Positions 1-64,000 of a stretch of 64,000 nucleotides of DNA are shown here, piece by piece. A program made the position numbers and the translations under genes. The DNA comes from Escherichia phage Phi1: the sequence record EF437941; one strand, 5' to 3'. The notes below the pieces were generated by a model. It did no database searches. It saw only the letters and a program-made list of their open reading frames with translations, and was not told where the DNA came from. How positions within the stretch are numbered: position 1 is the stretch's first letter; each line of letters opens with the position of its first letter.

Positions 1-221
1 TCTACTATGCTCCGTATGTTGCTCTGACTCCGCTGCGTGCAACTGACCCGCAGTCTTTCCACCCGGTTCTGGGCTTCAAGACTCGCTATGGCATCGGTAT
101 TAACCCGTTTGCAGACAGCAAATCCCAGGCACCGTCCGCTCGCATCACCTCCGGTATGTTGAGCAAAGACAGCGTAGGTAAAAACGCATACTTCCGTCGT
201 GTATGGGTTAAAGGTTGCTAA
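1..221 (+). CDS. 23: major capsid protein gp23, C-terminal fragment (5' end outside window)
   Basis: Frame ending at TAA 219-221 translates ...TRYGIGINPFADSKSQAPSARITSGMLSKDSVGKNAYFRRVWVKGC, matching the remembered T4 gp23 C-terminus; lies upstream of gp24 as in T4. Confidence 0.8.
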   Translation, partial: YYAPYVALTPLRATDPQSFHPVLGFKTRYGIGINPFADSKSQAPSARITSGMLSKDSVGKNAYFRRVWVKGC

Positions 222-305
222 TATAAGACATTCCTGAAAACTCCGGTCGGGTGCAATACCCGACTTATCATAAACCTTATGACAGTGTAAAGTGTTAATT
301 CCAAA

Positions 306-335
306 GGGAAGACTCGAAAGGGTCTTCCCTTTTTG
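306..335 (+). terminator. Rho-independent terminator after gene 23
   Basis: Stem GGGAAGAC / GTCTTCCC with loop tcgaaagg, followed by TTTTT. Confidence 0.7.
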
Positions 336-350
336 CGTATTATATCCCGT

Positions 351-358
351 TATAAATA
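351..358 (+). promoter_or_regulatory. TATAAATA late-promoter-like motif with no adjacent ORF
   Basis: Exact TATAAATA, but the nearest downstream CDS starts about 340 nt away at 699. Confidence 0.25.
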
Positions 359-698
359 AGGTTGCAAGCCTATATTCTACTGGGAGCGAAAATAGATACA
401 CACAACAAAGACAGGAAGATGCAGAACATCGGTGGCTATGATATGTGTGATTGCTTTTGATGCTGGATTTATTAAAACACAACAAACAATTTCACCAATT
501 TTCGTAGTAACTGCATGGCAAAGGACCAATGAATGAAATGAGCGTTCATGTTGATATTGGGTCGGATAGATTTGGTAGATATACAGATCTGGTGTATGTC
601 GACCTTGTTATGGCATTCCAGCGTGACGCTAGCGGTAATTTTTGGTTTTGGTACGCTGTTCCCTGAATTAACCCAAAATTCTCCATAAGGAGGAATGC

Positions 699-851
699 AT
701 GAGTAAGAAAGAAAACAGCTATGTTATGACTCGTAAGGAATACAACGAATTGATGTTAGCATTAGCTTATGCAATTATTCGTTCTGATCATGCAATTAAT
801 ATGGTAAACAAAGTTAACCGTAGCGTTGATAATGTTTCTAGGAAGAAGTAA
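699..851 (+). CDS. hypothetical small protein (50 aa)
   Basis: ATG at 699 preceded by strong RBS AAGGAGGA; translation MSKKENSYVMTRKEYNELMLALAYAIIRSDHAINMVNKVNRSVDNVSRKK; below the 60-aa cutoff of the ORF track. Confidence 0.45.
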   Translation: MSKKENSYVMTRKEYNELMLALAYAIIRSDHAINMVNKVNRSVDNVSRKK

Positions 852-889
852 GTTTATTTTGGAATCCTTCGGATTCCTTTTTCTTTTTG

Positions 890-897
890 TATAAATA
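890..897 (+). promoter_or_regulatory. T4-type late promoter (TATAAATA) for gene 24
   Basis: Exact TATAAATA about 38 nt upstream of the gp24 ATG at 935. Confidence 0.5.
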
Positions 898-934
898 TGA
901 TATATCCATTAAGGCAAATACAGGATTCATAAAC

Positions 935-2176
935 ATGACTCATATTTTTACTGAACTGTTGCGGGAATCTACTTCCTCAGTAGCTAACCAGACAGCGCGA
1001 CCGCAACTATTATCATTAACTCGCGCGGTAAACAACCTGATTTTCTCTGATCTGGTAGCGATCCAGCCAACGGATCAACCAGTATCTGCATTGTACGGCC
1101 TACGTTATCTTAATCATGATGGTCAGATGACTTTCCGAACTGCTGCAACCTACGGTGGAGCGGTTGGTGATCGCACAGAGATTGAAGAGTTTTCAAAAGA
1201 AAAATCTTATGACGAAGGCGCACTATTCAAATCAGGCGATGTTGTATACGAAGTTGTGACCGCTGGTACAGTCGGTGAAGATGCCGCAACTCCAGAAGCT
1301 GCGATCTTTAAAGGCGTAATGACAAACAAAATTCGTTTCTATAGCGATTGTGCATCGGTAGAATACTTTGAAGATAAAAACACCGAAATTGCGTCTACCT
1401 CTATGCAGTTTGACAAGTGGCAAGTTAATGTAGGTTCTCGTAAACTGAAAACCTCGTTCACCACTGAATTAATGCAGGATCTTGAGGCAAGCCAAATCAA
1501 CTCTGAAAACTCTGTAATTGATCTTCTGGCTACTGTTGCTTCCGAAGAGATCAACAAAGATATTATTCAGAAGTTGATCACTGTATCATCTCGCTATAAA
1601 ATTAAAGGGATCACCCCTGATGGCGTACTTTCTCTCGTTAGCGTTCAGGATGCACCAACACAAGCGCGTGAACTTTACCGCTATGCTTGCGAGATGAGCA
1701 ATCAAATGTTGCGGACTTCCTCCTTTGCTGGTACATACGTTTTGGCGTCTTCTCGCGTGGTTGGCCTCCTGCAATCTTCCGGTTGGATGGAAGAAACCGA
1801 CAATGCTCTAAGCGAAGGTCGTCTACGTTGCGGTCTGGAAGTGTACGCAGACACGACAACACCTTTCGATTATATGCTCGTTGGTTGTAAGCACATGATC
1901 GGTGATATGGAGAGTGTAGGTTCTCTGTTCTACTCCCCATATACAGAAGCCGACGGCGCTGGCGCGTATAAGAGTGTAATTGACCCTAATAGCTTCCAGC
2001 ATCATGTAGCTATTATGAATCGTTATTCACTCTCTGTCAACCCATACACATCAAAAGTTGATCAGGAAGAACACCAGGTCATCAAGGGTGACGATTGGGG
2101 TAAAATGGCTGGACGTTCAGAAATGTCCTACATTTTAGGAATCGAACTGCCACCGCTTGAGATTGACAACGCTTAA
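935..2176 (+). CDS. 24: head vertex protein gp24
   Basis: ORF 887..2176; N-terminus from internal ATG 935 (MTHIFTELLRESTSS...RPQLLSLTRAV...SDLVAIQPTDQPVSALYGLRYLN) parallels T4 gp24 (MAKINELLRESTTTNSNSIGRPNLVALTRATTKLIYSDIVATQRTNQPVAAFYGIKYLN). Codon 887 is TTG, so ATG 935 is preferred. Confidence 0.9.
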   Translation: MTHIFTELLRESTSSVANQTARPQLLSLTRAVNNLIFSDLVAIQPTDQPVSALYGLRYLNHDGQMTFRTAATYGGAVGDRTEIEEFSKEKSYDEGALFKSGDVVYEVVTAGTVGEDAATPEAAIFKGVMTNKIRFYSDCASVEYFEDKNTEIASTSMQFDKWQVNVGSRKLKTSFTTELMQDLEASQINSENSVIDLLATVASEEINKDIIQKLITVSSRYKIKGITPDGVLSLVSVQDAPTQARELYRYACEMSNQMLRTSSFAGTYVLASSRVVGLLQSSGWMEETDNALSEGRLRCGLEVYADTTTPFDYMLVGCKHMIGDMESVGSLFYSPYTEADGAGAYKSVIDPNSFQHHVAIMNRYSLSVNPYTSKVDQEEHQVIKGDDWGKMAGRSEMSYILGIELPPLEIDNA

Positions 2177-2764
2177 CTAAATATCTAACCAAGACAAGTC
2201 AGATCCGCCCAAGATTTTTTCGACGGCGGATCTATTTTCTTGATGATATAAGTTAAAACATGGTATCCCATGTCTACGGGCAACATAAACAGCAATTCGA
2301 GTTCCTCCCGAAACGATTCCATTAACTTCTTTCGCCCAGAATATCACACAATCTACAGGATCATCAAGTGTCTCACCTAAGACTTGAGCAACATTTCTAG
2401 AAAACAGATTTTGCATGTATAACGGTATAGAACGAGGATTATCATAAACGTGTTCTAATTCATCCATCGCCAGATTTTTTTGTTCTAAGGTTTGCCATGC
2501 AATCACATCATGACCGTTATGCTTGTGGTCATAAAACTTCCAATTTGGAATGAAAATTTTTCTATAATCTGGATCGTAATACTTCATGAAAGCATTGTCC
2601 ATACCGTAAGCCCCTCCAGAATGCGCTACAACGCGATTTTCTGACAATACCCTCCCAATGGTACTAGCCATTATCAAAATGTCGCTAGGCGCTTTTCTAG
2701 AGCCGATTAAAGCACATCTACGAAGTGGTTTTACTCCAAATAGATCTTGTAACTGGTCAAACAT
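2177..2764 (-). CDS. hypothetical protein, possible Rossmann-fold DprA/SLOG-like nucleotide-binding protein
   Basis: 195-aa ORF; motifs ALIGSRKAPSD...HSGGAYGMD resemble DprA/SLOG families. Lacks the KxDG ligase motif, so it is not the RnlB found at this position in T4. Confidence 0.4.
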   Translation of the reverse strand: MFDQLQDLFGVKPLRRCALIGSRKAPSDILIMASTIGRVLSENRVVAHSGGAYGMDNAFMKYYDPDYRKIFIPNWKFYDHKHNGHDVIAWQTLEQKNLAMDELEHVYDNPRSIPLYMQNLFSRNVAQVLGETLDDPVDCVIFWAKEVNGIVSGGTRIAVYVARRHGIPCFNLYHQENRSAVEKILGGSDLSWLDI

Positions 2765-2916
2765 AATATTTCCTCCATAGAAAGCAATATCATACTACAA
2801 GTTAATAACAAATACAAGTATCCGCGTAGCGGAAGCGAGCACAGCGAGCAATAAAACACTTCCAGTAATTGATTAATAAATGTTCGAAACAAATTTTTAT
2901 TATTCTATAAGATAAG

Positions 2917-2942
2917 TCTTCGTTTTGATCATAATTTAATCA
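2917..2942. repeat. direct repeat copy 1 (tcttcgttttgatcataatttaatca)
   Basis: 26-nt sequence repeated exactly at 3066..3091 within the 2765-3177 non-coding region. Confidence 0.7.
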
Positions 2943-3065
2943 TACATGTAAAAACTACACAAAAGGATATCGCTTCGCGAACTCCTACGGAGTATAACAT
3001 TTGTGTTACAATATGTAGTGATTAATAATTAACCAAAGATACATTTTCTATGTTCTAAAGATCTT

Positions 3066-3091
3066 TCTTCGTTTTGATCATAATTTAATCA
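3066..3091. repeat. direct repeat copy 2 (tcttcgttttgatcataatttaatca)
   Basis: Exact copy of 2917..2942, about 149 bp downstream. Confidence 0.7.
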
Positions 3092-3149
3092 AACAGTATT
3101 AATATTGTGCACATGTAAACTAAAATTATGTTAATAACAGATACAAAAA

Positions 3150-3169
3150 AGCCGCCCCAAAGGACGGCT
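3150..3169 (-). terminator. Rho-independent terminator (minus strand)
   Basis: Minus-strand hairpin AGCCGUCC-uuu-GGGGCGGCU (one G-U pair) followed by a U-tract (plus-strand A-run 3145-3149); lies just downstream of CDS 3178..3615. Confidence 0.55.
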
Positions 3170-3177
3170 AATGTTAA

Positions 3178-3615
3178 TTATTTGTTGATAACGATCTGAT
3201 TTCGGCGAATGGTAACATTACTCTTAGAGATGATCAGATCATCCGGCACTACGTTAGTTTTGTATGGTTGGAAGCGAACAAGCATCTGATTGCGTTTAGA
3301 CCCTTCCTTAATCTTGATTTCCATCTGGATATTGTTGCCTACGTGAGCAACCGCAATTTCACCTTTATTCTCATAGACCCACTTGCTGGTAACGTCTCCA
3401 GCAAAAGCCTTAATAACTTGCAATGCTTCGTCGTATGCGGTAGAGCTGTGAACTTTCAGAAGGCCAGCCGTAGCAAGACGTGAGCAGGTGATCGCCGGAG
3501 ATTGCCAAACATCAACATTAATTTGCTCAATCAGAGTAACACCGCCCTGATCAACTGCTTTAAATGCTTCGAACATTGCCTTTTTCATTGCTACGTGGTT
3601 TTTACGGAATTTCAT
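3178..3615 (-). CDS. hypothetical protein (145 aa)
   Basis: Long ORF with RBS-like sequence upstream; no recognisable motifs. Confidence 0.6.
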   Translation of the reverse strand: MKFRKNHVAMKKAMFEAFKAVDQGGVTLIEQINVDVWQSPAITCSRLATAGLLKVHSSTAYDEALQVIKAFAGDVTSKWVYENKGEIAVAHVGNNIQMEIKIKEGSKRNQMLVRFQPYKTNVVPDDLIISKSNVTIRRNQIVINK

Positions 3616-3661
3616 AATTAGTCACCTCTATTGATTAGTTATTCAGAATATTAATTACAAA

Positions 3662-3937
3662 TCAGGACATTGCCCGTTTGAATGCGTCCATTATAACAGT
3701 GTTATTTGGCTTGTCAACACGTTTTTGAACTTTATTTTTAAATTTTTTGTTGATGTGGTGTTTACGATAAACAACCTTTTCACGGTTGGCGTAAGCCTCG
3801 CGTGCGTCTTTTACCATCAACCATGCCTTAGCCGCATCTTGTCCGCTGATCCCGCCAATCTTCTTAGCAATATCAACAAAATTAAGACCGTGGTCTTCGC
3901 GTAGCATGTAAACCATTAACGCTGTTTTCTTGTCCAT
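3662..3937 (-). CDS. hypothetical protein with HTH-like segment
   Basis: Internal ATG 3935-3937 (MDKKTALMVYMLREDHGLNFVDIAKKIGGISGQDAAKAW...) overlaps the stop of the upstream membrane ORF (translational coupling); the helix-turn-helix call is pattern-level only. Confidence 0.45.
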   Translation of the reverse strand: MDKKTALMVYMLREDHGLNFVDIAKKIGGISGQDAAKAWLMVKDAREAYANREKVVYRKHHINKKFKNKVQKRVDKPNNTVIMDAFKRAMS

Positions 3938-4134
3938 CACTTCGCCCCATTGACGATTAACAGGATAGTGATCAGCACCGGAAACTGGATCATGATAGTG
4001 CCAATAAACCGGATAAATGCATTTTCTGACTTCCACACATGACATGCGACTAGCTGATAGACCATCGTTGAAACCAGAACTAGGATATAAACCGAAAGCG
4101 GTGTAACTTCGATTAGTCGGGAAATCTCATTCAT
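3937..4134 (-). CDS. small membrane protein (65 aa, two hydrophobic helices)
   Basis: ORF with GAGGTGA RBS 5 nt upstream of the ATG; hydrophobic segments LSVYILVLVSTMVYQLVA and FIGTIMIQFPVLITILLIV. Confidence 0.45.
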   Translation of the reverse strand: MNEISRLIEVTPLSVYILVLVSTMVYQLVACHVWKSENAFIRFIGTIMIQFPVLITILLIVNGAK

Positions 4135-4304
4135 ACTTCACCTCATACATTCATAAACACAACAACGAATAATACAGTAACAGTTATCAACGCCATTTTC
4201 AACCCCATATTCATAATATTTTCTTCGCCTCACTATGGACAATAGCATGTCGATGCGTGCCATTATAGGCATCTAAATCGCTCTGTCAAGCACAAAAACA
4301 AAAA

Positions 4305-4324
4305 AGCCACCCCGAAGGATGGCT
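4305..4324 (-). terminator. Rho-independent terminator after hoc (minus strand)
   Basis: Minus-strand hairpin AGCCAUCC-uucg-GGGUGGCU followed by a U-tract (plus A-run 4295-4304). Confidence 0.55.
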
Positions 4325-4335
4325 GATAGATTTCA

Positions 4336-5550
4336 TTAAGCAGGATGCGTTTCACGAATGCGTAGAACTCGCTCTAACGTCTCTCGGTCCAGTTTATGTA
4401 ACTCTTTGGAATGATACATGAAACCATTGCGAGATTCCATGCAAGTGCAATCACTATATTTTTCTTCCGCTGCCGCGATTGTCTCCAGATCTTTGGCGTA
4501 CTTGCTGGTTGAATAAACTTCTCGATCACGCCACTCTAACCCAGCCTCATTGAATTTAACAATCTCGTCAAATACCCACCATCCAATGTAGATAAATGAA
4601 GTTTTGCGCCACGGGATCGGGTGTACGTAACGAAACATTTTAACAACTTCCATTGAACATTTTCGGCTTGTACTTGCTGCAACTTCTACTGTTTCATCTT
4701 CGATCTGTTGATATAGTTTAGCAACACACCAGAATTTGGCTGTGTCATCGTAAGTAACACTCTCTTTGAACAGATGACCGTCTGGCATGATAGAAAATCC
4801 TTCCAGTGCTTCGCCGACCTCACTACCGATTAGAGTCGGTGACGGTTGCCCTTCGCGCTGCAAATACCAGTTATATTTGATCGTCAAATTAGGCATACCG
4901 CTAGAATCGCCTACAATGTCCTCTGACACAACATAATTAAGTGATATCTCATTACCTAGTGCCACGGTCTTTGATTCCACCACATCCTGATCTACGTTCA
5001 TTGTTGCCAGCATGATTTTAGTCGATGCGCTAGCGGCTGAATCTTCCGACTCACCCCACACTTTTACAGTATACAAGCCGTTTTTATCTGCTGTAAATTC
5101 TCGGATTGTAATATCCTGTTTTGTGTCTATAACGTCTTCGCCCTTACTCCAACTATAATGTAGTTCATAGTCGTCTGCTGGAGTCTTCCCACCAGAAAAT
5201 TTTACTGTTGCATGTAATTCTACGTCTTTTTGTGATGATACGTAAAAATGCTGCGGTTCGGTGATATTTACGATTAATTCAGCTTCTTCCATGAGGAAAA
5301 CTTCAGATTCTACTGATTCCGTCGTATCGGTATCTTGTACCGTTACTTTATAGCTACCCGCATTTTCACTTGTTGCGTCTGCTACAGTTAGCGTAGCTGT
5401 GTTATTTTCATGCGGTTGGTCGTCTTTTGTCCATGTATATGTCAAATTGCTGGGTAATGGTTCGTCACCCGCTACAGTCGCCGTTAAGGTGAAACCATCT
5501 CCAGCAAGAAAACATCTTTTGTTAGATTGTATTGATACTGTGAAAGCCAT
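4336..5550 (-). CDS. hoc: Hoc, highly immunogenic outer capsid protein (Ig-like repeats plus capsid-binding C-terminus)
   Basis: Ig-like repeats (TYTWTKDDQ...AGSYKVTV); C-terminus YVHPIPWRKTSFIYIGWWVFDEI...ESRNGFMYH matches T4 Hoc YVHPLPHRSSAYIWCGWWVMDEI...ESRNGYIIH. Confidence 0.85.
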   Translation of the reverse strand: MAFTVSIQSNKRCFLAGDGFTLTATVAGDEPLPSNLTYTWTKDDQPHENNTATLTVADATSENAGSYKVTVQDTDTTESVESEVFLMEEAELIVNITEPQHFYVSSQKDVELHATVKFSGGKTPADDYELHYSWSKGEDVIDTKQDITIREFTADKNGLYTVKVWGESEDSAASASTKIMLATMNVDQDVVESKTVALGNEISLNYVVSEDIVGDSSGMPNLTIKYNWYLQREGQPSPTLIGSEVGEALEGFSIMPDGHLFKESVTYDDTAKFWCVAKLYQQIEDETVEVAASTSRKCSMEVVKMFRYVHPIPWRKTSFIYIGWWVFDEIVKFNEAGLEWRDREVYSTSKYAKDLETIAAAEEKYSDCTCMESRNGFMYHSKELHKLDRETLERVLRIRETHPA

Positions 5551-5645
5551 ATAAAGCCACTCCCATCGAAAATCCGAATTTAATTAATTGAAATAGTTGA
5601 TTGTCATCAACCAGATAACCATTGCGAGATTCCAATACATGAGTA

Positions 5646-5810
5646 TTAGAATAGTGATGCAACGAGGCCGAAATAGTATCGATCTCGTCTGGGTATTTGT
5701 TCTGCTATAAAGTCTGCTGTACTAACAACAATCTTTAACAGAAGTGGATGACCAACGGAGCCATAAACCGGATCTTCTGTTTGATGTAATACATTGATTT
5801 TGTTAGACAT
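5646..5810 (-). CDS. hypothetical small protein (54 aa)
   Basis: Internal ATG at 5808-5810 preceded by GAGGA RBS; ORF-track entry 5646..5834. Confidence 0.4.
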   Translation of the reverse strand: MSNKINVLHQTEDPVYGSVGHPLLLKIVVSTADFIAEQIPRRDRYYFGLVASLF

Positions 5811-5890
5811 GTAGTATCCTCTTTTTAATTGCATAACGGAACTACAATTAAAATTATAACAAATATTTCACAACTTTTATCACCCAAAAA

Positions 5891-6616
5891 TTACTTGAGT
5901 GTGTGGAATTGGCTATGTTTAGTCTCTCGCACCTTGACAGACCCATCGCGTTTGATATAATAGATCAGTGACTTGAGGGTGTCGTGTACATACGCGTGCG
6001 GGAAACGCTCTGGATACTTCTTCCAATCTGGAGTATTAACGATCCAGTCGAAAATCCACCACGGGCAGGAGTAGTAACCACGACCGCCACCGATCAAACA
6101 AATGGTCGGACGGAAACCAGTAAGATCGCAAAATGAATCAGTGTCATGTGCTGGGGAACGATGTTCTGCTTCGTCAGAGAAAATGTTTGCTACCGGAGAT
6201 TTCACTTTAACTTCCGGTGCTTCTTCAACATCTGACTTAACTTCTTCGACCACTTGTTCAACTGCTGGAGATTCTTCTTTTGTTTCTTCAATGACGATCT
6301 CAGGTTCTTTCATTGCTTCACCCAGAGACGGATCAACTTCGTCAAATACTACTTTATCATCTGCGGTATCTGCTGCCAGAATAAGATCGTTAATACTGGT
6401 TCCTTCTGCCGGAGTTTCTTCTTCCATTTCGGAAGCCAGTTTAGTTAATTCGGTTTCTACGAACTCGATCATGTTCTCTAGCGAGAGCGTCTTTTTGACC
6501 TTTATATCAAATTGTTTTGCGTAGTCCGCTAATTCTGTTTTAGCTGTTTTCTGTGCTTCTTTGTCGTCGGACGCCGCAATAGCGCGGAGTTCTTCGAAAT
6601 ATTCTTTATCAAACAT
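5891..6616 (-). CDS. inh: Inh-like protein (putative prohead protease inhibitor) with acidic linker and Hoc-like C-terminal motif
   Basis: Lies between hoc and uvsW as in T4; C-terminal CPWWIFDWIVN...YYIKRDGS resembles the Hoc C-terminus IGWWVFDEIVK; acidic low-complexity middle region. Confidence 0.55.
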   Translation of the reverse strand: MFDKEYFEELRAIAASDDKEAQKTAKTELADYAKQFDIKVKKTLSLENMIEFVETELTKLASEMEEETPAEGTSINDLILAADTADDKVVFDEVDPSLGEAMKEPEIVIEETKEESPAVEQVVEEVKSDVEEAPEVKVKSPVANIFSDEAEHRSPAHDTDSFCDLTGFRPTICLIGGGRGYYSCPWWIFDWIVNTPDWKKYPERFPHAYVHDTLKSLIYYIKRDGSVKVRETKHSQFHTLK

Positions 6617-6687
6617 GTTATTCTCCTGATTGGGGGGTGTTTGTATAAATATTTGTATACTGTATTTATTGAGTGAGGCTATTCGCT

Positions 6688-8190
6688 ATGCAAGATATTA
6701 AAATTCACTTTCTGAACTACTCTCATGTTCAAATTGAATGTAGCGATTCAATTTTATTAGAAATGCGAGATTATTTTAGTTTTGAAGTCGAGGGAGCGCG
6801 GTTTCAAAAAAGATTTAAGTATGGTGGATGGGATGGGCGTATTCGTCTTTTAGATTACAACGGAAAGCTGCCAATCGGCCTAACTAAAACCGTGGGAATC
6901 TTCGCTAAAAATATGGGCTATAGCGTATGGGTAGATCCTCGCTTATTCGAAAAAGAACAAGTTACAGAAGAAGAAATTACAAAATGGTGTAATGACTTAG
7001 AATTATATTCCGGTGCTAACAGGATCACCCCTCATTGGTATCAATCAAAGGCCGTCTTTGAAGGTATTCATCATAAACGCCGTATGTTAGTTTTGCCTAC
7101 GTCCGCTGGTAAATCTGCGATTGCTTGTATGTTGTCTCGTTGGTACTTAGAGAATTACGAAGGGAAAGTGTTGATCATCGTTCCTACCACGTCGCTAGTG
7201 CTGCAAATGCGTGATGACTTTGTTGATTATCGCCAGTTTCCTTATGAAGCAATTCATACTATCATGAGCGGTACTAGTAAACACGTAGGTGATCGCCTGA
7301 TCGTTGTTAGTACGTGGCAATCTGCATGTAAACAACCTCGTGAGTGGTTCCAACAATTCGGGATGGTTATTGTTGACGAATGTCACAAAGCCACTGCTAA
7401 AAACCTGCTAAACATCGTTACTGATATGGATCATTGCCAATTTAAGATCGGCATGACTGGTTCCCCTCGTGACGGGAAAGCTAACATGATGCAGTATGTC
7501 GGGCTTTTCGGTGATATTTCTAAGATCGTGAGTATTGACCGCCTGATGGAAGAAGGGCAGGTGACAAAACTGAAAATTAACTGTCTTTTCCTTCGTTATA
7601 CCGATGAGGAATGTAGCGCGGTTAAGGGGCGAGAATATGCGGAAGAGATCAAGTATATTACGTCTAACCCACGACGAAATAAGTTTGCTTGTAATTTGGC
7701 GCTAAAACTCGCTAAGAAGGGAGAAAACGTATTCCTGATGTTCCGCAATACTAAGCACGGAAAACTTATGTATGATGCGTTACAGAAGGTACACGACAAG
7801 GTTTATTATATTGACGGTGGAGTTAAGACAGAAGAACGTGATGAATTTAAGAAAATGGCGGAGGGTGACACCGGGATCATTTGTGTTGCGTCTTATGGTG
7901 TGTTCTCTACTGGTGTTTCAATTAAGAATTTGCACCATGTTATTTTCGGTCATCCAGTGAAGGAATCAACTATCGTTCGTCAGAGTATCGGTCGTGCATT
8001 GCGTAAACATGGTTCGAAAGACATTGCAACGGTCTGGGATCTTATAGATCATCTGGCGGTGAAGACAAAGAGCAAGAATGCTAAGAAACAGTTTAGTCAC
8101 CTTAATTATGCTCTTAAACATGCCCTTGAAAGAATAAAAATTTACAACACCGACCGATTCGAATATGTCACGAAAACCATCGAGATATAA
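6688..8190 (+). CDS. uvsW: UvsW RNA-DNA/DNA-DNA helicase
   Basis: MQDIKIHFLNYSHVQIECSDS...RFKYGGWDGRIRLLDYN matches T4 UvsW MDIKVHFHDFSHVRIDCEES...RFRYGNWDGRIRLLDYN; helicase motifs LPTSAGKS and VDECH. ATG 6688 is preferred over the GTG at 6673. Confidence 0.9.
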   Translation: MQDIKIHFLNYSHVQIECSDSILLEMRDYFSFEVEGARFQKRFKYGGWDGRIRLLDYNGKLPIGLTKTVGIFAKNMGYSVWVDPRLFEKEQVTEEEITKWCNDLELYSGANRITPHWYQSKAVFEGIHHKRRMLVLPTSAGKSAIACMLSRWYLENYEGKVLIIVPTTSLVLQMRDDFVDYRQFPYEAIHTIMSGTSKHVGDRLIVVSTWQSACKQPREWFQQFGMVIVDECHKATAKNLLNIVTDMDHCQFKIGMTGSPRDGKANMMQYVGLFGDISKIVSIDRLMEEGQVTKLKINCLFLRYTDEECSAVKGREYAEEIKYITSNPRRNKFACNLALKLAKKGENVFLMFRNTKHGKLMYDALQKVHDKVYYIDGGVKTEERDEFKKMAEGDTGIICVASYGVFSTGVSIKNLHHVIFGHPVKESTIVRQSIGRALRKHGSKDIATVWDLIDHLAVKTKSKNAKKQFSHLNYALKHALERIKIYNTDRFEYVTKTIEI

Positions 8191-8233
8191 TAAATAGGGG
8201 CTTTAATGCCCCTCTATTCTACGGAGATTACAA

Positions 8234-8470
8234 ATGATTAGCTTTAAACGTTTTTTGGTTGAGGCCGCTATTGACGGTTTCATGCGTAAGATTTATTCTT
8301 GTAATACTATCGAGGGATTAAATGAACTTGAGGCATATTATGAGAAGCGCAAGAAAGAAACAGAATTGAAACCTGCTGATGATATTTCGATCCGTGATGC
8401 CATCGCTGGACGCCGTAAGCAATTGGAAGCGGACAACGAGCCAGAAGAGGAGCCGGAAGAGGATTTTTAA
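8234..8470 (+). CDS. uvsW.1: UvsW.1-like small protein
   Basis: 78-aa ORF immediately downstream of uvsW with acidic C-terminus; T4 encodes a separate ~76-aa UvsW.1 at this position. Confidence 0.65.
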   Translation: MISFKRFLVEAAIDGFMRKIYSCNTIEGLNELEAYYEKRKKETELKPADDISIRDAIAGRRKQLEADNEPEEEPEEDF

Positions 8471-8481
8471 GATATAAAAAA

Positions 8482-8500
8482 GCCCCATCAATGATGGGGC
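8482..8500 (-). terminator. hairpin terminator between the convergent uvsW.1 and uvsY operons
   Basis: Stem GCCCCATC / GATGGGGC with loop aat; a U-tract follows on the minus strand only. Confidence 0.5.
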
Positions 8501-8533
8501 AAAATAAACCAATTAAAATCGGTTATCAACAAA

Positions 8534-8710
8534 TTACATTAACAGCATTGTTTGCTCTACGAGTTGTTCTTGTTCTTCGCCGTTCGCATCTTCACTAATC
8601 GAACGTTCTGTTACTAGCTGTAAGCAGTAGCCAGTGTGAACAACGCCGTTTTCTGTCTGGACTGATAACGCATCCTCGACAGGTTGTTTACAACAAATAC
8701 AGATTTTCAT
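8534..8710 (-). CDS. small Cys-rich protein (58 aa), uvsY.-2-like by position
   Basis: ATG 8708-8710 with GGAGGA RBS; translation MKICICCKQPVEDALSVQTENGVVHTGYCLQLVTERSISEDANGEEQEQLVEQTMLLM; absent from the ORF track (under 60 aa). Confidence 0.5.
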   Translation of the reverse strand: MKICICCKQPVEDALSVQTENGVVHTGYCLQLVTERSISEDANGEEQEQLVEQTMLLM

Positions 8711-8731
8711 AAAAATTCCTCCTGCATGTAT

Positions 8732-9139
8732 TTAGCGACCAGATTCCAACATACGCAATTCTATAGCATTCTTGATCGCAAAGCCACGAGATTTAACGAT
8801 ATCAAGTGCGCGACCAGCAAAATCCATTACCATCTGGTAATATGCAATTTTTGTATCAAGCGGTAAGATCTCGTCGTCTGCTGCCATGACAACTTTCAAT
8901 TCTGATTTCTCATATTCAGCACGACACCAGTCATCACTACGGTTAGTGTAAAAGTCAAGACGATTTTTCATAGCCTTTTTCTTTTTAGCCTCAAGTGCAA
9001 TCGTCTCTCTTTTCGCCTCGCTGTAAATCCTTAACCACTTTGAGTATACTACCGGATTATTCAGCGCCTCCCATTGCAACTTAGTCGCATCGATCTTCAT
9101 GTCAGCTTCTAATTGTTCTTTCAAATCGTTTAGGTCCAT
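8732..9139 (-). CDS. uvsY: UvsY recombination mediator protein
   Basis: MDLNDLKEQLEADMKIDATKLQWEALNNPVVYSKWL...KSRGFAIKN matches T4 UvsY MRLEDLQEELKKDVFIDSTKLQYEAANNVMLYSKWL...KSRGFAIKH. Confidence 0.85.
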   Translation of the reverse strand: MDLNDLKEQLEADMKIDATKLQWEALNNPVVYSKWLRIYSEAKRETIALEAKKKKAMKNRLDFYTNRSDDWCRAEYEKSELKVVMAADDEILPLDTKIAYYQMVMDFAGRALDIVKSRGFAIKNAIELRMLESGR

Positions 9140-9186
9140 AATATCCCCTTATTCACACTAAGACCTATATCATATCACACACAAAA

Positions 9187-9573
9187 TCACTTTGCAAGTC
9201 TTATGCGTAGTTGTTCAAGATCATCTGGGTTATCTATTACTGAAAAGTAGATTGATACTATGATTGAGTTATCGTCGTACTGCGGAGTTACTTCTACTGT
9301 CAGGTTTCGGACCCGTGGTTCATAGTTTCGGATCGCCTCATTGATGTTTTTTGATAAGGTATCCACTGTCAGTGGGTTCATGTTCTCAAACAGTGATTTA
9401 TTGAGATCGCATCCAAACAGTGGATCAAATGGACGAGACCCCTTGCGAGTAGTCACGATCAGTAGAATAGAATCTTTAACCGCTTTAATACCTATGTTCT
9501 TTTTAACGTCGTTATTCCACGATCTGGATATATTGAGATCCAAATCAGTATACATCTGATTAATAGTTGCCAT
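9187..9573 (-). CDS. 25: baseplate wedge subunit gp25
   Basis: TTRKGSRPFDPLFGCDL...FENMNPLT...RNYEPR...FSVIDNPDD matches T4 gp25 TTRKGSRPFDPEFGCDL...FSVIDNPDD; start taken at the ATG giving MATINQMY. Confidence 0.85.
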   Translation of the reverse strand: MATINQMYTDLDLNISRSWNNDVKKNIGIKAVKDSILLIVTTRKGSRPFDPLFGCDLNKSLFENMNPLTVDTLSKNINEAIRNYEPRVRNLTVEVTPQYDDNSIIVSIYFSVIDNPDDLEQLRIRLAK

Positions 9574-9581
9574 GTTATACC

Positions 9582-10211
9582 TCAAAGAATTTTAAGGAAA
9601 CTGGATAGACCTGATAATGAATATACACCAGATTCCCCGCATTCGCACTTGATCGGTACTGCCAGCGTGATTTGATTTCTTGTTAGCTCGTCGATCACTT
9701 CTTCCACTTTATCCGTGGTAAGCATATCCAGCACGCGGTCAAAGTCCTGTGCGTTCAGGTCGTCTATATTGAATTGTTGATCGCCGATCACGATATATTC
9801 GATACATGCAATTACCATCTGCATAATATCAACATCTTCTGTAAACTTAGGTTGACGAAACTTGATTTTTACTTGTCCTAAGTCCAGAATATACGGTTCA
9901 ACTTCTGGTATCTGTGTGCGTGAAACATCAAGAGAATATACTTTCTCTTTATTGCATACACCACACACCCAAGTAGCATCAATTTTCATCTTATTGAGGC
10001 TGTGACACCATAAGAGAAGAAAAAGATATTCTGCTTCGCATTTCTCTAGCTCTAATGCATTGATCCCCGTACATTCATGTATGATCTCTATAACAACCTC
10101 TGACAGCTTGCCAGTCTCTTTTGCTGCTACCAGTTTTTGAAATTCGCCGAAGGTGAAAGCACGGGCGTGTATCAACTTTTCGCCTAATTGGATCTTGAAA
10201 AAGTATTGCAT
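9582..10211 (-). CDS. 26: baseplate hub subunit gp26
   Basis: 209-aa ORF between gp25 and gp51, matching T4 gp26 in size (208 aa) and position. Confidence 0.75.
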   Translation of the reverse strand: MQYFFKIQLGEKLIHARAFTFGEFQKLVAAKETGKLSEVVIEIIHECTGINALELEKCEAEYLFLLLWCHSLNKMKIDATWVCGVCNKEKVYSLDVSRTQIPEVEPYILDLGQVKIKFRQPKFTEDVDIMQMVIACIEYIVIGDQQFNIDDLNAQDFDRVLDMLTTDKVEEVIDELTRNQITLAVPIKCECGESGVYSLSGLSSFLKIL

Positions 10212-10253
10212 AATAAAACACCCTTTATAAACACATAGAATTATTTAGTATTT

Positions 10254-10261
10254 TATAAATA
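10254..10261 (+). promoter_or_regulatory. T4-type late promoter (TATAAATA) for gene 51
   Basis: Exact TATAAATA 20 nt upstream of the gp51 ATG. Confidence 0.45.
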
Positions 10262-10281
10262 CCCGAAAGGGGGATTATACC

Positions 10282-11052
10282 ATGAATATTATCCGAATAA
10301 AACTACCGGAAGGTGTGCAGAGATTTAAACCATTCACGGTAAAAGATTATAGAGATTTCCTTCTGGTGTCAACCGAAATTAAGATGAATCCAGAAGAAGA
10401 ACAAACGATTCTTGATGAGCTATTAGAAGAAATATATCCAGACGTAGATCCGGCATTTCGTGAATATATTTTCCTGAATGTCTTTACTAGTTCAATTGGT
10501 AAAACTAAAATACCTCTTTGTTTTACTTGCCCGACTTGCAACAAAGAAAGAAAAATGTTGCTTAACTTACAGGTTGAAGCACTAAAACCAATCGTTCTAG
10601 AGGCCGCAGGGCTTAAAATAACTTTCCGGTATGTTAAACCATCAACCGACTATGCAAAAACGTTTCTGGATGCGATAGAGCGTGTATCTGATGGTATTAA
10701 TGATTATCTATGGACTGAATTGCCGGAAGAAGTTAGAGAACAGGTTATCGATTCAATCTCATTTGCTGAATTTGAAGAAGTTGTTAAGCAGATGCACACA
10801 ATCAAGATCGAACAAAAGATATCTTGTTGTGAAAGTCATGACCTGAAATACATAGGTCTTCTTCCATTATTCAAATTGTTGTTGAATCCAGATGAGTTAT
10901 TCATCTTTTATCGAATAAACCATCTATTGGCAAAATCAAATTATTCTATCAGTGATCTTATGGATATGTTACCGGTCGAGAGAAACATTGCACTGACACT
11001 GGTCGAGAAAGACGTAAAAGAGGCAAATAATGCAAAGAACGGGGTTTCCTAA
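10282..11052 (+). CDS. 51: baseplate hub assembly protein gp51
   Basis: 256-aa ORF divergent from gp26 and followed by gp27, as in T4; contains C-x2-C...C-x2-C motif. Confidence 0.7.
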   Translation: MNIIRIKLPEGVQRFKPFTVKDYRDFLLVSTEIKMNPEEEQTILDELLEEIYPDVDPAFREYIFLNVFTSSIGKTKIPLCFTCPTCNKERKMLLNLQVEALKPIVLEAAGLKITFRYVKPSTDYAKTFLDAIERVSDGINDYLWTELPEEVREQVIDSISFAEFEEVVKQMHTIKIEQKISCCESHDLKYIGLLPLFKLLLNPDELFIFYRINHLLAKSNYSISDLMDMLPVERNIALTLVEKDVKEANNAKNGVS

Positions 11053-12139
11053 TGTCTCAATAAAACTTTATCAGGATTATGAGGCATTTCTAAATCATCG
11101 CTTTATAGAATTGGGTGCTACCTTTGTTACAATGACTCTGCGTGATTCGATTCGTGGGGTGAACGAAGGATTGTTGCAATTCTATGATAATAAGGCGATG
11201 CATACAAAATTAAACGGGAGAGAGATCATTCAGATTTCGCTATCCACTGCTAATACAGATGAAGTGTTTAACCGAATCTATGGTATCTCTCATAGTAATG
11301 TAACAATTGACCAAAAATCCGACAACATTTTAACATTCCAGTTAAAGAGCTATCACGAAACACTAAACCTTAAATTTTCTCGCTCATTGACAAATAACGC
11401 TGTTAATAACGTAACTAGCATGATTGATGCCATCTATAAGGAAGTTCCTTTATGGAAACCTACTATAAAGGGTGATAACGTTGTTATTCCTCGTTGTCCG
11501 TGGGTTAGTACCATAAATGACTATATGGATTTTGTGAGGGCATACGGGCAAAGCGTAGAAACAGAGTCTTTCGTGTATTGCTGGGAAGATTTTGATGGTA
11601 TAACGATCGCTGGACACGATACAATATTAAAAAATGAGCCAATACCAGCTATAATCTGTGAGCCTAGACTCATGGGGCAATTTATTGATATGTCGCCTAA
11701 TCTGATGGTTTTTAATTTCGAGTGGCAGACTAAGAGCAATGCTAAAGTTAAAAATTCATTTAGCAATGTGACATACACAACTATTGATTTTGTTACTAAG
11801 CAGTATAATAAAATTATTGTTGGTAATGGTGATAATATTGCACACTTTGCTCATGGTGGCGCTTATGGCGATTTAACTTATAAGAATGCGTTTTTGGAAG
11901 GATCTAAACTTGCCACAATAGAACAATATGATTCATATGCTACCGCCGTGTGTCACGGTAATTTTTCGTTGCGCCCCGGTATGGTTATTCGATTCTTTGA
12001 TGAGAAGCAACAAGCACGCAATGATTTTATTGTTGACGAAGTGGTGCATGAAATTAGCCGAGAGCAATCATTAACTCACCTGTATATGATCGGTAACAGC
12101 GAAGAATTACAGGAAGTCAAATTTGAAGGTAAGATATAA
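11030..12139 (+). CDS. 27: baseplate hub subunit gp27
   Basis: MQRTGFPNVSIKLYQDYEAF...RFIELGATFVTMTLRDS matches T4 gp27 [23 protein letters not shown]...RFVELAATITTLTMRDS; C-terminal VDEVVHEISREQSLTHLYM also matches. Confidence 0.9.
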   Translation: MQRTGFPNVSIKLYQDYEAFLNHRFIELGATFVTMTLRDSIRGVNEGLLQFYDNKAMHTKLNGREIIQISLSTANTDEVFNRIYGISHSNVTIDQKSDNILTFQLKSYHETLNLKFSRSLTNNAVNNVTSMIDAIYKEVPLWKPTIKGDNVVIPRCPWVSTINDYMDFVRAYGQSVETESFVYCWEDFDGITIAGHDTILKNEPIPAIICEPRLMGQFIDMSPNLMVFNFEWQTKSNAKVKNSFSNVTYTTIDFVTKQYNKIIVGNGDNIAHFAHGGAYGDLTYKNAFLEGSKLATIEQYDSYATAVCHGNFSLRPGMVIRFFDEKQQARNDFIVDEVVHEISREQSLTHLYMIGNSEELQEVKFEGKI

Positions 12140-12657
12140 TGACAGAAACTAAACCTATGTTAAAATTTGTTGTTCCTGTAAAAAAATTAGAGATAAACGG
12201 GAAACATATCAAGATCCCAAAAATGGGGATTAAGCAACATCGATTATTAAAAGATGTTCGTAGCTGTGATGAAACATTAAAGATTCTTCTTGATTCAATC
12301 TGTCCTGGGTTAAACGCTGCCGAGTCTGAATTGGTTATGCTTAACCTTTGTGCGTTTAATGGTAAGTGTCTGGAAGAAAAAGATGGTCTTAAGCTGTCTG
12401 ATGTGTATATTTGTACAGAGACTGAATTTACTTTAAATGGTAAAGTCTTTAAATTTAAAAATCCAATGTACACTTCTGACCCCATTATCGATGACGCTGA
12501 TTTCTTGAGTCATCATTATCACGATCCTAGTGTAGACTTCCATGATTTCCCAGCTTTTATTATGGATTGGGCTACAGGATTAAGAAAAACTATTGCGCTG
12601 GATACACCGGAAGGTACTATCTATGGTGGAATTAACATATTGGATCGCCTATCATGA
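12139..12657 (+). CDS. 28: baseplate hub distal subunit gp28
   Basis: 172-aa ORF overlapping the gp27 stop (ATGA), matching T4 gp28 (177 aa) by position. Confidence 0.75.
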   Translation: MTETKPMLKFVVPVKKLEINGKHIKIPKMGIKQHRLLKDVRSCDETLKILLDSICPGLNAAESELVMLNLCAFNGKCLEEKDGLKLSDVYICTETEFTLNGKVFKFKNPMYTSDPIIDDADFLSHHYHDPSVDFHDFPAFIMDWATGLRKTIALDTPEGTIYGGINILDRLS

Positions 12658-14387
12658 ATGACGCATTAACATCATTTCGCGGGATGCGCAAGGAAGCGGA
12701 AGAAAACCCGATTGATAAACTTAACAAATTAGATAAACTTGATTCTATTGATAATTTGCAAGCCGCTACCGAATTGGTGGCGGAGACAGTAGAACAAAAA
12801 TCTAATGAAGTTGTTGGTGCGGTCGAGGATAACACCGCAGCCAATGAATTGACGGCAGAAAATACACAATCTACCGCTGGCAATACCAAAAAAACTTATG
12901 AAGAATTGCAAAAACTCAATAATTTCTCTTCTCAGATGAATGAGAAATTACGTGGTTTTGGTGTTATGATGGAACGTAGATTTGGTGTTGTCAGTAAAAT
13001 GGCTAGCGGTATTGGTGCGATTGAAGAAGCACTGAAAAAACCGGAACAACCGCAAACAATGCCATCACCTCAGCCAGTTTTGCCTACTGTACCGGAACAG
13101 CCTAATAATGACAACTATCAAGGTCTTCCAAAGAAAAAACCGGATGTTGATGACCGAAAGAAAAAGAACGCCGCAGATAAGCGTAATGCCGATTCTATGG
13201 AAAATCTTCTTAAAGTTGTTCGTGGAGGATTTAAAGAAACCATAGGTATCTCTAATAAGGTCTTAGGGATGTTATTTAAGATCACCTTGACCGCTATGGC
13301 AGAAGCCGCAAAATGGGGTGCTATTTTGATGGGTATTGTTTTTGTCATTGATACCCTGATGGTTCATTTCAGATATTGGAGTGATTTATTCGAAACAAAA
13401 TTCAATGAATTTATGGATAAGGCCGGAGGATGGGCTGGTCCTATTAGCGATATTTTAACTACTGTTCGTCAGGTTCGAGATTATTGGTCTAAAGGAGAAT
13501 ATAAAGAATTAATTAAATCGCTGGTTATGGGTATTGGTGATGCATTCTATAAAACCTTTATCCAACTTGATCGAATTATCACTACTGGTATTGCTAAAAT
13601 TCTTCGTATGATCCCTGGTATGGGTGATTATGCCGATAAGTTAGAATACGGTGCTTTAAAGTCTGCTGTCGCTCAAGGCTATACGCCAAATGAAAGAGAA
13701 CTCGAATTAATGGATAAGGTCGAGTCTGAACATGAAGAAGACAAATATGGAGAGCGTACTGGTTGGACCGGAAAAGCCCGTGACATTGGCGAAGCTATTG
13801 GGGATTCTATTAAGGATAAAGTTAACGAAGGTCTTGTTAGTCTGGGCTGGAGAGATCAAAAGGATGTTGACGCAGAGAAACGACAAGAAGAATTAAAACG
13901 CGGGGAATATAAGTCTGTTTCTGCTGAACAACGATCTGCTAGTCGTAAACTTAGAATTAAAAGCGAGGGCGCGATCAATAATATTAATGAAGTTATGGAG
14001 AATTTGAGCGGTGACTATGACAAAGAAAGAATGGGAGAGTTGAAAAAGGATATTGATGTTTACCGTGAGCAAGTTCAAGATCCTACATTAGTTGAAAGTG
14101 ATCGTTCTCAGTTAGAGCGTCTTATTGAAAAATTTGATGAGATGTATGCTGATAAAACTAATGGTGTGGTTCCAACTAATCCTGTTCCTGCAACTGAAAC
14201 GGAAACAGCAAAACAAGCGGAACGTACTGAACAAATGCAGAAACAAGCTGCAATCCAGCAACAAACGACAAATCAGACCTCAAACGTAAATAATACACAA
14301 ATTGTAACAAACAATAGAACTGTTAAACAGGGTGCACCAACAACTAGAATTGATGCCCCCGGTACAATTAATATGGGGAACTTTTAA
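12654..14387 (+). CDS. 29: baseplate hub subunit / tail length determinator gp29
   Basis: 577-aa ORF following gp28, consistent with T4 gp29 (590 aa) in size and position; low-complexity and coiled-coil-rich. Confidence 0.75.
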   Translation: MNDALTSFRGMRKEAEENPIDKLNKLDKLDSIDNLQAATELVAETVEQKSNEVVGAVEDNTAANELTAENTQSTAGNTKKTYEELQKLNNFSSQMNEKLRGFGVMMERRFGVVSKMASGIGAIEEALKKPEQPQTMPSPQPVLPTVPEQPNNDNYQGLPKKKPDVDDRKKKNAADKRNADSMENLLKVVRGGFKETIGISNKVLGMLFKITLTAMAEAAKWGAILMGIVFVIDTLMVHFRYWSDLFETKFNEFMDKAGGWAGPISDILTTVRQVRDYWSKGEYKELIKSLVMGIGDAFYKTFIQLDRIITTGIAKILRMIPGMGDYADKLEYGALKSAVAQGYTPNERELELMDKVESEHEEDKYGERTGWTGKARDIGEAIGDSIKDKVNEGLVSLGWRDQKDVDAEKRQEELKRGEYKSVSAEQRSASRKLRIKSEGAINNINEVMENLSGDYDKERMGELKKDIDVYREQVQDPTLVESDRSQLERLIEKFDEMYADKTNGVVPTNPVPATETETAKQAERTEQMQKQAAIQQQTTNQTSNVNNTQIVTNNRTVKQGAPTTRIDAPGTINMGNF

Positions 14388-15445
14388 TGAAAATTAGTGT
14401 TATCAATGATGCCGTTGATAGCTTTAAAGCGGGGGTTAAAACCTCCGCTGGTTTTACCTCAAAAAATAAAGGGAAAACATTAACCGCTCAATTCCCCGCT
14501 GAACGTGCTAGCGGTAATGATGCTAGCGGTTATTATATCAACGACTTATATAATAATGGTCTGTTATTCACTGCATACGATTATACATCTCGTACTACTG
14601 GATCGTTGCGTGATTTCAGGAAAAAGAAAAATGTTGCTAGCGGTTTTGGCGGTAGCGTTAATATCGCTGGTTTTGATTTAAATTTGGGAGGGAGAAATGC
14701 TGCATTTGATCGAGAGGCAATTGCTAATATTCTTCTTCCTCGTAGTCAATCTGACGTTGACGCTGCTAGCCATAAGTTTAATGATGTTGGTGAATCTGTC
14801 ATTTCTCGCGGCGGTGGTACTTTAGGCGGTGCTCTTTCTAATATGGCATCTACTGCCGTTTTTGGTGGTATCGAAAGTATTACTGGTGGATACCTTGCCG
14901 ATCACGGTGAACAGATTTATAATACTGCGCGAAGCATGTATGCGGGTGCTGACGCACGAACTAAAAACTACGTATGGCATTTAACCCCACGTAGTATTGA
15001 AGACCTTCGCAATATTCTGATCATATACGAAACGTTTTTAGAATTGTCTTATGGATCTAGTGGTATTTCCAGCACCGCAAAAGAATTAAAAGCGGAAGTT
15101 GATGCGTGGTATAAAAATACACTATTGAGAAAATCCACCCCAGAGGAAGCGAAGAGAAATGATACTCTGTTTGAAGGGATCACCGATTTTCTATCAAACG
15201 CAATTACTGTATCTAACCCGACAATATGGATGATCTCTAACTTCGGTAAGCGTACATCGTTTGAAGGGCGTAGCGATGCATTTGGCCCCGCTCAGATCTC
15301 AAGTGTACGTCTGGACAAGTCGCCTGATGGTAAGTTTAATGGCCTTGCTATTTCTCCTAACTTGCCTAGTACATTTGTTCTTGAAGTATCATTTAGAGAG
15401 ATCTTGACACTTTCCCGTGGTACTATATTTGGGAGTGCGGTATAA
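14387..15445 (+). CDS. 48: baseplate tail tube cap gp48
   Basis: 352-aa ORF in the conserved 29-48-54 order, translationally coupled (ATGA overlaps). Confidence 0.75.
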   Translation: MKISVINDAVDSFKAGVKTSAGFTSKNKGKTLTAQFPAERASGNDASGYYINDLYNNGLLFTAYDYTSRTTGSLRDFRKKKNVASGFGGSVNIAGFDLNLGGRNAAFDREAIANILLPRSQSDVDAASHKFNDVGESVISRGGGTLGGALSNMASTAVFGGIESITGGYLADHGEQIYNTARSMYAGADARTKNYVWHLTPRSIEDLRNILIIYETFLELSYGSSGISSTAKELKAEVDAWYKNTLLRKSTPEEAKRNDTLFEGITDFLSNAITVSNPTIWMISNFGKRTSFEGRSDAFGPAQISSVRLDKSPDGKFNGLAISPNLPSTFVLEVSFREILTLSRGTIFGSAV

Positions 15446-16377
15446 TGTTTGATTTAAATGATTTTAACGAACAAGCCGCTAACCTTGACTTTCAGCGATC
15501 CAACTTATTCAGCGTGGCATTTGCCACCACTCCAAGTAATAAGACACAAGCGATCCTAGAAAGTATGGGCGGGGCGGTATATGATATTATACCAAATGCA
15601 TTAAATGACTATTTCGGGATTACTCGTGGTGATTATACTGACGCATTAACAAATCTTGCTGTACAGGGTGTTAGGCGTGCTGTTGATTCATCCGGTGTCA
15701 AAAAGTATCTTTTAGGTGCAATGTCATCCCGCGTAGTTCAATCTCTTCTGGGGCAATTTGATGTTGGTACATATGCGCTTGACTGGTTCAATATGGCATA
15801 TAAGACAAGCGGTCTTCTGGTGTATGCTGTTAAGGTTCCAGAAAACAGATTGAATTATGAAATGGACCGTAACCACAATGCGCCAAACATTCGAATTACC
15901 GGACGTGATTTTGATCCGCTTGTGTTGAGCTTTAGAATGGACTCTAGCGCATCAAACTATAGAGCAATGCAAGATTGGGTTAACTCAGTAGAAGACCCCG
16001 TCACAGGGCTTCGTGCGCTTCCTGTTGACGTTGAAGCGGATATTCAGGTCAACTTACATAACCGAATGGGAGTCCCTCACACGATCATGATGTTTAATGG
16101 TTGTGTTCCTGTTGGTGTGAGTGCACCGGAATTAACCTATGAAAACAACAACGAAATTACAACATTCGATGTTGTTTTTGCGTATAGGACTATGCAAACT
16201 GGTGCTGTAGGAGAGCAAGCCGCGCGAGAATGGATTGAGGATAAGGCAATAAACGCAATAACAAACACTTTCGGCAATAATTTACTTGATAGTGGGTTAT
16301 CTGCTGCTGGTAATGCTTTATCGCGTCTAAATGGCGTTGGTGGGCGTGTGGTGAATACTGTCACCAACTGGTTCTAA
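15445..16377 (+). CDS. 54: baseplate tail tube initiator gp54
   Basis: 310-aa ORF following gp48; T4 gp54 is 320 aa. Confidence 0.75.
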   Translation: MFDLNDFNEQAANLDFQRSNLFSVAFATTPSNKTQAILESMGGAVYDIIPNALNDYFGITRGDYTDALTNLAVQGVRRAVDSSGVKKYLLGAMSSRVVQSLLGQFDVGTYALDWFNMAYKTSGLLVYAVKVPENRLNYEMDRNHNAPNIRITGRDFDPLVLSFRMDSSASNYRAMQDWVNSVEDPVTGLRALPVDVEADIQVNLHNRMGVPHTIMMFNGCVPVGVSAPELTYENNNEITTFDVVFAYRTMQTGAVGEQAAREWIEDKAINAITNTFGNNLLDSGLSAAGNALSRLNGVGGRVVNTVTNWF

Positions 16378-16386
16378 TAAGCGAAA

Positions 16387-16410
16387 GGCGGGGATAATCC
16401 CCGCCTTTTT
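16387..16410 (+). terminator. Rho-independent terminator after gene 54
   Basis: Stem GGCGGGGA / TCCCCGCC with loop taa, followed by TTTTT. Confidence 0.65.
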
Positions 16411-16894
16411 ATTTTGCTAAATCATTGCAATATTTTAGTGCCTTAGTTTGAAATTCTGCGCTGTTAAGTTCTTCATAACGGTCATAATCACCGTTTAATG
16501 CTGCCTTTCTTGCTTCTTGCTCTATCTGCATGTCAGACATGATAATACAGCGATCCCGCGCTTTCATCTTCTCAAGTTGTATAGACTCTTCTTTCTGCTT
16601 GCGCAATTCTTCTTGACGCTTCTTTTCTTCTTGTGCTTTCTCTTCCCGCGCTTCTTTGATTGCATCCTTGAACATCTGCGTTTGTGGTGCTAAACCAACT
16701 TTAACGCGATCCACGTCTCGACGTTCCATTTTAGAAATAAAGCATGATTCGATCTGATCATCACTTGCATATGCTGCTTTACATTCACGAAGCAAGAAAA
16801 CCGGATCTGATTTAGCATTCATCATAGCTTCCATGTTGGCACAACCAGTAAGCATGAATGCAGCCGCAAGACCAATCAGTTTAATCATTTTCAT
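16409..16894 (-). CDS. putative lipoprotein (signal peptide plus lipobox LTGC), coiled-coil-rich
   Basis: N-terminus MKMIKLIGLAAAFMLTGCANM is a typical lipoprotein signal; start overlaps the stop of the upstream ART-like gene (ATGA). Confidence 0.65.
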   Translation of the reverse strand: MKMIKLIGLAAAFMLTGCANMEAMMNAKSDPVFLLRECKAAYASDDQIESCFISKMERRDVDRVKVGLAPQTQMFKDAIKEAREEKAQEEKKRQEELRKQKEESIQLEKMKARDRCIIMSDMQIEQEARKAALNGDYDRYEELNSAEFQTKALKYCNDLAK

Positions 16895-17715
16895 TTAGTC
16901 ACCTCACCGAAAATTGTAAATTGTCTACGATTCTCATCGCCGAAAGATTCTACTACGTCGTTTACCTTGACGCAAGTCCCGCGCGGTAAAATTACTTCAC
17001 ATTCGCAAGGGTTCCATGCAATTGACCCAACAACAAAACCTTTATGATCTTTTACGTCAATTACCCATGATACATTACAAGAATGTTGCATCTTTCCGGT
17101 CATGGATTCATATCGATTCTCACAATAAAGGCTAGTGCTATTTGAAAGCCAGCCTCCAAAGATGATCGGTGTCATGCTGGTCGATACAAAGTTTTTAAAG
17201 GTAAACTCCTTATCTTCAATAATACGCTCTATTGTCTGAATGTCAAGATGTTGACCGCGATAAAGAGTACCGTTTAACTTTTCGGTTTTATCCATGACAC
17301 AATCCATCAAATCAACAATCTCTGATATCTCATCGGTCATGTCTTCTTCCCCTAAGAGAGCACCATTTACCCATTCGTATTGTTCAGACACATAATCACA
17401 GATTGCATTATATTCTGCTGGGGTTATGTTGTTATGTTTGTAATGTTTGAATACATTATCTCCAAAGTCTTCGGAGTGTACTTCATACATCACATTAATG
17501 ATTTTCTTGACAAATCCATAATCTTGTGTCTCACGCTCAAGGAAGCGGATAACCTTCACATAATCATCAAAGTTAATCTGATCGCTGATCATCTCAGTGA
17601 TCATGTAACCATTAATCCCCTCAATGTCATATGTTTCGATGTAATTATCCATACGTTCCATCATTGATTCGCGTGATTCTTCTGAAAGACGAAAATCCTG
17701 TAATTTCTTGAACAT
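16891..17715 (-). CDS. Alt-like ADP-ribosyltransferase paralog (ART domain)
   Basis: Carries the Alt C-terminal motifs: LYRGQ, FTFKNFVSTSMTPIIFGGW (compare Alt AFYFKNYVSTSLAPNIFGGW) and ECEVILPRG; 274 aa. Confidence 0.65.
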   Translation of the reverse strand: MFKKLQDFRLSEESRESMMERMDNYIETYDIEGINGYMITEMISDQINFDDYVKVIRFLERETQDYGFVKKIINVMYEVHSEDFGDNVFKHYKHNNITPAEYNAICDYVSEQYEWVNGALLGEEDMTDEISEIVDLMDCVMDKTEKLNGTLYRGQHLDIQTIERIIEDKEFTFKNFVSTSMTPIIFGGWLSNSTSLYCENRYESMTGKMQHSCNVSWVIDVKDHKGFVVGSIAWNPCECEVILPRGTCVKVNDVVESFGDENRRQFTIFGEVTK

Positions 17716-17737
17716 TTTAAACCTCCCATATAACAGA

Positions 17738-17769
17738 AAACGGGGCTAGTATAAAACTAGTCCCCGTTT
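17738..17769 (-). terminator. Rho-independent terminator after alt (minus strand)
   Basis: 12-13 bp stem AACGGGGCTAGT / ACTAGTCCCCGTT with loop ataaa; U-tract on the minus strand. Confidence 0.55.
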
Positions 17770-17793
17770 GAGTCAACCATTATTTCTTAAAAA

Positions 17794-19845
17794 TTACATT
17801 TTAAATTTATCTGGCATTGCGTCTACAGATACCAGATCAGCGATAAGCTGACGTAGAGTTGCCTTATCTGCTTTCTTACGTTCGGTTTTAGCTTCGCTAA
17901 TGAAGCTGGAGAAAGACAGGTCAGAAGCAGGTTTAACAACACCTTCACGGATGAATGCATCACCGTCCGCGATCATCTCACCAGATTCTTGTAATGCTGC
18001 CAGTTCACTTTTGTTCATAATATGTGCCTCAATGTAATAAGTTTCTTGTGAATCCGTAGATGCCGTAGCACGAGTTACCGTATCAAAGGATAACACAACA
18101 CCGCGAGGAAGTAAAATCTCGCATTCTTTGTAAGCAAATGCTTTGTTACCTACTGGCAATACAGGGATGTTTTCCGCGCCAGCAATGGAGAAAGCAACAT
18201 TAGCGCCACCTTCACCGCGAGATCCAGCCATAGAATCTACCCCAGCAACGGCACTAGCCACGTTTGCATTCCAGCCGCCAAAAATGTTAGGTGCAAGGGA
18301 AGTGCTCACGTAGTTTTTAAAGTAAAACGCTTTTTGCTTACGTGCAGTTTCCCACATTTGAGACCGGAAGTCCATACCACGATACAGAATAGTACCCGGA
18401 TCAAGTTTAACGCCATAGTTAGAGAAGGCATTATCCAGTGCATCGCACATCTTGACCAATTCTTCTGGATCTGCGATTCCCTCAAACTCTTCCAGCTTGC
18501 GATCAGTTAGGAAGTTGTTCATATTGATGTATGCTGCATCGGCATATTCGCTCAACACAAAACCTTCCGCGCCCGGCAGATCAAGATCAATATCTGCCAT
18601 CATTTCACCCATGTTGCTAGCAATTGCTTCAAACATACCGGACGCAACATTACGAAGGGCATCGGTTTTAATCTGGGTGATATGACTACGCAGCATTTCA
18701 GCTTTTACATCTGCTGGCATAGACTGGTCTACTCGATCCATTGCCAGGGCGGTGATCTTGTTTTCGAATACTTCCTCGCTCATGATTTCTTTTAAGCGTT
18801 TGATTGATGCTGCGATAACTTCCGCAGACAACGGATCATATTGATCCTGAACTTTTACCAGTTCGCTTACTGCGTATTTTGCATCGGCTTCGCTTTCAAA
18901 AATAGTACGCATGAAACCATAGCGAGTGATAATATCACTTGTCCAGTCATTCAGAGAACGGGCGGTTGAACGTTCTAAGGCTTGACGGTCAATCAGAGTA
19001 TTAAACTGTTTCTTAGGTTCTGCTTCGGTGATATCTTCTTCCGGTTTAAGATTAATTTTTTCTGGATGATTCACATAGTCGCTGTTATAGGTCGCTTGAG
19101 TTTTCAGCATTTCTTCTTTAGTCAAACGAGATTTAGCCGCTACGCGTTGTTCCGCTTCCGCGTTTCGTTCTTCTTCTGACACAAGACTAGCCGCATATGC
19201 CTCATCTTTAGTCAGAGATTCACCAGTAGCCTTAGATACCCAGCGATCACCTAAATCACTTTCTACTTTAGTGAACAAGGATTCATCAAGTTTAATCCCT
19301 TTAATCTTATCAATCGCCATCCCGCGACGCTTGACAACAACTAAAGCGATCTTTTTGCTGGTCATTACTTCCTGCTGGAATACTTCAAACTTCGGTGTAC
19401 GACGCACCAAACGCTCTATAACGCGCTTAACCAGTTCGGTCTTACCTTTCATGCGGGATACGTTAAAACGGAACATAACAGCGTCTAATTGCGCTTTACG
19501 GGCTGTTTCCATAACCACATCAAACGCACTTGCCATAACTGCAATCGGGTTATCGCCTAGACCATTTTTAAGCTGTACAATACGACCGCTTTTGTTCATT
19601 TCGCACAGTACAACATGTGCGGTCTTGTCACCCATACGAATGATTTTAGGTGTTTTGTTGGTGAAGTTACAAAGACGGACAATCACATCTTTATCGCGTG
19701 TCTGTACTGCAAAAAGCTGTTTAGGATTCTGCTTCGGCTTTAAGCACTGTACCGGAGCAATACTGCCAAAGTTTTCTTCCTCTTCCGTCAACAGCCATTT
19801 CTCGAAAGATTCAATCATTAGATCGTCGATTTCTAAGTTAAACAT
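17794..19845 (-). CDS. alt: Alt ADP-ribosyltransferase
   Basis: 683 aa (T4 Alt is 682 aa); FTKVESDLGD, YRGMDFRS, AFYFKNYVSTSLAPNIFGGWN and EILLPRG match T4 Alt FTKVESKVGD, VFYFRNFVSTSLYPNIFGTWM and EVILPRG. Confidence 0.85.
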   Translation of the reverse strand: MFNLEIDDLMIESFEKWLLTEEEENFGSIAPVQCLKPKQNPKQLFAVQTRDKDVIVRLCNFTNKTPKIIRMGDKTAHVVLCEMNKSGRIVQLKNGLGDNPIAVMASAFDVVMETARKAQLDAVMFRFNVSRMKGKTELVKRVIERLVRRTPKFEVFQQEVMTSKKIALVVVKRRGMAIDKIKGIKLDESLFTKVESDLGDRWVSKATGESLTKDEAYAASLVSEEERNAEAEQRVAAKSRLTKEEMLKTQATYNSDYVNHPEKINLKPEEDITEAEPKKQFNTLIDRQALERSTARSLNDWTSDIITRYGFMRTIFESEADAKYAVSELVKVQDQYDPLSAEVIAASIKRLKEIMSEEVFENKITALAMDRVDQSMPADVKAEMLRSHITQIKTDALRNVASGMFEAIASNMGEMMADIDLDLPGAEGFVLSEYADAAYINMNNFLTDRKLEEFEGIADPEELVKMCDALDNAFSNYGVKLDPGTILYRGMDFRSQMWETARKQKAFYFKNYVSTSLAPNIFGGWNANVASAVAGVDSMAGSRGEGGANVAFSIAGAENIPVLPVGNKAFAYKECEILLPRGVVLSFDTVTRATASTDSQETYYIEAHIMNKSELAALQESGEMIADGDAFIREGVVKPASDLSFSSFISEAKTERKKADKATLRQLIADLVSVDAMPDKFKM

Positions 19846-19891
19846 TTTATATCCTCTAGTTGATAACCTATAAACCTATATTTATGAAAAA

Positions 19892-19906
19892 GGGGCTTAA
19901 CGCCCC
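19892..19906 (-). terminator. hairpin terminator upstream of alt (minus strand)
   Basis: GGGGC-ttaac-GCCCC hairpin with flanking U-tract on the minus strand; lies between gene 19914..20126 and alt. Confidence 0.4.
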
Positions 19907-19913
19907 CCTTTTA

Positions 19914-20126
19914 TTATAATGCACCATCGAGCAATTGCTCTAAGGTGTATCCTGAATAGTCTTTTTCAATCAGGGTATATTTTCCTACTCGTTTAATACA
20001 ACCGCGCATTTCAACGTATTCTGCGTAGTTGATGGTACGAGTTGTTCCATCTTCCAGTAATGCAGTACCGATTTCGTTAATGCGGTCATAAGTTACGTCG
20101 GTAATGATGATTTCGATGTTAGCCAT
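19914..20126 (-). CDS. hypothetical protein (70 aa)
   Basis: ORF preceded by the conserved PeSL leader and RBS. Confidence 0.55.
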   Translation of the reverse strand: MANIEIIITDVTYDRINEIGTALLEDGTTRTINYAEYVEMRGCIKRVGKYTLIEKDYSGYTLEQLLDGAL

Positions 20127-20156
20127 TTGATACTCCTTAGTAGTTCGTTTCGGTAT

Positions 20157-20191
20157 GGGTGTATTATGATATACACCCTCTGTTATGTCAA
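20157..20191 (-). promoter_or_regulatory. PeSL-type early promoter cassette (stem-loop plus -35 TTGACA)
   Basis: Plus tgtcaa at 20186-20191 (minus TTGACA); palindrome gggtgtat-tatgat-atacaccc at 20157-20178; conserved leader gtttcggtatgggtgtattat and RBS before the ATG at 20126. Confidence 0.6.
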
Positions 20192-20198
20192 CAACTTT

Positions 20199-20378
20199 TT
20201 AGAACATTTTTGAAATTAATTTTGCTTTGATTTCGCAGAGAACACCTAAAGATTTCTCGTCACCCGCTTTTGCTGCTTCTGATTGCATTTTTGAAATGGC
20301 TTCAATGTCAGTGCAATTATAAGCCGCTTGAACTTTAGCGATTGCGATGATTGCCGATTCGATGGTTAAGTGTTTCAT
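20199..20378 (-). CDS. hypothetical small protein (59 aa)
   Basis: ATG 20376-20378 preceded by GGAGAATCAAAC leader; translation MKHLTIESAIIAIAKVQAAYNCTDIEAISKMQSEAAKAGDEKSLGVLCEIKAKLISKMF. Confidence 0.45.
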   Translation of the reverse strand: MKHLTIESAIIAIAKVQAAYNCTDIEAISKMQSEAAKAGDEKSLGVLCEIKAKLISKMF

Positions 20379-20415
20379 GTTTGATTCTCCTTTCGTTTCG
20401 GTATGTGTGTATTAT

Positions 20416-20440
20416 GGGGGATCACCGATCCCCCTGTCAA
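20416..20440 (-). promoter_or_regulatory. PeSL-type early promoter cassette
   Basis: Palindrome gggggatcaccgatcccc (20416-20434) abutting plus tgtcaa 20435-20440; conserved leader downstream. Confidence 0.6.
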
Positions 20441-20447
20441 CAACTTT

Positions 20448-21002
20448 TTAGTTATTTTTTAATTGCTCATCTTGCAATAGGGAAATCACATGCTGGCGAT
20501 GTTCTTCCGATTGAGGGACACCGAAAAAGTTTGTTTTGTAGAAATACTCTAATCGGTCTTCTCGTGTGCTCTCTTCCATCATGATCGCGGGTAGTCCGAG
20601 ATTTCGGAAACGTCGCTTTTCTGCTGGCGTAAAATCACTGTAATACAGCATAGAATCATCGTTACCAGCAATGCTAAACTCATCATTCATGAAGGAGAAT
20701 ATTGCGTTTAAACGCTGTTTACCGTCCACGATTTCGATCTCATAGCGAGAGCCATCATCAATCTTAGCCATTGCGATAGCACCAACCGGAAAATCATTAA
20801 TCAGGTTTTCGATAAACATACGTTTGTTTTCGGTGTCCCATACCAAAGGACGCTGATAATCTGGGTTCATGTTGATATAGCCATCTTCTAACCACGCCTC
20901 ATAAACAGAGATGACAAAGTTTTTAGTATTGGTATAGTAACGGCGTTTAGGCGTTAAACGGTTCATGTTATAGTCTCCTGAATGGATCATCACGTAAATC
21001 AA
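20448..21002 (-). CDS. DUF262 (ParB-like nuclease/NTPase domain) protein
   Basis: Motifs NPDYQRPLVWD and VDGKQRLNAIFSF match the DUF262 signature (FQR..W ... DGQQR). Confidence 0.65.
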   Translation of the reverse strand: MIYVMIHSGDYNMNRLTPKRRYYTNTKNFVISVYEAWLEDGYINMNPDYQRPLVWDTENKRMFIENLINDFPVGAIAMAKIDDGSRYEIEIVDGKQRLNAIFSFMNDEFSIAGNDDSMLYYSDFTPAEKRRFRNLGLPAIMMEESTREDRLEYFYKTNFFGVPQSEEHRQHVISLLQDEQLKNN

Positions 21003-21300
21003 TATCTTTTAAGAACTCATCCCATGAATGGCGGATATTGTTCTTAATTCTCCAGATAAGCGCAGGGATTGAACGCTCTCCCATCTGGAAGTAAGGATCA
21101 TATGATCCGTATGCCCAATATGCTACTACAATTCCACAATCAGCGCAATAATATTCTATTTCACTTGCTGGCGACCAAAGTCCATCAATATGATCGGTGA
21201 TCCTGCTTTCGATGTTATGGCTATGGCAATCAGGGCAACGGATGCAATGACCTTGTTTATCGTAATTTGACGTTAGCGAATACTTAAACAATCTCATCAT
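20968..21300 (-). CDS. zinc-ribbon protein (CxxC...CxxC)
   Basis: CIRCPDCHSH ... YYCADCG Cys pairs; overlaps neighbouring genes at both ends (coupled operon). Confidence 0.5.
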   Translation of the reverse strand: MMRLFKYSLTSNYDKQGHCIRCPDCHSHNIESRITDHIDGLWSPASEIEYYCADCGIVVAYWAYGSYDPYFQMGERSIPALIWRIKNNIRHSWDEFLKDIDLRDDPFRRL

Positions 21301-22013
21301 AGATCCTTATTGGCTTCAAATACTGCCTTTGCGAATCCTCGCGGGGTAAGTGACCTGATAGTCTTTGTTCTGGTTCCTTTCCCGCCTAGCTTAGAATGCT
21401 GTTTACTGTACCCTTTATTAATATGCAACGGTTTCTTTTCTGGCATTATAAAGCCTTGTCCGGTCCATAAGCAAGTCTTTTTCGGGTACATATCACGGGC
21501 GGCAATATACTCAGGAAACGTAGGATGTTTATCATCTTCCGGCAAATAACCGCCATATTCCCACGGATGGAACATGTAATCAGGCTTACGCCACATACTA
21601 GAGATAACGCTTACAGGATTCTCTATCATGTAGGGAACTCCTAGCCATTCACCCAAATAAGCGGTTATTTTAGCTGCCCGTACATCATGAACTTGAATCA
21701 ATGGTCCTTGTTCTCGTTTCTTTCGTTCAAAGTGTGCAGCGCCACTAACAGCTAAATTGGTGCACGGTGGGAATGCAAATATAATATCCGGTTTCCCCCA
21801 TTCAAGGTCCATTGCTCTTTCCAGCCAGTTCAAATCAATCCAGGTGTTTACATAAGTAATGTTTGGATGTTCAAATCTGGTATTATACTTTTTGTATGTA
21901 CCGTGGTCGGCGTCATCCGCATTAAAGCAGACTACCTTATGACCTGCTTTAGCCCATTCTAGCCCCATTATCCCCGATCCGTCAAAGTTGCAGAATATTA
22001 ATTTTTGTTTCAT
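21297..22013 (-). CDS. short C5-cytosine methyltransferase-like protein (putative)
   Basis: FCNFDGSGIMG (motif I-like FxGxG), IIFAFPPCTNLAVSGA (motif IV-like PC catalytic dipeptide), MIENPV (motif VI-like ENV). At 238 aa it is too short to hold a full target-recognition domain. Confidence 0.45.
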   Translation of the reverse strand: MKQKLIFCNFDGSGIMGLEWAKAGHKVVCFNADDADHGTYKKYNTRFEHPNITYVNTWIDLNWLERAMDLEWGKPDIIFAFPPCTNLAVSGAAHFERKKREQGPLIQVHDVRAAKITAYLGEWLGVPYMIENPVSVISSMWRKPDYMFHPWEYGGYLPEDDKHPTFPEYIAARDMYPKKTCLWTGQGFIMPEKKPLHINKGYSKQHSKLGGKGTRTKTIRSLTPRGFAKAVFEANKDL

Positions 22014-22255
22014 ATACGACCCTTTAACCCAGCACAGATTTTAGTCGGTTCTTTACCGTGCCACATTAAGTAAAGTCCGTTAATGCGACCTTGTTTTGTG
22101 TGTGATTCTTTTCTGATCTTCTTATAGTGTCGTGCTTCCTCAACTGATTGTTTAGAATACCAATCATAAAGGAAGAGGCACAAAGGCCAACCATTAGCGG
22201 CCTTAATGCAGTTATTAAGAAATTCCTTATTGCGTTTAATTAATTTTCTTTTCAC
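22010..22255 (-). CDS. hypothetical basic protein (81 aa)
   Basis: ORF translationally coupled to neighbours (4-nt overlaps). Confidence 0.5.
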   Translation of the reverse strand: MKRKLIKRNKEFLNNCIKAANGWPLCLFLYDWYSKQSVEEARHYKKIRKESHTKQGRINGLYLMWHGKEPTKICAGLKGRI

Positions 22256-22503
22256 GCTGCCCCCATTGGTTTGATAGTAACAGAATCTAAAAGACCTTTG
22301 TTAGCCAGTTCGCGGCAAGTTTTCAGATCCGTAACTTCCCAGCCAGCCGCAATCAGGTTATCGATGAGGCTGTTAGCTACTTCCTCGCTCATGAAAGAGC
22401 ACTGTTTGCCGATGGTGTAGCGCACACGATGTAATTTCAGTTTACGGAAGCCTTTAACGTTCAGGTCTTTAGCGATTTTCTTTGCGGTTTCGATGTTAGC
22501 CAT
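22252..22503 (-). CDS. hypothetical protein (83 aa), first gene of the operon
   Basis: Preceded by PeSL leader GGAGAATCAAACA and a promoter cassette. Confidence 0.55.
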   Translation of the reverse strand: MANIETAKKIAKDLNVKGFRKLKLHRVRYTIGKQCSFMSEEVANSLIDNLIAAGWEVTDLKTCRELANKGLLDSVTIKPMGAA

Positions 22504-22550
22504 TGTTTGATTCTCCTAAGTGGTATCTCGTTTCGATGGTTGTATTGTAG

Positions 22551-22573
22551 GGGGAGTTATCCTCCCCTGTCAA
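22551..22573 (-). promoter_or_regulatory. PeSL-type early promoter cassette
   Basis: Hairpin ggggag-ttatc-ctcccc (22551-22567) abutting plus tgtcaa 22568-22573. Confidence 0.55.
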
Positions 22574-22587
22574 CACTTTTTATAAAA

Positions 22588-22755
22588 TTATTTGTTAATT
22601 TCTGGTGCGTTGCTAGGATAGTAACCTTCTTTAACTCCGAGGTATTTCGCAACCATCCCTACAATCTTCTGTGCTACTACAATGTCAAATTTCAGATAAT
22701 CTTCGCCGTGGGTTTCAATGATATATGCTTCACATGCTGCTTTAGTCTCGAACAT
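22588..22755 (-). CDS. hypothetical small protein (55 aa), duplicated gene copy 1
   Basis: MFETKAACEAYIIETHGEDYLKFDIVVAQKIVGMVAKYLGVKEGYYPSNAPEINK; about 90% aa identity to CDS 25863..26030. Confidence 0.55.
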   Translation of the reverse strand: MFETKAACEAYIIETHGEDYLKFDIVVAQKIVGMVAKYLGVKEGYYPSNAPEINK

Positions 22756-22794
22756 TTTGATTCTCCTATTTCGTTTCGGTATGTGTGTAGTATA

Positions 22795-22817
22795 GGGGAT
22801 CTCCCGACCCCCGTCAA
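22795..22817 (-). promoter_or_regulatory. PeSL-type early promoter cassette (imperfect hairpin)
   Basis: ggggatctcccgacccc (one substitution from the palindrome at 27233) followed by plus cgtcaa (minus TTGACG). Confidence 0.5.
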
Positions 22818-22831
22818 CAACTTTTTTAAAA

Positions 22832-23113
22832 TTATTCGTGATTAGTTTCGATGTTGTGCATTTTGCACCAGTTCAACCAATCACCCATATCTTGATAGTT
22901 GATGCTTTTATCTGCTGCCATCGTTTTTGTCTTGATACCCATATGTGCGTTATGAGTAAGCATTTTTACAGTGAACTCAATTTTATCGCCTTTAGCTTTA
23001 ACATCAACCAGTTTGGTCCACTGGCTACCAGCGCCGCGAATGTTCATACCAACGATGTTTCCGATGTATGCTTCTTTGTTTTTCAGGATTTCGGTTGCTT
23101 TGATGAATTTCAT
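22832..23113 (-). CDS. hypothetical protein (93 aa)
   Basis: ORF with conserved PeSL leader upstream. Confidence 0.55.
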   Translation of the reverse strand: MKFIKATEILKNKEAYIGNIVGMNIRGAGSQWTKLVDVKAKGDKIEFTVKMLTHNAHMGIKTKTMAADKSINYQDMGDWLNWCKMHNIETNHE

Positions 23114-23170
23114 TTTTGATTCTCCAGTTCGTTTCGGTATGGGTGTATTATGCTATGTTCTTACTTTGGT

Positions 23171-23176
23171 GTCAAC
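23171..23176 (-). promoter_or_regulatory. early promoter -35 element with conserved leader, no clear stem-loop
   Basis: Plus gtcaac (minus GTTGAC) with leader gtttcggtatgggtgtattat and RBS before the ATG at 23113. Confidence 0.4.
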
Positions 23177-23183
23177 AACTTTT

Positions 23184-23453
23184 TTAGATATTTTCAGAAA
23201 TAAATTTTAAAACTTGACGTAAATGTTTCTCATCTTTGATAGTCGCCGGAAGTTCTTCTTTTACTTCCTGTGCAAGATAGATATTTCCGTTCCAAGTGAA
23301 AGATCCGTCTTTGTTTACGCGATAGCTGAACATCCACTCGCAATCATTTTCGATTTCATATACACACAGAAGGGTGTAATCGTTAAAGCTATTGATTTCA
23401 AGGTCGAAGCCGTGACGTTTTGCAAAGTTGGTAGTGGTTTTAGTCAGTGCCAT
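23184..23453 (-). CDS. hypothetical protein (89 aa)
   Basis: ORF with conserved leader upstream. Confidence 0.55.
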   Translation of the reverse strand: MALTKTTTNFAKRHGFDLEINSFNDYTLLCVYEIENDCEWMFSYRVNKDGSFTWNGNIYLAQEVKEELPATIKDEKHLRQVLKFISENI

Positions 23454-23516
23454 TGTTTGATTCTCCTAAGTGGTATCTCGTTTCGATGGGTGTATTATGC
23501 TATAGGTCGGATCTGG

Positions 23517-23522
23517 TGTCAA
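23517..23522 (-). promoter_or_regulatory. early promoter -35 element with conserved leader
   Basis: Plus tgtcaa (minus TTGACA) preceded on the minus strand by an A-tract; conserved leader follows. Confidence 0.4.
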
Positions 23523-23552
23523 TTCTTTTTTTAAAATTTTATGCAATAAAAA

Positions 23553-23572
23553 AGCCGACGCTAAGGTCGGCT
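23553..23572 (-). terminator. Rho-independent terminator (minus strand)
   Basis: Stem AGCCGAC / GTCGGCT with loop gctaag; minus-strand U-tract (plus A-run 23546-23552). Confidence 0.55.
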
Positions 23573-23579
23573 AATAAAA

Positions 23580-23888
23580 TCATTTAGACAAATAATCATT
23601 CAGTGCAATCCGGTCGGCGTATGCTGGTGTTACGTCAATCGCAATCACTTTAACGCGTGCTTTCTTGCGACCTGGGTTTTCACGTAACCAGTGCTCATGA
23701 CCGTGAACATTTTTATACTGCGATGCTTCTTCGAAGGTACGGATCGGACCTGGGTAATCAGCGTAAAGGATCTCTAGATCTTCGGTGATGTAAAAATATA
23801 CATCATAATTACTGTTCTCTAGTTTAAGCAGAGACTTTCGGAACATTGGGAGATTTTCGCGGGTAAATTCAAAGATATTATCTTTCAT
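23580..23888 (-). CDS. HxHW-motif small protein, paralog family member 1 of 6
   Basis: YDVYFYITEDLEILYADY...HGHEHWLRENPG...VKVIAIDVTPAYADRI; shares the family pattern with five other ORFs. Confidence 0.6.
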   Translation of the reverse strand: MKDNIFEFTRENLPMFRKSLLKLENSNYDVYFYITEDLEILYADYPGPIRTFEEASQYKNVHGHEHWLRENPGRKKARVKVIAIDVTPAYADRIALNDYLSK

Positions 23889-23916
23889 AGTATTATCCTC
23901 AATAGTTGGATGAGAA

Positions 23917-23932
23917 GGGGCGTTAACGCCCC
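23917..23932 (-). terminator. GC hairpin, possible terminator or RNA-stabilising 3' structure
   Basis: GGGGCG-ttaa-CGCCCC; flanking U-tract is weak. Confidence 0.3.
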
Positions 23933-23938
23933 CATATA

Positions 23939-24226
23939 TTAAAACAGTCCTTCATGTACACCGTAGTAGAGTTCGTCGCTGATAATTTCATTAATGCGAC
24001 GGTGTGCATATTCCTGATTTGCGAAGTTGTCAGCAAGTTCTACTTTAGTTTCGCCGTCATGAGTCCATTTAGTGATAACTTTACCATCTGCAAATTTGAA
24101 GTTGAACTCTTTAGCTACTGCATCGCGTACCAGACGTGCAAACTTATTGTTGCGGATTGCATTGTCGGTTTCGTGTGAAGCGTGAGCAAATTTGTTAACT
24201 TTCAGAGTGATAGTGATGTATGCCAT
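23939..24226 (-). CDS. hypothetical protein (95 aa)
   Basis: ORF with PeSL leader; weak similarity to CDS 27265..27576 (shared AKEFN motif). Confidence 0.55.
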   Translation of the reverse strand: MAYITITLKVNKFAHASHETDNAIRNNKFARLVRDAVAKEFNFKFADGKVITKWTHDGETKVELADNFANQEYAHRRINEIISDELYYGVHEGLF

Positions 24227-24266
24227 AATTTGATTCTCCTAGTTAGAAAGTGTATCTCGTTTTGAT

Positions 24267-24301
24267 GGGGATATTATGCTATATCCCCGATCCGGTGTCA
24301 A
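24267..24301 (-). promoter_or_regulatory. PeSL-type early promoter cassette
   Basis: Palindrome ggggatat-tatgct-atatcccc (24267-24288), which contains the -10 CATAAT on the minus strand; plus tgtcaa at 24296-24301 with 17-nt spacer. Confidence 0.6.
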
Positions 24302-24307
24302 CACTTT

Positions 24308-24586
24308 TTATAAAATAATTTTTTGATATTTTTCTATGATGTTCGTGTAAGTCACATCAACCGCTAGCACCGTTGCTTCGAATCCACCGTTTAGCCAATG
24401 GCTATGATCATGGTCGTGAAAGAAACCTAGACCAGTACGAAGACCTTCTTTATATTCTGCGCGTACATTCAGTTTGTCGTCGATAAACAGATAAAACCAT
24501 GAATTTTTACTAGGATTGATGATACAACCTTTCAGATTAGGGAGAATATCACGACTAAGAATAAACTTATCACCTACTTTGAACAT
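24308..24586 (-). CDS. HxHW-motif small protein, paralog family member 2 of 6
   Basis: SWFYLFIDDKLNVRAEY...HDHDHSHWLNGGFEATVLAVDVT; start taken at ATG 24584-24586, which has a GAGGA RBS. Confidence 0.6.
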   Translation of the reverse strand: MFKVGDKFILSRDILPNLKGCIINPSKNSWFYLFIDDKLNVRAEYKEGLRTGLGFFHDHDHSHWLNGGFEATVLAVDVTYTNIIEKYQKIIL

Positions 24587-24590
24587 AATA

Positions 24591-24911
24591 TTAGTCCTCA
24601 CTTATAAGGTCAAACCAATTGTTTTTCGCATAATGCTTAATGCGTGCTTGATCTGCTTCCGCTGGTGATAGATTCCATGCAACCACTACAACTTCTGACG
24701 CATCGTCATCCGTTTCTGATACCCAATGATTGTGATTCATACAGTTATTTGCTATCGAGTGAGCAAATGATTTCATCACTGGAGACGTATAATCATAGTA
24801 ACGGATTTTCAGATTTTCATCAACATACAAATAGATCGTATAAGGTTTATATTCAGTAACCAGTAACAGACAGTTACGCAATTCTGGGAAAATCTTTTTA
24901 GTTAATTTCAT
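24591..24911 (-). CDS. HxHW-motif small protein, paralog family member 3 of 6
   Basis: YTIYLYVDENLKIRYYDY...NHNHWVSETDDDASEVVVVAWNLSPAEADQ. Confidence 0.6.
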   Translation of the reverse strand: MKLTKKIFPELRNCLLLVTEYKPYTIYLYVDENLKIRYYDYTSPVMKSFAHSIANNCMNHNHWVSETDDDASEVVVVAWNLSPAEADQARIKHYAKNNWFDLISED

Positions 24912-25113
24912 ATTCTAGTTCTCCGTAATACACGGTAATCCATTTTTCTTCATACTTTGTATCTTTCCAACACACAATACCGTTTACTGTGCAATCTTTG
25001 GAATTGACGAATGATTCATATTGTTCCGCATCTTCCATCATTTCATGAGCGGTCTTTTCATCGAATATATCGCAGATCGCTTTATATGCTCGATAATCTT
25101 TAAATTTGCTCAT
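24898..25113 (-). CDS. hypothetical small protein, tandem paralog A (MSKFKDY family)
   Basis: MSKFKDYRAYKAICDIFDEKTAHEMMEDAEQ... is paralogous to the adjacent 25116..25325 product (MSKFKDYKAYQQILRVYEPEFAEKMMEDAS). Confidence 0.55.
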   Translation of the reverse strand: MSKFKDYRAYKAICDIFDEKTAHEMMEDAEQYESFVNSKDCTVNGIVCWKDTKYEEKWITVYYGELEYEIN

Positions 25114-25115
25114 AA

Positions 25116-25325
25116 TTAACACCACTCAAGAGTTTTTGAAAACACATCTATCCATTGTTGAGTATATGCGGTTTCTTTCCATGATACAATACCAGTCGAA
25201 TAATGGTTTTTGTTTCCAGAAAAGGACGGGCATTTTGATGCATCTTCCATCATCTTTTCGGCGAACTCTGGTTCGTATACTCGCAAGATCTGTTGATATG
25301 CTTTATAATCTTTAAACTTACTCAT
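25116..25325 (-). CDS. hypothetical small protein, tandem paralog B (MSKFKDY family)
   Basis: See paralog A; start overlaps the upstream stop (ATGA). Confidence 0.55.
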   Translation of the reverse strand: MSKFKDYKAYQQILRVYEPEFAEKMMEDASKCPSFSGNKNHYSTGIVSWKETAYTQQWIDVFSKTLEWC

Positions 25326-25606
25326 AACAACACCACCGATACATCGTAATCATTCGCGGCCTTATCGGCTTCTTCAACCGACATAATACCTTCTGCGACA
25401 ATTGGCATAGGGTGATCGTGATTCCACCAATGGTCATGTATATCAATTTCAGTTTTGCCGGAAAATGAATCATGTTTGACGTTTTTCACTTTATACCCGA
25501 TGTGACCGTCGTGGTCAATAAAGATATAGTTTCCGAAAATCGGTGTCTGTAAAATCATACCGAAAAATTTTTCTTTGTTGTTCGGGTCGAGTGTAATCAT
25601 TTTCAT
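25322..25606 (-). CDS. HxHW-motif small protein, paralog family member 4 of 6
   Basis: NYIFIDHDGHIGYKV...IDIHDHWWNHDHPMPIVAEGIMSVEEADKA. Confidence 0.55.
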   Translation of the reverse strand: MKMITLDPNNKEKFFGMILQTPIFGNYIFIDHDGHIGYKVKNVKHDSFSGKTEIDIHDHWWNHDHPMPIVAEGIMSVEEADKAANDYDVSVVLL

Positions 25607-25619
25607 AATATATTCCTCT

Positions 25620-25799
25620 TAGAAAGGGATGGTCATTTCTTGAGCTTGTACATTCTCATTAGGATTAAACTTAATCCAACCGATATTGTCTACCAGCATA
25701 TGCACATTTTTATCATATCCTACGTGAGTAGTCAACACTAAATGTGATTTACCTTCAACGATGATTTCCATGTACTTCTGAACTTCGATAGCTTTCATT
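25620..25799 (-). CDS. hypothetical small protein (59 aa)
   Basis: ATG 25797-25799 preceded by GGAGAATCAAA leader; translation MKAIEVQKYMEIIVEGKSHLVLTTHVGYDKNVHMLVDNIGWIKFNPNENVQAQEMTIPF. Confidence 0.45.
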
Positions 25800-25825
25800 T
25801 TGATTCTCCGTTTGTTGTCTTGATG

Positions 25826-25860
25826 GGAGTATCTTACTACTCCCTTTAATCATTGTCAAC
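25826..25860 (-). promoter_or_regulatory. PeSL-type early promoter cassette
   Basis: Palindrome gggagta-tcttac-tactccc (25826-25845); plus tgtcaa at 25855-25860; minus-strand -10 TAAGAT sits in the loop. Confidence 0.55.
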
Positions 25861-25862
25861 TA

Positions 25863-26030
25863 TTATTTGTTAATTTCCGGTGCGTTGCTTGGATAGTAAC
25901 CTTCTTTAACACCCAGATATTTTGCAACCATTCCGGTGATCTTCTGTGCTACTACGATATCGAATTTCAGGTAGTCTTCACCGTGGGTTGCTACAAAGTA
26001 TGCTTCGCATTCTGCTTTAGTCTGGAACAT
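25863..26030 (-). CDS. hypothetical small protein (55 aa), duplicated gene copy 2
   Basis: MFQTKAECEAYFVATHGEDYLKFDIVVAQKITGMVAKYLGVKEGYYPSNAPEINK; the ORF-track entry 25863..26117 reads through the promoter, so the start is set at ATG 26028-26030. Confidence 0.55.
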   Translation of the reverse strand: MFQTKAECEAYFVATHGEDYLKFDIVVAQKITGMVAKYLGVKEGYYPSNAPEINK

Positions 26031-26069
26031 TTTGATTCTCCTATATCTCGTTGGTATGTGTGTAGTATA

Positions 26070-26092
26070 GGGGATCGGTGATCCCCTGTCAA
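26070..26092 (-). promoter_or_regulatory. PeSL-type early promoter cassette
   Basis: Minus strand reads TTGACA-ggggatcaccgatcccc-TATACT: the 17-nt palindrome forms the spacer exactly. Confidence 0.65.
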
Positions 26093-26100
26093 CAACTTTT

Positions 26101-26409
26101 TTATTCTTCATCTTCATTTTTATCTTTATATGCGTACTTCATAAATTTGTCTGCTACTTTGTCCGCGTTTTCAGGTTCTACGTCTGACGCTAGGACAACA
26201 GCTAGTTCGGTTTTGTCGTTTCCATCATACCAATGATTATGAGTGTCGTTTTCTTCGATATAAAACGAATCATTTGGAGTTGTGCGACAATATACGTCTA
26301 AATTCCCATCGATATAAAAGATCCAATCCGAATACAAAATGATTGCGTTAGCCAGATTTTTATTGTCTCTTACAAAAGGTTCCGCGACAAATAGCTTAGT
26401 TTGTTCCAT
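26101..26409 (-). CDS. HxHW-motif small protein, paralog family member 5 of 6
   Basis: DWIFYIDGNLDVYCRT...NDTHNHWYDGNDKTELAVVLASDVEPENADK; start at ATG 26407-26409 with GAGGAA RBS. Confidence 0.55.
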   Translation of the reverse strand: MEQTKLFVAEPFVRDNKNLANAIILYSDWIFYIDGNLDVYCRTTPNDSFYIEENDTHNHWYDGNDKTELAVVLASDVEPENADKVADKFMKYAYKDKNEDEE

Positions 26410-26425
26410 AATATTTTCCTCAAAA

Positions 26426-26617
26426 TTATACAGCTTCGTAAACTTCCCAATGTTCAGCGCCAACACGCTTAACGAAAAGGTTTTCTTTGATGTTATTCAT
26501 AAACGTCTGGATGGATTTAATGCGGTTGGAAGGTTTCCAGTCTTCGTTGGCATTGCGATGATACATAATAACATTACCAGTTCGCTTATATTCAGCAACC
26601 ATTTTAAGACCACACAT
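26426..26617 (-). CDS. hypothetical protein (63 aa)
   Basis: ORF with GAGGA RBS 8 nt upstream of the ATG. Confidence 0.45.
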   Translation of the reverse strand: MCGLKMVAEYKRTGNVIMYHRNANEDWKPSNRIKSIQTFMNNIKENLFVKRVGAEHWEVYEAV

Positions 26618-26674
26618 AATATTATCCTCAATTTGTGGGAGAGTATTACCCCTCCCAATGATTGTTATGTTATA

Positions 26675-26995
26675 TCACACAAAATGGCGTGTCAATGCTT
26701 CTTTTGCGGTTCCGCTAAGACTTTCGATCTCGCCTGGCATAACATCAACCGCCAGAACTTCTACAACATCCTCGGACCCTAACCAGTGAGTATGGCCTTT
26801 GTAGAACTTGATAACCAGACTACCTTCCTCATCCCATTTAACACTATCGCTAGCCCACCACACATCACCGTCGATAAAGTTGATGTAAAGCACACTACGC
26901 CACATTGAATTAATTACTTTCAATACTGCGCCTTTCATCTCTTCCACGGTATGGTCTTCCATTTTGAAGACCTCACCTACCTGAACTTTTGCCAT
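26675..26995 (-). CDS. HxHW-motif small protein, paralog family member 6 of 6
   Basis: SVLYINFIDGDVWWASD...YKGHTHWLGSEDVVEVLAVDVMPGEIESL. Confidence 0.6.
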   Translation of the reverse strand: MAKVQVGEVFKMEDHTVEEMKGAVLKVINSMWRSVLYINFIDGDVWWASDSVKWDEEGSLVIKFYKGHTHWLGSEDVVEVLAVDVMPGEIESLSGTAKEALTRHFV

Positions 26996-27012
26996 TTAGT
27001 CACCTCTCTTTA

Positions 27013-27192
27013 TTACATAACAATCACGCCAGCCGTTGAAAGTTGATGTTTCAACTGAGCATTTTCTGCTACCGTCAAATCAATGATTTCTTGTGACGCT
27101 GCAATCATATATCCATTGGTGATATTGTTTTGCATCAGTTCAATGGTTTCTTCGTTGTAGCGGATTTTAGCGATGATTTCGTTGAAGTTCAT
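27013..27192 (-). CDS. hypothetical small protein (59 aa)
   Basis: ATG 27190-27192 with GGAGAATCAATC leader; translation MNFNEIIAKIRYNEETIELMQNNITNGYMIAASQEIIDLTVAENAQLKHQLSTAGVIVM. Confidence 0.45.
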   Translation of the reverse strand: MNFNEIIAKIRYNEETIELMQNNITNGYMIAASQEIIDLTVAENAQLKHQLSTAGVIVM

Positions 27193-27232
27193 GATTGATT
27201 CTCCTAGTTCGTTTCGGTATGTGTGTATTATA

Positions 27233-27256
27233 GGGGATCTCCCGATCCCCTGTCAA
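27233..27256 (-). promoter_or_regulatory. PeSL-type early promoter cassette
   Basis: Palindrome ggggatc-tccc-gatcccc (27233-27250) abutting plus tgtcaa 27251-27256; -10 TATAAT on the minus strand. Confidence 0.65.
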
Positions 27257-27264
27257 CAACTTTT

Positions 27265-27576
27265 TTAAAGTTTTTCCATGATAACGGTCATAATTACATC
27301 TTCTGCGCGAGCGGTCAGATTATCAGCGTCAGCATGTGGGCGGTTGGTTGTTACAGAGATAACACCGTTGCGCACTGGTTTGATATTGATATCAAGATGA
27401 TCCGCGAAACGTTCGCCAGTTACAGAATGAATTTTGGTGTTAAATTCTTTTGCCAGTGCCTTGCGAACTTCACGAATCAGGGTAGCGTTTTTCAGTTGGT
27501 TCTCCGCGCTCATGGTCTTCTGGGTGTTCATGGTTCCGTCGAAGTCAATCATTGGCAGCGTTACGATGTATTTCAT
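27265..27576 (-). CDS. hypothetical protein (103 aa)
   Basis: ORF with PeSL leader. Confidence 0.55.
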   Translation of the reverse strand: MKYIVTLPMIDFDGTMNTQKTMSAENQLKNATLIREVRKALAKEFNTKIHSVTGERFADHLDINIKPVRNGVISVTTNRPHADADNLTARAEDVIMTVIMEKL

Positions 27577-27628
27577 TTTTGATTCTCCGTTTAAGAAAGT
27601 GTGTTTCGTTTTGATGTGTGTATTATAA

Positions 27629-27651
27629 GGGGATCACCGATCCCCTGTCAA
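27629..27651 (-). promoter_or_regulatory. PeSL-type early promoter cassette
   Basis: Palindrome ggggatcaccgatcccc (27629-27645) abutting plus tgtcaa 27646-27651. Confidence 0.65.
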
Positions 27652-27663
27652 CAACTTTTTGAA

Positions 27664-28140
27664 TTATTTTTCTTGATGCTCGCGCTCGTACTTTTCGAAA
27701 TAAAATTCTACTGGCTGATCGTGGATTGAAAGCAAGCCAAAGCGTTTAGCCGCTCGCAATCCCATATTGCGCTGAATGTACTTCTGGAAGTTCTCGCGTA
27801 TACACTTACGCCAGGATTCTAAGCCCATACAGCTTTTATAAAGATTGCATTGCACACACGCCGGATTCATGTTATCAAGTATATCATGCTCCGGTTTATG
27901 CATTCCTACAACCTTATACTTCCACGATCCATCATCATTACGAGCAATTCGTCCATTTTCATCATAGACTACCTTTGAGCGTCGTAATACTGGTTTGATG
28001 TGGTCTGCGTGCCAGCGATCCCCTAGTTCCTCGCCACAATAGGCACAACGTCCACCATATTTCATTTTCAGGATCTGGCGTTGCTCTTTCTTTGACAATT
28101 TTTTAGGTTTAGGGGCTTTCGCCCCTTCATTATCACACAT
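27664..28140 (-). CDS. HNH endonuclease (putative homing endonuclease)
   Basis: HNH signature CAYCGEEL...WHADHIKP...NMNPACVQCN; start overlaps the 3' end of the DNA ligase gene. Confidence 0.7.
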   Translation of the reverse strand: MCDNEGAKAPKPKKLSKKEQRQILKMKYGGRCAYCGEELGDRWHADHIKPVLRRSKVVYDENGRIARNDDGSWKYKVVGMHKPEHDILDNMNPACVQCNLYKSCMGLESWRKCIRENFQKYIQRNMGLRAAKRFGLLSIHDQPVEFYFEKYEREHQEK

Positions 28141-29635
28141 CGAATACCTCTTTTACTGTATTTGCAGTGGTCTTGTCGTAGCGAATACGTTTGATGATCG
28201 GGAGAAATAAAGAGAACTCCGGTTCATCTTCTTTACGTGATTTGCTTCGAATGTACCCGTTGCATGTCATCTCAATGACTTTTCCGACCAGGTTATGCCG
28301 TTCAGCCCATAACATTTCTCGGTCAAGATCATTTCGACGATCGAACGGAATTACACGTTCAATACCATCATCACATTTTTCGGTTGTGGTGTCAGTCAAT
28401 CCCGATCCGGTGTTAGTCATCATTCGTCCGCACGCACTACGGACAGTAAAACCGCCCACCTTATTAGGATCTTTACTATGCGGATATACATCAACAATTT
28501 CCGCGTCGAAGTCAATCACTTCTTTAAATTTAACCTGATCTTTACTGCGACGATCTTCAAATACACCATGTAAATTTTTAAGGATAATACCTTCTAATCC
28601 CATGTTTACATAGCGATGATATACTTCGCGAGCTTCATCGAGATTGTTAACTACGGTATTTTCGATTATCTGAACACGAGGATCGTTAAGTTCTTCAACA
28701 ATCTGTTTTAGTTCCTCAAATCGATCTTTATACTGCTTCGTTGCTTTCTCGTTACCGTAGTACACATCACGGTCGATAACATCCCAGACAGTGTAAACAA
28801 TACATTGGGCTTCTTCTTTTGGAATAGTTCCTTTCAGTGATTTGTTGAGGATACCATTTCCGGTCTGACGATCTGCAACAACGGATTCTTTCACTGCTTC
28901 CGTTACTGGCGTTAATGGCATTTCCTCTTCTTCAAATATCCATGACAGAGTACCATCATAAACGCTCTCAACGAAGTTCTGCGCTGGTGTTTGCGAAAGG
29001 GTAGGCATATATACCAATTCGCCATCTAGAACAATTCCACGGCCTCGTAAACGCTCTAAAACCGCAAACAAATCATCAAGCCCTTGATAGGTATTACCTG
29101 AGCGGGTATAGATTGCTAATGTTTCCCCGTCAATATCAGCCATCCCACGAGCGCCATCGCTTTTAAGTTGTGCATACGCCGGATACTTGATATTAGCAAT
29201 AGTCTTGTCAGAACATGACGATGCAAGGTGGCACGGCTGCTGGGGGATCAGTTTCTTCCATACCTTGTTTGCAGTGGTAGCGGAACAACCGCATTCCAGG
29301 TCACGATTCAGGACCATCATTGCAACTTTAGCATCATCCTCTGACAAGCAAGTCAGAGTATCGGTAACTAGCTGTAATGCTGCATTACCAGTTACTTGAC
29401 GCGTGGCAAGTTTATTTTTAAAGACCTGTAATGCACCGGATAAAGACAATACAGACGAATAACGCGATGGTTTATCGTATTTCTTTACGCCAAACGTAAC
29501 CTGTTTGCAATATGCCAGATAAAAGCATTCTTTCAGCGTTTCATTGCTCGCGGATTCTTTCAGAATCTTTTCTTTCAGCGATGTTTTGTCTGTTGCTGCA
29601 AGCTGATTAATGATATTAAGAATTGACATTTTCAC
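28133..29635 (-). CDS. 30: ATP-dependent DNA ligase gp30
   Basis: Matches T4 ligase blocks: AMMVLNRDLECG...ANKVWKKLIPQQP, KADGAR, GELVY, NKSLKGTIPKEEAQC, EGIILKN, KFKEVIDFDAEIV. Confidence 0.9.
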   Translation of the reverse strand: MKMSILNIINQLAATDKTSLKEKILKESASNETLKECFYLAYCKQVTFGVKKYDKPSRYSSVLSLSGALQVFKNKLATRQVTGNAALQLVTDTLTCLSEDDAKVAMMVLNRDLECGCSATTANKVWKKLIPQQPCHLASSCSDKTIANIKYPAYAQLKSDGARGMADIDGETLAIYTRSGNTYQGLDDLFAVLERLRGRGIVLDGELVYMPTLSQTPAQNFVESVYDGTLSWIFEEEEMPLTPVTEAVKESVVADRQTGNGILNKSLKGTIPKEEAQCIVYTVWDVIDRDVYYGNEKATKQYKDRFEELKQIVEELNDPRVQIIENTVVNNLDEAREVYHRYVNMGLEGIILKNLHGVFEDRRSKDQVKFKEVIDFDAEIVDVYPHSKDPNKVGGFTVRSACGRMMTNTGSGLTDTTTEKCDDGIERVIPFDRRNDLDREMLWAERHNLVGKVIEMTCNGYIRSKSRKEDEPEFSLFLPIIKRIRYDKTTANTVKEVFDV

Positions 29636-30095
29636 CTCGTTTTGTTAAACGTTCACGAATATCATTGAGGATACTACAAAATTCCGATTCAGTCAATATA
29701 GTCTTTAACGGATCAGTTCCACCTATACTATGACGCAATTTCTTATTTCCGGTAGCGAGTAATGCTTTACAAAATTCTGGGTTATTCCGTGCCATCGTAA
29801 CAAATGCCAGATGTACCAGTCTGTAATAATGCTCACTCATTCGATGAATCGGGCGACCCTGAAAATATAACATGTGATTCTCTATCTTTTCGGTCCTTCC
29901 GGTTCTTTTTGCTTTGCCACCGTGCATCAAAAAGATTTCTCTTTGTCTCTGAGGGTTCTTAAATCTTAGCCCCTGTAAAAATCCTTCTGTGCTGTTAATA
30001 TCGCAACCAAATAGACGGAATGGTCTTTTATTGAAATTACTCAATTCACCCGATGGATAAGGTCCACCCGCATAGATATCAATTTCAGAAGTCAT
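29616..30095 (-). CDS. NADAR-domain (YbiA/DUF1768-like) protein, putative
   Basis: GELSNF...FGCDINSTEGFLQGLRF...ALLATGNKKL parallels E. coli YbiA FSNF...W.TSEHYFQAQKF...LLLAT as remembered. Confidence 0.4.
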   Translation of the reverse strand: MTSEIDIYAGGPYPSGELSNFNKRPFRLFGCDINSTEGFLQGLRFKNPQRQREIFLMHGGKAKRTGRTEKIENHMLYFQGRPIHRMSEHYYRLVHLAFVTMARNNPEFCKALLATGNKKLRHSIGGTDPLKTILTESEFCSILNDIRERLTKRGENVNS

Positions 30096-30249
30096 TGAAA
30101 CTAATCTCGCTAATCAGAGAGAACGGATCATAATCGTCACTAGGAATATCGATAGTAATCGAGTGAGGGTTTACCCATACACCAAACTGGTCTTCTTCGG
30201 TGAATACTTCGGTATGGATTTCGTGGATGTTTACATTCATAGTTTTCAT
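30085..30249 (-). CDS. hypothetical small protein (54 aa)
   Basis: ATG 30247-30249 with AAGGAA RBS; translation MKTMNVNIHEIHTEVFTEEDQFGVWVNPHSITIDIPSDDYDPFSLISEISFNDF. Confidence 0.4.
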   Translation of the reverse strand: MKTMNVNIHEIHTEVFTEEDQFGVWVNPHSITIDIPSDDYDPFSLISEISFNDF

Positions 30250-30301
30250 AATAAAATTCCTTAATAATCAATAACTTACAAAATCATATAGCCAAAATAT
30301 A

Positions 30302-30320
30302 GGCGGGATTATTACCCGCC
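30302..30320 (-). terminator. hairpin terminator after gene 31 (minus strand)
   Basis: GGCGGG-attatt-ACCCGCC hairpin with U-rich flank on the minus strand. Confidence 0.45.
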
Positions 30321-30332
30321 GTTTAAAAATCA

Positions 30333-30656
30333 TTAACCGTAAACTACCACAATATTCTGTTTGTGCGTTACAGTCCATTTCAGGTCGATCTCTTCTTCCT
30401 TCTTAACGCCGTTAATAACGTCTGGATGAGGAACTTTATTCATCTTTCCATGTGGCAGTAAAACAGTTTTACCCAGCAATTCTTTATCTACCGTCTCGCC
30501 AATATCAATAATCTTACCTACCAGCGGAATCTCACCCATAGTGCGCTTTTGCTCAATAATGATCCCCATAGAGCTTTTTACTTCGGTCCCTGCGCTTTCT
30601 GCTTTAGCTTCGATAATTACATAATCACCAAGTGCTTTAGGAGTTTTAACGGTCAT
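30333..30656 (-). CDS. 31: co-chaperonin gp31 (GroES-like)
   Basis: 107 aa; GDYVIIEAKAE...VPHP pattern resembles T4 gp31 (GEYVILVSEPAQAGDEE...NVPHP); T4 gp31 is 111 aa. Confidence 0.7.
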   Translation of the reverse strand: MTVKTPKALGDYVIIEAKAESAGTEVKSSMGIIIEQKRTMGEIPLVGKIIDIGETVDKELLGKTVLLPHGKMNKVPHPDVINGVKKEEEIDLKWTVTHKQNIVVVYG

Positions 30657-30697
30657 AATTTTATTACCTCTTCAAATCAATACAGTTTAATGATGAA

Positions 30698-31018
30698 TTA
30701 TTTATAAATTTCGACGATCTGCGCTGGAGTCAGCCCGTCTACATTAATCAGACTATCAAGCCCAAAACTACGGAAACCTTCAACTGCAATTTCATATACT
30801 GGCAAAGATGTTTCTGATTCTTTACGCGGTTTTTCGACATTAGGAACTAACCACTTTTCGTATGTTTCGAAAGGCATCAGTGCCGGATCTCGCGTGGCGA
30901 TCATCTCGCGGACAGTACCATCTTTCTTAGTAAACTGCAAAGAGTGAGTACCGACCGAAAACATTTTCTTTAGTGCTTCACGAAGTGCGATATTATCAAT
31001 TTGTTCAGTCATTATCAA
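30698..31018 (-). CDS. hypothetical protein (about 105 aa)
   Basis: ORF between cd and gene 31; start may be the third codon (MTEQ...). Confidence 0.55.
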   Translation of the reverse strand: MIMTEQIDNIALREALKKMFSVGTHSLQFTKKDGTVREMIATRDPALMPFETYEKWLVPNVEKPRKESETSLPVYEIAVEGFRSFGLDSLINVDGLTPAQIVEIYK

Positions 31019-31511
31019 TACCCTTCAAATCAGTCAATAATTCTTTTGGAATACGAGTGATCGTAATATCTGCATTGTTCAGAATATCAGCCCAATCACG
31101 CCCACCATTTCGATCATATGTGTCGCAATAATATAGATGTTTAATTCCACTGTTTGCAATTGCTTTAGCGCAATCTGGACATGGTGAAGCAGTACACCAC
31201 ATACTAGCGCCTTCAATCGATACACCGCTACGGGCAGCAAACAAAATAGCATTTAATTCAGCGTGGATCTCGTTTTTCTGTGACCATGCACTATGCTCTG
31301 GTCGTTTTTCTGGGATCATTTTGCCTTCATCATCCAGCCAACCGCTTTTATGTGCATGACAGCTACAATTTACTTGCCCTGCTGGAGTGCCGTTAAATCC
31401 AGTAGAAATAATTCGCCCGTCTTTTTCGATTAGTGCTCCTACCTTCCACGAAACACATTTAGAGTTCTTTGCGATTAGATAGGCGATCTGCATGTAAGTT
31501 TGTGACAACAT
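31005..31511 (-). CDS. cd: dCMP deaminase
   Basis: Cytidine/dCMP deaminase zinc motifs HAELNAI and PCPDCAKAI. Confidence 0.85.
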   Translation of the reverse strand: MLSQTYMQIAYLIAKNSKCVSWKVGALIEKDGRIISTGFNGTPAGQVNCSCHAHKSGWLDDEGKMIPEKRPEHSAWSQKNEIHAELNAILFAARSGVSIEGASMWCTASPCPDCAKAIANSGIKHLYYCDTYDRNGGRDWADILNNADITITRIPKELLTDLKGIDND

Positions 31512-31532
31512 AATATAATCCTCACATATTAA

Positions 31533-31736
31533 TTAACCGTATACGCGAAAGTATTCTACTGATCCGTCGCTATACTGTTTTACATTGAATGTATTCACAC
31601 CATGATTATTTCTCATGATGACATATACACTGCGACGTTCATCGCTAAACGGCATAACTGGCGCTGGTTCAATATCAACACTAAAACCACGTTTAGCAAG
31701 TGCTTCGCCTAATTGCTTGAGTTTATCGGTAAACAT
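31533..31736 (-). CDS. hypothetical protein (67 aa)
   Basis: ORF between pseT and cd. Confidence 0.5.
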   Translation of the reverse strand: MFTDKLKQLGEALAKRGFSVDIEPAPVMPFSDERRSVYVIMRNNHGVNTFNVKQYSDGSVEYFRVYG

Positions 31737-32614
31737 TAAAAGTCTCCGTAGTTAACCTGAAAACATTCTACACCAATTGAGCGGTACATGTCAACCACTT
31801 GATCACGGTCATCTACTGCCAAAACAACATGATAACGCGGTGCAATTTCAGAGAAGAAAATCTCTTTCTTCACTTCATGATCAGGACGACGATCATTAGT
31901 TTCACGTTGAAAGTGATCACTAGGTTCAATACCCTGTTCACGCAACCATTGCAGAGTATCTTCTTCGCAAACATCCTCACGTCCTGAGCATGTAATGATA
32001 CGATAACCATTATCACGATACAGTTTAAGCATTTCGATCACTTGCGGACGCGGTTTATCTTCTTTGACCTTTGTCCAGTCAAACGGATGACGACCGCCCT
32101 TATCCGCTAATGTCCCATCAATATCAAAGATCACTGCCTTTGGCAGCATGGTATTCGGTTTGTATACTTCTTGACCCATATATTCCTGCATCAGATAAAA
32201 TTGGTTGCGCAAATGAGAAAGTGGAATTGCTTTCTCTCCGCGATAGAAATTACGTTTCTTTAGTGTCTCAAATGATTCATTGAACACTTGTTCAGTATAC
32301 ACCGCGTTAAATTCTTTTGCAAGTTCTTTGTAGAATACACGATGTTTTTCTTTCAGGTTAGTATCAGAGATAATGATACTTAATCCGCGTGATAGAGTCT
32401 CACGAGCAATCATTCTCTGAATAGTCTCTACCAGCTTTTCTTTTTCCTTAGTATACTTGTATTTCAAATGTGAGTCAACACCAAACAACATAAGACGAAG
32501 GTCATCACGATTCACATTACGATAATTACTAAACCGTTTACATGTCTCCATAGCCCATGTAGTTTTACCGGACCCAGAACAACCAACGGTTAAAATCACT
32601 TCACATTTCGGCAT
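31736..32614 (-). CDS. pseT: polynucleotide 5'-kinase/3'-phosphatase PseT
   Basis: VILTVGCSGSGKTTWA, NRDD, ISDTNL, AVIFDIDGTLA, VKKEIF, AVDDRDQVVDMYRSIGVECFQV...GDF match T4 Pnk. Confidence 0.9.
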   Translation of the reverse strand: MPKCEVILTVGCSGSGKTTWAMETCKRFSNYRNVNRDDLRLMLFGVDSHLKYKYTKEKEKLVETIQRMIARETLSRGLSIIISDTNLKEKHRVFYKELAKEFNAVYTEQVFNESFETLKKRNFYRGEKAIPLSHLRNQFYLMQEYMGQEVYKPNTMLPKAVIFDIDGTLADKGGRHPFDWTKVKEDKPRPQVIEMLKLYRDNGYRIITCSGREDVCEEDTLQWLREQGIEPSDHFQRETNDRRPDHEVKKEIFFSEIAPRYHVVLAVDDRDQVVDMYRSIGVECFQVNYGDF

Positions 32615-33066
32615 TATTTCTCCTTCGGTTTGCACCGTTCCTCATTAAGTTCTTTTCGATAATAACACATGATCAACTTACTTTCAAGTGTATATCTCTT
32701 AATATCCGCAAGCCAGACTCTGAATTTTTGGGAGTCCTCCCACGACATAGAAACTCTAGGTTTACCGTCTATTGTATCCACTTTCAGGTCAATGTCAACT
32801 TTTTCTATTGGTGCTGGTAGTGGAGGATGTAATTTCGGTTCCTGTGAATAATGGTCCATTGTACACGAAGAAAGCGCAAATACAATAGGCACAGCGAAGA
32901 CATGGATTATGGCGGTCTGAAAATTCTTATGTGCTTTCTTAAACATCCAGTGTATCACGAAAATTGAAAACACCATCAGGATAATAATGCTTGCACCTAT
33001 CCACAGATAATCAACCAGATTAAAATTGCTTATCTGCTCTTGTGTAGGCAATATTTCTATGCTCAT
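32614..33066 (-). CDS. membrane/lipoprotein, candidate o-spanin-like component
   Basis: Two hydrophobic segments, the second ending in lipobox-like ALSSC followed by a Pro-rich stretch; AGGAGG RBS; lies beside pseT where T4 encodes its spanins. Confidence 0.4.
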   Translation of the reverse strand: MSIEILPTQEQISNFNLVDYLWIGASIIILMVFSIFVIHWMFKKAHKNFQTAIIHVFAVPIVFALSSCTMDHYSQEPKLHPPLPAPIEKVDIDLKVDTIDGKPRVSMSWEDSQKFRVWLADIKRYTLESKLIMCYYRKELNEERCKPKEK

Positions 33067-33386
33067 TTAGTAGCCTCCTTTAATTCTTCGGTAAACTCCT
33101 TAAATGAATCATTAAGCTGTTTCTCTACCAACTTGGGTTTTTGTGCTACTACGTAGCCTCGTGTAGCGTCTTTCATTGCTTTGTTTTGTTCTTCTGTAAA
33201 CTTAGTTCTTATTCCGTACATCTCCTTTTGTAGTGAGTCTACGACCTTCATCTTTTCATCGGTCTTTTTCTTATACTCTGTAAATTCCTGATTCAGTCGA
33301 TCTACCTCCTTTTTATTTTCCCACCACATATTGCCACCTACCCCCAGCAACGCAGATATGATAACAATGTATATCAGCTTTGACAT
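33063..33386 (-). CDS. candidate i-spanin (N-terminal TM helix plus coiled-coil periplasmic domain)
   Basis: From ATG 33384-33386: MSKLIYIVIISALLGVGGNMWW then charged coiled-coil; start overlaps the downstream gene by 4 nt. Confidence 0.4.
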   Translation of the reverse strand: MSKLIYIVIISALLGVGGNMWWENKKEVDRLNQEFTEYKKKTDEKMKVVDSLQKEMYGIRTKFTEEQNKAMKDATRGYVVAQKPKLVEKQLNDSFKEFTEELKEATK

Positions 33387-33406
33387 ATTACCCCCAACGA
33401 CAAAAG

Positions 33407-33424
33407 GCGGGGAACTAGCCCCGC
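33407..33424 (-). terminator. hairpin terminator after rnlA (minus strand), tentative
   Basis: GCGGGG-aactag-CCCCGC with minus-strand U-tract; sits just upstream of the candidate i-spanin start. Confidence 0.35.
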
Positions 33425-33430
33425 TTATTA

Positions 33431-34600
33431 TTACCAATCAATCTTATCAGCCGGAATCAGTTTCTTATAATTCCGTAGATAGTAAGTTTTCATTGAATCC
33501 AGAATACGGTCATAATCAAGACCATCAAATGCAATCATCAGACACATGAAAATATATGCTTGTGCATCACCATGTTTACGCGATTCGATAGTCGCATTGG
33601 ACGCATATGTCTTTCTGTCTTCTCCCGCGTGTGCGTTATAAAATTCTGTTGCTGTCGTAAAGGCATTGCGAAGAATAGACCTGAATGCTTCCTCGAATAG
33701 CTCGATTCGTTCCAGTGCTTCCGGTTCTCCTTCATATGCAGCACGCAAATCATCGGTTTCGCTTTCTACGACATAGTAGATCAGGTTATTAGGAAACATC
33801 GATGTGTTTTTAATGTTATGCACACCAATATACCATTCACTCTTCACCTTGAACATTTGACCGTCTTTAGTGCGTGCAACAATTCCTTCGATACCTTCTG
33901 CGGTCCGAACTTCATCAAGAATATTGCTAAAACGCGCTGAATCAACCTGTAACGCATTTACCAGATGAGGACGTAGGATTGAATCGGCGAATAGCATTTG
34001 ATGCGGCACATACTCTCCTGTGACGTTATGGCGTACATTCAGAAGTGTTAGCGACGGTTCAGAATATTCTACAACAATTCGGTTGCTGGGTGCTGTATAT
34101 TCAAAGTTGAAAGTATAATCAGACCCAATATCAGCAATCTTAGCGCGTAGATCCGCATACTTCTCTGAATACAGAAGACCGTTTGCTCTCTCTGCCTGGC
34201 TTGAGTACAAGGCCGCTTTAGACTTCAACTGAACATAGCCGTTATCAATGTATGTGCTTACTAGACTACCGTCCATTTTGTCCATGACCATTTCCACATC
34301 TTCCGGCTTAAAGCGAGCGCGATCATTCTCACCCAAATTAAAAAACTTCTCCATAGGACGAGATGCAATGCGGACAGGTCGGTCTTTATCATCGATTTCA
34401 AACATGATCCCGCGACACTCTAACGCATCTGGTTTATTCCACATTTCCGGTTTGCTCAAGTACAGATAACTAAAAATGCGCATACGGGTTTGCATCGCCG
34501 TAATTTCATCTTTGTAATAGAACGTATCAGATCCGTCACATAGTGCCATCAGATTTTTGAACAATGCTAAAACTTTTTTGTTGTTTTCTTTTGTTGACAT
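33431..34600 (-). CDS. rnlA: RNA ligase 1 (RnlA)
   Basis: LFKNLMALC, RIFSYLYLS, DALECRGIMFEIDDKDRPVRIASRPMEKFFNLGEN, DGSLVSTY, NFEYTAPSNRIV, LLNVRHNVTGEY, RKTYA, LRNYKKLIP match T4 RnlA. Confidence 0.9.
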   Translation of the reverse strand: MSTKENNKKVLALFKNLMALCDGSDTFYYKDEITAMQTRMRIFSYLYLSKPEMWNKPDALECRGIMFEIDDKDRPVRIASRPMEKFFNLGENDRARFKPEDVEMVMDKMDGSLVSTYIDNGYVQLKSKAALYSSQAERANGLLYSEKYADLRAKIADIGSDYTFNFEYTAPSNRIVVEYSEPSLTLLNVRHNVTGEYVPHQMLFADSILRPHLVNALQVDSARFSNILDEVRTAEGIEGIVARTKDGQMFKVKSEWYIGVHNIKNTSMFPNNLIYYVVESETDDLRAAYEGEPEALERIELFEEAFRSILRNAFTTATEFYNAHAGEDRKTYASNATIESRKHGDAQAYIFMCLMIAFDGLDYDRILDSMKTYYLRNYKKLIPADKIDW

Positions 34601-34997
34601 AATTTGTGTTCCATTCTGGTTTAAATTTGGTGATCAAAACAGGTTCTTCGATATCGGCAGTGCTTATAATATCCTTACCCGTTGGATTCTCAATATATAA
34701 CTCAAAGCACTGGCGGTAATAGAATGTTACTGTCTTACCTTCCTCTAGCGCCTTATGAATATTCTTACTCTTGCGAGTATCCGCTGTTGGTGTTTGTCTG
34801 TTAATGCTAGTCCGGTAATAATTGATCCGCTTTCTGAGATTGACAGTCTGTCCAATATATACCAGTTCATCATCAACCACAATAGCATAAAGAACATTTA
34901 AACGGTTCTTCTGAGGCGGTAGAATCACATCACCATCTTTACACTCTAAACATGAATATTTAACGAATCCATAGTTTTCTATTAGCTCATTAATCAT
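34536..34997 (-). CDS. GIY-YIG domain protein (putative homing endonuclease)
   Basis: LYAIVVDDELVYIGQTVNLRKRINYY fits the GIY-YIG motif; 3' end overlaps the rnlA start by about 65 nt. Confidence 0.55.
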   Translation of the reverse strand: MINELIENYGFVKYSCLECKDGDVILPPQKNRLNVLYAIVVDDELVYIGQTVNLRKRINYYRTSINRQTPTADTRKSKNIHKALEEGKTVTFYYRQCFELYIENPTGKDIISTADIEEPVLITKFKPEWNTNYVNKRKQQKSFSIVQKSDGTM

Positions 34998-35047
34998 TAT
35001 CCTTTCCTCACGTCACAACAAAGGCGGGATTTCTCCCGCCCACCTTA

Positions 35048-35446
35048 TTAACTTTCCAGAATATCGCGAGCTTCGTTACGCTCCTTGATGATTTTCAGGA
35101 CAAATTCCAGTTTTTCTTTGTTCAGTGTTCCATTTTCCATCGCTTCTTTGACGGTAAACACCCCGCCACCTTGCCCGTATACAGTGACAGTGATTTCACC
35201 TAACATCGTGGTATGAAAACCGCCAATTTTCGGTGATTCGAAAGAAACAATTACCTCGCGGACAGTATTACCGTCGTTGATTTCTGAGAGGGTAATGTCG
35301 TTTTTGTAGGCGGTTGCTTTAACCATACGGATCAGCATAGTCTGATCTGGGGAGATGGTCATTTTGTCCATTGCATGTTGCAATGCAGCGTAACCGAAAA
35401 CTTTAACGAAGTCCAGAACGTCTTTGCGAGTTTGAAATTTAATCAT
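35048..35446 (-). CDS. hypothetical protein (132 aa)
   Basis: ORF with PeSL upstream. Confidence 0.55.
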   Translation of the reverse strand: MIKFQTRKDVLDFVKVFGYAALQHAMDKMTISPDQTMLIRMVKATAYKNDITLSEINDGNTVREVIVSFESPKIGGFHTTMLGEITVTVYGQGGGVFTVKEAMENGTLNKEKLEFVLKIIKERNEARDILES

Positions 35447-35473
35447 CTTGATACTCCTTAGTTGTTTTGGTAT

Positions 35474-35508
35474 GGGAGTATCTTACTACTCCCGTGATAT
35501 GCTGTCAA
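35474..35508 (-). promoter_or_regulatory. PeSL-type early promoter cassette
   Basis: Palindrome gggagta-tcttac-tactccc (35474-35493); plus tgtcaa at 35503-35508. Confidence 0.55.
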
Positions 35509-35516
35509 CTGCTTTT

Positions 35517-35666
35517 TTATGCAACCGCAAACATCAACATTTGAACATTCTTGGCTGTCTGGCTTTCAAAGTTCTGACATTCTTTGATAATGTCCTCTAC
35601 TTTCTCGCCGGAGATCTCCGCGTAAGTTTCGATTGCCATTTTCAGTACCGCGTCAAAGTTGTTCAT
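35517..35666 (-). CDS. hypothetical small protein (49 aa)
   Basis: ATG 35664-35666 with GGAGAATCAA leader; translation MNNFDAVLKMAIETYAEISGEKVEDIIKECQNFESQTAKNVQMLMFAVA. Confidence 0.4.
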   Translation of the reverse strand: MNNFDAVLKMAIETYAEISGEKVEDIIKECQNFESQTAKNVQMLMFAVA

Positions 35667-35698
35667 TTGATTCTCCTTAAAGTGTATTTCGTTTCGAT

Positions 35699-35733
35699 GG
35701 GGGTATATTAATACCCCCGTTATTCAGTGTCAA
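35699..35733 (-). promoter_or_regulatory. PeSL-type early promoter cassette
   Basis: Palindrome gggggtat-atta-ataccccc (35699-35718); plus tgtcaa at 35728-35733. Confidence 0.55.
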
Positions 35734-35952
35734 CTACTTTTTAATGACAAGTTCGAATTTTGCTACCTTGCGTCCGCGTTTATTGAAAGCAACCCACGGA
35801 CGGTTTTCAATGTAGAACAATTCTTCGCCAATAATGAATACTGGCTGATTGTAAAGTCGACCCATCAGGTCACGTTGACGAATAGTAGTAGATTCGTATA
35901 CTTCGCCCACTACAAAGTGTTTGTTGATAGAGTCGGTGCAAATAAATTTCAT
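35734..35952 (-). CDS. hypothetical protein (72 aa)
   Basis: ORF with PeSL leader. Confidence 0.5.
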   Translation of the reverse strand: MKFICTDSINKHFVVGEVYESTTIRQRDLMGRLYNQPVFIIGEELFYIENRPWVAFNKRGRKVAKFELVIKK

Positions 35953-35979
35953 TTTGATTCTCCTTTGTTTCGTTTCGAT

Positions 35980-36014
35980 GGGAGTATCTTACTACCCCCT
36001 TTATTCAGTGTCAA
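35980..36014 (-). promoter_or_regulatory. PeSL-type early promoter cassette (imperfect hairpin)
   Basis: gggagtatcttactaccccc (one mismatch in the stem); plus tgtcaa at 36009-36014. Confidence 0.5.
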
Positions 36015-36020
36015 CTACTT

Positions 36021-36239
36021 TTACTTGTTATATTCATTCCACCATTGGGTGAGCTTATCAATTATTTTTGTGTTTCTATCCAACTTCTCCCACCGTTTTC
36101 GAGGGTTTATCAACCGGAATAGGTAAGGTGTACTTGTTAAACTAACTCGGTCAAAGTAATATTTGATCAGTTGACATTCAATGATGAGTTTCATCTTTTT
36201 ACGATGAAAATATGCAATGACTTGTTCTTCTGTTTCCAT
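36021..36239 (-). CDS. hypothetical protein (72 aa)
   Basis: ORF with RBS and a -35 element upstream. Confidence 0.5.
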   Translation of the reverse strand: METEEQVIAYFHRKKMKLIIECQLIKYYFDRVSLTSTPYLFRLINPRKRWEKLDRNTKIIDKLTQWWNEYNK

Positions 36240-36285
36240 ATGTTCCTCCGTTTCGGATGTGTATTATGCTATGGCAAGATCCGAT

Positions 36286-36291
36286 TGTCAA
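36286..36291 (-). promoter_or_regulatory. early promoter -35 element (TTGACA), no stem-loop
   Basis: Plus tgtcaa with conserved leader tttcggatgtgtattat; sits immediately after a terminator. Confidence 0.4.
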
Positions 36292-36308
36292 CACCCAACA
36301 ACAAAAAA

Positions 36309-36328
36309 AGTCGCCACTATGGGCGACT
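36309..36328 (-). terminator. Rho-independent terminator (minus strand)
   Basis: Stem AGTCGCC / GGCGACT with loop actatg; 7-nt U-tract on the minus strand (plus A-run 36302-36308). Confidence 0.6.
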
Positions 36329-36339
36329 TTGAACAAACA

Positions 36340-36816
36340 TTAATCATGACCGTGATTTGCAATATCCGCTCGCGTCTTATCTTTGTGATTTCCTACGTCA
36401 AAGACACGATAACCATTTTCACGCAAAACTTTAATCACTTCTGGGTTATCCTCAAAGACTCCGACAACTTCATCTTTATCAAAGGATTTAATTACCTCTA
36501 ATTTGATGTGATAGTCTTTACGAGAATCGGTACGGCCTCTCATAAAGATTTTATCAAAACACACTCCGTTAGAAATTAACCAATCAATTGTTTCCATGTA
36601 AGCATGTGAACTTCGTCCGGTGAGGATGTAAATCAAATGCCCGTTGTCGGAAAGAGCATTAATAACACGAATTACATCGTAAATGGGGGAATCTCCCCCA
36701 CATGCCTTGTTATATTCGATCCATGACTCGACTTTATCAAGATTTTCGGTTGGCATCTTTGCTAGTCGATGTGTTGGATCTGTGATCGTAAAATCTAAAT
36801 CGACAAAATATATCAT
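36340..36816 (-). CDS. HAD-superfamily phosphatase-like protein
   Basis: HAD motif I FVDLDFT (DxDxT) and motif II ILTGR; overlaps the nrdB stop (coupled). Confidence 0.5.
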   Translation of the reverse strand: MIYFVDLDFTITDPTHRLAKMPTENLDKVESWIEYNKACGGDSPIYDVIRVINALSDNGHLIYILTGRSSHAYMETIDWLISNGVCFDKIFMRGRTDSRKDYHIKLEVIKSFDKDEVVGVFEDNPEVIKVLRENGYRVFDVGNHKDKTRADIANHGHD

Positions 36817-37973
36817 AGATATTTCCCGAATCGGTTGTAGTCATCGTCTGTTAAATCGGTATTAACCTGAGATACCAGATACATGATCTCGACTTCTTGC
36901 GCTGCATTCTGTACTTCGTCAGAGTTCAACCATTTACGCATCCACGGTAACGGATGACGACGAACACTAAACGGGCTTTTCAGTCCGGCAGCACGCATAC
37001 GGGAATCTGCCAGGTATTCTACATAGGTTTTCAGAATTTCCGGTGACAGGTTAGGAATTGCCCCCATTGCGAATAGGTGGTCTACCCATTCTTTTTCTTG
37101 CTCGACAACATCCAGAAAGATTTTCGTTGCTTCGCCTTCAAGTTCTTCCGCAATCTGTTTCCACTCATCACCATCAGCCCCCGTTTGCCATTGACGAATA
37201 ATGTATTGTGTGCCTTTTAAGTGAAGTTGTTCATCACGAGCAATAAATTTCATGATCTTCGCGTTACCTTCCAGTAAGCCACGTTCGGCAAAGCTGAAAG
37301 TACATGCAAAGGACACATAAAAACGGATTGCTTCCAGTGCATTAACGCAGTGTGCACACAGATAAATCGAAGCCATCAGATCTCGTTTTGTATCTTCAAA
37401 AAATCTTCTTGCATCATCTAATGCTGTATGATCGTCTCGTTCTTCCCAATAGCGGAGATCTTCTTTTGCATTCTCATACTTACGAATCCAATAAAGAACA
37501 TCATCATAATATTGCCCGATAGATTCCGCTCGCTTCATGATAGCGGGGTTATCGATGATCTGGTCGAACTCACTAGCCGGATCAATGAAACAGTTACGCA
37601 TAATGTGTGTATAGCTTCGGCTATGAATCGTTTCGCTGAATGTCCATGTTTGCAACCATGTATCGAGAGTTGGATCAGATACAATTGGACCAAATGCTGC
37701 GGACGGTGCGCGACCTTGAATAGAATCAAGTAATGTCTGATACTTCAAATTTTCGGTAAAGAAACGCTTTTCAACGTCACCCATATTAAGATATTGAATG
37801 CGGTCGGTTGCAAGTGAAATTTCTTCGGGGCGCCAAAAAAATGACAATTGCTTTTCGATCAGTTCTTCAAATACTTGATGACGCTGAATATCATAGCGAG
37901 CGATACCCAACCCACTACCCAGAAACATTGGTTCGTTCATAATATCAACATGTTCGCGGTTAAATACGCTCAT
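36813..37973 (-). CDS. nrdB: ribonucleotide reductase beta subunit NrdB
   Basis: 386-aa ORF with class Ia R2 hallmarks (FFWRPEE, iron-ligand E/H-rich helices) immediately downstream of nrdA, as in T4. Confidence 0.85.
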   Translation of the reverse strand: MSVFNREHVDIMNEPMFLGSGLGIARYDIQRHQVFEELIEKQLSFFWRPEEISLATDRIQYLNMGDVEKRFFTENLKYQTLLDSIQGRAPSAAFGPIVSDPTLDTWLQTWTFSETIHSRSYTHIMRNCFIDPASEFDQIIDNPAIMKRAESIGQYYDDVLYWIRKYENAKEDLRYWEERDDHTALDDARRFFEDTKRDLMASIYLCAHCVNALEAIRFYVSFACTFSFAERGLLEGNAKIMKFIARDEQLHLKGTQYIIRQWQTGADGDEWKQIAEELEGEATKIFLDVVEQEKEWVDHLFAMGAIPNLSPEILKTYVEYLADSRMRAAGLKSPFSVRRHPLPWMRKWLNSDEVQNAAQEVEIMYLVSQVNTDLTDDDYNRFGKYL

Positions 37974-37988
37974 TAATTCACCTCACTA

Positions 37989-38156
37989 TCACTTTTTAAC
38001 ACAAAAGAACTTAGTATTTCTGTTAACTTCGCTATCCCGTTGCAATTCCTGCATGGCTTCAAAACAATTTTGATGTGATGAAAACTCTACGCTGGTAACA
38101 GTTCCTTTATTATATGATCCTACGCTAACGGAAAGCAATAACCATAATGTAGCCAT
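37989..38156 (-). CDS. small protein with hydrophobic N-terminus, tandem paralog 2 (55 aa)
   Basis: MATLWLLLSVSVGSYNKGTVTSVEFSSHQNCFEAMQELQRDSEVNRNTKFFCVKK; paralog of 38156..38329. Confidence 0.45.
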   Translation of the reverse strand: MATLWLLLSVSVGSYNKGTVTSVEFSSHQNCFEAMQELQRDSEVNRNTKFFCVKK

Positions 38157-38329
38157 TAGTTCACCTTTTGTTTTTCAACGCAATATAGATTCATAAAGCG
38201 TTTATTGTCTTCGCGGATAATCTCGCGAGCTTTAACGCAATCCTGCTTTGTTGCAAACTCAATGCTTGACATATTTCCGTAATTATACATTGAATTGCTT
38301 ATTGCAATCAATAACCATACAGTAGCCAT
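38156..38329 (-). CDS. small protein with hydrophobic N-terminus, tandem paralog 1 (57 aa)
   Basis: MATVWLLIAISNSMYNYGNMSSIEFATKQDCVKAREIIREDNKRFMNLYCVEKQKVN; TAATG stop/start overlaps at both ends. Confidence 0.45.
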   Translation of the reverse strand: MATVWLLIAISNSMYNYGNMSSIEFATKQDCVKAREIIREDNKRFMNLYCVEKQKVN

Positions 38330-38496
38330 TATTCGACAACCTCAAAACATTTATCACCAGGAAGAATAGCCCATTCTATGCCGTATTCATCCTCAACGTA
38401 GTAGCAAGCCCCATCATGTCGAGCATCATATACATCACCGACAACAAAGCTATCAGCTAGTTCAAAATCTACAGCAACACATTTTAATTTGGTCAT
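38329..38496 (-). CDS. hypothetical small protein (55 aa)
   Basis: Start at ATG 38494-38496 (GAGGA RBS): MTKLKCVAVDFELADSFVVGDVYDARHDGACYYVEDEYGIEWAILPGDKCFEVVE; ORF-track entry 38329..38559 reads through the promoter. Confidence 0.5.
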   Translation of the reverse strand: MTKLKCVAVDFELADSFVVGDVYDARHDGACYYVEDEYGIEWAILPGDKCFEVVE

Positions 38497-38533
38497 AATA
38501 AAATCCTCACTTGTTTTTGATGGTTGTATTATA

Positions 38534-38556
38534 GCGGGGATTTCTCCCCGCGTCAA
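38534..38556 (-). promoter_or_regulatory. PeSL-type early promoter cassette
   Basis: Minus strand reads TTGACG-cggggagaaatccccgc-TATAAT: 17-nt palindromic spacer, perfect -10. Confidence 0.6.
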
Positions 38557-38564
38557 CACTTATT

Positions 38565-40808
38565 TTACAGCTTGCAAGATGAGCACTCGCTAGAGTCTTC
38601 CGTACCATCTGCACCGTCGCGAACGTTCGCATAATACAGGGTTTTCAGACCGTAATATTGAGCAAACAACATATCATCTAACACATCAGCAATATCGACT
38701 TTACCAGTCTTATAAGTGCTTGGATCGTAGGATGTATTGGAACTAATCGCCTGATCCACAAACTTCTGCATGATCGCTGCCAGTGTCAGATAAGGCTTGT
38801 TACCTTTCTTGATCAGTGTCCAAAGCAGGTCAATAACATCAGCATTATTCTCTACGTTCGGAATAACCTGATTAAATTGCCCTTCTTTCGATCCTTTAAC
38901 CGATACAATCCCGCGAGGCGGTTCAATACCGTTTGTGCTGTTAGATACCTGAGAAGACGACTCACAAGGCATCAGAGCCGAAAGCGTACTATTACGAATG
39001 CCATATTTTTTCAGGTCTTCGCGCAGTTCTTCCCAATCCATCTCATACACCGGATCAACCAGTTCATCTACTGTCTTTTTGTACCAGTCGATAGGAAGTT
39101 CACCGCGACCATAGCGTGTTTCGTGCATCAGTTCGCAAGCACCCTTCTCTTTAGCCAGTCGCACACTAGCTTTAATCAGAGCATATTGCAAGCGTTCAAA
39201 CGTTTTATGCGTAAACTCGTTAGCGTCTTCATATGTGAAGAAATTATCTGCTAGATATGATGCAAAGTTAGTTACACCAACACCCAGAGAGCGACGTTTT
39301 TTGGCTGTCAGAGCTTGTTCTACAGGATAATCCTGATAATCTAACAGGTTGTCAAGTGCACGCACCATAACCATAGCAATGCGTTCTACTTCTTCCATAT
39401 TTTCGATATCAAAGTTTCCTAAAACATATGCTGCCAAAGTGCATAGGCTGATCTCTGAATCATCACGACCCATCGGTTTTGTAGGCAGAGCAATTTCACA
39501 ACACAGGTTAGATTGTTTAATTGGTGCTACATTACGAATAAACGCCCCGTGATTGTTCATGTTGTCTGTGAACGTTGGGTAGATTCGACCAGTGTTAAAA
39601 CGTTCAATTGCCACCGCTAAAAACAGGTCTTCGGCTTTAACACGAGTTTTACGAACACTCGGATCTTTTTCCAGTTTTTCGTAAAGCTGACGGAAACCTT
39701 CCTCATCTCGGAAGTATAGATCCCACAACAAGCCACCTGCAACATCTGGACTAAACAGAGTAATGTAATCCCGTTTAAGGAATCGCTCTACCATCAGGTT
39801 ATTAATCTGTACGCCGTAGTCAAGATGGCGAATGCGGTTATCTTCCACCCCCTTATTGTTCTTTAACACAATCAGACTTTCAAACTCTAAATGCCACATT
39901 GGGTAATAGAGAGTCGCCGCCCCGCCACGAATACCGCCTTGTGAGCATGACTTAACGGCAGTCTGAAAATGTTTCCAGAATGGGATAACGCCAGTATGAC
40001 GAACTTCACCATGCCCGATCTTAGATCCTTCCGCGCGAATCATGCCAGCGTTGATACCGATACCAGCACGCTTGCTAATATACTTGATGATTGCATTTGC
40101 TGTTTCGTTGATGCCCTGCAATGAGTCATCACTTTCAATCACCACACACGAACTAAATTGGCGTGTTGGGGTACGCACACCTGCCATAATCGGAGTAGGC
40201 AGAGAGATTTGCTTATTCGCAACAGCATTATAAAAATCAATCACATGTTCAAGTCGATTTTCTGTCTCTTCTTGATGCAAGCACATACCGATCAGCATAT
40301 ACGCAAATTGCGGTGTTTCGATGATTTTCTTAGTGCTGCGATCCTGAACAAGATATTTCTCTTTTAACTGCATCGCACCAGCATAGGTCATTTTAAAATC
40401 AAGTTTATGGTCGATGAATTTCTCCAGATATTCCACTTCTTCACGGGAATACTTTTGCAGAATTTCGCGATCATATTTTCCGGTTGCAATATTGCGCTCA
40501 ATATGGCAGTAAAAATCAATCGGTTGGAATTGTCCGTATACTGATTTGCGAAGCGCGAACATTGCAAGGTTACTTGCTACATATTGATAATCTGGTGTTT
40601 CTACAGTAATGTTATCTGCTGCGACCTTAATCAATACTTTCTGGATATCATTGGTAGACATACCTTCTGTCAGAAGTGGTTCAACCATATCAAACAATTC
40701 ATATGGATCAACGTTATGACCTTCGGCTGCCGCTTCCAGAATTTTCATTACTTTTTCTTTTTCAAACGGAACAGTCAGACCGGAAGACTTAACAACATTT
40801 TTAATCAT
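38565..40808 (-). CDS. nrdA: ribonucleotide reductase alpha subunit NrdA
   Basis: 747 aa (T4 NrdA is about 754 aa); ATP-cone N-terminus and class I RNR catalytic blocks (NLCCEI, active-site Cys regions, C-terminal CSSCKL-type Cys pair). Confidence 0.9.
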   Translation of the reverse strand: MIKNVVKSSGLTVPFEKEKVMKILEAAAEGHNVDPYELFDMVEPLLTEGMSTNDIQKVLIKVAADNITVETPDYQYVASNLAMFALRKSVYGQFQPIDFYCHIERNIATGKYDREILQKYSREEVEYLEKFIDHKLDFKMTYAGAMQLKEKYLVQDRSTKKIIETPQFAYMLIGMCLHQEETENRLEHVIDFYNAVANKQISLPTPIMAGVRTPTRQFSSCVVIESDDSLQGINETANAIIKYISKRAGIGINAGMIRAEGSKIGHGEVRHTGVIPFWKHFQTAVKSCSQGGIRGGAATLYYPMWHLEFESLIVLKNNKGVEDNRIRHLDYGVQINNLMVERFLKRDYITLFSPDVAGGLLWDLYFRDEEGFRQLYEKLEKDPSVRKTRVKAEDLFLAVAIERFNTGRIYPTFTDNMNNHGAFIRNVAPIKQSNLCCEIALPTKPMGRDDSEISLCTLAAYVLGNFDIENMEEVERIAMVMVRALDNLLDYQDYPVEQALTAKKRRSLGVGVTNFASYLADNFFTYEDANEFTHKTFERLQYALIKASVRLAKEKGACELMHETRYGRGELPIDWYKKTVDELVDPVYEMDWEELREDLKKYGIRNSTLSALMPCESSSQVSNSTNGIEPPRGIVSVKGSKEGQFNQVIPNVENNADVIDLLWTLIKKGNKPYLTLAAIMQKFVDQAISSNTSYDPSTYKTGKVDIADVLDDMLFAQYYGLKTLYYANVRDGADGTEDSSECSSCKL

Positions 40809-40877
40809 ATTACCTCACTTCATATTTTAGCAGGAACAAGTTTATCCTCCATATTGGGGGCTTTCGCCCCCTTTTGT

Positions 40878-42098
40878 TTATACTGCCATTTGAGCGGTGA
40901 TCGCTGGATGGCTTTGATAGTTGTGAATTTTAAAGTCTTTCGGAGTCTTTGTCAATACCTCATCTAAAGATTTAAATTCCGGCAACTCAATTGTTGGTTT
41001 ATCAAACGGAACACGGCTTAACTGTTCCATAACTTGATCAAAATGGTTTTTGTAAATGTGAGTATCTCCACCAGAGAAAATCAGTTCTCCTACCTCAAGA
41101 TCACACATTTTCGCTATGATGTGAGTTAACAGCGCATAGCTGGCGACGTTAAAGGGCAAGCCCAAAAAGCTGTCTACGCTTCGCTGAAACCACATACAAG
41201 ACAGTTTACCCTCATTGACATAGAATTGCACGAACGGATGACATACACCTAATACAGCATTATGTGTTCCTTGTACGTTCCACGAGTCAATAATGATCCG
41301 GCGATCCGTTGGATTGTTTTTAATTTGTTCAATCACGTTTTGTAACTGGTCTTCCCAAATCTTCGGGCGATAGACATATTCTTCATCGTCTTTAGTGCTC
41401 GATGTGTCTACGTCCATACTAACAAAGATCGTGGTATCCGGTGCTAAAATGTCACCGCCCAGATAATCACTATCAAGCAGATAATCGAAATAACCACTAT
41501 CTACCCATTCCTGGAATCCCCACAAGCAATATGCATCATTAACAAAATTAGATTGAGTCTTCCAGTGGTCTGCTACCAGAATACAATCAAACTCTTCATA
41601 AATCATACCACGCCAGATAGCACATAAACGGTCTTCTGTGTCATTGGTTGGCGTAAAGTCTTCTACCCACGGGTGTTTAAATGTATGTGTATATTTGCTC
41701 TTAACGCGCTTAATTTTGATTTCACCGTGTGGATGAATCGGTTTGCGTCGCCATGACATACCATACATATTTCCGACATTATAACCATTGAATCGCAAAG
41801 GATTCTTTTCTTTCATATCAAGACAGTTGCCGCGCCAAATGTCGAAGGCTTCTTCGTCAAACTTACCGCGTGTAATTTCCTGTAAGCGACGGCGGTCGAG
41901 TGATCCCTCCATAAACCATAGCAACTCGCCAATTACAGAGGATGTAGCCATCTTTTTAGTGGTCAGTAAGGGGAAACCCTTGCTTAAATCAATTCGCATC
42001 TCTGCGCCGAATTTAGAGAGCGTACCTACCCCCGTTCGATCTTCACGAGGCCAGCCATTATCAAGAACATCACGCAATAGTTTCAAATATTCTTTCAT
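40878..42098 (-). CDS. td: thymidylate synthase with a ~130-aa in-frame insertion
   Basis: N- and C-terminal thirds align with T4 Td (RTGVGT, LLWFM, YGMSWRR ... NPTDRRIIIDSWNV, KLSCMWFQRSVDSFLGLPFNVASYALLTHIIAKMCDL, SGGDTHIY, HPAITAQMAV); residues ~119-248 have no counterpart in T4 Td or E. coli ThyA. Confidence 0.8.
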   Translation of the reverse strand: MKEYLKLLRDVLDNGWPREDRTGVGTLSKFGAEMRIDLSKGFPLLTTKKMATSSVIGELLWFMEGSLDRRRLQEITRGKFDEEAFDIWRGNCLDMKEKNPLRFNGYNVGNMYGMSWRRKPIHPHGEIKIKRVKSKYTHTFKHPWVEDFTPTNDTEDRLCAIWRGMIYEEFDCILVADHWKTQSNFVNDAYCLWGFQEWVDSGYFDYLLDSDYLGGDILAPDTTIFVSMDVDTSSTKDDEEYVYRPKIWEDQLQNVIEQIKNNPTDRRIIIDSWNVQGTHNAVLGVCHPFVQFYVNEGKLSCMWFQRSVDSFLGLPFNVASYALLTHIIAKMCDLEVGELIFSGGDTHIYKNHFDQVMEQLSRVPFDKPTIELPEFKSLDEVLTKTPKDFKIHNYQSHPAITAQMAV

Positions 42099-42339
42099 CC
42101 CACATCACCTTTTTCTTATTGATTGCTTTCTTACGCAGTTTTGCTACTGTCTCGTCAATATTGATAAAGACAACGCCCGGATCGAATACAGTAGCAGGTC
42201 TTGAAATGTCGCTATTTTCCTGTACTGGAAGCCATGATGCGCTCGCTTCATCATAGAGATATTGTAAACCGTAATAATCTACGGCTACTGCGTAGTTTTC
42301 ACTGGTAGCCGTCCATAATTGAATAATACCGACTTTCAT
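42070..42339 (-). CDS. hypothetical protein (89 aa)
   Basis: Start at ATG 42337-42339 (MKVGIIQLW...); overlaps the td start. Confidence 0.45.
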   Translation of the reverse strand: MKVGIIQLWTATSENYAVAVDYYGLQYLYDEASASWLPVQENSDISRPATVFDPGVVFINIDETVAKLRKKAINKKKVMWDERIFETIA

Positions 42340-42431
42340 TATTGTTCCCGTCCGCAATGTAAGCACCGACTACCAGCAAACATCAAAGATTCACCACAAT
42401 GTTTGCACTCATAATCTGTAAGAATTTTCAT
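42339..42431 (-). CDS. tiny zinc-ribbon peptide (30 aa), tentative
   Basis: MKILTDYECKHCGESLMFAGSRCLHCGREQ; two CxxC pairs; TAATG overlap with the downstream gene. Confidence 0.3.
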   Translation of the reverse strand: MKILTDYECKHCGESLMFAGSRCLHCGREQ

Positions 42432-42432
42432 G

Positions 42433-43014
42433 TTACGCCTTCTTACGTTCTAAAATTTGTTCGCTGATCAGGTAATTATCAAGGAAGTAATTATGTTCTT
42501 CTTTGGTTACAAAGTCAAAATATAATTCCTGAATCATTTCCTTAGAGATACCAACATCATATTCAAATGGATCGTTGATTCCTGAACGTTGAACATACGT
42601 TAACACAATACGGTCCGCAAAGTCAACCGCTTTTTCAATCAGGGAAGGTCCACCAATAACGCTTACCAAACCTTGCAATTTCTCTATGACTTCTAATAAT
42701 TCCTTCAATCCACCATCATTAGTAATCGCGGTATACACATCAGGTTGTTCGCCGTTTTTTGCTTTCGGTGCTGGCTTACTGGTATCGGTACTAACAACCA
42801 CATTCACACGACCTTCCAGTGCTTTAGGGAGACTTTCAAAGGTATTACGTCCCATTACTACCGCCGCAAGTTCAACATCTCCCATAGTGCGCATTTTAAA
42901 GTTTTCCATGTCCTTTTTGATTGGACGACCCCACGGTAAACCGCCTTTAAAACCAAAAGCCCAATTTTCATCTGACATTTTAGTGTCACCAATCGCAAAT
43001 ACACATTGAATCAT
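42433..43014 (-). CDS. frd: dihydrofolate reductase
   Basis: 193 aa, the same length as T4 Frd; DHFR-like IGDTK...GLPWG-type N-terminus; lies upstream of td as in T4. Confidence 0.8.
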   Translation of the reverse strand: MIQCVFAIGDTKMSDENWAFGFKGGLPWGRPIKKDMENFKMRTMGDVELAAVVMGRNTFESLPKALEGRVNVVVSTDTSKPAPKAKNGEQPDVYTAITNDGGLKELLEVIEKLQGLVSVIGGPSLIEKAVDFADRIVLTYVQRSGINDPFEYDVGISKEMIQELYFDFVTKEEHNYFLDNYLISEQILERKKA

Positions 43015-43029
43015 AATATAAATCTCCCA

Positions 43030-43359
43030 TCAAATCAGTTTGAAATAGTTTTCGTTTACATTTTCTTCTGTGATTGCTGTCTTAAATTCTTGACCGTTAT
43101 CCGGTGTGATGAAATAACGATCAGAATAATCACGAAAACGTTTTAAGTGAGATACCCCAACATTAACACCATTTTCCCAAAAACGAAAGGTAATCATTTT
43201 TGGTTCATATCGATAGTCGCTGGTTAACACAGTACCGTCACCGCGACGGGCTTCATAAACCGTAATACATTCACGATTAGCGGCTTTAAGGCATTCTTCA
43301 ATAGTGCCGCACGAGATAATACTTACCTTTTCATCTACGATTTGTTCTACAGTCCACAT
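43030..43359 (-). CDS. hypothetical protein (109 aa)
   Basis: ORF with GAGGA RBS; a -35 element lies upstream. Confidence 0.55.
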   Translation of the reverse strand: MWTVEQIVDEKVSIISCGTIEECLKAANRECITVYEARRGDGTVLTSDYRYEPKMITFRFWENGVNVGVSHLKRFRDYSDRYFITPDNGQEFKTAITEENVNENYFKLI

Positions 43360-43406
43360 AATATAGTCCTCACTTTGTTTCGATGTTTGTATTATACACT
43401 GTTGCG

Positions 43407-44789
43407 TTACGCTGTCAACTCTTTTTCAAAAGATTTTACGATATACATGATAGTGCTCAATTCAGACGGCGCTACTGTTTCTGTGTAGCCATCCGGCATA
43501 TCTTCTTTTGATATATAGGAAGTTTTATCTTTCATTGCTTCCTTGATCTTGTTCTCTAAGTCTAAGATCTTTTGACCGTCTTGTAAAGTCAATTCATAAA
43601 AGATCTCGTGATCGAACTTAGAAACACGAGATTGGTTTCTCATTCGTTCTTGTGTTGTTAAATTGGTTATTCCAAACTTAACTGCCGTTAACGATTTATG
43701 TTTGTTTAGTTTCTGTACATAAAATGTTCCAGGTTTTATAGGTTGATAGCCCATTTTAGAACATTTTCTGCATCTTGTTCCAGATTGTACAAATTTACTA
43801 TATGTTGGTGTATACTCATGACCCATTTCACATGTAATTTTTAATCTTGTTTCGACCCCAGAATAGCTACCTCCACAAAATCCGTGAAATTTATTATTAC
43901 CCAACACGGAAATTATATTTTTTATTGCATCGTCTTCGTTCCTGCGACCACTACATACTCCACATCTATATCCACCATGAAAAAAATCACTAAACGCAAT
44001 ATTGTACTCGTGTCCATTATTACACGTCATATTAAGTCTCGTCCTTATATTTTCGTATTTTCCACCAACAAATCCATTGAAAATATGGTCTCCTTTGACC
44101 GAATTAATTCTATCTAACGCGGTAGTTTCTGTTAAACGCTTGGTCCCGCAGCATTCTGGGCATCTAGTTCCTTGAATAAAATGACCATACGTTGGTTGAT
44201 ATATGTGTCCATTATTACACTCTATTATTAACTTTGTTTTATGTGCACCAATGTAAGCACCACCAACAAATCCATGAAATTTTTCATCGACCAGTGCGTT
44301 GATGATATTTTGTATAGCTTCATCATTCGATTTTTTGTGTTTATTATTGCAAATTGGACATGTATTGACACCACCAATTATGCTGGAATAACATCTATGG
44401 TATTCGTGACCGTGTTCTTTACATTTTAATATAATTTTAGATGTCGATACATTTTTAAACTCTTCTGTCGTGAAACCCATAAACTCGCTATCTGTTAATG
44501 AAGATTTGATATCATCAATAACTTGTTCGGTTGATTTCTTTGCATTGGGTGCGCATAAACCACACTTGGTTTTTCTTCCAACTAGTGTTTTAATAGTTTT
44601 TGTGTGTGTTGTGTGTCCTTTATCGCACATTATACATACCCTTGTATCACATCCTTTCCAATCATCAACAAACCCGAGAAATTTGTAATTTATAGAGTGA
44701 CAATATTCGCGTACTGTATTCTCGTGAATTGTCGGTTGTTTTTGTCTCTTACCAACGCAAATGTCCTTAGCAAAGTATGTTTTCATCAT
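43407..44789 (-). CDS. multi-zinc-ribbon repeat protein with C-terminal GIY-YIG/T5orf172-like domain (putative mobile endonuclease-like)
   Basis: Four tandem ~50-aa modules of pattern hGF.GG.Y...L...C..GHEY...Y..F..G.RC..C plus an N-terminal zinc ribbon; C-terminus GTFYVQKL...LTAVKFGITNLTTQERMRNQ. Start set at the ATG pair with GGAGGA RBS (44787-44789). Confidence 0.55.
   Translation of the reverse strand: MMKTYFAKDICVGKRQKQPTIHENTVREYCHSINYKFLGFVDDWKGCDTRVCIMCDKGHTTHTKTIKTLVGRKTKCGLCAPNAKKSTEQVIDDIKSSLTDSEFMGFTTEEFKNVSTSKIILKCKEHGHEYHRCYSSIIGGVNTCPICNNKHKKSNDEAIQNIINALVDEKFHGFVGGAYIGAHKTKLIIECNNGHIYQPTYGHFIQGTRCPECCGTKRLTETTALDRINSVKGDHIFNGFVGGKYENIRTRLNMTCNNGHEYNIAFSDFFHGGYRCGVCSGRRNEDDAIKNIISVLGNNKFHGFCGGSYSGVETRLKITCEMGHEYTPTYSKFVQSGTRCRKCSKMGYQPIKPGTFYVQKLNKHKSLTAVKFGITNLTTQERMRNQSRVSKFDHEIFYELTLQDGQKILDLENKIKEAMKDKTSYISKEDMPDGYTETVAPSELSTIMYIVKSFEKELTA
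43413..43418 (-). promoter_or_regulatory. early promoter -35 element (TTGACA) with conserved leader
   Basis: Plus tgtcaa; leader tttcgatgtttgtattata; no obvious stem-loop. Confidence 0.4.
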
Positions 44790-44839
44790 TTTTATCCTCC
44801 GTTGTTCGATGTGTGCATGATACATGACCACATAAGCAT

Positions 44840-44845
44840 GTCAAC
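44840..44845 (-). promoter_or_regulatory. early promoter -35 element (TTGACA)
   Basis: Plus tgtcaa with minus-strand A-tract upstream; the -10 is ambiguous. Confidence 0.35.
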
Positions 44846-44876
44846 ACCTTTTTCATAAATTTTTAGGCAATAAAAA

Positions 44877-44896
44877 AGCCTCCCCGAAGGGAGGCT
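44877..44896 (-). terminator. Rho-independent terminator after gene 32 (minus strand)
   Basis: Stem AGCCTCCC / GGGAGGCT with loop cgaa; minus-strand U-tract (plus A-run 44871-44876). Confidence 0.65.
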
Positions 44897-44906
44897 GTAA
44901 AATTCA

Positions 44907-45881
44907 TTACATCGCTAACAGAGAGTCCAGGTCATCCAGATCAGAAGCGGAGGAAGTACCGCCACCCAGATCCAGCGATGCCATCAGGTCATCAGCGGAA
45001 GAATCTAACGCCGTGCTAGCTGCGTTAATACCAACTACAGTGCTAGCTGCGGTAATACCAGCGTCGAATGCATTCATCTGTGCGTCAAAATCATCAAGCT
45101 GGCTGTTAATCGCTGCCGCAGCACTGGAAGCCGCAGCACCAGCTACCATAGACACACCCATAGTTTTCTTAAATTTGGTTTCCAGTTCATCGAACGGTTT
45201 AAACTGGCTAGGCGCTACAATCTCACTCAGATCAACCATGTTTTCCATCAGGTATTTCTGATATGCTTCGTCTTCAATCTTCGGAAGCTGTGATTGCTGC
45301 ATGACACGAGAATCATCATAGTTGTGGTGTATATCAACCTTCTTAGCTTTCAGGACGAAGTTAGCGCCAGAGAACACACAAGTTACATCTACCGGAACTT
45401 GGCCCATATCGGTATTCACGTTCACCATTGCAACGATCTTATCATAAATTTTCTGACCGAAGCGGAATTTGAATACCTTACCTTCATTTTCTGGTGCTTG
45501 AGGATCTTTCAGTACCAGAATATTTGCGTAGTAGGACGCTTTACGCTTAATCAGTTGCCATTCGGTTTTATCGGTATTGTATAGGTCTTTTTCGTTAATA
45601 TATTTGCACACAGGGCAAGAATCAAAATCACCGTGGGTGCTTGAGCAGTTTTCCCAATACCATTTGCCATTAACTTTGAAGGAATGGTTTACCAGTTTCA
45701 CAATCGGCAGACCGTCTTCTGTCTTAGACGGCAGGAAGCGAATCAGGGCTTCACCGTTACCTGCTGCATCAGTCTTAATCTTCCACTCTTTCGGATCTTC
45801 TTTGGAGAAACCGTTGCCACCTTTCAGTGCGGCCAGTTGAGCTTGCAGTTTGGAGCTATCTTGACGTTTAAACATATTCAC
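44907..45881 (-). CDS. 32: single-stranded DNA-binding protein gp32
   Basis: [51 protein letters not shown]...[16 protein letters not shown]...[30 protein letters not shown] matches T4 gp32; the start may be the second ATG at 45875. Confidence 0.9.
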
Positions 45882-45935
45882 TATTCCTTCTTTTGATTAA
45901 TTTACTAGACTATTATACAGATTTAAATTTACTTG

Positions 45936-46616
45936 TCAACTATTTGTTTCGGCTTTTAATTGAGATATTTCTTTACACTCTTTAACTACTTTAACAAATA
46001 ATGCTCTTGCTTTTGCGGCGTCAATAACAAGTAGTTTCTTGTACGCCTTCATTTTAACACTATAAGTTTGCCAAATCAAGTCTTTGGCTACCTTGTCGTG
46101 TTCGTCGATTATATTTAGAAAGCTATCTAACAACATAAACGACTCAAACGATATAATCCGATTTTGCAGTAGTTTAAATATACCGCTAGTTTCGGTTGCG
46201 GGATTGTATGTAATTAGCTCTTTAAGAGTAACCCCGCGTTTCTCGGAGAAGTATACCAGACTTTTAATGTCATCGTCAAATCTTGTTGCTGCATCGGTTA
46301 TCTTTCCTATGTATTCCATATAAAAGCCGTATGCGTCAACATCAGTGATTTCACCTACCCATGCATCGGTATTAGCTACCAGATTGCTTAGGAATAGGAA
46401 GTATAATTCTCTTAGATTGTACTTTTCCGCTAATTTTGCGAAATAATACTTATCTCTGCGTTTATTGAATGCGGCATCAGACAACCGCATCCTCCAATTG
46501 TATTTTACGCAATCATAACGCCCGTTCATGTGAGCTTTCATCATGCAATATAACATATACACAGATTTAGCATTAATTCGCATATCTGGATCTGGAGGAA
46601 GACGGTTTCTGATCAT
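45936..46616 (-). CDS. 59: helicase loader gp59
   Basis: GRYDCVKYNWRMRLSDAAFNKRRDKYYFAKL...NLVANTDAWVGEI...LLQNRIISFESFMLLDSFLNIIDEHDK matches T4 gp59. Confidence 0.9.
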   Translation of the reverse strand: MIRNRLPPDPDMRINAKSVYMLYCMMKAHMNGRYDCVKYNWRMRLSDAAFNKRRDKYYFAKLAEKYNLRELYFLFLSNLVANTDAWVGEITDVDAYGFYMEYIGKITDAATRFDDDIKSLVYFSEKRGVTLKELITYNPATETSGIFKLLQNRIISFESFMLLDSFLNIIDEHDKVAKDLIWQTYSVKMKAYKKLLVIDAAKARALFVKVVKECKEISQLKAETNS

Positions 46617-46625
46617 ACATACCCC

Positions 46626-46895
46626 TTAAATATCGAGAGTGTTGGTCGGTTCGTCGATCACTCCCTTCCTGAGCGTTCTATTTACTATACATTCTTGTGT
46701 GATCTTGTCAATAATGGACACCGGAATATACTTCTGATAGTGACCATATTCTATAGAGTTTTCCTCTACAAACTGAGTTGTCGCTTCAAGATAAGTCAAT
46801 CCCTCTTCAACAACCAATTTTTCGATTGCAAGACCGTTTGCTGTTTTGTTCGCGGCTTTTACCGCATGTTCATTAAGCATTGAACACCCGATCAT
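46626..46895 (-). CDS. 33: gp33-like late transcription accessory protein (by synteny)
   Basis: Small ORF in the T4 position of gene 33 (32-59-33-dsbA-rnh); sequence match not verified from memory; alternative starts at 46880 or 46873. Confidence 0.45.
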   Translation of the reverse strand: MIGCSMLNEHAVKAANKTANGLAIEKLVVEEGLTYLEATTQFVEENSIEYGHYQKYIPVSIIDKITQECIVNRTLRKGVIDEPTNTLDI

Positions 46896-47148
46896 AGAGT
46901 TCTACCGCTTCGTCGCGTTCTGCTTCGAAGGTTTCGCGCTGTTGCTGGTGATACAGTTTAAACAGAATGCCCCACATTTTACCATCTACGCCTAATTCTT
47001 CTTTAGCACGCTGTTTGATCTCTTTGATCTTATCGCCATATGCTTCTTGAATGGTTTTCTGATCGCTGGCTTCTTTAATCAGTTGTGCCAGGGTATTTCC
47101 GTGCACTGCTTCGTCAAATACTACTTTTTCTTTTTTCTGTTCAGTCAT
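46873..47148 (-). CDS. dsbA: DsbA-like dsDNA-binding protein (by synteny)
   Basis: 91 aa (T4 DsbA is 89 aa), in the T4 dsbA position upstream of gp33. Confidence 0.45.
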   Translation of the reverse strand: MTEQKKEKVVFDEAVHGNTLAQLIKEASDQKTIQEAYGDKIKEIKQRAKEELGVDGKMWGILFKLYHQQQRETFEAERDEAVELYDRVFNA

Positions 47149-47152
47149 AATA

Positions 47153-47752
47153 TTAACCCTCTTTAGTCATTAATTGAAAACCACGTTCAGCTTTTGAGAT
47201 TTCGCTAGGACTTAAATCGTCACCCACATATTCTAGCATCATTTCTCGGATAATGTCAAGTGCTTTTTCATCACCTGATTTTAACTCGAACTCAAGTTCA
47301 TAATGAGCAGTGTCGCCCAATCCTTCGCCTACTTTGCCATAATAGAAAGTGTCTTTGCACATTTCCACTATACCACAACCCATATCTAGAGTCAATGACT
47401 TTCGATATGTCATTACTTGCATTATTGTAGTGATATAGTCGGAGTTTACCCCTAGACTATCAATAAAATGGACGAACTCATCCCAGTTTGAAAATGTCAT
47501 TTCATCGCGGTTGAATAGTCCAGATTCATTATCACCCATTTTGATCATGATCTCTGATTTTCTACAGTCAAGTCGTGCATAAATTCCTTTTTGACGTAGA
47601 GCATGATCTTCGGTATCATAATAAAATTCGTGTTTTAATATGTTATCTCGATCGACGATATTATAACCGTCATACATTGCCACCCACAAATCACAGATGG
47701 TTTCGACGCCAATTTGTGAGTGTGCATAGTATTTTAACTCAAGTTCTTTCAT
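47153..47752 (-). CDS. CYTH-domain protein (CyaB/ThTPase-like triphosphate tunnel metalloenzyme), putative
   Basis: N-terminal KELELKYY (the ExExK motif) and C-terminal YELEFELK acidic strand motif typical of CYTH domains; 199 aa. Confidence 0.45.
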   Translation of the reverse strand: MKELELKYYAHSQIGVETICDLWVAMYDGYNIVDRDNILKHEFYYDTEDHALRQKGIYARLDCRKSEIMIKMGDNESGLFNRDEMTFSNWDEFVHFIDSLGVNSDYITTIMQVMTYRKSLTLDMGCGIVEMCKDTFYYGKVGEGLGDTAHYELEFELKSGDEKALDIIREMMLEYVGDDLSPSEISKAERGFQLMTKEG

Positions 47753-47762
47753 GTGTCAACCC

Positions 47763-48707
47763 TTAGAACTCACCAATTTTCTGCAACATTTTAACTAACG
47801 CATTTGTTACAAAATAGTTATAAATTTTACCGCGTGGTGCTGGTTTAGATTTTTCCCATGACTCAAGAATCTGATTCTGAATATCATCTGGGATGTAATC
47901 GAAGTCAATAAGTTCGCGGTTTTCGTCAAAACGTCGTGCTTCTTCTTCTGTCATCAAAGACTTTGGATCTTCGGCATCGAAAATTTGCTCTAACCATTTG
48001 GTTGCAACTGGTTTAGCTCGTTCCCCTTCCAGTCTAGAGATAATGAAATCACTACGACACTTGACAGAAGCCACACCGTCTTTTGCGTCACCCTTAACAC
48101 ATTTTACCATAAGGTCTTTGTAAGGGCTACCATATTTGCATTTCTTCCATGCTTTCTGTACTGGCGCCCACTGTTTCACGTTTTTGTATTTGTGCAACTG
48201 CGTGTAGTCACCATCACCTGAGTTGATCAGCACCTGGCGACCTTCTACAGAAAACTTTTTAGTTAATACAGCGATTATATCATCTGCTTCAACTTTGTCA
48301 ACCTTAATAACGTGATAAGGCATGTTCTCTTTAAACTCTTCGGTGATCTTATTGATCGCAGCAAAGATCATCTCCCAATCACGCGGATCTGCGTCTCGTT
48401 TTTCCTTACGGTTGCGTTTATAGTAAGGGGCGATATCACGTCGCCAGTAACCTTTGCTTGAATCAAAAGCAAGCACCGTAATAGGGTATTGCTCTTTGAA
48501 TTTTGTCATATTATAACGCATGGTGTCAAGAATAAGATGACGGATCATGCCTTCATTAATAGATCTCCGGTTAAAGGTATGCGAGATAGTCGCAATCATA
48601 AGCTGCGACATATCAATCAAATGCACACCTTCCGGCAGTTTATCTTCTGGATCATCGAAGAAATCATTAAGTGTAGCGGTAGTTTTTGTAAACGGGTTAT
48701 ACGTCAT
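47763..48707 (-). CDS. rnh: RNase H (5'-3' exonuclease, FEN-1 family)
   Basis: IRHLILDTMRYN, KGYWRRDIAPYYKRNR, PYHVIKVDKVEADDIIAVLTKKFSVEG, SGDGDYTQLHKYKNVKQW, ASVKCRSDF, ISRLEGER, LIDFDYIPDDI, PRGKIYNYFV match T4 RNase H. Confidence 0.9.
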   Translation of the reverse strand: MTYNPFTKTTATLNDFFDDPEDKLPEGVHLIDMSQLMIATISHTFNRRSINEGMIRHLILDTMRYNMTKFKEQYPITVLAFDSSKGYWRRDIAPYYKRNRKEKRDADPRDWEMIFAAINKITEEFKENMPYHVIKVDKVEADDIIAVLTKKFSVEGRQVLINSGDGDYTQLHKYKNVKQWAPVQKAWKKCKYGSPYKDLMVKCVKGDAKDGVASVKCRSDFIISRLEGERAKPVATKWLEQIFDAEDPKSLMTEEEARRFDENRELIDFDYIPDDIQNQILESWEKSKPAPRGKIYNYFVTNALVKMLQKIGEF

Positions 48708-48892
48708 ATAGTTCTCTCCACTCTCACAACAACATATTCTCCAAACGAGTTAGATACTTCACGATCATACCCGTATTTCTCCATAACTCGCAGAATTGCA
48801 TTGTTTAATTCGGCGCGGAAATAATTGTAATCCTTATCAGGGATTCTGTCAACTACCCATTTTGCACCGTCTGACAAATCAACTTTAACCAT
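48704..48892 (-). CDS. hypothetical protein (62 aa)
   Basis: ORF overlapping the rnh start (ATGA); first gene of the minus-strand unit that diverges from gene 34. Confidence 0.5.
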   Translation of the reverse strand: MVKVDLSDGAKWVVDRIPDKDYNYFRAELNNAILRVMEKYGYDREVSNSFGEYVVVRVERTI

Positions 48893-48928
48893 AATATATC
48901 ATCCTCTTTGTTTCTATCAAGCCTTATT

Positions 48929-48936
48929 TATAAATA
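48929..48936 (+). promoter_or_regulatory. T4-type late promoter (TATAAATA) for gene 34
   Basis: Exact TATAAATA 28 nt upstream of the gp34 ATG; AAGGAGA RBS in between. Confidence 0.55.
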
Positions 48937-48964
48937 TGATCATACTATAAAAGGAGACCCAATA

Positions 48965-51900
48965 ATGGCAGATTTTTCTCAACATTTCAAGGCCACATTT
49001 GGCTTTGACGCTGGTAATGAAAAGGTCGTCAATGTAGCATTGGCTGATAAGAATGTCAACACCGATGCGGTCAACGTTGAATTTTTCAATTACCATAATG
49101 GTATTACTCAGTATGACACAACTCGCGGTTATGATCAATACGGAACTACAATCTATCAAAACCGTCCGTATTATGCAAAAGAAGATATCACAAAGCCAGC
49201 AGGTGATTTTGACCCGACTAAATGGCAAGCACTGCGCACGGACCCACGTTGGGATTATATTGCAGCAACTTCCGGTGATACTCCTTTACAGTCTGGTGAT
49301 TATATCGCAGCAGATGGTCAATTTGCAAACTTGACTTTCTCTATGCCAACTAAACCAGCAGAGGGAGACACTATAACAGTAAAAGATATCGGTGGCAAGT
49401 GTGGTGTTAACGAATTATCGTTCTTGAGTTCAGGACATGAGTTTTACCATAACGGTAATGTGTATAACCGAAAATGGTATTGTACTACCCCGTATGCAAT
49501 GAACTATTTCATCTTTGTTCGTAATCGTTGGCATGTTTATCAGACAGGAACAGAGCCACGCGGTGTGTACGCACAGCCAGCGATTGATGCTATTCAAATG
49601 CAGAATGGTGATCAGGTATTTCGTCGTAGTTCATTGGGTAATATTACCTTAGTGCTTCCTAAGTTTGCCAACAATGGCGACATGATCCAGACTACAGACC
49701 TTGACGGATTAACCGCAACCAACCACGTTACGGTTAAAGTTCATGAGCACGCAGAAGAACAATCAATTGGCACGTCCGGTCTAAAAGAGATTATCGGTAA
49801 GCGTAGCGGTCATGGTGTATTCATCTTTGACAAGACGGAAAACTTATGGCGTTTGTGGGATGGTGATCAGTCTGTTCGTCTTAAACCGATCATCGATGAC
49901 ACTCGCTTGCAACCTAATAGCTATGTTGCTGTATTTGGTGATCGTGATGTTACTCTGACGCTGCCGACCAATGTCGAGCCGGGTGATCGTATTCAAGTTT
50001 CTATGCAGTATATGCACGGAAACCAGAATTGCCGTATTATCACCGCCACAGAGGATACAAAAATCCTTATGTCGAAAAACATGGTTCAGTTGCCGAAGCG
50101 TAGCGAGTACCCATTCAATGGGACCGATACATGGAAGGAAGTGTCTGAATTGTCGTTCAATGCGGCTAGTGATTATGTACCTTATCTGGAGTTCTCTTAT
50201 TCAGAAGGTGATGATGGTAAGAAACATTGGCTGGTAGCACACTCTCATCCGATCGTCGAACGAGTAGACCCTACTCGTAAAGAGCGTGTGGGTGTAATTG
50301 CACTGGCTACCCAAACTGAAACGAATAAAAACCATGAAGAGAATCCTAGCGACGAAGTTGCAGTAACACCAAAAATGCTGGCTAATAAAACCGCCAACGA
50401 AACTCGACGCGGTATTGCTCGCATTGCGACTCAAGCGGAAACGCATCAAGATACTGGTTCTAACTTCCTGGATGATGTTATCGTTACGCCTAAAAAGTTA
50501 AATGACTGTGTTGCTACCGAAGCCCGTCGTGGTGTGATGGAAATTGCAACCCAGCACGAAACCAATGAAGGTTTAGACGATACCCGCGCTATTACTCCTA
50601 AGAAATTAGAAGAACGTCGCGCTTCCGAAGATCTCGCTGGTATTGCTGAAATTGTTCAGGTTGGCGGTAGTGCTGCCGCTCGACGCGGCGAAGCTGGTAC
50701 AGGGATCTATAACATCAATGACCATGCTAAAATTGTTACGCCAAAAAACATCAACGAAGTCAAGGCGACCGAAACTTCCCGTGGTGTTGGCTATCTGGCA
50801 ACTGACGCGGAAGTGCAAGGGGCTACAGAATCAACCCCGCAAGATGCTTTACTAATCACGACTCGCACGCTAACGAAACGTACTGCTACCGAATCGCGCA
50901 CTGGTATCGCTGAAATTGCAACTCAGGAAGAAACAAACTTAGGTCAAAGTGATAACCATATCATCACGCCTAAAAAGCTGCATACTCGCCGTGCAACGGA
51001 AACTTTACACGGTTTAGCAGAAATTGCAACTCAGCCGGAATTTGACGCAGGTCTTGACGATGCTCGCATTTCTACCCCATTGAAGATTAAAACCTTCTTT
51101 GAGAATGCACAGCGTTTGAAAGTAGATCCGACTCAGGGGCTTAACCTTACTGGTGATTTGTGGCAAGGTATCATGATCCGCGGTCTGGACGCAACCGAAG
51201 ACACAAAAGGTGTCGCTAAAGTTGCTACTACTCAGCTTACGGATGCTGGTCAAGATGATACTACAATCATCACGCCTAAAAAGCTGCAAGGCAAAAAGGC
51301 CACAGAAGGTAAAGAAGGTATTATCCGAGTTGGTACTCAAGCCGAAACCGTGGCTGGTACACTGGCTAATGTAGCAATTTCTCCGAAGAACTTCAAATAT
51401 GTTGTTCAGACAGAGGATACATGGAAAGCAACCGAAGCGCGTCGTGGATTCTTGAAAGTTGCTACTCAGGAAAACTGTTTTGTTGGTGATAATCTGCAAG
51501 GTTCTACTCAAGAACTAGGAAACTACCAGCATGACGGAATTGCTGTTACCCCGAAAGGATTAAACTACGCACTTGCTAATTTCTTACCTAAGATGGCAAC
51601 CGCTCAGAATAGTTTGAAATTAGGTAACGTAGAGGCCGCTAAATGGGCGCGTAGAGACATTGACCAGACCATAGAGAGCAATTACACGTTTAATAAAAAC
51701 GTTAACGTGAAGGGCGATTTAGAGTGCTTAAAATCAGGTTCCTTTGAAACTCTGTATGTGACTAAGAACTCTACTGATGATCCGAGTAATGGTCATCTGG
51801 TGTTGGGTGAGCGTGGAGTTGACGGTCACACCGGAATTACTCTGCATGGCACAACCGCATCGGAAGGCATGAAAAACTCCTGGTCTATTATCGTTGGTGG

Positions 51901-52705
51901 TACTGGAACGGCGCAAGCAGTTAATAGTGGCGCTATCGCTTTCGGTCAAATCAATGATGGTGGAGTCGTCGAGCATTACGCCTTTGCTATGGAACACACT
52001 GGCGACGCGACAGCATATAGAAACTTTATGGCAGGTCGTAACCTGTATGCAAAACAAGGCGGTTTATACATTGTTGACCTGTCTAATCCGGCAATGACTC
52101 GTTCCTCAGATGGTATGCTGAATATCGGTCACGGTGGAAGTGTTAACATCAAGGCAGGTTATCAGAATCTGACTACAGAGATCGCCGGACAGAAATATCA
52201 GATCGTACACACAGGAAACGCTGACGAAGTTCTTAACCGTCAGTTTGTTAAGAATGCTGGCGATACAATGGTCGGTAAGCTGACTATGGATAATGCGCCT
52301 ATTGTTTCTGTTAAGCATGAAGCTAGCGCGGCAACCGCCCCGGCAATCGGTAACATCGGTTTCTGGAATATGCGAGTTACTACCCAGAACATCAAAGAAA
52401 CTTATCCAGAGAAGAAAAACGGTACTCTGATGCAATGGGGTACTGACGCGGACGGGCTTACCCAGCTTTGGTCCCCTGATGGTACTCATAAACATTATAT
52501 CCGTTCCGGTACTGGTGGTCAATGGACCGCATGGGGTGAAATTTACACCAAACAGAACAAACCTACCGCCCAGGAAATCGGGGCAGTAGTTGCAGAAGGT
52601 GGTTTAATGAACTCTATGACGGTGCGTGACTGGATCAAGGTTGGTAATGTTAAAATCATCGCCAATAATCTGACTCGTACCGTAGACTTTATCTGGGAAG
52701 ACTAA
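48965..52705 (+). CDS. 34: long tail fibre proximal subunit gp34
   Basis: From ATG 48965: MADFSQHFKATFGFDAGNEKVVNVALADKNVNTDAVNVEFF parallels T4 gp34 MAEIKREFRAEDGLDAGGDKIINVALADRTVGTDGVNVDYL; about 1246 aa. Confidence 0.9.
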   Translation: MADFSQHFKATFGFDAGNEKVVNVALADKNVNTDAVNVEFFNYHNGITQYDTTRGYDQYGTTIYQNRPYYAKEDITKPAGDFDPTKWQALRTDPRWDYIAATSGDTPLQSGDYIAADGQFANLTFSMPTKPAEGDTITVKDIGGKCGVNELSFLSSGHEFYHNGNVYNRKWYCTTPYAMNYFIFVRNRWHVYQTGTEPRGVYAQPAIDAIQMQNGDQVFRRSSLGNITLVLPKFANNGDMIQTTDLDGLTATNHVTVKVHEHAEEQSIGTSGLKEIIGKRSGHGVFIFDKTENLWRLWDGDQSVRLKPIIDDTRLQPNSYVAVFGDRDVTLTLPTNVEPGDRIQVSMQYMHGNQNCRIITATEDTKILMSKNMVQLPKRSEYPFNGTDTWKEVSELSFNAASDYVPYLEFSYSEGDDGKKHWLVAHSHPIVERVDPTRKERVGVIALATQTETNKNHEENPSDEVAVTPKMLANKTANETRRGIARIATQAETHQDTGSNFLDDVIVTPKKLNDCVATEARRGVMEIATQHETNEGLDDTRAITPKKLEERRASEDLAGIAEIVQVGGSAAARRGEAGTGIYNINDHAKIVTPKNINEVKATETSRGVGYLATDAEVQGATESTPQDALLITTRTLTKRTATESRTGIAEIATQEETNLGQSDNHIITPKKLHTRRATETLHGLAEIATQPEFDAGLDDARISTPLKIKTFFENAQRLKVDPTQGLNLTGDLWQGIMIRGLDATEDTKGVAKVATTQLTDAGQDDTTIITPKKLQGKKATEGKEGIIRVGTQAETVAGTLANVAISPKNFKYVVQTEDTWKATEARRGFLKVATQENCFVGDNLQGSTQELGNYQHDGIAVTPKGLNYALANFLPKMATAQNSLKLGNVEAAKWARRDIDQTIESNYTFNKNVNVKGDLECLKSGSFETLYVTKNSTDDPSNGHLVLGERGVDGHTGITLHGTTASEGMKNSWSIIVGGTGTAQAVNSGAIAFGQINDGGVVEHYAFAMEHTGDATAYRNFMAGRNLYAKQGGLYIVDLSNPAMTRSSDGMLNIGHGGSVNIKAGYQNLTTEIAGQKYQIVHTGNADEVLNRQFVKNAGDTMVGKLTMDNAPIVSVKHEASAATAPAIGNIGFWNMRVTTQNIKETYPEKKNGTLMQWGTDADGLTQLWSPDGTHKHYIRSGTGGQWTAWGEIYTKQNKPTAQEIGAVVAEGGLMNSMTVRDWIKVGNVKIIANNLTRTVDFIWED

Positions 52706-52739
52706 TTAAAGGGGGCGAAAGCCCCCATATGGGGTTATT

Positions 52740-53879
52740 ATGACACAAGAGATAGAATTACGCAACACTGGAATTAGGTTTGCGCATTTCGACGAAGACT
52801 CTGCGACATTTACCAGCATTTCAGAAAATAACTCTGTGATGTATAAGCTGGAAGTGCGCGGATCTAATGCGGATTCTACCAAACCAGCAAGAATTAGATT
52901 TAATGGAGTGGAGATTGTTGGCACTGGCTATGAAAATGGCCTAAATTTTAAAGTTCTTACTCCAACTGGACAATTACACGAAGAAAAGGTATTCTATGGT
53001 CGCGGTGCTGTTTTGGCAATGCGTGATTATCTTTCTTTGCTGAAAGGTGACTATATCATTGCGATGGCAACGCATGGAGAATTGTTTGCAGATCCGATAA
53101 GTGATGATGTATTTTCTAAGCTGGGATCTGTATCATTCCCGAATCACATTTTGTTACAGCAAATGCCTCGTGTATCATATGCAGCAATTTATTCTACTAA
53201 AATGGGTAAAATTGTGTGCGAAGGTATGCAAGCGACCCACGGGGAAGGACAAGATTCATCTATACAAATTGAGAAAGTCTATGATACTATAGATGATCTT
53301 GCTATAACAGGAACACCACAACGATTTTTAGATTATCCGGTTGAGTATGTGAGCGAAGATGCCGAACATTTCGAGCTAATACAATGGCCTCACGATGAGA
53401 TCAGCGCCCCACTTGAGGATTTTAACATAAAGGCAGGTGACAAACTATCAATATCCTTTGAATTGTTCCGTGATAGTGCCGCAGCCGCAGCCAACGTAAC
53501 AGCGCGTTTCTATCACAACTACTTCACCGATGGACAATATCAAACTGGTGTTCGATACAATGCCAGCAAAAAAGACCAATGGGAAAAGTTTGAAGCCGTC
53601 TATACCGTACCGGAAGGAGTTGATAGTGTAGTAACTGGTTGTATCAGATATCCAACCAACTCCAATGAAGGTATTGTTAAAATTAGAAACATACTAATAA
53701 CGCCGATCAGTGGAGTCGTCAAAACTACTGGTCCTACTTCATTTGGTGTTAATGGTGTTAGAACAACTCATATTCAGGATAACGGTGATTTTACTAACCC
53801 TGTAATGAGTCTTCTTAAACTACCCAGAGATAATAAACACATCACATCCAACAACTTTAAAGAGTTTGATGTTGATTAA
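52740..53879 (+). CDS. 35: long tail fibre hinge protein gp35 (by synteny and size)
   Basis: 379 aa between gp34 and gp36 (T4 gp35 is 372 aa); sequence not verified from memory. Confidence 0.55.
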   Translation: MTQEIELRNTGIRFAHFDEDSATFTSISENNSVMYKLEVRGSNADSTKPARIRFNGVEIVGTGYENGLNFKVLTPTGQLHEEKVFYGRGAVLAMRDYLSLLKGDYIIAMATHGELFADPISDDVFSKLGSVSFPNHILLQQMPRVSYAAIYSTKMGKIVCEGMQATHGEGQDSSIQIEKVYDTIDDLAITGTPQRFLDYPVEYVSEDAEHFELIQWPHDEISAPLEDFNIKAGDKLSISFELFRDSAAAAANVTARFYHNYFTDGQYQTGVRYNASKKDQWEKFEAVYTVPEGVDSVVTGCIRYPTNSNEGIVKIRNILITPISGVVKTTGPTSFGVNGVRTTHIQDNGDFTNPVMSLLKLPRDNKHITSNNFKEFDVD

Positions 53880-53889
53880 CATTTTTTAC

Positions 53890-53920
53890 AAGCCGATCCA
53901 TGTGGTCGGCTTTATTTTTA
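53890..53920 (+). terminator. Rho-independent terminator after gene 35
   Basis: Stem AAGCCGA / TCGGCTT with loop tccatgtgg, followed by TATTTTTAT. Confidence 0.5.
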
Positions 53921-54040
53921 TACAGTTGGTTAAAATGTAACCAAAACGAAGAAAGATCTTTAGAATAATAGAAAATTTGTTTCGGTTAAAAATTAGTCAG
54001 TGCCTACGGCACGTCGCGAAGCGATATTTTGTTAACATTC

Positions 54041-54048
54041 TATAAATA
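54041..54048 (+). promoter_or_regulatory. T4-type late promoter (TATAAATA) for gene 36
   Basis: Exact TATAAATA 33 nt upstream of the gp36 ATG. Confidence 0.5.
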
Positions 54049-54081
54049 CTCGGAACTATAACTAATTTTTGAGGTTACTTT

Positions 54082-55572
54082 ATGGCAGATTTGAAATATG
54101 GATCTACTGTAGGTGGATCTCCCATTTGGACGCAAGGAAACTTGACGATCCAGCCAGCGGGGGATCAGCTTTTCTACAAAGGTCATAAAATCTATACCGC
54201 TTTTGATAGACCTTCGGCTACCGATTTTGATGCTGTTAGTGCATCCGAAGGTGGCACATTTCAAAAGCAAGTTCATTTCGAGGAAGGTTTAAGCGTAGGT
54301 AGCGCATCGGCTGGAGAAACTAAAAAGAATGGTATCTTTAAAGGTCAGAGTGACGCTGCTAATTTTGACGGTGTAAGCTGGGGTTTGCATTCATGGAAGT
54401 CAATCGGCTTTGTTAATGCCCGTGATGGCGTTATAATGGCGTATATTGACACCACAACGGGCGAATTTAAGTCTAAAGGGACTATCGAAGGGACAACCAT
54501 TAAAGACACAGGTCAACGCGTCTATAGCCCTGTTAATAAACCAACGAATAATGATTTAGATTTGGTGTCTCGTCGCGGTGATACCCTCACAGGAACATAT
54601 AATTTAAACACCGTCACTGTTAAACTATCGGTTGATTCGAAATTAATTGCAAGGGAACGTGATTTAATTAATTTTGATGCGACTAAGATCTATTATGGTA
54701 ACGTTCTTGATACGTTGGTATTCCGAAGTAAAGATGAGCCTACCATTTTTGTTAATGGCAAAGAAGGTCGTTTTTATCACACCAACAATAAACCAACTAA
54801 AGCCGATGTTGGACTAGGCAATGTCACCAATGATGCACAGGTTAAACGTGCTGGTGATATTATGGAAGGTAACTTGCAAGCGCCTAGAATGTTGGCGACA
54901 AACGATCCTGCTGGTCCGAATGAATTGGTTCGTTTGAGCTACTTTGAGAGAAAATCAATGGTAGCAAATCCAACCATCATTGGAAACGTTGATTGGAACA
55001 CTCTTATTAATCGCGGTATCTATCGTGTGGAAAATGCTGGGTCGGGTACTAATAAACCGTCTGATAGCTATTATAACGGCGTTTTGATGGTATATCGCCC
55101 AGAAGATGCGGTCGGTACTCGTCGAATTGTTCAGGTGTATTATCCTGAATCTATTGACCATCCGATGTGCTGGCGTTCTTGTTCTAATGAATCATGGACT
55201 GCATGGAACTATGTAGATCACCGTAAATTAGCCGATATTCGCTATGTTAACGTAACTGGCGATACCATGACAGGACCGTTAACTGTTCCGGCGGCAAACG
55301 GTGTTAGAACAGCTAAAACTAACTATAATGGGGATAATTGCTATGCAGCCTTAAGTGGTGCTGATGGCACTGCTATGATTCACCGTATCAGTGATATTAA
55401 AGGGACCGAAAAGCTGGGGATCACCCACGACTCAAAGGTCGTGTTTTTCCGTTCTAGAAACAATACTCAAACCGTGGACCGCTATCAGCTTTATCATGAA
55501 GGTAATAAACCTACTCCGGCTGATGTTGGCGCAGTTCCACTTAATGCGGTGATTGATTTTGGTACTTTCTAA
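54082..55572 (+). CDS. 36: long tail fibre distal connector gp36 (enlarged)
   Basis: MADLKYGSTVGGSPIWTQGNLTIQPAGDQLFYKGHKIYTAF matches T4 gp36 MADLKVGSTTGGSVIWHQGNFPLNPAGDDVLYKSFKIYSEY; 496 aa versus 221 aa in T4. Confidence 0.8.
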   Translation: MADLKYGSTVGGSPIWTQGNLTIQPAGDQLFYKGHKIYTAFDRPSATDFDAVSASEGGTFQKQVHFEEGLSVGSASAGETKKNGIFKGQSDAANFDGVSWGLHSWKSIGFVNARDGVIMAYIDTTTGEFKSKGTIEGTTIKDTGQRVYSPVNKPTNNDLDLVSRRGDTLTGTYNLNTVTVKLSVDSKLIARERDLINFDATKIYYGNVLDTLVFRSKDEPTIFVNGKEGRFYHTNNKPTKADVGLGNVTNDAQVKRAGDIMEGNLQAPRMLATNDPAGPNELVRLSYFERKSMVANPTIIGNVDWNTLINRGIYRVENAGSGTNKPSDSYYNGVLMVYRPEDAVGTRRIVQVYYPESIDHPMCWRSCSNESWTAWNYVDHRKLADIRYVNVTGDTMTGPLTVPAANGVRTAKTNYNGDNCYAALSGADGTAMIHRISDIKGTEKLGITHDSKVVFFRSRNNTQTVDRYQLYHEGNKPTPADVGAVPLNAVIDFGTF

Positions 55573-55577
55573 TTTTA

Positions 55578-55601
55578 GCGGGGATTATCTCCCCGCTTTT
55601 C
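55578..55601 (+). terminator. Rho-independent terminator after gene 36
   Basis: Stem GCGGGGA / TCCCCGC with loop ttatc, followed by TTTT. Confidence 0.55.
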
Positions 55602-55642
55602 TAAATAATATTATTCTAATAACCGTTTAAGGATTTTATAAA

Positions 55643-58585
55643 ATGGCAGATTTAAGCAGAATCCAATTTAAACGCACTAGCACTAAAGGTCGTAAACCTG
55701 ATGCTAGTACGATGAATCCGGGGGAATTGGCAATCAACCTTGCGGATCAATATCTTCTTACTAAAAATGATTCCGGTGCTATTATCAATTTAAGTTGTCC
55801 TCCGGTTTATGACCGCGATGTTACAATGGCGGGTAAGGTTAAAGGTAATAATTATATCTTAAGTAAAACCGCCAACTATCTGGAAGATCAGACAGCGCGA
55901 GATCTTAATTACTTTGGTGCTTTCCGAACTAATGGACAAGATGGTCTTTTAGATCTAACTCTTAATGTTCCTCATTCTGCTGGCGTTAATCATGGTCGAG
56001 GATTTACTTTCCGTTATGCGACTGGCGGATCTCGTGTTGAAACCTATGGGTATAATGCACAGGGACAAAAAGCATTTAGCTATAAAATGTATCATGAAGG
56101 TGATAAACCTACCCCATCGGAATTGAACGTTTATAGCAAACAAGAAGTTGACCGTATGTTTGTTAAAACCGTTAAACTTGCTACAGTTCCTGTTGATATC
56201 GTTGACGGTTATTTTAAATTAGCAACTGCAATGATTCCGCAAAACGGTCGTAGTGTATTTTTCCGTATTCATGGTGGTAACGGATATAACGTTACTGCAT
56301 ACGATCAAGTTGATATTGTAGAAATTGTTATTCGCAGTGGAAATAATCGTCCTAAAGGTGTTAACGTTATTGCATACCGCCGAAATACAAACAAAGCATT
56401 TGATGTTTTGGCTGTTAATACTTCGGGTGATAACTATGATATCTACGTGAAATATCAGCGTTACACTGATAACGTTATTGTTGAATTTGGTAAAAGTGTT
56501 GATGTTGATCTGGTGGTTCATGACGTTCCAGACTTTGTTGTTGATCGTCCTGTTGGCGATAATGTTATTGGCGGTCGCGCGGTAACTCTTTTCAACACCG
56601 AAAACAAACGAGGTGTGTTGAGTTTTGACGATAACACACAAAATAGTTATGATATTGTTCACTTGAGTAATGATAGGGGTACTGGACGGAAATATATTCG
56701 TAAATTCCGTAGCAACTATAACGAAATGATCTGGCATGAGACGGTTCAAGGTTCTACTTATCGACTCGCCACGGGTAGTACAGATGCCCAGGAGATTCTA
56801 TCCGTTGAATCTAGTAGCTCTATTGCTGGGACTCATAAAGGTAATATTCTTTCTGGTCGAATGATGTTGGGTGGTGGTAGTAATGTTATTACCTTGCGGC
56901 GTCCTGCTGGTCAATCCAACCATATTACGTTTCAAGATAATCGGACTGGATCTATTACCCGTCAAGGGTGGATCGGTTATGGTAATGCTGATACTAACGT
57001 TTTTGAATGGTATAGTGATGTGGGTGGTAGTTCTATTCGTCACCACATCGACGGACAGATCGAATTTCAGACAGGTAACACAAAACGAGTTTATACTAAC
57101 GCTCAATTCATCTCAATGAATAGCGACGCCTACCGAATGCTCTACGGTAATTACGGTGCATTCTGGCGTAATGACGGCGTTAAAGTTTATCTTCTTTCTA
57201 CTGCCGAAAATGATAAATTGGGCGGGTGGAATGCCTATCGTCCATTCATTTATGATTTAACTTCCGGTAACGTTCAATTAGGCGGTGATGGTAACGAAGA
57301 TGCATTAACGTTAGAACGTGCTTCTCGTGCCGCTCGATTTAGTAATGACGTTTACATTAAGAAAGGGCATTTGACTTTCGACGCTGGGCGATTAAATTCC
57401 CGCGATTATTTCCGGTTTAACCATTGGGGTGATAGCAATAACGCGCGTGATAACATCTTACAGCTTGACGATAGCATGGGTGCACACTTCACCACTGAAC
57501 GTACTTTAGCAACTGGTGCAATTAAAACTAAATTCTTCGGTAATTTGGAATCTGCTGGTCAAATTAAATGGGGTAAAGGGACCGCCACATCTACGTTTAC
57601 TCTACGTGTATGGGGTAGCGATAGCCGTAAACAAATATTTGAATGCGGCGATGAAAGCGGGTGGCATTGGTATACCCAACGCGCGGGCGGTCCGGATACT
57701 TCTGCAATTGAGTTTGCCATCAACGGTACTCTTAGGCCGCAAGCAATTACCACTGGCGGTAATATTATTTTGGGCGGTTCTGATATTGATTTTCGTCGCA
57801 CTGGTAATAAGCATATCTGGTTTAGAGATCCGAACGGTTTAGAGTTAGGCTTGATGTACTGCGATGATGCTGGTGTTATTCGCTTCCGTGGTCAGAAACA
57901 AGCTCAGGCGTGGAAATTTGCAGATAAAATGATCCAGTTGGAATCTGGCACTGTATCCGGTGGCGGTAATGGCCTGATTCGTGGTGAAGTTGCTGGCGGT
58001 AGTTGGGCTAGCTGGCGTGACCGTCCTGCTGGTCTTATGGTTGGGTGTCCTCAATCCGTTGACTCGGCACATAACGTATGGAAAGCGACGCATTGGGGTA
58101 AATATCACATTGCAGCAATGGGTGTACATGTTCCTAGTGGTACTATTACCAATGCTTTAGCTCGCCTAAACGTTCATGACGCCAACTTTGACTTTAGCGC
58201 CTCCGGTGATATGACGATAGGTCGTAACGGTTCGTTTAACGATGTTTACATTCGTTCTGATGCTCGCCTTAAAATCAATAAGGAAGAGTATAAAGAGAAT
58301 GCCACAGATAAAGTTAATCGCTTGACGGTATACACCTATGACAAGGTTAAATCTTTAACCGACCGTACTGTCATTGCTCATGAAGTTGGTATTATTGCTC
58401 AGGATCTTGAAAAAGAATTGCCGGAAGCCGTAACAACTTCTAAGATCGGCGACCCAGATAATCCAGAAGAGATCTTAACAATTTCTAACTCTGCTGTCAA
58501 CGCTCTTTTAATTAAGGCGTTTCAGGAAATGAGCGAAGAATTGAAAGCCGTTAAAGCTGAACTAGCGGAACTTAAAAAGAATTAA
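55643..58585 (+). CDS. 37: long tail fibre distal subunit gp37 with C-terminal intramolecular-chaperone-like domain
   Basis: MADLSRIQFKRTSTKGRKPDASTMNPGELAINLADQ matches T4 gp37 [36 protein letters not shown]; the C-terminal ~110 aa (VYIRSDARLKINKEEYK...NALLIKAFQEMSEELKAVKAEL) looks like a self-cleaving tail-spike chaperone domain. Confidence 0.85.
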   Translation: MADLSRIQFKRTSTKGRKPDASTMNPGELAINLADQYLLTKNDSGAIINLSCPPVYDRDVTMAGKVKGNNYILSKTANYLEDQTARDLNYFGAFRTNGQDGLLDLTLNVPHSAGVNHGRGFTFRYATGGSRVETYGYNAQGQKAFSYKMYHEGDKPTPSELNVYSKQEVDRMFVKTVKLATVPVDIVDGYFKLATAMIPQNGRSVFFRIHGGNGYNVTAYDQVDIVEIVIRSGNNRPKGVNVIAYRRNTNKAFDVLAVNTSGDNYDIYVKYQRYTDNVIVEFGKSVDVDLVVHDVPDFVVDRPVGDNVIGGRAVTLFNTENKRGVLSFDDNTQNSYDIVHLSNDRGTGRKYIRKFRSNYNEMIWHETVQGSTYRLATGSTDAQEILSVESSSSIAGTHKGNILSGRMMLGGGSNVITLRRPAGQSNHITFQDNRTGSITRQGWIGYGNADTNVFEWYSDVGGSSIRHHIDGQIEFQTGNTKRVYTNAQFISMNSDAYRMLYGNYGAFWRNDGVKVYLLSTAENDKLGGWNAYRPFIYDLTSGNVQLGGDGNEDALTLERASRAARFSNDVYIKKGHLTFDAGRLNSRDYFRFNHWGDSNNARDNILQLDDSMGAHFTTERTLATGAIKTKFFGNLESAGQIKWGKGTATSTFTLRVWGSDSRKQIFECGDESGWHWYTQRAGGPDTSAIEFAINGTLRPQAITTGGNIILGGSDIDFRRTGNKHIWFRDPNGLELGLMYCDDAGVIRFRGQKQAQAWKFADKMIQLESGTVSGGGNGLIRGEVAGGSWASWRDRPAGLMVGCPQSVDSAHNVWKATHWGKYHIAAMGVHVPSGTITNALARLNVHDANFDFSASGDMTIGRNGSFNDVYIRSDARLKINKEEYKENATDKVNRLTVYTYDKVKSLTDRTVIAHEVGIIAQDLEKELPEAVTTSKIGDPDNPEEILTISNSAVNALLIKAFQEMSEELKAVKAELAELKKN

Positions 58586-58626
58586 GGAAAACTCCCAGGG
58601 AAGGGAACTACTAAGGAGAAACGGCT

Positions 58627-58866
58627 ATGGTCTATAATATCGTCATTGGTGCTTTGTCTAATTTCGGAATGAAATTATTGTCAAAGTTAATTAGTGAAAA
58701 GATGCTCACTAAAATTTTCTTCTATTGCGCTCGTCGTCTTGCGGCTTATACCAATACGCCAATTGATGATCGTTTTGTGGAAGAACTTTATAAGGAGTTT
58801 AATAAAAATCAGTCAGAAGATAGTAACGAGCAAGATAAACCTAGTGATAGTCAACTACCTAAATAA
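58627..58866 (+). CDS. hypothetical protein (79 aa) in the position of T4 gene 38
   Basis: ORF between gp37 and holin t; no resemblance to T4 gp38 recognised. Confidence 0.45.
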   Translation: MVYNIVIGALSNFGMKLLSKLISEKMLTKIFFYCARRLAAYTNTPIDDRFVEELYKEFNKNQSEDSNEQDKPSDSQLPK

Positions 58867-58899
58867 GAGTACACTGTCATAGTTATCTTAGGGCGTTAT

Positions 58900-59556
58900 A
58901 TGCAAGTTTCTGAAAAAGGGAAAGACTTTGCTATCTCAAATGTCCTGCGCGCTATTTTCACAACTAAAAGCACGGAGTTGCTCGTACTTCGTGTTTTTGC
59001 TGCCGTCGTGTTGTCCATATTGGCATTTGTCGTTTATAGTAAAAACGAGTTATTTGCGCTTTATAAAGAGACTCGTTATGAGACTTATGCTCACATTCTC
59101 CAGGTAGAGAAAGACCGCAATTTTGATAATGCAGCACAGGAGCAGTTACAGATAGTTCATGTGTCGGCTGATGCCGATTTTTCTGCTGTTTTTAGTTTTC
59201 GTCCGAAAAACCTAAACTATTTTGTTGATTTGGTGGCATATGAAGGAAAGCTACCGCACACAATCGATGAAAAAAATTTAGGCGGATTCCCTATCAATAA
59301 AACGAGTGAAGAATATCGTAGGCATCTTTTAGGTAAATCCTATTTTACCGATAAAGATTTCCAGTATATTCCATCAAGAGAAAAGAAATTAGAGAATATC
59401 GATATAGGTTTCATGTATTCTTGTCCTATATTCAATCTCGATAATGTCTATTCTGGTAGTATCGCCATTTCATGGAAGAATAAACCGGATATTGACATTG
59501 AGAATTTAGATACTCTTTGCAATCAATCTGCCAGAATCCTCGGAAGGATTAGATAA
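58900..59556 (+). CDS. t: holin T
   Basis: 218 aa, the same length as T4 T; YKETRYETYAHILQVEKDR...EQLQIVHVSADADFSAVFSFRPKNLNYFVDLVAYEGKLPHTIDEKNLGG...MYSCPIFNLDNVYSG...ARILGRIR matches T4 holin. Confidence 0.9.
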   Translation: MQVSEKGKDFAISNVLRAIFTTKSTELLVLRVFAAVVLSILAFVVYSKNELFALYKETRYETYAHILQVEKDRNFDNAAQEQLQIVHVSADADFSAVFSFRPKNLNYFVDLVAYEGKLPHTIDEKNLGGFPINKTSEEYRRHLLGKSYFTDKDFQYIPSREKKLENIDIGFMYSCPIFNLDNVYSGSIAISWKNKPDIDIENLDTLCNQSARILGRIR

Positions 59557-59562
59557 CTTAAA

Positions 59563-59593
59563 GGGGAAGCCTTTCGGCCTCCCCTTCTTTTTA
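59563..59593 (+). terminator. terminator hairpin between the convergent holin t and minus-strand genes
   Basis: GGGGAAGCC-tttc-GGCCTCCCC (one mismatch) followed by TTCTTTTTATT. Confidence 0.5.
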
Positions 59594-59839
59594 TTGACGC
59601 ATAGAAGCCCCTGAATCACATTTTGACGCTGTATGATGAAAACAGGTAGCGTACCAGTCATCGGCTTGTTTGTCTTCGTCAGAAAACGCGTAATTTCGTT
59701 GTATGCCGTTTTCTACTTTGACCAGTGCAATGGCTGTTTCTGGAAGATCGATCAATCGTACAAAATCACCATCTTCCCACTCTACACGAGCAATATCATA
59801 ACCCATCTCAAAATAAACAATCGCTTGTTCTAATTTCAT
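59591..59839 (-). CDS. hypothetical protein (82 aa)
   Basis: ORF; overlaps the upstream gene's stop. Confidence 0.5.
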   Translation of the reverse strand: MKLEQAIVYFEMGYDIARVEWEDGDFVRLIDLPETAIALVKVENGIQRNYAFSDEDKQADDWYATCFHHTASKCDSGASMRQ

Positions 59840-60159
59840 TCTGGAAACTTCCCGTAAACATTCTCTGCTAATTTACGTGCATCTTTTACAATATCTTTCA
59901 TGTAATGACTATAATTTTTAGCTAGATCAATGATGCAATCAACAAAGAAGTAATAGCGTCGCAGTGCTACCAGCTCAACATCTTCAAGATGACCATTTTC
60001 TCCAATCGCTGAAATATGTTTAAATTCCTTTCGGATCGCGTCCATCGCGACATTAACTTCTTTTATAATATCTTTCGTATTATATGCACCTCGACTAATC
60101 AAAATTTTGGTTAGGTCTTCTGCTTTTTCGTGAAAGTTGTCAATTTCAAACTCGATCAT
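59836..60159 (-). CDS. hypothetical protein (107 aa), paralog of 60274..60606
   Basis: C-terminal DIVKDARKLAENVYGKFPE resembles the neighbour's IIDEARIMTENIFGKF. Confidence 0.5.
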   Translation of the reverse strand: MIEFEIDNFHEKAEDLTKILISRGAYNTKDIIKEVNVAMDAIRKEFKHISAIGENGHLEDVELVALRRYYFFVDCIIDLAKNYSHYMKDIVKDARKLAENVYGKFPE

Positions 60160-60273
60160 AATAACCTCTCATAATTTCACGCTGTTGTGTCAACATTTTT
60201 TCGTGGTTTGCTAATTCTATACATTGTAATAGCATAACCAGTGCAATTTTCAATGATTCATCATCTTTCATAA

Positions 60274-60606
60274 TCAAAATTTACCGAAAATATTCTCTGT
60301 CATAATTCTTGCTTCGTCGATTATTTTCGTCATGTTCATGGTGTAGTTATGATCATTTAGTGCTTTAATGACAACGAGCAAGGAATCTAAAAACACTCGA
60401 TACCGGGTATATTCTACGCTATTTGTGAATACCGATGTTTTCTCTACTTTATCGATCAGATAGCCTAAAACCGATAGCGCCTCGTTTACTTCCCTTGTTA
60501 CTTTATCGGCGCTAAACAACACCGGATAAAGACGCGGTGTGATTAACCGCGCTGCCTCTTTCAATTCTGTCGCTTTCCATGATTCATATTTGTCATAATT
60601 AAACAT
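60274..60606 (-). CDS. hypothetical protein (110 aa), paralog of 59836..60159
   Basis: See the paralog entry. Confidence 0.5.
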   Translation of the reverse strand: MFNYDKYESWKATELKEAARLITPRLYPVLFSADKVTREVNEALSVLGYLIDKVEKTSVFTNSVEYTRYRVFLDSLLVVIKALNDHNYTMNMTKIIDEARIMTENIFGKF

Positions 60607-60618
60607 TATACAATACCC

Positions 60619-60951
60619 TTACAGATGAAAACCTGTTACGATCACCGCATCGATCATACCGCTAGGAATAAACGGTTCGCCCTCTTTTATTTCAACTTTG
60701 AATTGATGCCATTTCGCTAATACTTCTTCCGGTACACCCAGCGATTCGGCGTCTGCTTTAGTTTCATCCATAATCCAACTAGGCTGCATGAGAGCATAGT
60801 TTACATAGTCCATTTCTGTGGTCATGTCATCAATGTTAATATATTTGCAATTGACGCGTTTCAGAATTTCAAATTCTTTATTGTCAACCTGTACCATGTA
60901 TAATTCAGTAGTTTCTGGAATCAGTTCCCACACAATCAGTACATTTTTCAT
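60619..60951 (-). CDS. hypothetical protein (about 110 aa)
   Basis: Start at ATG 60949-60951 with GTGAGG RBS (MKNVLIVWELIPE...). Confidence 0.5.
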   Translation of the reverse strand: MKNVLIVWELIPETTELYMVQVDNKEFEILKRVNCKYINIDDMTTEMDYVNYALMQPSWIMDETKADAESLGVPEEVLAKWHQFKVEIKEGEPFIPSGMIDAVIVTGFHL

Positions 60952-60959
60952 AGTTCGCC

Positions 60960-61328
60960 TCACTTAACAAAGATTTTCTTTAATGCTTTCAGGATCGTTG
61001 CTTCCGGCGCTTCTTCCGGTGGAGGAAGCAATTCTACCACTTCCTCTTCCAACTCGATATAGTCTACCAGATATTCTACATAGAATGCAAGTGCTTCCAT
61101 GAAATTAGATGCTACATCCGATTCGCCACACGCGCCCACATGCATTGTATAAACATCACTGCGATCAAGTTTGTGGATGCTTCCCAGATAGTTTCGGTTA
61201 TACCAGACTTCCCACACTTTCAACTTTCCTGTTTTGGTTGCTGTTTTATAATCCGTTTCATAATGATGCAATTGACGTTGCAAATCATTGATAATAACAC
61301 ATTTTTCGTAATTGTTTTGAATTTCCAT
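60960..61328 (-). CDS. hypothetical protein (122 aa)
   Basis: ORF with acidic, Pro-rich C-terminus. Confidence 0.5.
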   Translation of the reverse strand: MEIQNNYEKCVIINDLQRQLHHYETDYKTATKTGKLKVWEVWYNRNYLGSIHKLDRSDVYTMHVGACGESDVASNFMEALAFYVEYLVDYIELEEEVVELLPPPEEAPEATILKALKKIFVK

Positions 61329-61338
61329 GATGTAATCC

Positions 61339-61530
61339 TCACTTATCGTTAAGAAGTTCTAAAACTTTCTGCCGTACTTTGTCAATATTAGTTGATTCAA
61401 AAACTGTACGGTATCCCCAACTTTGACCGTATGATCGCGAGCAATCCCCATATCCCCATTGTTCAACCTGATAGTATTCAAGGAATGGGTGCTGCCGAAC
61501 TATGATACCATCGCGATTAAAAATTACCAT
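61339..61530 (-). CDS. hypothetical protein (63 aa)
   Basis: ORF immediately downstream of the 3 x 27-bp tandem repeat, with GAGGA RBS. Confidence 0.5.
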   Translation of the reverse strand: MVIFNRDGIIVRQHPFLEYYQVEQWGYGDCSRSYGQSWGYRTVFESTNIDKVRQKVLELLNDK

Positions 61531-61544
61531 AATATAATCCTCAC

Positions 61545-61625
61545 GTCAACAACTTATTTTCGGTTGTACTTGTCAACAACTTATTTTCGGTTGTACTTGT
61601 CAACAACTTATTTTCGGTTGTACTT
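61545..61625. repeat. perfect tandem direct repeat, 3 x 27 bp (gtcaacaacttattttcggttgtactt)
   Basis: Three identical head-to-tail copies at 61545-61571, 61572-61598 and 61599-61625; each holds a minus-strand GTTGTTGAC -35-like element. Confidence 0.85.
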
Positions 61626-61889
61626 CTGCCACTTTCGGTAATACTGCTTGTAATATTGTTTAATGTTTGGTGGTTCGTCACTATACATGTTATCAACCAT
61701 CATGTCAATAAGACCTTCCGGTGTTTGATAGTTACCCGCTCGAATGAGTTCCTTAATCAAAAGATCTTGTGTCGCTTTATACTTGACAATAACAACTGTC
61801 TTTTCTGCCTTTCCAATTCCGATCCGGTCGTTAGCTCTCATAGCATCCCACCAATCTTTTTTAAACTTCATGTTGTTAAATTTCATCAT
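61608..61889 (-). CDS. hypothetical basic protein (93 aa)
   Basis: ORF whose 3' end overlaps the third repeat unit. Confidence 0.45.
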   Translation of the reverse strand: MMKFNNMKFKKDWWDAMRANDRIGIGKAEKTVVIVKYKATQDLLIKELIRAGNYQTPEGLIDMMVDNMYSDEPPNIKQYYKQYYRKWQKYNRK

Positions 61890-62690
61890 TTAACCCTTCT
61901 TATATTCGCAAACATATTGAGTACCATAATCATAGCTAATGCGACCTTTCTCGATTACTTCAAAGCGGATTTCATCGTTTTCCCCTACCCACATTTTGTA
62001 CTCGTTGAAGTATCCTGCTACATCCGGTTTGCTCATACCAACAACCATATTTTTATATTGTTTGCTGTGTGTCAGATTTGATTTAAACACTTCGCGCTCA
62101 TCAACATATACGAAAGAAGACAATTCACCTTCGGTCATGGTCATTTTCAGCTTGCCGCCCTTGTTGCCATAAGTAGAGTTGCCATACAATGGATCTTTGC
62201 GGCTGTCTGTTTCAATACCATCAATGATTTTCCATGTAAATTTTGCAATGCACTGATAAGTGATAGATCCAGAGATTTTCTCTTCTTTCTTCTGTTCTTC
62301 CACCACTTTTGCTTCGTGTTTCGGTTGTTCTTCTTCAACCTTCACAGAAGTCTCTGAATCGCTTTCTGACGCGGTTTCTTCTTTAGGTAATACATTCATC
62401 AAGTTTTGGATTTGAGCGTTGTATACAGCCTCCAGTGGCTGAATCTGCCCGATATTGATCATTGTATCACGAACAGTTTTATTCCAGTTGCGTTGCTCTT
62501 GTTTAAGAGACGGATCAATCTTAACAGCCTTAACATATACCTCATGAAGTTTAGAATCAAGTGCTGAGATTGACTCATTAGCACAAATAAACTTCTCTGA
62601 TTTGGTAGTAGCTTTAGCGCAATCAAAGGACGCAGCATTAGCACCGAAAGTAGTAGCAGAAAGAACGATAGCAGCGATAATGTTTTTCAT
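61890..62690 (-). CDS. secreted protein with LprI/DUF1311-like N-terminal domain (putative)
   Basis: Signal peptide MKNIIAAIVLSATTFGANA; then FDCAKATTKSEKFICANESISALDSKLHEVYVKAV...QRNW resembling the DUF1311 two-Cys motif; acidic linker; C-terminal beta-rich domain. Confidence 0.5.
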   Translation of the reverse strand: MKNIIAAIVLSATTFGANAASFDCAKATTKSEKFICANESISALDSKLHEVYVKAVKIDPSLKQEQRNWNKTVRDTMINIGQIQPLEAVYNAQIQNLMNVLPKEETASESDSETSVKVEEEQPKHEAKVVEEQKKEEKISGSITYQCIAKFTWKIIDGIETDSRKDPLYGNSTYGNKGGKLKMTMTEGELSSFVYVDEREVFKSNLTHSKQYKNMVVGMSKPDVAGYFNEYKMWVGENDEIRFEVIEKGRISYDYGTQYVCEYKKG

Positions 62691-62720
62691 AATATATATT
62701 CCTCAGTGTTTTGTCTTGAT

Positions 62721-62755
62721 GAGAGTATCTTACTACTCCCTTAATCCGGTGTCAA
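62721..62755 (-). promoter_or_regulatory. PeSL-type early promoter cassette (imperfect hairpin)
   Basis: gagagtatcttactactccc (one mismatch in the stem); plus tgtcaa at 62750-62755. Confidence 0.5.
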
Positions 62756-62762
62756 CCACTTT

Positions 62763-62918
62763 TTAAATTTCTTCTACAGTAAAGTCTTCAATGTTGTTGT
62801 GCTCGGCGAACGTTGCTAGACCAGCATCCCATGCATCATCCTCAGAGAAGAATACACCGTAACGTTCATATCCTTTAGCGCCTTCAAATTTAACCATTAA
62901 TTTGTGAGTATGTTTCAT
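62763..62918 (-). CDS. hypothetical small protein (51 aa)
   Basis: Start at ATG 62916-62918 with AGGAGAATCAAA leader; the ORF-track entry 62763..62978 reads through the promoter. Confidence 0.5.
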   Translation of the reverse strand: MKHTHKLMVKFEGAKGYERYGVFFSEDDAWDAGLATFAEHNNIEDFTVEEI

Positions 62919-62955
62919 TTTGATTCTCCTTCGTTGTCTTGATGAGTTTAGTATA

Positions 62956-62978
62956 GGGGATCGCCGATCCCCTGTCAA
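62956..62978 (-). promoter_or_regulatory. PeSL-type early promoter cassette
   Basis: Palindrome ggggatcgccgatcccc (62956-62972) abutting plus tgtcaa 62973-62978. Confidence 0.65.
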
Positions 62979-62989
62979 CTATTTTTAAA

Positions 62990-63250
62990 CTATTTTCGCC
63001 ATTCACCGGAAACGATGAAGTTTGTAAAGTGATTGTGGTCCGTGATAATGTCATTAAGTACCATATGCGGATATGCTTTAGTGTAATCACGTTTACGATC
63101 AGTCATCCAGCCAACGAAAGTCGGTGCAAAGTACGGCACACCGTCAGACGATGCCATATTAAACCCTTTATCAGCCATAAATGCAGCCGCCCTAAGATTT
63201 TTAATTGAAGTAGTGCGACTAATTTCAAAAACTTTATCGGTAAAATTCAT
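62990..63250 (-). CDS. hypothetical protein (about 86 aa)
   Basis: Start taken at ATG 63248-63250, just after the stop of the upstream gene. Confidence 0.45.
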   Translation of the reverse strand: MNFTDKVFEISRTTSIKNLRAAAFMADKGFNMASSDGVPYFAPTFVGWMTDRKRDYTKAYPHMVLNDIITDHNHFTNFIVSGEWRK

Positions 63251-63251
63251 T

Positions 63252-63464
63252 TTAATAAGCCCCCACTCGTGCATTAATGCGCATTTTCTGCATAGCCATG
63301 ATCTGGTTTACTGCTTCTTCTTTGCGTTTTTGCGTGATAACGTGACCAGATTCCGCAAACTCTCCCGCAACTTCTTCTACGATCTCGCGAACTTGAGAAC
63401 GTCCAAAGATGCGGTTTCCTTCGTAGCTCATAAATTCAGTCACTACTTGCTCAATAGATTTCAT
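63252..63464 (-). CDS. hypothetical protein (70 aa)
   Basis: ORF with GGAGAATCACA leader and a PeSL upstream. Confidence 0.5.
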   Translation of the reverse strand: MKSIEQVVTEFMSYEGNRIFGRSQVREIVEEVAGEFAESGHVITQKRKEEAVNQIMAMQKMRINARVGAY

Positions 63465-63491
63465 GTGATTCTCCTTCTTTCGTTTCGGTGT

Positions 63492-63526
63492 GGGAGTATG
63501 TTAATACTCCCATTTCTTTACGTCAA
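63492..63526 (-). promoter_or_regulatory. PeSL-type early promoter cassette
   Basis: Palindrome gggagtat-gtta-atactccc (63492-63511); plus cgtcaa at 63521-63526. Confidence 0.55.
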
Positions 63527-63529
63527 CAA

Positions 63530-63691
63530 CTATTTTAAATTATTTTCGACCTTCATCCATTCCGCGTATTCTTGCGCGGCTACTTTCGGATTTAGTCCGT
63601 CTTCGTACATTGCTTCAAGTAATTCTTCGTCGGTGGGCTTATACCCTAGATAAGCCTCCACCTGATTTTTCCAAATTTTATACCAGTTCAT
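63530..63691 (-). CDS. hypothetical small protein (53 aa)
   Basis: Start at ATG 63689-63691 (MNWYKIWKNQVEAYLGYKPTDEELLEAMYEDGLNPKVAAQEYAEWMKVENNLK). Confidence 0.45.
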   Translation of the reverse strand: MNWYKIWKNQVEAYLGYKPTDEELLEAMYEDGLNPKVAAQEYAEWMKVENNLK

Positions 63692-63695
63692 ATTA

Positions 63696-63968
63696 TCACC
63701 AATCAAGAGCGCGTGTCTCTGCGTCTTCCCATGCTTGATCCATAACAGCCTTGAAAACATATTCTAGAGTATCATCTTTAGAGAATCCGAAGACCTTAGA
63801 CGGGATATCTTCAATTGCTACTCCCACAACTTCTGCATTACGCGCTTGGCAGTAATGCAACTCTAAGTTATCGAGATAGCGACCGCCTAATTTCTCCATA
63901 TCATCCCAGCATTTCCAGTAACCTACTTTATCTGCAATTGCTAACACTTTGCTGTTTTTGTTGCTCAT
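63696..63968 (-). CDS. hypothetical protein (90 aa)
   Basis: ORF; the conserved leader ctttgattctcc... begins at 63969, so another PeSL is cut off by the window edge. Confidence 0.5.
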   Translation of the reverse strand: MSNKNSKVLAIADKVGYWKCWDDMEKLGGRYLDNLELHYCQARNAEVVGVAIEDIPSKVFGFSKDDTLEYVFKAVMDQAWEDAETRALDW

Positions 63969-64000
63969 CTTTGATTCTCCTTTTGTCTGGTATGTGTGTA

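Follow-up and report, generated by a model that had tools for sequence, protein, structure and literature searches.

Phage NADARs and resistance to DarTG1

The NADAR superfamily was reportedly defined by de Souza and Aravind. The gp30.3 proteins of phages are the "phage NADARs," and gp30.3 of phage T4 has been named AdfN, for anti-DarT factor NADAR (PMC11825919, PMC11125620; Nat Commun 2025, Toxins 2024). T4 AdfN strips ADP-ribose from DarT1-modified DNA and gives resistance to DarTG1; it is impaired by the substitutions E36A and K43A and by C-terminal truncation (PMC11825919). In vitro, T4 gp30.3 hydrolyzes guanine-ADP-ribose on DNA (PMC11125620) and does not hydrolyze cytosine-ADP-ribose (PMC12945103). 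Ectopic AdfN did not relieve defense by DarTG2, which involves thymidine-ADP-ribose, in plaque assays (PMC11825919). More broadly, all NADAR families tested hydrolyze guanine-ADP-ribose (PMC12945103).

Genetic data point in the same direction. By transposon sequencing, insertions in T4 adfN were lost only when DarTG1 was present (bioRxiv 10.1101/2025.11.20.689424). T4 AdfN is fully functional only during T-even infection (PMC11825919), and its activity is therefore context dependent. Tevenvirinae phages Bas35-47 of the BASEL collection are all resistant to DarTG1, as reported in a paper that does not name their genera or mention Krischvirus (PMC11825919). The counter-defense function of the gp30.3 family is thus already published; within the library searched, we found no paper linking RB49 or Krischvirus to DarTG.

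Genomic context of gene 30.3

The window analyzed here is a 64,000-nucleotide stretch of DNA from Escherichia phage Phi1 (record EF437941). A first-pass annotation, made from the sequence alone, had proposed a 159-aa ORF at 29616-30095 as a NADAR-like gene next to DNA ligase, leaving its strand unstated. This ORF is present in the ORF list, on the minus strand, and the following features surround it:

29616..30095, minus strand: gene 30.3, ortholog of adfN, a 159-aa phage-type NADAR (predicted ADP-ribosyl-DNA glycohydrolase), core domain only
28133..29635, minus strand: gene 30, ATP-dependent DNA ligase, 500 aa, GTG start (PF01068, E = 4.7e-22)
30085..30249, minus strand: ORF 31.-1, 54 aa, upstream of 30.3 (ORF list; gp31.-1 in RB49 record AJ550428.1)
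30302..30320, minus strand: GC hairpin plus T-run resembling a terminator, located between ORF 31.-1 and gene 31 (consensus scan only)

The 5.1 kb around 30.3 is 98% identical to the Krischvirus phages MIZ4, GEC-3S, and RB49, and on nucleotide comparison the window is assigned to a Krischvirus (RB49-like) T4-type phage. Gene 30.3 is confirmed as a real gene rather than a chance ORF because its product is 100% identical to gp30.3 of RB49 (Krischvirus; record AJ550428.1), because tblastn retrieves a homolog from 1508 phage records (mostly labeled "hypothetical protein"), because it scores highly against PF08010 (see below), and because its dN/dS is low. The last value, 0.12, was obtained against L002, a syntenic metagenomic relative that is 69 to 72% identical, with dS near saturation. 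Gene 30.3 is under purifying selection.

The claimed adjacency to DNA ligase proved correct: the ligase ORF comes next downstream, its start overlapping the 3' end of 30.3 by 20 nt. The ligase gene is a same-direction neighbor and not part of the enzyme. On the other side, the stop of ORF 31.-1 overlaps the ATG of 30.3 by 11 nt, and the two genes are therefore probably cotranscribed and translationally coupled. ORF 31.-1 has no match in Pfam; a 54-aa ORF occupies the equivalent place in L002, where the gene order 31 / 31.-1 / 30.3 / 30 is kept. The hairpin at 30302..30320 may mark the 5' boundary of a 31.-1/30.3/30 unit, a weakly based suggestion, as the count of terminator-like sites is not above shuffled expectation. 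A promoter scan gave 18 sites against 16.0 +/- 3.9 in shuffled sequence, which is no excess, and no promoter is claimed.

Two further genes lie close by. A 158-aa HNH endonuclease ORF (27664-28140, minus strand) follows the ligase gene directly, with an 8-nt overlap, and is probably a homing endonuclease insertion. The genes for dCMP deaminase and gene 31 flank a 106-aa WYL_2 (Sm-like SH3 barrel) protein (30698-31018, minus strand), which is kept at the equivalent position in L002.

Gene 30.3 also shares its block with RNA-repair genes, namely, a polynucleotide kinase at 31736-32635 in the window and rnlA in L002. This arrangement would suit an alternative in which 30.3 mainly degrades soluble ADP-ribose derivatives, such as immune signaling nucleotides or RNA-repair by-products, rather than DNA adducts. 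Iyer et al. (2022) made such a proposal for phage NADARs on contextual grounds, citing early expression with ADP-ribosyltransferases (ARTs) and co-occurrence with Macro, SLOG, and Nudix domains (PMC9503650). That proposal is older than the experiments, in which T4 AdfN acts on ADP-ribosylated DNA (PMC11825919) and loss of T4 adfN sensitizes the phage specifically to DarTG1 (bioRxiv 10.1101/2025.11.20.689424). A soluble substrate has been shown in the literature for no gp30.3-type protein, and we regard this alternative as improbable.

Family membership and fold

The NADAR motifs named in the first-pass annotation are all found in the translation: G16-ELSNF21, F29-GCDINSTEGFLQGLRF45 (FGCDINSTEGFLQGLRF), and A111-LLATGNKKL120. 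The protein belongs to PF08010 (Phage_30_3, "Bacteriophage protein GP30.3"), scoring 132.5 bits against a cutoff of 36 (E = 1.2e-38) and covering profile positions 2-138 of 138. It also matches PHROG 652 (phrog_652; E = 2.5e-45), which is annotated as function unknown. Against the Pfam NADAR model PF08719, the single sequence scores 15.5 bits, below the gathering cutoff of 35.1. An NCBIfam entry, "NADAR family anti-phage protein DS32_2," was rejected, as its score of 13.8 bits against a cutoff of 240 does not amount to membership.

Plain searches of PDB sequences were unconvincing for NADAR. With the single sequence, no NADAR match was found, and with profiles of 12 or 67 family members, YbiA was retrieved weakly (E = 0.12 and 0.06, respectively). 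The top single-sequence match, DltA (E = 3.8e-4, residues 45-151), has a different fold and was discarded as spurious, being contradicted by both the fold search and the family data. The fold was therefore tested with a structural model and profile-profile alignment. Using hhalign, the 67-member family profile aligned with full-length Escherichia coli YbiA at 92.5% probability (E = 4.9e-7, 129 columns), and 14 of the 67 members individually matched PF08719 at an E value of ≤0.01. An AlphaFold2 model built from a 12-sequence alignment (mean pLDDT 94.3, pTM 0.89) retrieved 2b3w, the structure of E. coli YbiA, in a Foldseek search (E = 3e-6). The model shows the NADAR (YbiA) fold, a helical core flanked by small beta-hairpins, with the core domain only.

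The first-pass annotation had left its assignment to be judged by profile or structure comparison, and hhalign, the AlphaFold2 model, and Foldseek all return a NADAR fold. Its label of YbiA/DUF1768-like protein stands in part. The NADAR fold and superfamily hold; the YbiA subfamily does not, given the subthreshold PF08719 score and the presence of His122 in place of Glu, and the family is instead PF08010, the phage NADARs. As judged from alignments and profiles, 30.3 is thus placed in the NADAR superfamily and outside the YbiA subfamily.

The PF08010 family is large, its members falling into 1665 clusters at 50% identity. Family size was taken from an exhaustive representative search, the initial homolog search having given 13 proteins. 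Of the 162 top representatives (P0014-P0161 among them), 65 exceed 220 aa. Some carry fusions to BspA-type LRR repeats (P0073, P0110), Lgt (P0086), or an FtsW/RodA-like membrane domain (P0114), and others have tandem PF08010 copies in which the catalytic Glu is missing from one copy (P0031, P0058). Some of these long, fused, or tandem entries could be gene-calling artifacts.

Active-site residues and the Arg44 variant

BLASTP aligned the window protein over its full length with a T4-type gp30.3, that of phage LZ (38% identity, E = 7e-31). From this and the family alignments, the following functional positions were located:

29985..29987, minus strand: Glu37 codon GAA, predicted catalytic Glu, contacting the distal ribose (T4 AdfN E36; PnNADAR E43), by alignment
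29964..29966, minus strand: Arg44 codon AGA, at the phosphate-/adenine-binding Lys position (T4 AdfN K43; PnNADAR K50; E. coli C7 K95), by BLASTP to the T4-type protein
29730..29732, minus strand: His122 codon CAT, within the last-strand HSIG motif, a phage-NADAR signature, by alignments
29625..29690, minus strand: C-terminal alpha-helix, residues 136-157 (AlphaFold2 secondary structure; the BLASTP alignment extends to the very C terminus of the T4-type protein)

By BLASTP, Glu37 pairs with T4 E36, and hhalign sets it against the SEH-motif Glu of YbiA. Of 166 family domains, 97% have Glu at this position. His122 is invariant in both family alignments (12 and 67 sequences), is present in 97% of the 166 domains, and falls opposite the Glu of the YbiA LVEH motif in hhalign. 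Phage NADARs have been described as carrying His in the last strand where YbiA carries Glu and DarG1 carries Asp (PMC11125620). MAFFT paired His122 with another YbiA His (GGHGKG); we favored the hhalign pairing with the YbiA Glu, since that pairing is consistent with the published structural equivalence. The C-terminal helix is intact; the RB69 allele, which has lost this helix, is inactive (PMC11825919).

Across the 166 domains, the near-invariant positions L18, S19, N20, F26, E37, Q41, Q51, K63, R85, H122, G125, L134, T135, and E138 are all kept in the window protein. It departs from the family at five others: Lys to Arg at 44, Trp to Phe at 78, the deletion of one Trp, Met to Thr at 36, and Cys to Phe at 55. 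Position 78 is Trp in 94% of domains. The deleted residue is Trp in 91% of domains and Ala in the T4-type protein of phage LZ, which is annotated as "similar to 30.3 of T4."

Position 44 pairs with T4 K43 by BLASTP (phage LZ) and with the Lys of the YbiA QAQK motif by hhalign. It is Lys in 96% of the 166 domains and Arg in only 4; a basic side chain is kept here. Arg44 is common to the window protein, L002, and Acinetobacter phage AB-Navy97 (Lazarusvirus, 47% identity), and all three proteins have the motif S[TM]EGFLQGLR. The loci with Arg for Lys are as follows:

29964-29966, minus strand: Arg44 codon in the window
L002:5001-5480: Arg-for-Lys locus in L002
L004:1492-1974: Arg-for-Lys locus in L004

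The change from Lys to Arg at position 44 matters to some extent. In the E. coli C7 DarG1-NADAR, the equivalent substitution, K95R, kept hydrolysis in vitro and did not rescue cells from DarT1 (PMC11543638). One reading of this result, together with the loss of a Lys found in 96% of domains and a Trp found in 94%, is that RB49-type 30.3 is a diverged NADAR, with altered specificity or weakened activity, that may give no protection against E. coli C7 DarTG1. The Lys and Trp changes would then have retuned it to another ADP-ribosylated base, another DarT1 variant, or another nucleic acid. In favor of this reading, Arg44 is fixed in a clade that reaches down to 47% identity and includes an Acinetobacter phage, under purifying selection, a pattern that hints at adaptation and not at decay. 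However, Arg supports catalysis in vitro in that same C7 protein (PMC11543638), the catalytic Glu and signature His are intact, and hydrolysis of guanine-ADP-ribose has been seen in every NADAR family tested (PMC12945103). We consider this reading unlikely. Maintenance of Arg44 across the clade, under purifying selection, leads us to take it as probably compatible with function.

A related suggestion, which we hold only tentatively and judge to be rather doubtful, is that the RB49/Lazarusvirus subclade (Arg for Lys, Phe for Trp, STEGFLQGLR) represents a functionally retuned AdfN. If so, Arg44 would be adaptive and not a neutral substitution, and the enzyme might be directed at another ADP-ribosylated base or another DarT1 lineage, or might act without the T-even-specific cofactor that T4 AdfN seems to need. 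The variant poses a small, testable question, as a natural Lys-to-Arg change is fixed in a phage clade while its engineered equivalent abolishes the antitoxin function of a bacterial DarG1.

ADP-ribosyltransferase genes and other loci in the window

The two ART-domain proteins mentioned in the first-pass annotation are present, and both match PF03496:

16891-17715, minus strand: ADP-ribosyltransferase, 274 aa (PF03496)
17794-19845, minus strand: ADP-ribosyltransferase, 683 aa, about the size of T4 Alt (PF03496)

The two ART genes are adjacent to each other. Their presence (one Alt-like, one of 274 aa) about 10 kb from 30.3 had led to the suggestion that 30.3 takes part in the phage's own ADP-ribosylation economy, reversing or editing the marks that its ARTs place on host proteins or RNA. 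NADARs do remove guanine-ADP-ribose from RNA in vitro (PMC12945103). However, the reactions described for NADARs break N-glycosidic bonds at nucleobases or, for YbiA, in riboflavin intermediates, and cleavage of protein-ADP-ribose is reported in none of the four studies concerned (PMC11125620, PMC11543638, PMC12945103, PMC9503650). In addition, T4 shows no phenotype on losing adfN unless DarTG1 is present (bioRxiv 10.1101/2025.11.20.689424), and the ART genes lie apart from 30.3. The suggestion finds no supporting evidence here or in the studies consulted, and we assign it a very small probability, smaller still than that of the soluble-derivative alternative above. Neither of these two alternatives has direct support, and both are contradicted by T4 genetics.

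Pfam scanning of ORFs covered the regions 16.4-22.0, 27.7-31.0, and 38.6-48.7 kb of the window. The macrodomain gene tk.4/AdfM was sought at about 40-48 kb and was not found there; nrdA, td, frd, 32, 59, and rnh occupy this region instead. The same region holds a 406-aa thymidylate synthase ORF (40878-42098, minus strand) whose match to the Pfam model of 266 positions is split in two; an insertion, an extension, or a fused element could account for the ∼140 extra residues. Between frd and gene 32 lies a 474-aa protein (43407-44831, minus strand) that combines a CapR homology domain with a DUF4379 treble-clef zinc finger, and a 199-aa CYTH-domain protein (PF01928, E = 1.4e-6; 47153-47752, minus strand) adjoins RNase H. 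Beyond the ART genes, a 184-aa ORF (20448-21002, minus strand) carries a GmrSD_N/DUF262 domain (PF03235, E = 5e-20), a domain of type IV restriction enzymes that is phage encoded here.

Predicted function of 30.3

Very probably, 30.3 is the Krischvirus (RB49-type) ortholog of T4 30.3/adfN, a stand-alone, core-only N-glycosidase of NADAR fold that would act against DarTG1. The mechanism that we propose draws on the T4 ortholog and on solved NADAR structures (8bau complex). Host DarT1, part of the DarTG1 system and activated in infection, would ADP-ribosylate guanine N2 in phage single-stranded DNA, and replication would be blocked. The 30.3 enzyme would then bind the ADP-ribose, with Arg44 and probably Lys63 and Arg85 at the pyrophosphate and with Glu37 and His122 flanking the distal ribose. 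Hydrolysis of the N-glycosidic bond between ribose and guanine would yield unmodified DNA and restore replication. In effect, 30.3 would be a phage-borne orphan type IV antitoxin.

Both the guanine-ADP-ribose DNA substrate and the anti-DarTG1 role are inferred from T4 AdfN, which is 38% identical. The first-pass annotation had raised counter-defense by reversal of DarT-type DNA ADP-ribosylation, and this idea gains support by analogy, as the activity has been demonstrated for the T4 ortholog gp30.3/AdfN. The idea needs narrowing, since the behavior of the T4 protein points to guanine-ADP-ribose, the product of DarT1, and away from thymine-ADP-ribose (DarT2) and cytosine-ADP-ribose. The published function of T4 gene 30.3 was thus reached from sequence alone. 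The label "hypothetical protein" in Krischvirus and T4-like genomes can be replaced by "phage NADAR / AdfN-like ADP-ribosyl-DNA glycohydrolase." Beyond the natural Arg variant, little is scientifically new, as this is a named gene of a known phage and the fold and function of its family are published.

Comparison with known NADARs

Among the characterized NADARs, 30.3 differs from E. coli YbiA (2b3w, PF08719), an N-glycosidase of riboflavin intermediates, in its PF08719 score (15.5 versus 35.1 bits) and in carrying His122 in place of the subfamily-defining Glu. In cells, YbiA fails to counter the toxicity of DarT1 (PMC11125620).

The differences from DarG1 (BC4488-type; Geobacter lovleyi 8bat, E. 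coli C7) are of another kind. There is no adjacent DarT1 gene, the neighbors of 30.3 being ORF 31.-1 and ligase. The last-strand residue is His122 and not Asp, the protein lacks an N-terminal extension (159 aa, all core), and the structural alignment with the DarG1-type NADAR shows 11% identity. By analogy, 30.3 may work like DarG1 as an orphan, and its features place it outside the DarG1/BC4488 type.

The closest likeness is to T4 AdfN. In contrast to the T4 protein, 30.3 carries Arg44 at the position of T4 K43 and Phe78 in place of Trp. The local gene order also differs: in the RB49 type, 30.3 abuts ligase gene 30, whereas in the T4-type phage LZ, 30.2 directly follows 30.3, and 30.4-30.9 and rIII precede it. 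Like T4 AdfN, 30.3 is a member of PF08010 with a core-only NADAR fold, the Glu (E37, equivalent to T4 E36), the last-strand His, and an intact C-terminal helix, and in both phages the gene sits in the block between genes 31 and 30.

Follow-up and report, generated by a model that had tools for sequence, protein, structure and literature searches.

A putative T5orf172-type homing endonuclease gene with five zinc modules in a polymorphic slot beside gene 32 of Krischviruses

Introduction

What is the protein encoded between gene 32 and frd in Escherichia phage phi1, a mobile endonuclease or a regulator derived from one, and by what route could its gene have come to occupy this slot? The question was raised by an original prediction made from the letters of the sequence, which described an array of zinc modules joined to a GIY-YIG-like C-terminus. 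We followed it up in the window, a 64,000-nucleotide stretch of phi1 DNA (record EF437941), and in related phages and metagenomic proteins. The source phage is a Krischvirus, an RB49-like, T4-type coliphage, and the 3.6 kb around the gene are 92-97% identical to dozens of Krischvirus genomes. Our answer, which we hold to be probable, is that the locus carries a free-standing gene of the homing-endonuclease type and of the T5orf172 lineage, with nuclease activity and homing predicted from sequence comparisons.

T5orf172 HEGs carry repeated, swappable CapR, DUF723 and DUF4379 fingers and are placed by essential genes (Barth et al. 2023, NAR Genom Bioinform, PMC10448857/PMC10055350). Netter et al. 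(2021, PMC8096241) defined the zinc module in CapR of the Vibrio cholerae satellite PLE, and it is represented by Pfam PF21817. Odn (Gp88) of phage ICP1 is an origin-directed T5orf172 nuclease with Glu-dependent DNA cleavage (Barth et al. 2021, PMC8263062), the only T5orf172 protein for which such cleavage is demonstrated among those named in the cited papers. In a PeSL, as described for RB49 and phi1, a G/C-rich stem-loop terminator is combined with an AT-rich tract and with an early promoter of consensus sequence (Arbiol et al. 2010, PMC2839356). The homing endonucleases listed for these two phages in the same paper are segC and ORF040 only.

Results

Gene, start site and neighbourhood

The open reading frame was found on the minus strand at exactly the predicted coordinates, with its ATG start codon at 44789-44787 and its stop codon at 43409-43407.

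43407-44789, minus strand: complete coding sequence of 460 aa, five CapR/DUF4379-type zinc modules followed by a T5orf172-type GIY-YIG nuclease domain (ORF list, translation, Pfam, PHROG)
44796-44800, minus strand: Shine-Dalgarno sequence GGAGG, 6 nt 5' of the ATG (sequence)

The use of a longer reading frame with a GTG start (to 44831) is unlikely, since this start would lie upstream of the -10 box that was predicted and is not preceded by a Shine-Dalgarno sequence. Read along the coding strand, gene 32 (44907-45881) is followed by the 460-aa ORF, a 109-aa ORF (43030-43359), frd (42433-43014) and td. The gene was thus rightly placed between frd and gene 32, with the one 109-aa ORF separating it from frd. 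The 460-aa protein matches PHROG 681, ‘endonuclease’ (E = 1.8e-116). Relatives are already called ‘endonuclease’ in PHROG 681 and in the RB49 RefSeq record, and the near-identical copy in FL38 is annotated ‘hypothetical protein’. Searches of the protein against NCBIfam and with PADLOC gave no match, indicating no tie to any catalogued defence system. No paralogues of the gene were found within the 64-kb window.

Five zinc modules make up the N-terminal array

The N-terminal 343 residues self-align at an offset of about one module (35% identity over 249 aa, E = 8e-36), which confirms the internal repeat. The original prediction had described four tandem zinc modules behind a separate N-terminal ribbon. 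The tandem repeat is real, but an HMM built from the protein's own modules located five homologous copies, and the supposed ribbon is a diverged fifth copy, module 1 in the numbering used here. Similarly, the proposed module length of ~50 aa fits the core as it was written out (~46 aa), but the true period, comprising a helix and this core, is 64-68 aa.

44553-44735, minus strand: Zn module 1, aa 19-79, the most diverged; ligands C55, H59, C76, C79 (module HMM, module alignment)
44349-44543, minus strand: Zn module 2, aa 83-147; ligands C123, H126/H128, C144, C147 (module HMM, alignment)
44151-44339, minus strand: Zn module 3, aa 151-213; ligands C191, H195, C210, C213 (module HMM, alignment)
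43953-44141, minus strand: Zn module 4, aa 217-279; ligands C256, H260, C276, C279 (module HMM, alignment)
43761-43949, minus strand: Zn module 5, aa 281-343; ligands C320, H324, C340, C343 (module HMM, alignment, AF2 model)

Each module is laid out as an N-terminal helix, a beta-hairpin (FxGF...TKL) and then C-x3/4-H and C-x2-C, and the full predicted ligand set of two knuckles is present in all five. The AF2 model of Zn module 5 (pLDDT 84.8) contains a helix, a beta-hairpin, a zinc knuckle and short helices. Pairwise identity among the five modules is 19-51%, and 19-33% for module 1 against the others. Among 70 diverse modules the three Cys are invariant, with a His or Cys 2-4 residues past the first Cys. 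Tandem Repeats Finder detected no repeat in the DNA; the modules repeat at the protein level only, and their duplication is therefore old. That the window's modules are shuffled copies from other alleles was ruled out, since the best match outside their own type is at most 57% identical.

Pfam CapR (PF21817) matched five stretches of the protein (E 1.5e-15, 57.6 bits vs a gathering cut-off of 24.2), and DUF4379 (PF14311, a treble-clef zinc finger) was also matched (E 9.6e-09, 35.8 bits vs a cut-off of 24.5). Homology to these families, together with the conserved predicted Zn ligands, supports the earlier reading of a modular, zinc-binding, DNA-binding array. Each phi1 module is homologous to the DNA-binding domain of CapR and shares its conserved zinc-knuckle pair, with the motif C-x3/4-H...CxxC where CapR has CxxC...CxC. 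DNA binding is lost in Cys-to-Ser mutants of CapR (PMC8096241). Unlike the phi1 protein, CapR, a stand-alone repressor, has a single domain of this kind and lacks a nuclease.

The C-terminal domain has the predicted fold and catalytic positions of a GIY-YIG nuclease

The array is followed by a domain of ~110 residues.

43410-43739, minus strand: GIY-YIG-fold nuclease domain of the T5orf172/MUG113 branch, aa ~351-460 (Pfam matches of relatives, invariant residues, predicted fold)

Pfam T5orf172 (PF10544), MUG113 (PF13455) and GIY-YIG matched neither the full protein nor the isolated domain, even at E <= 1. Among 25 aligned relatives, however, 16 matched MUG113 (best 2.6e-7) and 12 matched T5orf172 (best 1.2e-7). 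An exhaustive profile search yielded 117 representatives that are mutually at most 50% identical; at E <= 1e-3, MUG113 was found in 26 and T5orf172 in 14 of them, and the set includes CapR in 82, DUF4379 in 42 and DUF723 in 27. Structural matches in BFVD (TM 0.72-0.98) include phage proteins named GIY-YIG, T5 Orf172, homing endonuclease or CapR-homology. When PDB sequences were searched with a profile of the nuclease-domain alignment, the sole matches were designed helical repeat proteins (E 1e-4 and weaker), which we judged to be spurious, low-complexity matches.

The predicted core fold contains the elements of a GIY-YIG domain, namely a hairpin of strands 1 and 2, helix 1, strand 3, helix 2 and helix 3. 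The C-terminal motif quoted in the original prediction is present and lies on strands 1 and 2 and helix 1 of this confidently predicted GIY-YIG-like fold. Residues Y357, K371, G373, R382, E412, G434, T436 and E437 are invariant both in the 25 relatives and in the 117 representatives. Y357, in G-T-F-Y-V, is the strand-1 Tyr of the ‘GIY’ motif. R382, in predicted helix 1, and E412, in predicted helix 2, occupy the positions of the catalytic Arg and Glu. The Tyr of the strand-2 ‘YIG’ motif is not kept; the segment reads K371-F-G373, with the Gly retained and the Tyr replaced by the invariant Lys, and a ‘KIG/KFG’ form is also seen in the relative P0050, which is T5orf172-positive. The residue four past the catalytic Arg is Q386 rather than His/Tyr, and it is Gln in at least 90% of the 25 relatives.

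Because relatives match the Pfam HMMs and the residues of the family are invariant, we assign the domain to the T5orf172/MUG113 branch of the GIY-YIG superfamily despite the lack of a direct match. Together with the BFVD matches, this bears out the GIY-YIG/T5orf172-like C-terminus that had been suggested. The original prediction depended on the catalytic Arg/Glu and the zinc ligands being retained; R382/E412 and the ligand sets are all present. Judged by sequence, K371 and Q386 are deviations from classical GIY-YIG enzymes and count against a nuclease reading, but Odn has the second of them. Odn keeps the catalytic Arg and Glu and, although an active T5orf172 nuclease, is also without the helix-1 His/Tyr (PMC8263062).

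The same substitutions, in the canonical second Tyr and the helix-1 His/Tyr, would suit a domesticated, sequence-specific DNA-binding regulator, a CapR-like or I-TevI-like repressor controlling early transcription around gene 32/frd, in which the GIY-YIG domain is dead or serves for DNA contact only. CapR is a repressor derived from the same lineage, I-TevI also acts as an autorepressor, and the 3' end of the phi1 gene overlaps the next promoter (see below). However, more than 100 diverse relatives all keep Tyr357, Arg382 and Glu412, which is not required of a dead domain. Close relatives also do without the gene, although it is rare for a regulator of essential genes to be dispensable, and CapR-type repressors lack any T5orf172 domain. 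We therefore regard a regulator as very doubtful. The option of a regulator derived from an endonuclease, which the original prediction had left beside that of an active enzyme, has catalytic-residue conservation against it and is the less likely of the two.

The slot beside gene 32 is polymorphic

Gene content at the locus, the comparison called for at the outset, differs among related phages; the slot can be empty, hold another cassette or carry different arrays. It is empty in PHB13, and in MIZ2 and E26 it holds an unrelated 109-aa ORF. We considered whether this ORF is a remnant of the nuclease domain and rejected this, as the sequence is unrelated. MIZ4 has a 182-aa form with one module, and the alleles of other isolates are 338-542 aa long. 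The module HMM counted five modules in the window's allele, five in RB49, four in Skers and six in JEP8. The state of the slot differs within one species (RB49 vs kaaroe vs PHB13) and within another (GEC-3S, JEP8, Makalu, E26).

Nine array types were found in 14 isolates. Besides the empty, differently filled and short-form states, the slot carries eight further full-length types, and all of these states adjoin gene 32. In these isolates, arrays of different full-length types share 21-37% identity and those of one type at least 97%, and the last 70 aa are 91-100% identical across array types, the MIZ4 form excepted. When metagenomic proteins were added, at least 28 array types were found on the same tail, and both metagenomic alleles that were looked up (2/2) lie in the same slot. 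The conserved tail occurs in one copy per Krischvirus genome, always in the slot adjacent to gene 32. This pattern of presence, absence and allele replacement in related phages fits the proposed free-standing mobile endonuclease.

The T5orf172 HEGs of ICP1 and other phages share the architecture of the phi1 protein, with N-terminal CapR-type Zn-finger repeats and a C-terminal T5orf172/MUG113 domain. They are likewise free-standing, lie beside an essential gene, are variably present among close relatives, and have had DNA-binding regions swapped onto homologous nuclease domains (Barth et al. 2023). The phi1 gene differs in that its nuclease domain has diverged too far to be matched directly by Pfam, that the swap point in Krischviruses is in the middle of the nuclease domain, and that at least 28 array types occur in one slot.

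Alleles are exchanged at the start codon and inside the nuclease domain

In blastn comparisons with other alleles, homology ends at the start codon (44780-44792) and resumes at 43725-43763, inside the nuclease domain. Within this domain the identity follows a gradient, from near-random before aa ~370 through 70-90% at aa 371-390 to 93-100% from aa 391.

43407-43620, minus strand: shared 3' segment, aa ~391-460, 93-100% nucleotide identity with otherwise unrelated Krischvirus alleles (blastn break points, binned identity, dS)

By these comparisons the 3' segment behaves as backbone sequence and forms the left recombination boundary. Compared with P0002, the nearest distinct allele (84% aa identity), the array shows a dN/dS of 0.125, indicating a functional protein under purifying selection. 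The array dS of 0.69, set against a dS of 0.08 over the last 70 codons in the same comparison, indicates that an old array lineage, kept by selection, has been grafted onto a recently shared backbone. FL38 carries the same allele, and its array is 99.3% identical at the nucleotide level, whereas the adjacent 109-aa ORF is only ~66% identical. To judge from this alignment, the FL38 comparison too shows a mosaic, in which the boundary falls close to where the gene ends on its 3' side.

A single slot in which one conserved tail is joined to at least 28 array types, with purifying selection on each array lineage, could also point to a ‘weapon’ nuclease that benefits the phage. Here swappable arrays would aim a constant catalytic module at competing Krischviruses with other alleles, at satellites or at host elements, as Odn of ICP1 does against PLE, and an arms race or frequency-dependent selection would maintain the many alleles. 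Re-targeting of T5orf172 domains by a swap of the DNA-binding domain is described in Barth 2023 (PMC10055350) and in the Odn paper (PMC8263062). However, PADLOC gave no match, the gene is dispensable, as many Krischviruses such as PHB13, with its empty slot, are without it, and repeated replacement by selfish alleles could equally yield the array diversity. We consider a phage-beneficial weapon unlikely.

Two promoter copies bracket the gene

The signals around the gene are as follows.

44877-44896, minus strand: gene 32 terminator hairpin AGCCTCCC-TTCG-GGGAGGCT with a T run (terminator scan, sequence)
44817-44844, minus strand: sigma-70-type early promoter of the 460-aa gene, TTGACA, 16 nt, TATCAT, with TG directly 5' of the -10 box (promoter scan, 11/12 matches)
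43391-43418, minus strand: second, diverged early promoter, TTGACA, 16 nt, TATAAT, for the downstream 109-aa ORF (promoter scan, 12/12 matches; alignment with PHB13)

The stop codon of gene 32 is followed in order by a GC-rich hairpin with a T run, an AT-rich tract and the early promoter, which together form a complete PeSL-type arrangement upstream of the gene (44817-44896). The GEC-3S record annotates a promoter at the place homologous to 44817-44844. The -35 box of the downstream promoter, also annotated in GEC-3S, lies inside the last codons of the coding sequence (GAG TTG ACA GCG = E L T A). This overlap of promoter and coding sequence probably contributes to the conservation of the last residues of the protein. 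The downstream copy (43391-43430) consists of an AT-rich tract and promoter, without a stem-loop, and the two flanking promoter/leader copies are ~65% identical over ~80 bp. In a three-way alignment, the empty PHB13 site aligns as a hybrid of both. Thus, recombination between the copies would delete the cassette precisely or, with a circle, insert it. PeSL mini-circles have been demonstrated in RB49 and phi1 (PMC2839356).

The phi1 locus resembles PeSL cassettes in its full upstream element, in the related promoter copy on the other side and in an empty site that is a recombinant of both. It differs in that its downstream copy lacks the stem-loop and overlaps coding sequence, and PeSL cassettes have been described mainly for ORFans and not for nuclease genes (Arbiol et al. 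2010). Could such recombination, by the mini-circle route of these authors, be the sole means of movement, with the gene as accessory cargo of a hyperplastic slot and its nuclease playing no part in spread? Two early promoter/leader copies do bracket the ORF, the PHB13 site is the exact hybrid expected from recombination between promoter copies, unrelated nuclease-free cassettes occupy the same slot in other phages, and mini-circles have been shown in RB49 and phi1 themselves (PMC2839356). Against this, the downstream copy is without a stem-loop, the break point of allele replacement lies inside the nuclease domain and not at the downstream promoter copy, and this class of protein is repeatedly tied to homing beside essential genes. 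We consider movement by promoter-repeat recombination alone to be highly improbable.

Discussion

A homing-type nuclease would account for the locus as follows. The gene has a sigma-70-type early promoter of its own directly past the gene 32 terminator, from which it is transcribed. The product is a protein of the ‘beads on a string’ type, with five zinc modules and a GIY-YIG-fold domain of ~110 aa. The five modules may jointly recognise a long, asymmetric DNA site, with a few base pairs contacted by each, and the tethered GIY-YIG domain may nick or cut near the site of the array, by analogy with I-TevI and Odn. In a mixed infection with a Krischvirus lacking the allele, cleavage would occur near the gene 32-frd region. 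T4-type recombination would then repair the cut with the allele-bearing genome as template, so that the gene and flanking markers are copied into the recipient. The end-points of recombination can be seen in the sequence. The 5' one is the start codon with the shared promoter and leader, and the 3' one falls within the second half of the nuclease domain, which is therefore homogenised with the backbone. The variable unit consists of the array plus the first nuclease half, which move together. The flanking promoter/leader copies may in addition permit loss or gain of the cassette by PeSL-type recombination, for which no cleavage would be needed.

In T4, segG adjoins gene 32 (Edgell et al. 2010, cited in PMC8096241). 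Like I-TevI and SegA-G of T4, the phi1 protein has a GIY-YIG catalytic fold tethered to a modular DNA-binding region, and it shares with the T4 GIY-YIG endonucleases the early expression, the position adjacent to gene 32 and the expected mode of spread, by double-strand-break repair with co-conversion of flanking markers. In contrast, I-TevI and the Seg enzymes have the nuclease at the N-terminus, the reverse of the phi1 domain order. They retain the classical GIY...YIG motif with His/Tyr, and they bind DNA through helix-turn-helix and minor-groove elements rather than a zinc-finger array. Odn is a closer parallel in its modular fusion to a sequence-specific DNA-binding domain, but this is a RepA_N domain instead of zinc fingers, and Odn is a domesticated anti-satellite enzyme.

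Simple homing calls for fewer alleles than are seen. Where the target of a homing enzyme is a fixed empty site, diversification into dozens of DNA-binding arrays is not expected, and this leaves room for a reading of the gene as an inter-phage or anti-satellite ‘weapon’. A further idea, which we hold to be unlikely, is that the gene 32-frd slot is a dedicated specificity-swapping locus. The constant catalytic half-domain (aa ~391-460), as part of the backbone, would then serve as a recombination landing pad for dozens of unrelated arrays, each arriving with its first nuclease half, and the nuclease repertoire would be kept by inter-phage or phage-satellite conflict and not by simple selfish homing.

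The architecture has already been published (Netter 2021, Barth 2023) and is less novel than first assumed. Neither ‘RB49’ nor ‘Krischvirus’ occurs in Barth et al. 2023 (PMC10055350), and the swap point in mid-nuclease, the promoter in the last codons and the large allele series at one locus are not described for Krischviruses in the cited papers.

The gene can be named a T5orf172-type GIY-YIG endonuclease with five CapR-type zinc fingers. With it, the T4-type Krischviruses join the lineages that carry this recently recognised class of HEG beside an essential replication gene. They offer a convenient E. coli system for the class, in which many natural alleles share one backbone, empty-site phages exist and the host is easy to handle, and this system suits work on target sites, on the recognition rule of each module and on homing. 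The allele series, in which the same catalytic tail is joined to at least 28 arrays, is a natural experiment in nuclease re-targeting by a swap of the DNA-binding domain. If the slot were indeed a specificity-swapping locus, the module array might be readable as a natural, programmable DNA-recognition code.

Small cassettes beside the nuclease gene

Between the nuclease gene and frd lies a short ORF that returned no match in a Pfam search:
43030-43359, minus strand, 109-aa ORF

Comparison of the window with FL38, a phage that has the same nuclease allele, revealed a striking divergence of 67 mismatches within this ORF (43100-43299), and 99% identity in the adjoining nuclease array. From the sequence comparison, the 109-aa ORF appears to form a second unit, either allelic or mosaic. 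Further optional small cassettes occupy the slot of the nuclease gene in other Krischviruses (L denotes a corresponding locus, with its own coordinates):
L002 2504-2833
L007 2515-2844
L012 2859-3188
L019 4427-4750

One of these is a 109-aa "MFLNATL..." ORF, present alone or alongside the nuclease gene, and another is a 107-aa ORF.

Other members of the nuclease family

Phage MIZ4 carries a 182-aa allele in the slot, with a single zinc module and a nuclease domain that has diverged:
L006 2508-3434 (range noted for the allele region), MIZ4 slot allele

Its last 70 aa are about 50% identical, and approximately 380 nt without an annotated gene separate it from gene 32. The allele may have degraded, or it may belong to a different lineage. 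The 266-aa family member P0034 bears the Krischvirus-specific tail and is labelled Bacillus atrophaeus at NCBI. Its source is a 4.4-kb contig, most likely a contaminating phage contig and not a Bacillus gene.

Thymidylate synthase and the other side of gene 32

Beyond frd lies td:
40878-42098, minus strand, thymidylate synthase, 406 aa, Pfam ThyA match

The ThyA profile matches td in two separate stretches, interrupted at profile position ~110 by ~125 additional residues (roughly aa 125-250). Every Krischvirus td gene seen encodes 406-411 aa.

In the window, the interval separating genes 32 and 59 (45881-45947) has no HNH endonuclease gene. Skers, MIZ4 and E26 have one in this interval, labelled "Fis family transcriptional regulator" in the E26 record:
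L004 4829-5425
L006 4470-5066
L007 3985-4578

Thus, the genus has nuclease-gene slots on both sides of gene 32.

Follow-up and report, generated by a model that had tools for sequence, protein, structure and literature searches.

In Escherichia coli, the CYTH enzyme YgiF (5A60/5A61; CYTH SSN cluster 1) is an inorganic triphosphatase that also carries a 230-residue CHAD (polyP-binding) domain. The enzyme is PPPi-specific and Mg-dependent; it hydrolyses ThTP slowly, and does not hydrolyse ATP, GTP, ITP, PPi or polyP65 (PMC3440374). Within its tunnel, E160 binds metal 1, and E4, E6 and E162 bind metal 2, the ion that activates water for the attack (Martinez et al., PMC4641920). R56 is essential as well, and the neighbouring Arg of the RxR pair has been found dispensable in AtTTM3 (PMC4641920). 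Smaller relatives, such as NeuTTM of N. europaea and CthTTM of C. thermocellum, are triphosphatases/polyphosphatases of a single domain (~150-200 aa) that work by two-metal hydrolysis and bear the ExExK and ExE motifs, and it is in these features, the chemistry being a predicted one, that the phage protein presented here resembles them. The mammalian 25-kDa ThTPase (3BHD, 5A64) is defined by the motif W/YxRxR, and its W53 stacks on the thiazole ring. Class IV cyclases (A. hydrophila CyaB, Y. pestis 2FJT/3N0Y) have the superfamily, the fold and, by prediction, the use of two metals in common with the phage protein; their own determinants are an HFxxxxExExK motif, ExA for ExE on beta8, and a small residue for the central Arg of beta3 (Vogt 2021, PMC8233210).

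Among viruses, the TTM fold occurs in the Cet1-type capping triphosphatases of giant viruses and in scattered phage CYTH proteins (Aeh1ORF004c, Aeromonas phage 65.2, Ralstonia RP12, jumbo phages). The likeness to the protein presented here is one of fold, since these other viral CYTH/TTM proteins give TM 0.3-0.5 against 0.95 within its own family, and their genomic positions differ. We know of no phage TTM with a known substrate. For the jumbo-phage CYTH proteins, NTP-clearing roles have been proposed (PMC7824862), and our search of the literature for a characterised phage CYTH/TTM protein, a Krischvirus CYTH protein or a link to anti-defence returned only this general remark and a Pfam listing from 2006.

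Here we present an analysis of a stand-alone CYTH gene in a window of 64,000 nucleotides from Escherichia phage Phi1 (EF437941), an RB49-like Krischvirus rather than T4, which is 95-97% identical over the region to FL38, ECD7 and RB49. The assignment of a CYTH/ygiF-like domain is not new, because the RB49 RefSeq record (RB49p245) already notes 'similar to ... ygiF' and Nolan et al. 2006 listed RB49ORF244c with a Pfam CYTH match (PMC1524935). What is new is that a cyclase is excluded, that the residues are mapped onto those of YgiF, and that the tunnel proves to be remodelled, the synteny to reach distant relatives, and the surface cassette to recombine.

A CYTH gene between rnh and dsbA

The 199-aa ORF that the initial annotation had placed at 47153..47752 lies exactly there, on the minus strand, which that annotation had not given (Table 1). 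An in-frame extension upstream is impossible, because the ORF listing begins each frame with whichever start codon comes first behind a stop. Both motifs that had drawn attention to the ORF are in place as well: the protein starts MKELELKYYA, in which E3-x-E5-x-K7 forms the ExExK signature, and the acidic strand YELEFELK is preceded by H150 and followed by S159.

Table 1. Coordinates of the CYTH gene, its parts and its neighbours in the window
Feature	Position	Strand	Remark
62-aa ORF	48704..48892	minus	upstream of rnh, in the same tight string
rnh (T4 RNase H / 5'-3' exonuclease)	47763..48707	minus	upstream neighbour; Pfam
rnh/CYTH junction	47753..47765	minus	rnh stop TAA, GGGTTGACAC, ATG; 10-nt spacer
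CYTH/TTM CDS, stand-alone	47153..47752	minus	199 aa, ATG start; RB49p245 / RB49ORF244c, PHROG 14893
ExExK hallmark, codons 3-7	47732..47746	minus	E3, E5, K7; invariant in 45/45 family members
Variable cassette, codons ~11-150	47303..47722	minus	from comparison of DNA identity between alleles
beta3 Y-A-R-L-D, codons 58-62	47567..47581	minus	R60 corresponds to essential YgiF R56
beta8 YELEFELK, codons 151-158	47279..47302	minus	E152, E154, E156, K158
Conserved 3' third, codons 151-199	47153..47302	minus	95-100% DNA identity even against alleles with a 42% identical cassette
C-terminal plug helix SKAERGFQLMTK, codons 186-197	47162..47197	minus	alignment and AF2 model
CYTH/dsbA junction	47146..47160	minus	...AAA GAG GGT TAA TATT ATG; 4-nt spacer
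dsbA (dsDNA-binding late-transcription protein)	46873..47148	minus	downstream neighbour; Pfam
gp33	46626..46895	minus	Pfam
gp59	45936..46616	minus	Pfam
gp32	44907..45881	minus	Pfam

The gene is packed closely between its neighbours. The spacer towards rnh holds AAGGG, a Shine-Dalgarno-like run, and the final CYTH codons themselves supply GAGG, the ribosome-binding site of dsbA. No terminator was found between rnh, CYTH and dsbA, where the intergenic gaps measure 10 nt and 4 nt, and this implies that the CYTH gene is co-transcribed with rnh; the whole rnh-CYTH-dsbA-gp33 string is presumably transcribed and translated together. Inside the 3' third of the CYTH gene, about 75 nt upstream of dsbA, there is a sigma70-like site, TTGACA-18-TAGAAT with TG, at 47230..47259; a further candidate internal promoter stands at 48274..48301.

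In T4, as the initial annotation stated, there is no gene in this position: in NC_000866, dsbA runs up to 149778 and rnh begins at 149787, and the two genes adjoin with an 8-nt gap. The search for homologues in other T4-like phages that it had proposed finds the gene in the same slot in all Krischvirus records of the phage collection (57/57), and also in uncultured T4-like phages whose CYTH proteins are 31-51% identical; the order rnh-CYTH-dsbA-gp33 persists in phages at 33-59% CYTH identity. Each phage homologue that we found lies directly upstream of dsbA-gp33 and is preceded by rnh where the contig extends that far; on the short contigs L001 and L002, the order CYTH-dsbA-gp33 is visible. 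The family is nevertheless narrow, with just 9 cluster representatives at E<=1e-3 among 1.84 billion proteins, and a scan of IMG/VR added three close copies and no more. The gene had been described as inserted between dsbA and rnh, which holds in so far as the slot is empty in T4; since it is occupied in all 57 Krischvirus records and in divergent uncultured phages, the gene is an old, lineage-specific resident, and not a recent insertion. A recent arrival is rejected by the relatives in which the slot is occupied even though dsbA is only 70-83% and CYTH only 33-51% identical.

The product of the ORF is a genuine CYTH/TTM protein of the YgiF branch, with a single domain. Its score for Pfam CYTH (PF01928) is 28.7 bits, where the gathering cut-off is 23.2 (E=1.4e-6), and a profile of 18 family members aligns over positions 1-193 with residues 3-202 of E. 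coli YgiF, in the TTM domain, at E=3.5e-32. No other PDB match of the same profile is better than 3e-5, and for the class IV cyclases E is 0.018-0.09. When the single sequence is searched against the PDB, matches stay at noise level (TriTu immunity protein, E=0.04; YgiF, E=1.1), and no NCBIfam family, YgiF included, was matched. All 199 aa are aligned to YgiF residues 1-200, with no match to the CHAD domain that the host enzyme carries; the phage protein is only ~22% identical to YgiF, and its gene lies within the predicted rnh-dsbA operon. A recent capture of host ygiF is rejected by this low identity and by the missing CHAD domain. Among cellular relatives, stand-alone CYTH proteins come closest, with ~30% identity, and the gene of the nearest stand-alone cellular homologue (P0044) adjoins the phosphate-homeostasis genes PhoU and PHO4.

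Fold, active site and tunnel

The AF2 model, built on the family alignment (pLDDT 93.8, pTM 0.87), has strands at residues 2-10, 31-46, 57-62, 67-76, 79-87, 108-123, 127-139 and 150-160, and a C-terminal helix. Together, these form in the model an eight-stranded antiparallel beta-barrel tunnel that the plug helix closes on one side, with the acidic ExE of beta8 facing basic tunnel residues, E152, E154 and E156 being placed opposite R60, K71, R82 and R117. The initial annotation had staked its CYTH call on a fold search and on an acid-lined tunnel of eight strands, and the call passes on both counts, as it does on the Pfam score and the YgiF profile: the best Foldseek match is YgiF 5a60 (E=4e-12, TM 0.77), followed by other TTM enzymes. 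For single residues, we took the orientation, inward or outward, from the strand register relative to experimentally placed residues and not from the coordinates of the model.

By profile alignment, the metal ligands of YgiF can be followed one by one into the phage protein. E4, E6 and E162 of site 2 correspond to E3, E5 and E156, E160 of site 1 corresponds to E154, and R56 corresponds to R60; K8 and E158 further pair with K7 and E152. Among the 45 full-length sequences of the phage family, none departs from E3, E5, R60, E154 and E156, nor from K7, K71, R82, E84, R117, E152, K187 and R190. When cellular homologues are included in a wider alignment, most of these residues, E3, E5, E154 and E156 among them, are still invariant, R60 is nearly so (90% or more), and E152 is nearly so. 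The plug-helix residues K187, R190 and G191 are likewise invariant throughout, cellular relatives and YgiF (SKAARGY) included. At the level of codons, comparison with RB49, JK32 and GEC-3S gives 0, 1 and 0 non-synonymous changes in the tunnel register beside 6, 7 and 4 synonymous ones; dN/dS is 0-0.02 for these codons and 0.40-0.53 for the other codons of 11-147. The core of the enzyme is under near-absolute purifying selection, and a tunnel that selection preserves in this way would belong to a working enzyme, not to a decaying passenger.

From this kinship we infer catalytic activity, the metals and the class of substrate. By homology to the YgiF and AtTTM3 crystals, a triphosphate would be held in the middle of the barrel by K7, R60, K71, R82 and R117 and by K187 and R190 of the plug helix. 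At site 1, one Mg2+ or Mn2+ would link the substrate to E154, and at site 2 a metal with E3, E5 and E156 as its ligands would activate a water molecule. The activated water would then attack the terminal phosphate, so that Pi is released from a small triphosphate.

The tunnel is not a copy of the one in YgiF. Seven tunnel-register positions are fixed in the phage clade for residues that differ from those of YgiF: D62 for R58, S119 for K128, Y58 for G54, Y9 for I10, F80 for H79, K40 for L36, and K158 for L164. The RxR of beta3 and the RxK of beta6 in YgiF have become R60-L-D62 and R117-K-S119, each having lost its second basic residue, and the net change is two basic residues lost, two gained elsewhere, and aromatics added. 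The same stretch of beta3 separates the protein from mammalian ThTPase, whose W/YxRxR reads YxRxD in the phage, with the aromatic and the first Arg present and Asp (D62) in the place of the second Arg; the position of ThTPase W53 is occupied by Y58 in the phage protein and by G54 in YgiF. In the most distant phage homologues, Y58 becomes V or I. These differences from YgiF in the tunnel register suggest that, instead of bare PPPi, the enzyme may take a substrate with an organic group. D62 and S119 could also lower the affinity for PPPi or alter the chemistry, an effect that goes beyond what homology can predict.

The variable cassette

Around this constant core, the gene diverges far more than its surroundings. 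The CYTH protein is 83% identical to that of RB49, where the median over 58 shared genes in ~50 kb is ~99%; this makes it the fourth most divergent, behind a 474-aa zinc-finger/CapR ORF and two small hypothetical proteins. The excess recurs at every distance: in Skers (L003), dsbA is 99%, rnh 96% and CYTH 58% identical; in L007, the three values are 83%, 80% and 51%; in L001, dsbA is 80% and CYTH 40% identical; and in L002, dsbA is 70% and CYTH 33% identical. At the DNA level, the divergence is confined to a cassette that is 33-73% identical to the Skers-type and P0042-type alleles, with flanks that are mostly 90-100% identical through dsbA and rnh, and the same two breakpoints bound the cassette in both of these independent allele classes. 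At least four classes of cassette exist, mutually 39-57% identical, and the C-terminal thirds that go with them are 86-98% identical.

Both kinds of substitution are raised in the gene, with dN at 0.08-0.34, where rnh, dsbA, gp33 and gp59 do not exceed 0.03, and dS at 0.25-1.15 against 0.02-0.2 in the neighbours. Since dN and dS are raised together, the alleles predate their flanks and owe their present places to recombination. Gene-wide positive selection is not supported (dN/dS 0.25-0.32 over the gene, with a maximum of 0.83 at codons 62-127), and a diversity-generating mechanism or paralogous template found no footing either, as blastn and tblastn detected no repeat or second copy in the window. 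The exchanged alleles keep the fold: the model of the Skers-type allele, whose cassette is 42% identical, has the same secondary-structure elements at a pLDDT of 93.7. What phages exchange, in the form of a divergent cassette, is the outer surface of the protein (codons ~11-150), and the active site stays as it is; the variable patches lie at codons 63-66, 86-111, 124-127 and 139-149. A surface that recombines around a constant active site, inside a replication cluster that is otherwise 95-100% identical, is a pattern frequent in genes of phage-host conflict, and makes the CYTH gene a reasonable candidate for such a conflict. In one genome, G2494, a 1-nt deletion at about codon 59 shifts the frame, whether as a true pseudogene or through an error of sequencing, and on this account the gene may be dispensable in the laboratory.

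Activity, substrate and role

The initial annotation had allowed that the protein might hydrolyse triphosphates or cyclise nucleotides, and had seen in this a means of manipulating host nucleotide signalling. A class IV (CyaB-like) adenylate or nucleotidyl cyclase, making cyclic nucleotides against the signalling of the host, would be in keeping with the shared superfamily, the 'adenylate cyclase' label in four phage records, and the legacy 'putative adenylate cyclase' names of several PDB neighbours. However, the sequence largely refutes it: only M1-K2 precede E3, where a cyclase has an HF motif four residues before ExExK; beta8 reads E154-F-E156, with no Ala for the second Glu; and the central Arg of beta3 is the invariant R60 in the 45-sequence family set, not a small neutral residue. 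As all three determinants of class IV cyclases fail, the cyclase and nucleotide-signalling reading is not supported, and we hold it to be highly improbable; with it goes the manipulation of host signalling by cyclisation. The hydrolytic half of the claim stands, all of the metal and catalytic residues of YgiF being kept and under purifying selection. There is also precedent for TTM folds without catalysis in Mediator Med18/20 and Vtc2/3, and turnover could suffer from the exchange of R for D in the RxR motif, so one might picture a sponge or regulator that retains the fold alone and binds triphosphate or polyphosphate. Such a non-catalytic binder has very little in its favour when neither the proton-donor arginine nor any of the four glutamates that bind metal varies (dN/dS about 0), and when the glutamates of site 2 would be needless to it. 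Judged by its residues, the phage CYTH protein would almost certainly be a hydrolase and not a cyclase, is best read as a metal-dependent triphosphohydrolase, and is probably an active TTM hydrolase.

For such a hydrolase, inorganic triphosphate, the substrate of YgiF, would be the default, if a tentative one, and an organic triphosphate of the nucleoside or thiamine type seems about as likely. PPPi is a strong chelator of Mg2+ and Ca2+, and a strict inorganic triphosphatase with its substrate unchanged would do the same housekeeping as the host YgiF, removing PPPi while nucleotide metabolism and replication are in their burst. The clearing of PPPi fits the closest relative, YgiF being by far the closest that is characterised and itself PPPi-specific, and it also fits the PhoU/PHO4 neighbourhood of P0044; the place of the gene within the replication cluster points the same way. 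Against it stand the identity to YgiF of only about 22%, the replacement of the basic tunnel residues R58 and K128 of YgiF by D62 and S119, the conserved aromatics Y9, Y58 and F80, and a host that already has YgiF and a pyrophosphatase that also hydrolyses PPPi, so that we regard this role as possible but doubtful. The Cet1-type TTMs of eukaryotic viruses act on the 5'-triphosphate of mRNA, and a polynucleotide 5'-triphosphatase partnering RNase H would by analogy take the gamma-phosphate off Okazaki pppRNA primers or transcripts; we consider this partnership improbable, and 5'-ppp RNA an improbable substrate altogether. Only two things, that the gene behaves as a hot-spot and that a triphosphate immune messenger exists, hint at a different role: a factor of counter-defence or host interaction that destroys such a messenger or alarmone (a non-canonical (d)NTP such as dITP, or pppApp/pppGpp), or that is itself sensed by host immunity and so has a surface pressed to change. 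The gene is a hot-spot of divergence with an invariant active site, at least four classes of cassette lie between near-identical flanks, and a nucleoside-triphosphate-signalling defence triggered by phage dNMP kinases exists, the Kongming signal being dITP (bioRxiv 10.1101/2024.12.20.629578). However, the CYTH protein matched none of the PADLOC defence models or the described anti-defence proteins, no defence system proved to be genetically linked to it, and dN/dS never rises above 1. The raised dS moreover indicates that a good part of the divergence came in by recombination and was not driven by selection, and drift of the surface in a weakly constrained accessory enzyme fits the same data. 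We therefore rate a counter-defence or host-interaction factor as unlikely, and its narrower form, a TTM hydrolase of an immune messenger such as Kongming-type dITP with the exchangeable cassette as the footprint of an arms race against host factors that bind or sense the protein, as somewhat less likely still; if true, it would be the first TTM-fold anti-defence enzyme. For the predicted triphosphohydrolase as such, a small and confidently predicted protein with a remodelled tunnel could reveal which triphosphate a lytic phage destroys beside its replication genes.

For the annotation of these genomes, the outcome is mostly one of cleaning up. For the Krischvirus gene, the name of a stand-alone YgiF-like triphosphate tunnel hydrolase can take the place of the cyclase label, as the 'adenylate cyclase' labels in the phage records would, on their residues, be inherited misannotation. 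In the Krischvirus records, the gene is mostly labelled 'hypothetical protein', with 'adenylate cyclase' appearing four times and 'inorganic triphosphatase' twice, and the annotation of its PHROG is 'unknown function'.

The G2494 frameshift and the setting of a cellular homologue

A single nucleotide is missing from the CYTH gene of phage vB_EcoM_G2494 at about nt 174 (codon ~59), within the YARLD motif of the third beta strand, and as a result the gene has been annotated as two separate ORFs. This frameshift is either a real pseudogene or a sequencing error; if the pseudogene is real, it implies that the CYTH gene is dispensable. The nearest cellular stand-alone homologue of the CYTH protein, P0044 (31% identical), is adjoined divergently by PhoU-like and PHO4 phosphate-transporter genes, a neighbourhood consistent with the cellular branch having a role that involves phosphate or polyphosphate.

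Promoter-like sites around the CYTH gene

The rnh coding sequence includes a site that matches the sigma70 promoter consensus perfectly (TTGACA-16-TATAAT, with an upstream TG). From this predicted promoter the 3′ half of rnh, together with the CYTH gene and dsbA, could be transcribed early. A sigma70-like site, TTGACA-18-TAGAAT with a TG, is also present in the CYTH gene, in its highly conserved 3′ third; this site may be a promoter for dsbA, and it may also contribute to the conservation of this part of the gene at the DNA level. Within TATTTATAAATA, a T4-type late-promoter box (TATAAATA) on one strand overlaps a second such box on the other; the pair sits in the short gap that separates the orf62/rnh string from the divergent tail-fibre gene 34.

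Coordinates of the features described (window positions unless a locus is named)
Feature	Location	Strand	Remark
CYTH gene, G2494	L017 301..896		frameshifted
Genes adjoining P0044	L008 2858..4187		PhoU-like, PHO4
Paired T4-type late-promoter boxes	48925..48936	both	in TATTTATAAATA
Sigma70 consensus promoter in rnh	48274..48301	-	sequence match 12/12
Sigma70-like site in CYTH gene	47230..47259	-	~75 nt upstream of dsbA start
dsbA/gp33 overlap	46873..46895		23 nt
gp59-gp32 gap, window	45882..45935		empty
gp59-gp32 gap, phage Skers	L003 4302..4898		HNH homing endonuclease
gp59-gp32 gap, T4	L012 1910..2542		GIY-YIG endonuclease SegG
gp32, window	44907..45881
gp32, phage JK32	L005 4381..5328
474-aa ORF	43407..44831	-	CxxC zinc-finger modules; downstream of gp32

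Mosaicism and divergence elsewhere in the window

The reading frames of dsbA and gp33 overlap, and the same arrangement is found in RB49. Between gp59 and gp32 the window holds no endonuclease gene, whereas Skers and T4 each carry one there, of different families. The gp32 proteins of JK32 and the window share only 79% identity, while the adjoining gp59 is 100% identical between the two; the gp32 divergence in JK32 is a second local mosaic within the cluster.

Across the 50 kb compared with RB49, the most divergent retained gene is the 474-aa ORF, whose repeated zinc-finger modules correspond in Pfam to a CapR homology domain and a DUF4379 treble clef, and which shares only 40% identity with RB49p240 (‘endonuclease’), the gene that corresponds to it in RB49, against ~99% for the median gene. 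The small hypothetical genes at ~22000-27600 form a block that is plastic relative to RB49: the window lacks equivalents of RB49 p192 and p211, and identities are 57% for p203 and 73% for p206.
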